Positions 1 to 20,000 of a DNA stretch of 20,000 nucleotides are shown in pieces (position 1 is the first letter of the stretch; each line of letters opens with the position of its first letter). The notes beneath the pieces are model-generated. The model was given only the letters and a program-made list of their open reading frames with translations. It was not told the origin of the DNA and did no database searches. Location of the stretch: the IMG/VR virus record IMGVR_UViG_3300033066_000417. One strand, given 5' to 3'. The translations under genes and the position numbers were made by a program. Source of the stretch: an uncultured virus (IMG/VR IMGVR_UViG_3300033066_000417) (taxonomy: Duplodnaviria > Heunggongvirae > Uroviricota > Caudoviricetes).

Positions 1-1
1 T

Positions 2-1957
2 TTTAGAAAAATACTTAGAGTTACTGAAACTCTTGCTATGGAAACTGGTATTCCAAATACAATGGAAAATGACATATACTTTCAAAATAAGTATAACTGT
101 TTTGATTTTCCTCAGTTCGGTGAACAATATTATAAGCTTAATGGTGCTGTAAATAACAAAGACTTTCAAAGATTAATAGCAAAAACTACTTCTCAACTAT
201 CTGTGCTTCGTGGCGTAAAATTCCAAGCAGTGACGGGTGGTTATGGAATTCAGTTTGCTAACGATTCATCCATAAAAATAAAAATATTTCCTGCACAACA
301 GCCTCCTCAGACTGTAGATATAATTCAACAGAACACTCAGGTGGCTATCCCAGATAATTACATGATGTATATAACACTATCTGATGCTCAACTGCTTATT
401 ACAGCAGGTGGAGGTGGTGGTTTACCTGTAGAAGAAGGAGACGGTGTAATTGGTGGAGGTGGTGTAGCTGGAAGCTTCTCTACTGCAAGTTTAAGCTCAA
501 GCAATCTAGGTACAACGGTAGGTTCTAACTTAAGAAAGTTTCCTATCTGCTGGCATTATTATAATGCTGTTACAGGGCAACGTTCATTAATATTTTTAGA
601 CGGTACTCTATTAAATTTAGATGATGAAATAACTACAGAAGGTTATCACTCAGCTAATTTAAGAAGAGCTGGTGTAGATGTAGCAAATAACTACATGACA
701 GGTAATTTTGAGATAAGAAAAAATTCTGGAAAAGTAATTTTAACTCAAGGTTCTGAAGGAGTACTAACAAACGATATCACTACTGGTATAGAGTGGAGAA
801 AAGCTCCTCCGTTTAACAGCGTGGTGATAGGTGAGTTTAAAAGATTCATAGCAGGTAACGCTGGTGGTAGCGATGCTCCTCCAAGCGGTATAGAGGACTA
901 TGATTTTTACCTTAATGCTTTTGATAATGATGGTAATAATGGTAAATCATTCGTATTCAAAAAAGATGGTAGAGTTCAAATTGATACTCCAGCCAGAAGT
1001 GCAAAAGATTTATTAAGATTGAATGAAGGTTTTGATAAACGTGGTGATGACCTAGCTAACAACTTTATTTCTGGTAATGTTACTATTGCTAAAAACAACC
1101 CACAACTTATATTACAAGACACTACTTCTACTTCTGGATTCCAAGGTATTCAAGTTAAAAAAGCGGATGGTGGTGGTATTGGATATTTTGAAAGAGAATC
1201 AGAATCTGGAAGTGATTCTATATTTACAGATGGCTACAATGCTGGAGATTGGCTATGGGCTACAACTGATAATAATGGTTTAAACGGGAAAGGTGTAAGG
1301 CTTAGTGTAAATACTGGTCATCTGGTCGTGCCTAAATTACTAGTTCAAACAGATGGTACAGTTGGAGGTACGTTACGTGCCACAGATTTAAAAGTTACTA
1401 CAGTTAATGCTCCTGCCAGTGGCTACGATAGAATTATAAGTGCTAGATACTACCCTACTGCTGGTGTGGAAATTCCTACTGTACAGCTTGAGACTGATTA
1501 TGACAATCTGGCTGGTATACAAAAACTTGTTAACTATTCCGATTCTACATCTTTACCTATAGCTTTTTCTATTTCAAACGGTGGTACTCCTACCTATACA
1601 GGCTTATCAGTTGCATTGCCAGCATACTCTTCTGCATTGATATCAATAAACTTGAATGGTACGGTTATAGGAGATGGTGTGCCTCCTGCTGATGGTGAAG
1701 TGAGGTTTGAAGTTAGAAATTCTTCAAGCACATCTGGAACATTACTACACTCTTTTGTAAGAGAATATCATATAGGTAGCTCAGAGCCAGCAAGTACATT
1801 CCATGGCTGGGGAGCATCTGAAACATTTGTGCTCACATCAGGATATGATAGATTATTCCTATTAGCCAGACAGGTCGAGACAGTGGCTGGAGCTACTGTA
1901 CAATTAAGAAATGATTCTACAGCATACTCTAAAATGACTGCAGTTGTTTTGACATAA
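2..1957 (+). CDS. Virion structural protein, tail fibre / receptor-binding-like (5'-truncated by the window edge)
   Basis: The frame is open from position 2 (FRKILRVTETLA-M), so the true start may lie upstream of ATG 38. The protein is rich in Gly/Thr/Ser/Asn with beta-strand character, has poly-Gly linkers and a ~120-aa internal duplication (AGVDVANNYMTGN...DNDGNNGK vs RGDDLANNFISGN...DNNGLNGK). Confidence 0.6.
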   Translation, partial: FRKILRVTETLAMETGIPNTMENDIYFQNKYNCFDFPQFGEQYYKLNGAVNNKDFQRLIAKTTSQLSVLRGVKFQAVTGGYGIQFANDSSIKIKIFPAQQPPQTVDIIQQNTQVAIPDNYMMYITLSDAQLLITAGGGGGLPVEEGDGVIGGGGVAGSFSTASLSSSNLGTTVGSNLRKFPICWHYYNAVTGQRSLIFLDGTLLNLDDEITTEGYHSANLRRAGVDVANNYMTGNFEIRKNSGKVILTQGSEGVLTNDITTGIEWRKAPPFNSVVIGEFKRFIAGNAGGSDAPPSGIEDYDFYLNAFDNDGNNGKSFVFKKDGRVQIDTPARSAKDLLRLNEGFDKRGDDLANNFISGNVTIAKNNPQLILQDTTSTSGFQGIQVKKADGGGIGYFERESESGSDSIFTDGYNAGDWLWATTDNNGLNGKGVRLSVNTGHLVVPKLLVQTDGTVGGTLRATDLKVTTVNAPASGYDRIISARYYPTAGVEIPTVQLETDYDNLAGIQKLVNYSDSTSLPIAFSISNGGTPTYTGLSVALPAYSSALISINLNGTVIGDGVPPADGEVRFEVRNSSSTSGTLLHSFVREYHIGSSEPASTFHGWGASETFVLTSGYDRLFLLARQVETVAGATVQLRNDSTAYSKMTAVVLT

Positions 1958-1965
1958 TGCGTGAC

Positions 1966-1996
1966 TTGTATTTATGGAAATTTTTAGTTATATTTG
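1966..1996 (+). promoter_or_regulatory. Bacteroidota-type sigma-A promoter (TTG-N20-TATATTTG)
   Basis: TTG at 1966-1968 and TATATTTG at 1989-1996 match the -33 TTTG / -7 TAnnTTTG consensus. It lies in the gap upstream of the 2035 ORF. Confidence 0.7.
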
Positions 1997-2034
1997 AATA
2001 TTAAGGAGAATATTATAATAACTATAATAATATA

Positions 2035-3255
2035 ATGTCTAAAAAATTAAGTAAACCAGAAATATTAGAAGCACATTTACGTGAGAATGTTAATAAAAAA
2101 GACACAGATATAGCTAAAAGCATAAAAAGCACTTACCCAGATTTGTATAAAGGTGTGCAGACAGAGAGCATACGAAAGCAATTAGGTCATTTGAGAAATG
2201 AATTAAACCTACCCCAAGGCACTGAAAAGAAAATACTCACTGTAGAAGAATCTATAGAAGAGGATAAAAGGATAAAAAGCCTTCAAAACAAGAATGCTGA
2301 CTATAAGATAAAGTACGAACATTTATTAAAGCAGGTAGACAAAAAAGACCGAATCATAGACTTGCATACAGAGCTTAGCAAAGTGGTATCTGTGAGTCCT
2401 ATAAGAGTTAACAAGAGTATAGGAAAATCACAAGCTACAGTGTTAACAGCTTTGTCAGATGTGCACATAGAACAGAGGATAGACAAGGCTTCTGTGAATG
2501 GATTAAACGAGTATAACCCAGATATTGCAAAAAGAAGAATCAATAACTATTTTGTCAATCTTGTAAAGCTTATAAAGAAAGAGAGACAGGATGTTGCTAT
2601 ATCTAATTTAGTACTATCACTTCTTGGAGATACGATTCACGGTTATATTCACGAGGAATATCAGCAAACTAACTACATGACCCCAATTCAGGCAAGTCTG
2701 TATGCTTACGAATTATTACTTCAAGGATTTAATTACATACTTGAAAATGATGACAAGTTAGAAACTATAACAGTAGTCTGTAAAGTTGGAAACCATTCCA
2801 GAACTACAGAAAAATCTTATACTGACGCTGAGGCTCTTATGAGCCATGAGTATGGTATATACAAGCATCTGGCAAAACATTTTGAGAATGAAAAAAGAAT
2901 AAATTTTATAATTGAAGAAAGCTATCTTACATACTTAGAGATATATAATAAAACAGTTCGTTTTCACCACGGTCATGCCTTCAGGTATGGTGGCGGTGTT
3001 GGTGGTTTGTATATACCTTTATTAAAATATGTATCTAGATTGCAGGAACAGAGGCATGCAGACATTGATTTTATAGGACATTGGCACACTCATATACATA
3101 TACCTCAAGCTTTAGTAAACGGTTGTGTGTGTGGATTTAGTGCATACAGTTCCAAGTTAGGCTTTAAACCAGAGCCTCCTACTCAACAATTTCAGTTGAT
3201 AGACGCTAATAGAGGTTTTACTTTAAATTTACCAATACTTTTAGAGAGCAATTAA
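2035..3255 (+). CDS. Calcineurin-like metallophosphoesterase with N-terminal helical/coiled-coil extension
   Basis: All five metallophosphoesterase motifs are present: SDVH, LGD, GNHSR, FHHGH, GHWH. Confidence 0.85.
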   Translation: MSKKLSKPEILEAHLRENVNKKDTDIAKSIKSTYPDLYKGVQTESIRKQLGHLRNELNLPQGTEKKILTVEESIEEDKRIKSLQNKNADYKIKYEHLLKQVDKKDRIIDLHTELSKVVSVSPIRVNKSIGKSQATVLTALSDVHIEQRIDKASVNGLNEYNPDIAKRRINNYFVNLVKLIKKERQDVAISNLVLSLLGDTIHGYIHEEYQQTNYMTPIQASLYAYELLLQGFNYILENDDKLETITVVCKVGNHSRTTEKSYTDAEALMSHEYGIYKHLAKHFENEKRINFIIEESYLTYLEIYNKTVRFHHGHAFRYGGGVGGLYIPLLKYVSRLQEQRHADIDFIGHWHTHIHIPQALVNGCVCGFSAYSSKLGFKPEPPTQQFQLIDANRGFTLNLPILLESN

Positions 3256-3308
3256 TAACGAGACTAATGGGAAGTTAATGTGAAGATGAATAATTTTATG
3301 ACACAAAC

Positions 3309-3842
3309 GTGGACTCAAAATATTATAATGAAAATGCTTATGTTGACATAGGTAAGTTGCTTGATGATGAGGATAAAGAATTACACAAAGAATATAAAAA
3401 AGTAACAGGAAAAAATTATGACCCAGATAAAGCGTGGGACTTGTTACAACAGCAAAAAGATAAAGACTTAAACTTAGTTCATAAAGCTAGGGCTGGAAGT
3501 ATAGAGGCTAGAAATTACCTCTTTATAAAACATTTACCTACTATAAAAGGGTGGTTAAAATCTATGAAGCATATAAAGCCAATAGACTTTAACGATAAGC
3601 TTCATGATTGTTTTTTTGTAATGATGCTGGCAATTGATGAGTTTGATGAAAAGAAGAATGATAACTTTTTACGTTTTTGTAAAATGTTCATTCCACAAAG
3701 ATTGATAAATGATTATAAAAGTAAAAAGAATAGATACGAAACAATATACCATGATAATATAGATGACTATGATGAAAATAATCCATTCATGACGTTACCT
3801 CCAAGCATGCAAAACCATGAAAAAGAATACGAGCTTACATAA
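3309..3842 (+). CDS. Sigma-70-like protein containing only region 1.2/2
   Basis: KARAGSIEARNYLFIKHLPTI...DKLHDCFFVMMLAIDEFDEKKNDNFLRFCKMFIPQRL aligns by eye with sigma-70 region 2 (AREKLI..NLRLV...DLIQEG.IGL..A.EKFD...G.KFSTYA.WWI). There is no region 4 HTH. GTG start. Confidence 0.7.
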   Translation: MDSKYYNENAYVDIGKLLDDEDKELHKEYKKVTGKNYDPDKAWDLLQQQKDKDLNLVHKARAGSIEARNYLFIKHLPTIKGWLKSMKHIKPIDFNDKLHDCFFVMMLAIDEFDEKKNDNFLRFCKMFIPQRLINDYKSKKNRYETIYHDNIDDYDENNPFMTLPPSMQNHEKEYELT

Positions 3843-4191
3843 AGTAGAACAAAAATTACGAGAACTAGAAGAACGTAAAAAAAATTTACACACAGAAGAA
3901 TACAAAAAACTATTCAAAGATACACAAGAACTTTACACAAAAATACTTAGAAACACAAACTTTCGTTTCTCCTTAACCGACCATGCAGTAGTTGAGTACC
4001 AGACAGATGTAGAATTTCTACCTCCTGCTCAGGCTAAATTTAACATACTGTATGCAGTGGAATCCTATTTCAACCTTCACCCTCAAATTGATATAAAATC
4101 TCTTAAAGATGTTATATACAGACCTAATATAGATGGTATAATTTACGTTATAAAGAATAACAAAGTTATAACCACTTATCCAGCCGATTAA
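3817..4191 (+). CDS. Hypothetical protein: N-terminal coiled coil plus LTDHA...YVIKNNKVIT domain (DUF4258/RelE-like fold suspected)
   Basis: Intact ORF overlapping the sigma-like gene by 26 nt. The 'TDHA' helix and C-terminal beta hairpin pattern resemble small BECR-like phage domains. Confidence 0.5.
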   Translation: MKKNTSLHKVEQKLRELEERKKNLHTEEYKKLFKDTQELYTKILRNTNFRFSLTDHAVVEYQTDVEFLPPAQAKFNILYAVESYFNLHPQIDIKSLKDVIYRPNIDGIIYVIKNNKVITTYPAD

Positions 4192-4211
4192 AAAGGTACC
4201 AAATTTATGCA

Positions 4212-4270
4212 TTGTTTTTCTCATTTCTTTCCCCTATACTTGTAATAGAAAGTTAAACAATAAGGAGAAA
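4212..4270 (+). promoter_or_regulatory. Promoter TTG-N20-TATACTTG plus leader with AAGGAG; copy 1 of a 39-bp repeat
   Basis: TTG at 4212-4214, TATACTTG at 4235-4242, and TAAGGAGA at 4261-4268 just before ATG 4273. Confidence 0.8.
4232..4270 (+). repeat. 39-bp exact direct repeat, copy 1 (copy 2 at 5402-5440)
   Basis: CCCTATACTTGTAATAGAAAGTTAAACAATAAGGAGAAA is identical at both positions, 1170 bp apart. Confidence 0.95.
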
Positions 4271-4272
4271 AA

Positions 4273-5340
4273 ATGAAATCATCTAAATTAATCCCGTTTT
4301 TAGTGTTCTGCATCAAGACCAGACGTGTTGTTTTAGTAACAGGTCAAGCTGGTGGTGGCAAAACTGATAACATCTTACAGGCTGTAGCTTTTGTGGATGC
4401 TGAAGATAGGAATGCTCATAAAGCAAATAAGAATGACAAGAGAACTGCGGATGAGGTTGGCTGTGACGTTATAATCAGTCATCCAGTAGTAAGTGACCCT
4501 ACTGACTTTAAAGGCTTACCAATGCCCTCTAAAGATGGTTTAACAGCAAACTTCTTACCCTTCGGAGACTTACAGAGACTTATGACTGCAAAAAGGCTCA
4601 CAGTCTTCTTCATAGATGACCTTGGGCAGGCTTCACCAGCAGTACAAGCTTCAATCATGCAGTTACTCTTAGCCAGAGAAATCAATGGCAAAAAAATCTC
4701 TGATAATGTTGTGTTTATGATGGCAACAAACAGGAAACAGGACAAAGCTGGTGTAGTAGGAATACTGGAACCTGTTAAATCAAGATGTGATGCTATTGTT
4801 GAATATGATATTGACTCGAATGACTGGATTAACTGGGCGTTTGACCATAACATGCCAATAGAGTTAATCGCATACGTTCAGCTTAAACCTACAGTTCTAA
4901 CAGAAGGTAAACCTTCCAATGACATAGTAAACACACCCTGCCCTAGAACAATAGCGAAAGCTGGCAAGTTCTTAACAGACGGTCTCCCTGAAGAGTTCCA
5001 GTCTGAAGCTTTCGAAGGTGCATGTGGAAAAGGTTTTGCAATAGAGTTTTCCAGTTTTTTAAAGCTTGTAAAAGAAATGCCAAGCTTGGATGAAGTAATC
5101 AACAATCCTGATAATGTAGCTATCCCAGCTAAATTGGATATCCAGTATGCTCTCTGTGGTGCTCTTGTAAATGCAGTGAATGCAGTGAAGATGCCTAACG
5201 TTGTAAAGTTCATGAGCAGGCTTCCTGAAGAGTTCCAGATGTTCACTCAGAAAGCAATAGCTTGTGCTAAACCGAAGTTAACAAAAGAATACAGCTACAT
5301 GCAGTGGTCAGCAAAACTAGCTTCAAGTTTGGTAGACTAG
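4273..5340 (+). CDS. MoxR-like AAA+ ATPase (type associated with DUF2201 vWA proteins)
   Basis: Walker A GQAGGGKT, DPTDFKGLP motif, Walker B FFIDD, sensor ATNR, arginine finger VKSR, and PCPRT. Confidence 0.9.
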   Translation: MKSSKLIPFLVFCIKTRRVVLVTGQAGGGKTDNILQAVAFVDAEDRNAHKANKNDKRTADEVGCDVIISHPVVSDPTDFKGLPMPSKDGLTANFLPFGDLQRLMTAKRLTVFFIDDLGQASPAVQASIMQLLLAREINGKKISDNVVFMMATNRKQDKAGVVGILEPVKSRCDAIVEYDIDSNDWINWAFDHNMPIELIAYVQLKPTVLTEGKPSNDIVNTPCPRTIAKAGKFLTDGLPEEFQSEAFEGACGKGFAIEFSSFLKLVKEMPSLDEVINNPDNVAIPAKLDIQYALCGALVNAVNAVKMPNVVKFMSRLPEEFQMFTQKAIACAKPKLTKEYSYMQWSAKLASSLVD

Positions 5341-5349
5341 ATGAATCCC

Positions 5350-5378
5350 AATCCCCTAGAAATAGGGGATTTTTTTTT
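5350..5378 (+). terminator. Rho-independent terminator
   Basis: Perfect AATCCCCTA-GAAA-TAGGGGATT hairpin followed by a T run, 10 nt after the AAA stop codon. Confidence 0.9.
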
Positions 5379-5381
5379 ACC

Positions 5382-5440
5382 TTGTTTTTTAAAAAGATTT
5401 ACCCTATACTTGTAATAGAAAGTTAAACAATAAGGAGAAA
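5382..5440 (+). promoter_or_regulatory. Promoter TTG-N20-TATACTTG plus leader with AAGGAG; copy 2 of the 39-bp repeat
   Basis: TTG at 5382-5384, TATACTTG at 5405-5412, and TAAGGAGA at 5431-5438 before ATG 5447. Confidence 0.8.
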
Positions 5441-5446
5441 TTAAAA

Positions 5447-6331
5447 ATGAGTAAGACAATAGCAGATACAAAAGTAGTAGCAGTAGTAGATGGCAAGATA
5501 AATGTTACTGAAAATGCGTTAATAGTAGCAGTAAGTATCTCTCAGTGGGTTGCCAGAAAACAGGATAAGATAGCTACAAAAGCTGTAGAAAAAAAGTTTG
5601 ATACATCTGGTAATGCAGGTGCTTTCCAGAAAGCTTTAGTTGATTCAGAACTGCTTAAAGAAATCCAGCAGATAGCCTCAGAGTTACGCACATACCACAA
5701 CACCAACACTTTGCCGTGGGGTGATAATGGGGACAGGTTCTTACCGATGACAAACTACCATGAATATATGGGTGTAATCTCTCAGCTCAAAGCAAAGTTT
5801 GAAGATAAAGTAAAAGAGTTTGAAAAAGAATATCCAGCACTGAAAGCTGATGCAAGAATGAGACTAAATGGTCTTTTCAGTGAAGATGACTATCCGAATG
5901 ATATCTCTTCAAAGTTTGGAATAAGAATAAGACCTATGCCAGTACCTGCAACAGAGCACATGAATGTTAATCTTCCAGAAGAAGAGCTTAAAAGACTTAA
6001 AGAAGAAATGGGAATTGAAGTTGAAAACCGTCTCCAGACTGCAATCAATGATATCTTCAAACGTTTGGAAAAGACTGTATATAATATGGTTGAAAGACTT
6101 AAGGATGTTGATAATAAGTTCAAAGACAGTCTGGTTGATAATGTAAAAGATATCATCAAACTGGCTCCAAAGTTGAATGTTTATAATGACCCAAAGATTA
6201 CAGAGCTTTGCAAAGACATGAAGAAGTTAGTTGTTAACCCTAATCTGCTCAGAGCTGATGTAATAACAAGGAAAGAAACCTGCAAGAAAGCAGAAGACAT
6301 CCTGAAGAAAATGAAATCCTTTGTAGCGTAG
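5447..6331 (+). CDS. DUF3150-like helical protein
   Basis: Pattern 'VSISQW.ARKQD...K.L...TLPW.DNG.R.LP...F...YP.L...A...L..LF...DYP...F.DSL...LN...DP' and position between the AAA ATPase and vWA genes, recalled as typical for this family. Confidence 0.7.
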   Translation: MSKTIADTKVVAVVDGKINVTENALIVAVSISQWVARKQDKIATKAVEKKFDTSGNAGAFQKALVDSELLKEIQQIASELRTYHNTNTLPWGDNGDRFLPMTNYHEYMGVISQLKAKFEDKVKEFEKEYPALKADARMRLNGLFSEDDYPNDISSKFGIRIRPMPVPATEHMNVNLPEEELKRLKEEMGIEVENRLQTAINDIFKRLEKTVYNMVERLKDVDNKFKDSLVDNVKDIIKLAPKLNVYNDPKITELCKDMKKLVVNPNLLRADVITRKETCKKAEDILKKMKSFVA

Positions 6332-6345
6332 TTTAACTTTCTAAT

Positions 6346-6377
6346 GGAGAGGGCATATTGCTCTCTCCTAATTTTTT
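6346..6377 (+). terminator. Probable rho-independent terminator
   Basis: GGAGAGGGCA-TAT-TGCTCTCTCC forms a 10-bp stem (one G-T pair), followed by TAATTTTTT. Confidence 0.75.
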
Positions 6378-6390
6378 ATAATAAAAAAAA

Positions 6391-6714
6391 ATGGAAAAAG
6401 TATTTAATGCAATAGTAGATTTTATTAAAACTAATGAACTTGAAGAGAACGTTATAAAAATAGAGAGGTATGGTAATGGAACAATTGAACAGCTTAAATC
6501 TAATGAGTGGGGCATTATGCTGGCTTACACAGATGAGGAAGTAAGAGAAATAGGTGACTATGAGTTTGAAGATATGTTTATAGACTATGATGAAGAAATG
6601 AATGAAAAGTATAAAGAAGATGGTATTGCTTTTGATACAGAAGAAGCAGACCCTGCTGTAGGTCAGGCTTATGTAAAAGTTACTTATACACCTAAAGAGA
6701 GGACACAAGCATAA
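6391..6714 (+). CDS. Hypothetical acidic protein
   Basis: 107-aa ORF with A-rich leader and high Glu/Asp content. Confidence 0.75.
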   Translation: MEKVFNAIVDFIKTNELEENVIKIERYGNGTIEQLKSNEWGIMLAYTDEEVREIGDYEFEDMFIDYDEEMNEKYKEDGIAFDTEEADPAVGQAYVKVTYTPKERTQA

Positions 6715-6715
6715 A

Positions 6716-7087
6716 ATGGGATACGAAATAAAATTAATTTTAGGAAGAACCACTGACCAAGGAAGTGAACAAAAATGGTTTCGTGAAGCAGGGGCTCTGG
6801 ACATAGGAAAATTTAATGACAATGAGCTTGGTAAACTAAAAAGCGTACTTGAGAAGAATGAGACAGGAGCTACAGAGGTTTTTATTTATGAGTCTGATGG
6901 AAATACTAAATGTTATGAAGATAAATATGGCAATGCTCTTGTTCCTACACTTACATGGATAGTTGCAGAAGCTCTGGAGCAGGATAATAAGATATACGAA
7001 AACGAAGAGTTAGAAGCAATTATACCATTTTTAAGAGAGATTTCTAAAAATCCGTACTGGCATAATTGTATAATTTTTGGTCACTAA
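6716..7087 (+). CDS. Hypothetical phage protein
   Basis: 123-aa ORF coupled to the previous gene (TAA-A-ATG), with motif 'EDKYG..L' and C-terminal 'FGH'. Confidence 0.8.
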   Translation: MGYEIKLILGRTTDQGSEQKWFREAGALDIGKFNDNELGKLKSVLEKNETGATEVFIYESDGNTKCYEDKYGNALVPTLTWIVAEALEQDNKIYENEELEAIIPFLREISKNPYWHNCIIFGH

Positions 7088-7095
7088 TTTATACC

Positions 7096-7126
7096 TTGTT
7101 TTTTACGATTCTTTGTTGTAACTTTG
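7096..7126 (+). promoter_or_regulatory. Bacteroidota-type promoter (TTG-N20-TAACTTTG)
   Basis: TACCTTGTTTTTT with TTG at 7096-7098 and TAACTTTG at 7119-7126, upstream of ATG 7149. Confidence 0.8.
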
Positions 7127-7148
7127 TATTATAATTAAACAATTAAAA

Positions 7149-8255
7149 ATGACCGAGAAGATAATAAAAGGCAGACAACAGTTACTTTTGACCCACAGTT
7201 TCTGGGCATCCATGACCTTAAATCTTCCTTTAATAGAAGATAAGACCATAAAAACAGCCTGTACTGATGGAACCAGCATAAGGTATAATCCAGCCTTTAC
7301 AGAGGCTCTGAGTGTGTCTGAGGCTAGCTGTTTACTGGCTCATGAAGTGGCTCATGTCATGCTTACACACCATCTTAGACGTGCAGGAAGAGACAATAAG
7401 AAGTGGAACGTGGCTTGTGACTATGTTATAAACCCTCTTTTAGTTGCTGATGGTTTTGAACTTCCAAAAGGCGGTCTTTTAAATGATGCTTATAAAGATA
7501 TGAATGCTGAGCAGGTTTATAATTTACTGCCTGATAGTGATGATGATAACGGTGATGGTGATGGAGATGGTGGTTCAGGCTTTGGAGACGTTGAAGATTA
7601 TCCTGAAAAGAATAAAGTAAGCAAAGATGAACATGAAGCTCAGGTACAGCAGATGGTAGCACAGGCTGAGAACTTAGCAAAACAACAGGGCAATATGCCA
7701 GCAGGTATGGCAAGGATTGTAGAAAATATCTTAAATCCACAGCTACCATGGCAGGAGATTCTTGCAAGATTCATATCAGCACCAGTAAAAGATGATTATA
7801 GCTGGAGAAAACCTAACTCAAGGTATGCACACATGGGAATGTATCTTCCTAGCTTGTACAGTGAAAAACTTCAGAAAGGTGTTTACGCTGGTGATACTTC
7901 AATTTCAATGGATAAAAAAGAGATAGCTGAAGAAGTAGCAGAGATAACCAGTGTATGCGATTTATATAATCAGGATATGACAGTTATATGGTGTGATTCA
8001 AAAGTAGCTGGAGTAGAAGAGATTGAAGCATTCGGTGACAGACAGATAAATCCAGTTGGTGGTGGTGGAACAGATTTTGCCCCAGTGTTTGACTATGTTG
8101 AAGAGAATGAAATCAATCCAGCTTGGTTAGTATATCACACAGATGGTGAATGTAACAGTTATCCAGCAGTTGAACCTGAATACCCAGTTATCTGGATTTG
8201 CACTGGTGAAAATTTTAATCCTCCTTTTGGAGAAGTAATTTATAAAAACAGTTAA
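7149..8255 (+). CDS. DUF2201-like protein: N-terminal HExxH metallopeptidase-like domain plus C-terminal vWA domain
   Basis: TACTDG, AHEVAHVMLTHHLRR, WNVACDYVIN, an acidic Gly/Asp linker, MIDAS-like DTSIS, GGGGTDF and YHTDG. Confidence 0.9.
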   Translation: MTEKIIKGRQQLLLTHSFWASMTLNLPLIEDKTIKTACTDGTSIRYNPAFTEALSVSEASCLLAHEVAHVMLTHHLRRAGRDNKKWNVACDYVINPLLVADGFELPKGGLLNDAYKDMNAEQVYNLLPDSDDDNGDGDGDGGSGFGDVEDYPEKNKVSKDEHEAQVQQMVAQAENLAKQQGNMPAGMARIVENILNPQLPWQEILARFISAPVKDDYSWRKPNSRYAHMGMYLPSLYSEKLQKGVYAGDTSISMDKKEIAEEVAEITSVCDLYNQDMTVIWCDSKVAGVEEIEAFGDRQINPVGGGGTDFAPVFDYVEENEINPAWLVYHTDGECNSYPAVEPEYPVIWICTGENFNPPFGEVIYKNS

Positions 8256-8278
8256 AAGGCTTAGGAAGGAAAAATAAA

Positions 8279-8455
8279 ATGAAGACATTTTCTAAAACAG
8301 TAAGAGCACGTAACAGAAGAAAGTCGGCATATGCAAGACTGGAAAAACAGCTCAAGACAGGTACCAAAAATACAAAAGAAGGCGTGAAAGAGTTAACCGA
8401 TAAAGATGTTGCCAGAATCAACACAGAGATGGTTACTCTGGAAGAAAGATTATAA
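8279..8455 (+). CDS. Small basic helical protein (58 aa, not in the supplied ORF track)
   Basis: MKTFSKTVRARNRRKSAYARLEKQLKTGTKNTKEGVKELTDKDVARINTEMVTLEERL; A-rich leader; fills the gap after the vWA gene. Confidence 0.75.
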   Translation: MKTFSKTVRARNRRKSAYARLEKQLKTGTKNTKEGVKELTDKDVARINTEMVTLEERL

Positions 8456-8472
8456 TAGCTAAAGCGTAGCTA

Positions 8473-8588
8473 GTAGAGGTAGCTTCAATTGGCAGAGCAG
8501 TGCGAGATGTTGTAGTTGATAACAACACGGTAACTCTGAAAAGAGTGAAACACGCCTCAGTTTGGAGGTTCGAGTCCTCCCCTCTACA
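8473..8588 (+). ncRNA. tRNA-like RNA with anticodon loop replaced by a ~48-nt structured insert
   Basis: Perfect 7-bp acceptor stem GTAGAGG (8473-8479) / CCTCTAC (8581-8587) with A discriminator; TA at positions 8-9; D arm GCTTCAATTGGCAGAGC; perfect T arm GGAGG-TTCGAGT-CCTCC (8564-8580). The central region is too long for a normal tRNA and folds into two hairpins. Confidence 0.8.
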
Positions 8589-8617
8589 CAAGATTTAAAA
8601 AATTAAATTTAAATTAT

Positions 8618-8908
8618 ATGGAAACAAAAATAGTATTTCAAACTAATATAGATAGGTATAAAGGTAAATTTTATACACGTTCTTTTTTGAATAGTAATGT
8701 TGTAATACCAAGAGTAGGAGACATGATAAAACTATCATACAAAGATGGAAGAAAGGAATTTACAGAAAAAGGATACCCTGACTCTTTGGAGGTGGTAAAA
8801 GTAACTTATGATTATGACGTAGAAATAATAGTAATAACTATTGAGTTACATTACAGTAGTATGGATTTAAAATTAATGAAAGCAAGCGAAACACATCCGT
8901 ATAAATAA
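8618..8908 (+). CDS. Hypothetical phage protein
   Basis: 96-aa ORF with 'IPRVGDMI...LEVVKVTY' small beta-barrel-like pattern. Confidence 0.8.
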   Translation: METKIVFQTNIDRYKGKFYTRSFLNSNVVIPRVGDMIKLSYKDGRKEFTEKGYPDSLEVVKVTYDYDVEIIVITIELHYSSMDLKLMKASETHPYK

Positions 8909-8929
8909 AAATTAAATTAAAAAACAAAA

Positions 8930-9100
8930 ATGGATATAATAACAATTATTTTTTACTGCTGTGCAGGCATGTTTAGTTTGTATTTTTTAGTAGCAAAAGT
9001 TACTCCGTTAACTGTAGCTTTGCTGTTTAAAGGGGCATCAATATTCTCACTGGTTTATATAGTAGTTCAGATTCTCAAAGCAACAGGATATATAAATTAA
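8930..9100 (+). CDS. Small membrane protein (56 aa, two hydrophobic segments; not in the ORF track)
   Basis: MDIITIIFYCCAGMFSLYFLVAKVTPLTVALLFKGASIFSLVYIVVQILKATGYIN; A-rich leader; abuts the next ATG. Confidence 0.7.
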   Translation: MDIITIIFYCCAGMFSLYFLVAKVTPLTVALLFKGASIFSLVYIVVQILKATGYIN

Positions 9101-9101
9101 A

Positions 9102-9305
9102 ATGAAAAACGAAGAAAAAGAATTATGTTCCAGATGCCACAAAGATATGAATAAGGGCTCCAATGAAGGTGGCTGTGTATGTTGCAGAGAGCACTCAAAT
9201 CAAATTATGGTGCCTGTAGAACGGGCTCCAGACCCAGATAATGATTATGACAATGAAGAGATTGAATTGTATGATGTAACAAGAGATGAGGTAAGCAGGT
9301 ACTAA
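9102..9305 (+). CDS. Small Cys-rich (putative Zn-binding) protein with acidic tail
   Basis: CSRC...CVCC followed by an acidic C-terminus; TAATG overlap with the next gene. Confidence 0.65.
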   Translation: MKNEEKELCSRCHKDMNKGSNEGGCVCCREHSNQIMVPVERAPDPDNDYDNEEIELYDVTRDEVSRY

Positions 9306-9661
9306 TGACTAGACAAAACTTAATACACCTTATTCAAAAAGAATGCTTAACAGCATGGCATGAGTTTTATGAGGCAGATGCTAAAAACACGCCTGCTGAG
9401 AAAAACTTTAATCTTTATAATATTCGTGACTTTTACGATTACTTTGACAAACTTGGAATCTTTATAGTTATAGACTCATATGAGTATGAAATTAAAAAAT
9501 TGGAGTGTAGAAAATTTGAAGGTTGGTTACTGTTTGACGGGGACATGGGACTTAAAAATATTCGTCTTGAGCCTGCTTTCAATTCCAGAGTAGAAGCTGA
9601 ATTGAATGCGTTTTATGAAGCGTTTAAAATAAGAGAAGGACAGTTAGAAGGTAAAAAATGA
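9305..9661 (+). CDS. Hypothetical phage protein
   Basis: 118-aa ORF, translationally coupled; C-terminal 'SR.EAE..AF..AF.I.E' helix. Confidence 0.75.
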   Translation: MTRQNLIHLIQKECLTAWHEFYEADAKNTPAEKNFNLYNIRDFYDYFDKLGIFIVIDSYEYEIKKLECRKFEGWLLFDGDMGLKNIRLEPAFNSRVEAELNAFYEAFKIREGQLEGKK

Positions 9662-9735
9662 ATTCACAAGAATTGCAACTGCTAGCAGTATTTAAAGCTG
9701 ATAATAAGGAACTATTAGAAGCAATAGAGGATTAA
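9658..9735 (+). CDS. Possible 25-aa peptide
   Basis: MNSQELQLLAVFKADNKELLEAIED; ATGA overlap with the previous stop; fills the gap before GTG 9740. Confidence 0.4.
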   Translation: MNSQELQLLAVFKADNKELLEAIED

Positions 9736-9739
9736 TAAA

Positions 9740-10420
9740 GTGAAACAACAACTTCCATTTGCATTTATAGTTGTAAAAGTATTAGGGGCTCCTATTGATG
9801 AAGAGCTTATGACTGACACACAGCAAGCAGAGTTTAACAGGATGTTTGCCAAATCAGAAACTACTGAGACCCAGTACAAAGCTAGGAATTTTGGGTTCTC
9901 TGATATTGATAAAATATTTTTACAAACGTTCAGGGTAGCTGAACTAACTGAAGAAACTCAAACAGTAGAAGGAAGACCTATACACAATTGTGGAGATTTT
10001 TCTTTAGTAGAGTTTGAAAGTTCAGTGTTAAACTGGCAGGATTTTGTAACACGTTTAGCTGGAATACAGGAATCAGGAAAATCAATTTGCTGGGTAACCT
10101 ACAACGGTCTTATCTATGACCTTCCTAGAATCAATTATGAAATCATCCGTACAGGAGCTGATGTTAATCTTATTCCAACACCACGTTATTCACTAGCATT
10201 TGTTTTTGATATCATGCAGTGGGTGCACTGTTGGAATATAAGTAATGGGCTGTTGATAACCTGCGAAGCTTTTGGGATTCCTACAAATATAAAGTATACC
10301 GATAAAGATTATATTGAAAAAGTATATGCTGGCAAAGTAAACAAAGATGAGTTCATGTTGGCACAAGGAAGTTATATTTCAAAATTGCTACTTAAAACAG
10401 TGAGGTATTATTTTCAATGA
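9740..10420 (+). CDS. Degenerate PolB-type 3'-5' exonuclease homologue (likely inactive)
   Basis: Retains ExoII-like VTYNGLIYDLP, RYS...DIM and L...CEAFGIP, but lacks the ExoI DxE and ExoIII YxxxD acidic residues. Confidence 0.65.
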   Translation: MKQQLPFAFIVVKVLGAPIDEELMTDTQQAEFNRMFAKSETTETQYKARNFGFSDIDKIFLQTFRVAELTEETQTVEGRPIHNCGDFSLVEFESSVLNWQDFVTRLAGIQESGKSICWVTYNGLIYDLPRINYEIIRTGADVNLIPTPRYSLAFVFDIMQWVHCWNISNGLLITCEAFGIPTNIKYTDKDYIEKVYAGKVNKDEFMLAQGSYISKLLLKTVRYYFQ

Positions 10421-10695
10421 GTAATGAACTAAAGATAGAAATACTTAAAAAAATGAAGGTTATCCTTCAACGTGAGGTTTGTACTGGGTTTTGTAAAGCG
10501 TATGAAATAGCCACAGGAATAACAGGTGAAAATACCATGATTATAGTGTCAGAGGATATTGAAAAATCACTTAATGAGTTAGGACTGTATAGACCATATG
10601 ATAATCTATTTTCTTGTTTTTGGTACCGTACATATGATTTACAAATTCGTCTTGATAAGATTGATGAAGCAATTGCAAAATGGGAAAATGAATAA
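10417..10695 (+). CDS. Hypothetical phage protein
   Basis: 92-aa ORF with ATGA overlap; 'GFC.A...FW.....R...D.AI' pattern. Confidence 0.75.
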   Translation: MSNELKIEILKKMKVILQREVCTGFCKAYEIATGITGENTMIIVSEDIEKSLNELGLYRPYDNLFSCFWYRTYDLQIRLDKIDEAIAKWENE

Positions 10696-10933
10696 ATTTA
10701 CATTCACAGGATACGTAGCTCGACAGCCAGTAGTGGAAAAGATTTTAAAAGAATTCCCAGATAAGAAAGGTGTAATATACCTAACAAGACACTATGAAGG
10801 AGACAGGCATCCAGAAAATGTTAATGATTATGGCTTAGTAGTAGAAGAGCACCATGATTATATTTTGTTGCCTCCTGACAGCTTCCCAGATTTGAAAAAG
10901 TACAGAAAATGTAAAGTAACCGTGGAGTATTAA
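10688..10933 (+). CDS. Hypothetical phage protein (likely start MNKFTF at 10688, not 10598)
   Basis: The in-frame ATG at 10688 overlaps the previous stop by 8 nt and avoids a long overlap. Confidence 0.7.
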   Translation: MNKFTFTGYVARQPVVEKILKEFPDKKGVIYLTRHYEGDRHPENVNDYGLVVEEHHDYILLPPDSFPDLKKYRKCKVTVEY

Positions 10934-10951
10934 GGGTACCAGATTTTTACC

Positions 10952-10982
10952 TTGTTTTTTGATTTTATTTCTCTTATACTTG
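10952..10982 (+). promoter_or_regulatory. Promoter TTG-N20-TATACTTG
   Basis: TACCTTGTTTTTT with TTG at 10952-10954, TATACTTG at 10975-10982, and AAGGGAGA before ATG 11007. Confidence 0.8.
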
Positions 10983-11006
10983 TATTACAATAAAGGGAGA
11001 AATTAA

Positions 11007-11315
11007 ATGAACTGGTTAGAGATAAAAAAAGATGTACTGAAAGCTATACCAGCAGATGCTCCGAAAGAGTGGGTCAAAGCAGTTCTCTACATAGAGCGTA
11101 AACTTAACTCTGCTTTAAACGCTCTTAATGTTCATGGAGCATCATGGCAACGTGCAGTTGAGATGTGTGACCCTCTTTACAGCAAACTAGAGTTTGTAGG
11201 GAATCCAGAGTATCAGAACTATGGAGAAGTAAGTCCGAACTTTATATACTGGGAGCAGTACTGTAAAAACAGAGGTACTGGAGTAAGCTGGAATATAGGA
11301 GATGCGTTATGTTAA
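11007..11315 (+). CDS. Hypothetical phage protein
   Basis: 102-aa ORF directly downstream of a promoter and SD-like site. Confidence 0.8.
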   Translation: MNWLEIKKDVLKAIPADAPKEWVKAVLYIERKLNSALNALNVHGASWQRAVEMCDPLYSKLEFVGNPEYQNYGEVSPNFIYWEQYCKNRGTGVSWNIGDALC

Positions 11316-11329
11316 ATAAAAATAAATAA

Positions 11330-11629
11330 ATGGTAGCATATAAATTATTTAGAGTTTTAAAAGACGGTAGTATTACATCCCTCTTTATAAATAAGAAGGA
11401 GAAGCTGGAATTTAATAGATGGCTGACCGCTAAAAGCTACCCAACAAAAGGGTACAAGGAAAGACCTTTCTGGCATTGTACTTCTAACCCAGTAGCTCCA
11501 CACTTGTCAATGAAGAATAGAGTCTGGTGCAAAGTGGAGATGAAAAAGTTTACAGAGTTTAAACGTCCCAACGCTCAGGGAGGATTATGGTATCTGGCAG
11601 GTAAAATTAAGATTCTGGAAAGGGTATAA
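11330..11629 (+). CDS. Hypothetical basic phage protein
   Basis: 99-aa Trp-rich ORF (AYKLFR..KDG...LFIN...RP.WH...APHL...QGG.WYLA). Confidence 0.8.
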   Translation: MVAYKLFRVLKDGSITSLFINKKEKLEFNRWLTAKSYPTKGYKERPFWHCTSNPVAPHLSMKNRVWCKVEMKKFTEFKRPNAQGGLWYLAGKIKILERV

Positions 11630-11638
11630 ATAAATACC

Positions 11639-11669
11639 TTGTTTTTAAAAATTATTATATATAACTTTG
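11639..11669 (+). promoter_or_regulatory. Bacteroidota-type promoter (TTG-N20-TAACTTTG), probably driving a leaderless mRNA
   Basis: TACCTTGTTTTT with TTG at 11639-11641 and TAACTTTG at 11662-11669; ATG follows at 11674. Confidence 0.75.
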
Positions 11670-11673
11670 TATA

Positions 11674-11859
11674 ATGAAAAAAACAGTTAAGGTAATAATC
11701 GAATCTCAAAATAGCTATGGGGAAGCAAAAATAAGTATTGATGATGTTTGGTACGAATACAAATTCCCATCGGGAGAGACCTTAAACTGGCTGAGAAAAA
11801 AATTCAGAAATAACGGAAAATTTTTAAATCAAATAAAAGGATATCAATGCACGAATTAG
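11674..11859 (+). CDS. Small hypothetical protein
   Basis: 61-aa ORF ending in G.FLNQ.IKG.Y, loosely KTSC-like. Confidence 0.65.
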   Translation: MKKTVKVIIESQNSYGEAKISIDDVWYEYKFPSGETLNWLRKKFRNNGKFLNQIKGYQCTN

Positions 11860-12317
11860 TAACAGTTCCAGATGATAGGTTAACTACAGTGTGCACTCCT
11901 GTAAACATACAGGAAGACGTGTATATCGAAATGTTCTGTAAAGAACTAATAGACTACATAGAGTCCAATAAAAACTGTGCAGGACTAGGAGCTAATCAGC
12001 TTGGTGAAACTATCCGAGTGTTTGGAGTAAAGCATAAGGGAAAAGCAGAGATTTTCATAAACCCAGAAGTAACACTTTCTGGTGAAGTTATTGACTCATA
12101 TGAGAGCTGTCTCTCAATACCGAATGAGCAGTATATGATGAAGCGTAATACAAAAGTAACTGTAAAGTATACTACCTATAAGAATGGAAGATTCTTCCCT
12201 ACACAGGGAATGTTCAGTCTGGGGAAGGGTGACAATCGTGCTATAATAATTCAGCATGAAAATGACCACATAAATGGAATTTTAATTTCATCTGGAGAAA
12301 GGATTGAAAGGAACTAA
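11847..12317 (+). CDS. def: Peptide deformylase
   Basis: The three PDF motifs are present: AGLGANQLG, ESCLSIP, QHENDHING. Confidence 0.93.
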   Translation: MHELVTVPDDRLTTVCTPVNIQEDVYIEMFCKELIDYIESNKNCAGLGANQLGETIRVFGVKHKGKAEIFINPEVTLSGEVIDSYESCLSIPNEQYMMKRNTKVTVKYTTYKNGRFFPTQGMFSLGKGDNRAIIIQHENDHINGILISSGERIERN

Positions 12318-12511
12318 TGGAATATACCACACCAAAAGAAATGAGTTATGCTGAGGAAGCTGTAGAAAAACTTTCCGAAGCTACTAGATTGACTGAACAG
12401 GAAATAGTTCAAGTCATGGCAAACGGTTTTGATACGATGTTTAGTGGAGTCGTACCTGATGCCTTATTAGAGTTAATTGATGAGCTTCGTGCAACATTTA
12501 ATGCATACTAA
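12317..12511 (+). CDS. Small acidic hypothetical protein
   Basis: 64-aa ORF with TAATG coupling to def. Confidence 0.7.
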   Translation: MEYTTPKEMSYAEEAVEKLSEATRLTEQEIVQVMANGFDTMFSGVVPDALLELIDELRATFNAY

Positions 12512-12551
12512 GTAAAAATTATTTTTAAACAAAATTAACTATTAAAAAAAA

Positions 12552-12914
12552 ATGAAAACAGTAATATGGGTTTTATTCAGTATCGTTGTTATAGTGTTAC
12601 TATTTGCAATAGGTAAAGGTTGTAAGCATGCCAGTGAGCAGGTTGACAATGCTATTGTAAATTACGAAGACTTTCAGACTATTTACAATTCTTGTCAGAA
12701 GGTAAACACAGACTTATGTAACATGAAGAATCTTCCTGAAAAAGATAAAATGTTTGAACAGTTCAGCAAGGCTCAGCGTGTGAATGCTTTACAGACAAAG
12801 CTAAATCAGCTTGTTGAAGAATATAACGGTAAATCAAAAATGTTTAACCGAAGTATCTGGAAATCAAAGGATTTGCCATATCAACTTGATGTAAACCAAT
12901 TCAGTTGTTATTAA
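12552..12914 (+). CDS. Membrane-anchored helical protein
   Basis: N-terminal hydrophobic helix (VIWVLFSIVVIVLLFAIG), a coiled coil, and 'EYN.KS.M.N...W...LP'. Confidence 0.8.
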   Translation: MKTVIWVLFSIVVIVLLFAIGKGCKHASEQVDNAIVNYEDFQTIYNSCQKVNTDLCNMKNLPEKDKMFEQFSKAQRVNALQTKLNQLVEEYNGKSKMFNRSIWKSKDLPYQLDVNQFSCY

Positions 12915-12935
12915 TAAATTAAACTATAAAAAAAA

Positions 12936-13498
12936 ATGAAAAAATTATTCTTAGTATTACCAATATTGTTTTTGTTTTTGCTAGGTTGCGATAACAGGTC
13001 AAGAAATAATGAGTCAGCATTTGATGAACAGATGCATATTGAAAAGAATCAGAAAAACCTTAACAAAGTACAACCTTCTCCTACAATCACATGGAGTATG
13101 GAGCGTGAGTTATTAAAAGGTTTAAAATGATGAATGACCGTTCTATATTCTTTTATATGTATGTATTTATAGAAGGTGTGGCAGACCCTATTGGTTATTA
13201 TCAGGTCAATAAAGTAAGCTCAGTTAACTCTCAATTAACAGCAACTCAACAAATAGTTCAGCCTGACCTCAATTATCATGAGACACAAGTAATAGAGTCT
13301 CCAGCCGAAGACGGTTCTTATGGTTCAAACGGTGATGGGGTGTTTGGATTTACACCTGAAGATATTTACATTGAGCACAATATGAAGTATATTGTATCAA
13401 GCGTACCTTTAACTTTCACTAAGCCTGTTAACAGACTAGTTGTTATATCTGTTAAAGATGAGCAGGATTTAAAAACATTAATGAATAAATTAAAATGA
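12936..13498 (+). pseudogene. Lipoprotein gene split across two frames (12936-13130 and 13127-13498): frameshift mutation or -1 ribosomal frameshift
   Basis: The first ORF has a signal peptide with lipobox LLGC. The -1 frame reads IKRFKMMNDR across the junction. The heptamer T TTA AAA (13121-13127) immediately precedes TGA. Confidence 0.6.
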
Positions 13499-13812
13499 AA
13501 GTATTAATAAGACATTTAACAAAATTACCATATAAGGCTACATTAACTGGTGTAATTGTTCGAGAAGGTGTACTTGATATTGGAATATCTTTATGTACAC
13601 CAGAAGACAATTTCTCCAGAGCAGAAGGTAGAAAAAAATCTGGTGAGAGGGCTTATACTAACCCTACTGCAAACTTTGCTGTAAAAACTGAAGCAGAAGC
13701 TAAGATTTTATTTCACAGTTTTGCCAATATTTTACAACACAATTTAGCTTTTAAGTGGGGCATTGATACAGTAAAGAGAAATATAGAATTAGCCATACCA
13801 AAAATTAAATGA
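13495..13812 (+). CDS. Hypothetical phage protein
   Basis: 105-aa ORF with 'G.S.C.PEDNF.R..GR..S..RA' motif. Confidence 0.8.
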   Translation: MKVLIRHLTKLPYKATLTGVIVREGVLDIGISLCTPEDNFSRAEGRKKSGERAYTNPTANFAVKTEAEAKILFHSFANILQHNLAFKWGIDTVKRNIELAIPKIK

Positions 13813-14531
13813 TAAATTCACTGCATCAGGAAAACTTTGAAAAGGTACTGTTTCTAGATATAGAGACAGTACCTGAAGTTGATTGTTTTTATGCCCTGCC
13901 TCGCAGAAAGCAGGAGCTTTGGATAAAAAAAGTAAAACGTGTTGACGGGTCTGTAGATAAGCCTATGACTGATGAAGATTGTGCTGATTTGTTTGATGCA
14001 TCAGGAGGACTTCATGCTGAGTTCGGAAAGATAGTGTGTATAACAATTGGTTATTTTGTAAAAGATGAATTCAATCTTAGAAGTTTTTATAATACTGATG
14101 AGAAAGCTCTTTTAACAGAATTTGTAATGACCATTAAAAACTTTCCATGGTTTACTCCTTGTGGTCATAATGCTAAAGAGTTTGACTTTCCTTGGTTGAA
14201 CAGAAGACTTTTGATAAATGATGTTCCTACCCCCAGCATACTTGATTTTACAGGTAAGAAGCCATGGGATGTAAAGATACTGGACACAAAAGAAATATGG
14301 AAGTTTGGACAGTACAAAGGAGCATGTTCACTAGATTTACTTGCTGAGCTGTTCGGTATAGAATCTCCAAAAGATGACATTGCTGGAAAAGATGTATACA
14401 CTACTTACTATCAGGATAAGGACTTACACAGGATAAAAGTATATTGTGAGAAGGATGTTGTTACTTTGGCAAAGATACTTTGTAAGTGGGCTGGAAAGTC
14501 TATTAATTTTGGAATAAATAATTTAAATTAA
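13809..14531 (+). CDS. 3'-5' exonuclease, PolB exonuclease-like (DnaQ/DEDDy superfamily)
   Basis: ExoI LDIET, HAEFGKIVCI, ExoII GHNAKEFDFP, KKPW, SLDLLA..FGI.SPK and ExoIII YCEKD. Confidence 0.92.
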   Translation: MINSLHQENFEKVLFLDIETVPEVDCFYALPRRKQELWIKKVKRVDGSVDKPMTDEDCADLFDASGGLHAEFGKIVCITIGYFVKDEFNLRSFYNTDEKALLTEFVMTIKNFPWFTPCGHNAKEFDFPWLNRRLLINDVPTPSILDFTGKKPWDVKILDTKEIWKFGQYKGACSLDLLAELFGIESPKDDIAGKDVYTTYYQDKDLHRIKVYCEKDVVTLAKILCKWAGKSINFGINNLN

Positions 14532-14532
14532 T

Positions 14533-15327
14533 TTGAAAATACTTCACATTGCAGACGAGCATGCAAACTGTAACTTTGTAGATTACCTTAAATCTCTCAC
14601 CCAGATAAAAGAGTACATAACTAAAAATCCAGTAGACCTGATTGTGTCTGCTGGAGATTTATTTGATAGCAGAGACTTCTTAGATGCAACCTCTACCCAG
14701 ATACTTTTATCTTTTGCTGAGCTTTCTAATTATGCTCCTATCTTTATGGTTTACGGAACACCCAGCCATGACCACTGGGGCAGTCTTGACCTTTTACCAA
14801 AACTGGCTGGAAAGTATCCTATAAAAGTAATAGATAAAGTTGATAATACTTTCTACAGGTTTGATTGTGGTAATTTTGATAGTATATCTATGGAGACTTT
14901 AGATGCACTACCTTCAGAAGAGGAACAACAAAAAAGAGGCTCCTGTTACTTATTCGGAGTACCTTGGTTGATGCGGTCAAGAGTGCTAGACCAAGAAGAG
15001 TTAAAGCTTTCTATTAAACAACAGGAAGAGCTATTCATGAGTAAGATGCAGAACTGGGTGAAGTTCCATGAGGAACTAAAGTTTAAAGCCAAATTACCAG
15101 TTATAATGGTAGCTCATCTCCAGTTGAAAGATGCTGTGTTCTCTAAAGGTCAGGATATCTCTTCTGAGTACCACGATGCTGAATGGTTCTACAATACTTG
15201 TGATTATGGTGCTCTTGGGCACATTCATTCAGCTCAGAATTTTAAAAACCTGTACTATGCAGGAAGTATCTATAATAAAACGTTTGGAGAGATGGAACGT
15301 AAATATTTTAACATTATAGAATGGTAA
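14533..15327 (+). CDS. sbcD: SbcD/Mre11-like nuclease, N-terminal catalytic part
   Basis: MKILHIADEH, AGDLFD, GTPSHD, VAH, ALGHIH and YAGS...FGE; TTG start; the SbcC partner lies downstream. Confidence 0.88.
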   Translation: MKILHIADEHANCNFVDYLKSLTQIKEYITKNPVDLIVSAGDLFDSRDFLDATSTQILLSFAELSNYAPIFMVYGTPSHDHWGSLDLLPKLAGKYPIKVIDKVDNTFYRFDCGNFDSISMETLDALPSEEEQQKRGSCYLFGVPWLMRSRVLDQEELKLSIKQQEELFMSKMQNWVKFHEELKFKAKLPVIMVAHLQLKDAVFSKGQDISSEYHDAEWFYNTCDYGALGHIHSAQNFKNLYYAGSIYNKTFGEMERKYFNIIEW

Positions 15328-15956
15328 AAACCAAAATTTGTTCTAAATGCAAAAAACGTAAGAAGGCTAAATATTTTGATAGAAGACCCTCAAGACCCTG
15401 TGGTTTAACAAGTAAATGTAAAAAATGTCAATTAGATAGTAATAGAAGTAATGTTAAATTAAAAAAATATAGAAAAGAGTATTACCAAAAAAACAAACAA
15501 CTTATAAGTAGAAAAGCTAGTTTAAAATATATAAAAGAAAAAAAGCAAAGAAAGGTACTAGCACATAAATACTACTTAAAAAATAAGAGTAAAATTTTAG
15601 CACATCAAAAAAAGTACCAACGTAAAAACAAAGCTAAAATAAAGGAACAAAGTAAACGGTACAGAAAAACAGAAAAAGGCAGAGCCGTTGAATTAAATAA
15701 TGAACATAGAAGAAATTCACAATGCAAAATAACAAATATAACCGCCACTTGGTTAAAAAACTTAAAAATAAGTTCAAAATTTTGCCCACTCTGTAATAGA
15801 AAAATGGTAAACAAGGGTAACAGAAGCAATAAAAAGCATCTTGACCATATAAAACCTTTATGCTGTGGAGGACAGCATGTAAAAAAGAACGTAAGATTTG
15901 TTTGTATGAAGTGCAATTTAACTAGACCTAAAAATGGAAGTGATATCGAAATTTAA
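15321..15956 (+). CDS. HNH homing endonuclease inserted within sbcD
   Basis: N-terminal CSKC...CKKC Zn ribbon, a Lys/Arg-rich helix, and C-terminal CPLC...HLDHIKPL..GG.H...N....C..CN; markedly more A-rich than its flanks. Confidence 0.9.
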   Translation: MVKTKICSKCKKRKKAKYFDRRPSRPCGLTSKCKKCQLDSNRSNVKLKKYRKEYYQKNKQLISRKASLKYIKEKKQRKVLAHKYYLKNKSKILAHQKKYQRKNKAKIKEQSKRYRKTEKGRAVELNNEHRRNSQCKITNITATWLKNLKISSKFCPLCNRKMVNKGNRSNKKHLDHIKPLCCGGQHVKKNVRFVCMKCNLTRPKNGSDIEI

Positions 15957-16344
15957 TATTAAAGTAACTCAGATACTTTTGGATACTCCAGTGCTTATGA
16001 AAGCCACTCTCAACTCAGTAGAAGAGTATGAGGAGTTTAAACAAGACTGGGAAAATAATAACTTTGAAACAGAGGATAAGAAAGTCAGACTTTGGATTCA
16101 GCTTACTGTAAAGAGTAAAGAGGCATTCGGAGATGACTTGAATTATTGGAAAAAATTTAGTAACTTAGAGGAACTGAGATTTGATATTTCTGAGCTCAAA
16201 GGCGAAACAATTACCAGAGAGGTTTACATAAAGCCTAACGCTACTCTGGTTGAAAAAGCTGTAGGCTGGGCAGAGACAAAAGGTTTGCAGGTAACAGAGT
16301 TTCAAAAAAATAAACTAGTGGAGTTAGAGAATGTTTGCATATGA
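15934..16344 (+). CDS. Probable C-terminal part of the SbcD/Mre11-like nuclease
   Basis: Same frame as 14533-15327. It continues as ...FNIIE|VISKFNIKVTQILLDTP..., the expected position of the strand and capping domain after the YAGS..FGE motif. Confidence 0.65.
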   Translation: MEVISKFNIKVTQILLDTPVLMKATLNSVEEYEEFKQDWENNNFETEDKKVRLWIQLTVKSKEAFGDDLNYWKKFSNLEELRFDISELKGETITREVYIKPNATLVEKAVGWAETKGLQVTEFQKNKLVELENVCI

Positions 16345-16609
16345 GTTTACAATAGAGAATGAGAACACTAAAGCTGATGTGTGGTCGCCTTTAGTAGGCA
16401 GTGTAAAATACCAGACTGTAATGCCACATGATTATAATAAAATCATAAACAGTAAACCTGTGCTTACTAAAATGTCAGAGTTAGTTGGCGAGTTTAGTGT
16501 AATTGCTGTTATAGATGAAAGTTCAGCCAAAGGGTTTAGTACTGTAGAAGAAGCTTTCTGGGATATACAATCAAACGAACTATATAAGAAAGATAAAAAT
16601 GCTGACTAA
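16331..16609 (+). CDS. Hypothetical protein
   Basis: 92-aa ORF overlapping both neighbours in operon fashion. Confidence 0.7.
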   Translation: MFAYEFTIENENTKADVWSPLVGSVKYQTVMPHDYNKIINSKPVLTKMSELVGEFSVIAVIDESSAKGFSTVEEAFWDIQSNELYKKDKNAD

Positions 16610-16904
16610 AGATTATAAAGTCGAAATAGAAAATGCTCTTGGTAAGTTTACTTTTTACTATGATAAAGATTTTATTAATGAACACCAGAGTGAGTTTGAA
16701 AAATTTGGTACCGACCACACAACTATAAGGTTGTGGCTTGAGTCCAGAGGGTTTGACAATCTGGAAGAGATACTAATGATGACTAATCCATGCGAAGGTG
16801 GTAACTTGGAAGGATGTCTTGAATTTGATTTTAATTATAAAGCTTTACAAAAAGCTTATGAATCGTTAAAGAGTATAAAATTAGAAAATTTAATTATTAT
16901 GTAA
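16599..16904 (+). CDS. Hypothetical acidic protein
   Basis: 101-aa ORF coupled to the next gene (TAATG). Confidence 0.7.
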   Translation: MLTKDYKVEIENALGKFTFYYDKDFINEHQSEFEKFGTDHTTIRLWLESRGFDNLEEILMMTNPCEGGNLEGCLEFDFNYKALQKAYESLKSIKLENLIIM

Positions 16905-17266
16905 TGGCAGAAAATTTTATTACAAAAGATTCGGGTAAAAGAGAAGAGTTTTCAACTGGGATGCAAAGAGATACACAAGAAGACAAACCTAGGTTTGATT
17001 TAATATTCCCAGAGGATTTACCTTATGATGAGACAGTTCATTACAGGCTTGCTATGCTTATGATGCGTGGAGCTAAAAAGTACAATGAACGTAACTGGGA
17101 GCAGGCAAAGACTAAAGAGGAATTAAACCGATTTAAAGCATCAGCATTAAGACATTGTATACAATGGTTTTCTGGAGAAATAGACGAAGACCATGCGGTG
17201 GCAACCATGTTTAATATCATGGGGGCAGAATACACAAAATACAAACTAAAACAAAATAATGAGTAA
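16904..17266 (+). CDS. dATP/dGTP diphosphohydrolase-like protein (DUF5664 type)
   Basis: DSGKREEFSTGMQRD..EDKPRFDLI, GAKKY.ERNWE, SALRH and DEDH.VA..FN. Confidence 0.85.
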   Translation: MAENFITKDSGKREEFSTGMQRDTQEDKPRFDLIFPEDLPYDETVHYRLAMLMMRGAKKYNERNWEQAKTKEELNRFKASALRHCIQWFSGEIDEDHAVATMFNIMGAEYTKYKLKQNNE

Positions 17267-17852
17267 AAAAAATATTATTGGAATAGACCTTGATGGGGTC
17301 ATAAGAGATTTTAACAGTATGCTTACCCAGCTACACAATGCTTGTCTAGGTATTGAAAATGTAGATAAGTGGGTAACTCCAGACTTTGAGTGTGAAGAGT
17401 ATGGGCTTTTTTCACATGAGTCTCACTACGACCTTCCAGCACTTAATAAAGTTTGGAAAGAACATCCGCTTGAGATAATGCTTTTTGCAAAACCATATAA
17501 AGATTACATGTGGTTCCTAGACACTTTACTTGCACTTAAAAAACCAGAAGATGAGATGTTGTTTATAACTCATCAGTACACAGAAGATGCAAAAGTAGCA
17601 ACTGCATTATGGGCTAAGAAATACAAACTTTACAATTATGGAGATATACTGTTCGAGTCGGGAGATGAAAAATGGAGACATTGCAATATTTTAATAGATG
17701 ATAAAATAGAAAATCTGACCCAACTACAACTTAATGTTCCTGATAGTATTCCAATCTGTTGTGCTAGAGCTTGGAATGCAACAATAGATAGAAGTATATT
17801 TAGAGGTGGCTATGCTGAAATTTTAGCACATTTACAACCTAAACTAAGATGA
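17259..17852 (+). CDS. HAD-superfamily 5'(3')-deoxyribonucleotidase-like protein
   Basis: HAD motif I IDLDGV, motif II FIT, motif III K, motif IV LIDD..ENL, and C-terminal WN. Confidence 0.85.
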   Translation: MSKKNIIGIDLDGVIRDFNSMLTQLHNACLGIENVDKWVTPDFECEEYGLFSHESHYDLPALNKVWKEHPLEIMLFAKPYKDYMWFLDTLLALKKPEDEMLFITHQYTEDAKVATALWAKKYKLYNYGDILFESGDEKWRHCNILIDDKIENLTQLQLNVPDSIPICCARAWNATIDRSIFRGGYAEILAHLQPKLR

Positions 17853-19900
17853 TATTAAAAAGACTAGAATTATATAACTGCCTTGGCATACTTAACGGTA
17901 TAGGTCAAGAGAGAATTGAAATTGACTTCTCTTCTTTTAAGAAAGGTCTAATACTTATACAGGGTAAGTCTGGCACAGGTAAGAGTACACTTCTTAACAA
18001 TTGCCAACCATTCCGTGGTAAGTTCAAAGATAATTTTTTATCTGATGGTTACCGATATCTGGAATTTGAATTTAAAGGTAACACTTATCTATCACAAGTA
18101 TATGTAGAAAAAGCTATGCTCTTTAAAAATGGAGAGCTACTGAATCAGACCCAAAAACTAAAAGAGTATGATGAGGTTTTAGAAGAAGAGATAGGAAGCG
18201 AAGATGCTTTTACTAAACTTCTTTATGCAGGTAGACGTTTCAAAAACATTCTTGATTTAACTAAGGGTGAGAAGAAGGATTTAATTGTTGATTATCTTCT
18301 TGAAGACCTTAAAAAGTACGATGAGTATCAAGCTAAGATTAAAAAAGAATATGACAGTAAACTTACTTTAATCAGGGAGTATGAAATAAGACTTGAAGGG
18401 GCTGAAGCTTTAGAAAATGAATGTTCTTTCTTAGAATCAGATATTGACTTATCTAATATAAGTCTAGAAGCTTGCAATGCTGAGCTAGAGTCACTGGAGA
18501 ATGAACAGAAAGATTACATTGATAAGAAAAAAGAAAATGATGAGCTTAAAGAAAAAATAAACTTAAAAGTACAAGAACAAACTACACACAGATTAACACT
18601 TGATTCATTGACTCGTGAGCTGGAGCGTATAAAAGAAAAAATGCAATCTGGTGCTTCACGCTATGTTCAATTACAAGCTTCCATTAAAGAAGCTGGTATA
18701 GATAATTTTGAAGACATAGATGAAGAGAGTCTTAGGTCAAAAAAAGAAGAGTACAAAAAGTTAGTACGGGATAGTGAGGAAGTAAAAAGAGGTCTGGAAA
18801 GTGAATGTAAAGCTAAACTTCAGACTTTCATTTCTAAACAGGATGACTTCTTTAAGTTAAAAGAAACTACATTACCTTGTGATTCTTCTTTACAAATAAA
18901 ATGTCCTTTAACTAAAAATAGGGATGTAAATAAGCTCTTAGCAGATACAGAAAAGGAAGTGGAAGACTTACAAACACTCCATGAGACGGCTGTAAAAGAC
19001 TTTAATTTGTACAAAGTTGTAGACTACTCGAAAGAAATAGAAGATATTGATACTAAACTAGTACAAGCAAGAAAACAACGTGAAGTACAAGGCTTAAAAT
19101 TAGAGCTTGAGACTTTAATAGCTACTGCTGGAGAACTTAAAACTCAGAAAGCTGAAGCAGAAGACAAGCTTGTTGAGCCTAGGTCTAGATTTGATTCTCT
19201 AATAGATGTAATAGACAGCCTTAAAGCAAAGCTGTCAGACAGCTTAGTAGACCGTTCCACTGATATCTCTGATTGTAAAATTGAAATTGCTAAGATAGAA
19301 ACTAAGATATCTGAAAGCAGGAAAAGAATCGAAAGCAATAAAGAAAAAATAGCTCAACTATCTGACCTAAAAACTAGTTTACATGACCTAAAGAAGGAAG
19401 CAGAAGAATATCCACTTCTTATTGAATTCTTTTCAAACACTGGAGCAAAAGTATTTGACCTCCAGAATGCAGGTAACCAGATATCAGACGTAGCTAATAA
19501 CCTTTTAAGCAACTATAAGAACAAAAATATTAAGATTCAATTTGAAACCCTAAAAGCAAATGCGAAGGGTGAGCTTAAAGAAGTGTTTGATATACAAAAT
19601 CAAATGGATGGGGGAGACTGGAAAACTTATGCATCTGATGGTGAAACTGTTGTGATAAGTAATTCCATAAGAGAGGCTATGTGTTATCTAAGACAAACTC
19701 ATGATTTTAAAACTGTGTTCGTAGATGAGCTTGATGGTTCGATAGATAGTGAATCAAGAGTAGGGTTTATGAAGCTTCTGGAAGACGGTGCGGAGCTAAA
19801 TCAAAGATATCATACATTTTTAATCTCACACTCAGAAGAAGTAAAATCATATGTTGAACAAAAAATAATTTTTAAAGATGGAGAAATAATAGTATCATGA
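17849..19900 (+). CDS. sbcC: SbcC/Rad50-like ATPase
   Basis: Walker A GKSGTGKS, long coiled coils around a central PC-x7-CP, signature ASDGE, Walker B/D-loop VFVDELDGSID, and H-switch ISH. Confidence 0.92.
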   Translation: MILKRLELYNCLGILNGIGQERIEIDFSSFKKGLILIQGKSGTGKSTLLNNCQPFRGKFKDNFLSDGYRYLEFEFKGNTYLSQVYVEKAMLFKNGELLNQTQKLKEYDEVLEEEIGSEDAFTKLLYAGRRFKNILDLTKGEKKDLIVDYLLEDLKKYDEYQAKIKKEYDSKLTLIREYEIRLEGAEALENECSFLESDIDLSNISLEACNAELESLENEQKDYIDKKKENDELKEKINLKVQEQTTHRLTLDSLTRELERIKEKMQSGASRYVQLQASIKEAGIDNFEDIDEESLRSKKEEYKKLVRDSEEVKRGLESECKAKLQTFISKQDDFFKLKETTLPCDSSLQIKCPLTKNRDVNKLLADTEKEVEDLQTLHETAVKDFNLYKVVDYSKEIEDIDTKLVQARKQREVQGLKLELETLIATAGELKTQKAEAEDKLVEPRSRFDSLIDVIDSLKAKLSDSLVDRSTDISDCKIEIAKIETKISESRKRIESNKEKIAQLSDLKTSLHDLKKEAEEYPLLIEFFSNTGAKVFDLQNAGNQISDVANNLLSNYKNKNIKIQFETLKANAKGELKEVFDIQNQMDGGDWKTYASDGETVVISNSIREAMCYLRQTHDFKTVFVDELDGSIDSESRVGFMKLLEDGAELNQRYHTFLISHSEEVKSYVEQKIIFKDGEIIVS

Positions 19901-20000
19901 TACAGTACGATAATTATCCTACCAGTGTTGACTTTAAACATATAAATATTACAAGAGACTTCTATGGTGAAGGTGCAAGAAAAACTGTTGTGTATGGAGT
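19897..20000 (+). CDS. Start of the next gene (3'-truncated)
   Basis: ATGA overlap with the sbcC stop; the frame MIQYDNYPTSVDFKHINITRDFYGEGARKTVVYG stays open to the window end. Confidence 0.6.
   Translation, partial: MIQYDNYPTSVDFKHINITRDFYGEGARKTVVYG

Follow-up and report, generated by a model that had tools for sequence, protein, structure and literature searches.

A phage tRNA-like gene with a two-hairpin junction in place of its anticodon loop: a candidate non-decoding tRNA mimic

A 20,000-nucleotide stretch of DNA from an uncultured virus of the Caudoviricetes (the whole of which is called the window here) contains, at positions 8473–8588 on the plus strand, a tRNA-derived gene whose body is intact and whose anticodon loop has given way to a junction of two hairpins. 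Judging from the modelled shape of its anticodon end, the encoded RNA is probably unable to read codons. We tentatively favor the view that the element may be a maintained non-decoding tRNA mimic, cut out of its transcript by tRNA-processing enzymes. The evidence bearing on this comes from the architecture of the element, its setting in a related phage genome, and a wider set of phage tRNA look-alikes that the standard tRNA finder also leaves without an anticodon.

An intact tRNA body and a rebuilt anticodon end

A preliminary description of this DNA had proposed acceptor and T arms, a closing helix at the site of the anticodon stem, and two inner hairpins, and each of these helices was verified in the sequence (Table 1). 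The acceptor and T stems are without a mismatch, and the canonical T loop, G18–G19, and U8 are all kept. The D arm had been called near-canonical with one extra T. Near-canonical it is, but the supposed extra base is better read as part of a U13–G22 pair, as in ordinary tRNA-Thr(UGU): the entire D-arm string is identical in a tRNA of that type on another phage contig (L130), and its stem recurs in the tRNA-Thr of the related phage G001 discussed below. The 3′ end lacks an encoded CCA, as first described, with A8588 followed directly by CAA. Set against the tRNA family RF00005, the element has the 7-bp acceptor with its discriminator, the T arm, and the D arm with G18–G19; the trait it fails to show is a 5-bp anticodon stem with a 7-nt loop bearing U33 and a purine at position 37. 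Heptamers resembling Ile and Phe anticodon loops are present in the insert, and, as had been pointed out, neither of them sits in a 7-nt loop.

Table 1. Parts of the tRNA-like element and the genes beside it, in window coordinates
Feature	Position	Strand	Description
DUF2201 metallopeptidase/VWA protein	7149–8255		Upstream of the element; from PHROG/Pfam scans
Upstream ORF	8279–8455	+	58 aa, very basic; no relatives
Acceptor stem	8473–8479 (5′ strand) / 8581–8587 (3′ strand)	+	7 Watson-Crick pairs
D arm	8482–8498	+	Stem GCTT/GAGC with a U-G pair; conserved GG in loop
Closing helix, at anticodon-stem site	8499–8504 / 8553–8557	+	U8501 bulged; from the minimum-energy fold of 8499–8557
48-nt insert in place of the anticodon loop	8505–8552	+	AGA, hairpin 1, CGGTA, hairpin 2, GAAACA
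Hairpin 1	8508–8527	+	6 bp, perfect, 8-nt loop
Hairpin 2	8533–8546	+	5 bp, perfect, GAAA tetraloop
Variable-loop equivalent	8558–8563	+	6 nt
T arm	8564–8580 (8564–8568 / 8576–8580)	+	5 Watson-Crick pairs, loop TTCGAGT
Discriminator A8588 and trailer CAA	8588–8591	+	CCA not encoded
Downstream ORF	8618–8908	+	96 aa; no relatives by sequence

The tRNA body of the element is certainly far beyond chance. A strict scan of the 159.5-kb G001 genome, requiring a 5-pair T stem, a TTCRA loop, and 7/7 acceptor pairing, returned mainly known tRNAs, together with the element and a few stray matches. The inner structure of the insert is not clearly beyond chance. The minimum-energy fold of 8499–8557 recovers the three-way junction exactly; this 59-nt domain has a folding-energy z-score of −0.79, with 34 of 200 shuffles folding as well. 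For the 48-nt insert z is −1.78 (8/200 shuffles fold equally well), and for the 65-nt stretch from D arm to T arm it is −0.18. The whole element stands at −1.85 (5/200 shuffles as good), and its unconstrained minimum-energy fold has neither the D arm nor the closing helix. The preliminary description had taken perfect stems in AT-rich DNA as a sign of selection. That argument is unsupported: with energies so near those of shuffled sequence (z −0.8 to −1.9), a case for selection built on the hairpins fails. A better one is suggested by the combination of a flawless body, an anticodon region remodelled beyond simple insertion, and the CAA trailer of working tRNAs.

Standard annotation passes over the element. 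ARAGORN reports no tRNA or tmRNA in the window, either at default settings or with introns allowed, and Rfam at gathering score finds no match in the window. At E ≤ 10, over positions 8300–8750, Rfam returns four matches (two snoRNAs, one sRNA, and one microRNA; E 0.44–9.1), none of them a tRNA. Two of the checks proposed along with the preliminary description thus leave the element uncalled and without an Rfam family. At a 90% threshold, ARAGORN does report a tRNA-Phe(GAA), placing an intron of 39 nt behind position 34. In that model three of the five anticodon-stem pairs form, flanked by two mismatches, the variable loop has 7 nt, and a G32–C38 pair would close the loop. The same setting also reports a gene at 8184–8300 on the opposite strand, which lies within coding sequence and is evidently spurious.

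To ask more generally what an excision could restore, we modelled all single excisions compatible with 0–2 linker bases, an anticodon arm of 17 nt, and a variable loop of 4–7 nt, 294 in number, and scored them out of 7 (five stem pairs, U33, and purine 37). None of the 294 scored above 5/7, and so none yields a canonical anticodon arm; a narrower run of 72 models agrees, and the Phe(GAA) model of ARAGORN is among the best of the full set. The earlier statement that a normal anticodon arm is absent therefore holds, with no single excision restoring one. The element is on this ground not a simple intron-bearing tRNA, and the insert is unlikely to be a simple intron or the product of a simple, recent insertion.

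Several established classes of RNA or DNA insertion were considered for the insert and rejected or judged unlikely. By eye, a 3-nt bulge (8505–8507) and a possible 4-bp helix (8508–8511/8549–8552) can be drawn; the second bulge and the flanking helix do not form, and a clean bulge-helix-bulge intron seems unlikely on this inspection. The core of a group I intron is typically longer than 200 nt, and the insert has only 48 nt and no Rfam match. For a tmRNA, ARAGORN makes no call and the 3–70 pair is A–U rather than G3–U70. No small self-cleaving ribozyme or riboswitch aptamer is among the four Rfam matches (E ≤ 10, 8300–8750), and the GA/AG pairs of a k-turn are, by eye, absent from the junction. 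Where a target-site duplication was sought there is only microhomology of 3–4 nt, which is not significant, and in the window, G001, viral contigs, and bacterial and archaeal genomes the insert has no second copy at other sites of the kind that a mobile repeat or double-hairpin insertion element would leave.

Genomic setting, relatives, and look-alikes

The window is part of the genome of a large phage that is sparsely sampled. PHROG and Pfam scans of the window recognized an exonuclease, a MoxR-type ATPase, a peptide deformylase, and SbcCD-like nucleases. The two plus-strand ORFs that flank the element are 162 nt apart in a tightly packed genome, and the element fills most of this gap. Neither ORF has a relative among 5.8 billion proteins, and a protein atlas offered no named lead for either. 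A scan found no promoter- or terminator-like sites beside the element on its strand; a lone TATAAT with a weak −35 lies at 8451–8456. The best named matches of the DUF2201 protein are in Chitinophaga (Bacteroidota), at 43%–45% identity, a weak hint to the host. In a Vibrio phage, a ‘tRNA-TERM’ feature annotated next to a MoxR ATPase is 2.6 kb long, consists of two joined pieces, and was taken as an annotation artefact.

The nearest record, G001, has 159,516 bases and is estimated to be 82% complete. It carries the element at 66.9 kb, in a match of 301 bases at 100% identity. The DUF2201 genes of the window and G001 share just 75% identity, while positions 8253–9122 show one difference (base 8392). 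This jump in identity reflects recombinational mosaicism and leaves the near-identity of 8253–9122 uninformative about selection on the element.

G001 has 17 Rfam tRNA matches and 15 tRNAs called by ARAGORN. These 15 ordinary tRNAs include neither Phe nor Ile, the two amino acids to which the heptamers of the insert would correspond. The tRNAs lie at 3–4 kb, 120 kb, and 142–150 kb, so the element is far from the tRNA clusters. The base directly 3′ of the discriminator is C in all 15, on a strand in which C makes up 13.5% of the bases. Six of the 15 have the trailer CAA, three CAG, three CCA, and one each CGA, CTA, and CTG; the trailer of the element is thus the commonest one among the ordinary tRNAs of its relative. 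Three other tRNA-like stretches, within the tRNA clusters of G001, look degenerate. One, at 148116–148190 (Rfam 50.8 bits), has an Ile(GAU)-type loop and by eye 4/7 acceptor pairs, and two more lie at 3331–3402 and 3747–3821; again by eye, the acceptor is broken in one of the three, the T loop is odd in another, and the D arm is odd in the third.

A Pfam scan of G001 covered 196 ORFs of at least 90 aa (130 + 66), each lying within a single 20-kb piece of the genome. It recognized a T4-type Pnkp polynucleotide kinase-phosphatase at 120,064–121,002 (E 5e-32), adjoining a solitary tRNA-Tyr, and an RNA ligase domain at 122,040–123,305 (28.6 bits against a cut-off of 27). Both lie about 53 kb from the element in G001, and neither was seen in the window. 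Among the same 196 ORFs, no RtcB, tRNA-splicing endonuclease, RNase III, or CCA-adding enzyme was recognized at E ≤ 1e-5. Apart from the element, G001 is richly equipped for supplying and repairing tRNAs.

Other copies of the element are identical and come from near-identical phages only. GenBank phages gave no match to a 630-nt query; a 119-nt query matched 264 records through short pieces of tRNA body, with the longest listed match at 29% cover and none at 80%. In viral contigs, a pattern built on the D loop and T loop with a 45–75-nt gap found 107 loci, of which L046 alone, on a G001-like contig, has the insert. A D-arm pattern found six loci, and patterns for the insert and for the 3′ half found one locus each, both in that same contig. 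Metagenome contigs yielded three loci, all representing one unrelated nested tRNA, and bacterial and archaeal genomes yielded none for either the insert or the 3′ half. Within the window and G001 the only copy of the insert is that of the element itself. A covariance model of the tRNA body and three-way junction (R1), run against 65 sources, recovered the element alone (150.9 bits), with ordinary tRNA-Thr(UGU) genes as the next-best matches (44.1 and 39.6 bits); at E ≤ 1 it found nothing in 80 viral loci around distant DUF2201 genes (30%–42% identity).

Parts of the stretch are contained in ten public sequencing runs from four studies, none of them an RNA run. One contig from these runs (four examined) spans 8326–8596 and departs from the window at one base only, 8392, which is not part of the element, and the contigs examined hold no divergent copy or joint of the element. 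There is, then, no divergent homologue in GenBank phages, in viral or metagenome contigs, or in bacterial or archaeal genomes. A literature search found no paper on a phage tRNA-like RNA with a two-hairpin junction replacing the anticodon loop; the nearest is Devoto et al. 2019 (PMC6784885).

Other tRNA look-alikes are more plentiful. The 107 pattern loci in viral contigs represent 75 distinct sequences. ARAGORN calls a tRNA spanning 33 of them, including 10 distinct Ile(UAU)-type sequences with long variable arms, from 37 loci; in another 16 some other tRNA call overlaps (adjacent or nested tRNAs). The remaining 26, the element and 25 more, have a tRNA-like body and no anticodon that ARAGORN can call. 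For these 26 the median insert z is −1.2, with z < −2 in ten, and GNRA or UNCG tetraloops occur four times against 0.9 expected. In one family (L038/L114/L119), both sides have changed in 9 of 29 predicted pairs, five of them in the expanded domain, and the family maintains its expanded stem and capping hairpin via such compensatory changes. Since a single motif scan turned up 25 further tRNA-like genes that ARAGORN does not call, standard annotation may miss a sizeable class. The element is a variant within this poorly understood group of insert-bearing phage tRNA genes.

What the element may be

If the element is a maintained mimic, it would probably be co-transcribed with the surrounding plus-strand genes, as tRNA biology leads one to expect. 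RNase P would generate its 5′ end, a step suggested by the intact state of its acceptor stem, T arm, and elbow. Trimming of the 3′ end after the discriminator would fall to RNase Z or exonucleases, and the host CCA-adding enzyme would complete the molecule, as for most of the phage's own tRNAs. Such processing would leave an L-shaped molecule of about 119 nt whose anticodon end is a Y-shaped two-hairpin junction, and such an end could not present a codon-reading loop on the ribosome. Selection would act on the tRNA body. In its likeliest role, the RNA would engage or titrate away a factor that recognizes tRNAs by their acceptor end or elbow, perhaps a tRNA-targeting defence enzyme of the host or an enzyme that handles tRNAs.

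Several observations are consistent with this. The body has 7/7 acceptor and 5/5 T-stem Watson-Crick pairs, with the canonical T loop, G18–G19, and U8, and the three degenerate stretches in G001 do show decay of the body, which the element does not. That 0/294 single-excision models exceed 5/7 while the body is perfect points to an anticodon end that was rebuilt. The CAA trailer is that of 6/15 G001 tRNAs, all 15 of which begin their trailers with C, and in a tightly packed genome the element takes up most of its 162-nt gap. The setting in G001 (15 ordinary tRNAs, a kinase-phosphatase, and a match to an RNA ligase family) would suit an RNA of this kind. The recurrence of uncalled tRNA-like bodies (26/75 sequences, 10/26 with insert z < −2, and one family with compensatory changes) would seem to add more support.

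Other observations weigh against a mimic. The only copies are identical ones in near-identical phages, with no divergent homologue in the collections searched, and the folding of the insert is near chance (z −0.79, −1.78, and −0.18, depending on the stretch taken). A perfect body and a common trailer would also fit a young duplicate that has not yet decayed, and the related phage evidently tolerates other degenerate tRNA-like sequences. No partner protein is apparent, as both neighboring ORFs are without relatives, and none of the 80 distant DUF2201 phage loci has a tRNA-like element nearby. In G001 some 53 kb separate the kinase-phosphatase and ligase from the element, and neither is seen in the window.

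That the element is instead a dead tRNA gene, most like Thr(UGU), is the chief rival reading, somewhat unlikely in our judgment. Its anticodon loop would have been lost to insertion or replacement by a double hairpin, leaving a neutral relic that is at most fortuitously processed. The element does have no anticodon loop, and none is restored by excision; its insert energy is near chance, it is a singleton without conserved relatives, and G001 holds three other degenerate tRNA-like stretches. The ordinary tRNAs nearest to R1 are indeed of the Thr(UGU) type (44.1 and 39.6 bits), and insertions into anticodon loops recur elsewhere, for example in the nested tRNAs of L133–L135. A relic sits poorly, however, with acceptor and T stems free of mismatches and with every conserved loop base kept, when the degenerate copies in G001 are visibly decayed. 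Had the insertion been recent and simple, an excision in silico ought to undo it, and none does; short of a complex event, a very young relic is therefore improbable. Its trailer is also that of working tRNAs, and no second copy of the insert in the collections searched marks it as mobile DNA.

By analogy with the t-elements of plant mitochondria, the tRNA body might be a purely cis-acting site at which RNase P and RNase Z split the flanking messages, with the excised RNA having no role of its own. We regard this as quite improbable. Its attractions are the location of the element between two same-strand ORFs, with no promoter- or terminator-like site found alongside, the fact that the flawless parts (acceptor, T arm, and elbow) are only those that processing enzymes read, and the precedent of the t-elements themselves, which PMC1920247 names. 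Cutting, however, would need neither the closing helix nor the two hairpins at the anticodon end, and 0/80 distant loci of the same upstream gene family use a tRNA-like element.

A very improbable reading is that of an interrupted decoding tRNA, in which the insert would be an ‘intron’ of the kind seen in Lak phages, removed by proteins: an endonuclease would cut, and the kinase-phosphatase and ligase would rejoin the halves into a tRNA-Phe(GAA). The 90% ARAGORN call with its 39-nt intron, the lack of Phe among the 15 ordinary tRNAs of G001, the kinase-phosphatase and RNA ligase that G001 encodes, and the Lak tRNA introns as a precedent (PMC6784885) all lean this way. The spliced product, however, would have 3/5 anticodon-stem pairs, a G32–C38 pair closing the loop, and a 7-nt variable loop, and no other excision does better (0/294 above 5/7). 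The relaxed ARAGORN setting behind the call also produces the spurious one at 8184–8300, and no splicing endonuclease, RtcB, or RNase III was recognized in the 196 G001 ORFs (Pfam, E ≤ 1e-5).

We give least credence to a two-headed, ribosome-inert decoy, matured by tRNA-processing enzymes, which would display the Ile-type UUGAUAA and Phe-type CUGAAAA on two look-alikes of an anticodon arm and draw anticodon nucleases or tRNA-sensing defences while the kinase-phosphatase and ligase repaired the real tRNAs, because neither motif is in a 7-nt loop and heptamers of this sort arise often in AT-rich DNA. If it were true, the element would be nature's version of the engineered tRNA scaffold and would belong to a wide and undescribed class of tRNA mimics in phages.

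The tRNAs of phages are understood partly as countermeasures against host enzymes that cut or modify tRNAs. If the element is functional, as the mimic reading would have it, phages would also make tRNA-shaped RNAs that do not decode and whose part would be that of a decoy, sponge, or carrier and not of an adaptor. The element alone is one clean singleton example and not proof of function.

Likeness to known systems

The closest known RNA is the ordinary tRNA itself (RF00005), the nearest type being Thr(UGU), which likewise has a 7-bp acceptor, a D arm with GG, a TTCGA T loop, and a discriminator. Like the element, most G001 tRNAs are without an encoded CCA. The difference lies at the other end, where an ordinary tRNA has a 7-nt anticodon loop and the element a 48-nt two-hairpin junction. 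In the tRNA-like domain of tmRNA the acceptor and T arm are kept and the anticodon arm is replaced by other RNA. The element resembles tmRNA in just these respects, with tRNA-like ends and a replaced anticodon arm; it differs in having A3–U70 rather than the alanine identity pair G3–U70, in the 48-nt size of its insert, and in that no tag reading frame was seen.

Engineered tRNA scaffolds graft foreign hairpins onto a tRNA body for processing and stability. Such scaffolds and aptamer-tagged tRNAs carry hairpins on a tRNA body as the element does, but are man-made (see PMC7590224). No aptamer family matching the hairpins of the element was found in Rfam, either in the window at gathering score or over 8300–8750 at E ≤ 10.

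Plant mitochondrial t-elements (PMC1920247) share with the element a tRNA-like structure between genes that RNase P and RNase Z might cleave. They belong to another domain of life, and the cutting of the element is putative. The tRNA genes of Lak megaphages have conserved introns that Devoto et al. 2019 (PMC6784885) call ‘enigmatic’, with their mechanism left unexplained there. These introns and the insert of the element are alike in being short insertions in the anticodon region that belong to no known intron class and have no known mechanism of removal. For the Lak tRNAs, however, the eukaryotic mode of tRNAscan recovers type, anticodon, and intron (same source), whereas no excision restores the anticodon arm of the element.

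The other phage look-alikes (for example L033, L131, L021, L064, and the L038/L114/L119 family) have in common with the element the D- and T-loop motifs that the search pattern demands and, like it, no usable anticodon; those that were folded also have a paired acceptor. L033 and L131 have the same D-arm string as the element, but they encode CCA and show by eye an apparent 8-bp acceptor, where the element has no CCA and a 7-bp acceptor. The inserts of the look-alikes are without sequence similarity to that of the element, and most form one long hairpin in contrast to its two-hairpin junction.

tRNA-like genes with remodelled anticodon arms

Besides the element of the window, 25 distinct phage tRNA-like genes at viral loci escape calling by ARAGORN, and in most of them a single long hairpin replaces the anticodon arm. 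With the element counted, 10 of these 26 uncalled sequences have an insert with z < -2 (folding energy relative to shuffled sequence). The D-arm string of the element is also present in L033 and L131, two of these loci that encode CCA and whose acceptor stems look to be 8 bp long. In a three-member family of tRNA-like genes (L038, L114 and L119) the extended anticodon stem contains both a tetraloop hairpin and an internal loop that includes CCTAGG; compensatory changes (9 of 29 pairs) preserve this stem. At locus L029, as read from its fold, a hairpin domain of ~36 nt appears to lie between the D arm and the otherwise normal anticodon arm of a tRNA-Thr(GGU)-like gene.

A long variable-arm hairpin characterizes a big phage family of tRNA-Ile(UAU)-type genes (ten distinct sequences, 37 viral loci), every member of which is called tRNA-Ile(tat) by ARAGORN.

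Positions of tRNA-like genes and associated features (L-numbers, loci from pattern scans; G001, nearest related phage record; L142, a piece of G001)
Feature	Locus and position	Strand	Remark
Uncalled tRNA-like genes, examples	L021, L028, L033/L044, L051, L064, L095, L116, L131, others
Extended anticodon stem	L038:1490-1583	-
Extended anticodon stem	L114:290-383	-
Extended anticodon stem	L119:286-381	+
tRNA-Ile(UAU)-type family, examples	L022, L025, L043, L058, L059
Outer tRNA-like gene with inner tRNA-Lys(UUU)	L133, about 1243-1420	+	whole inner gene inside outer anticodon loop
Solitary tRNA-Tyr, kinase-phosphatase and RNA ligase	G001 119,958-123,305
T4-type polynucleotide kinase-phosphatase	L142:64-1002		directly adjoins the solitary tRNA-Tyr
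RNA ligase gene	L142:2040-3305		about 1 kb beyond the kinase-phosphatase in G001
Degenerate tRNA-like stretches	G001 3331-3402, 3747-3821, 148116-148190		in tRNA clusters
Perfect TATAAT hexamer	window 8451-8456		17 nt before the start of the element

Flanks of the element in the window

Compared over 7227-8248, the DUF2201 gene upstream of the element is 75% identical to its G001 counterpart, but window positions 8253-9122 differ from G001 at one position in 870 bases, which marks a sharp recombination boundary at about 8250. The TATAAT hexamer shares bases with the stop codon of the upstream ORF and is accompanied by only a weak -35; it is absent from the promoter-scan list for the window.

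tRNAs and repair genes of G001

All 15 ARAGORN tRNAs of G001 carry a C directly after the discriminator, while CCA is encoded by only three and CAA by six, a pattern suggestive of a common signal for 3'-end maturation. The three degenerate stretches within its tRNA clusters comprise an Asp-like one whose T loop is odd, one with an odd D arm, and an Ile(GAU)-like one whose acceptor stem is broken. The stretch that holds the solitary tRNA-Tyr, the kinase-phosphatase and the RNA ligase is likely a tRNA repair module.

A tRNA nested within a tRNA-like gene

Two further metagenome loci, L134 and L135, share the nested layout of L133, with tRNA-Lys(UUU) lying within the outer anticodon loop. If RNase P and RNase Z cut out the inner tRNA, the outer halves would end in 3'-OH and 5'-phosphate groups, which a ligase could join.
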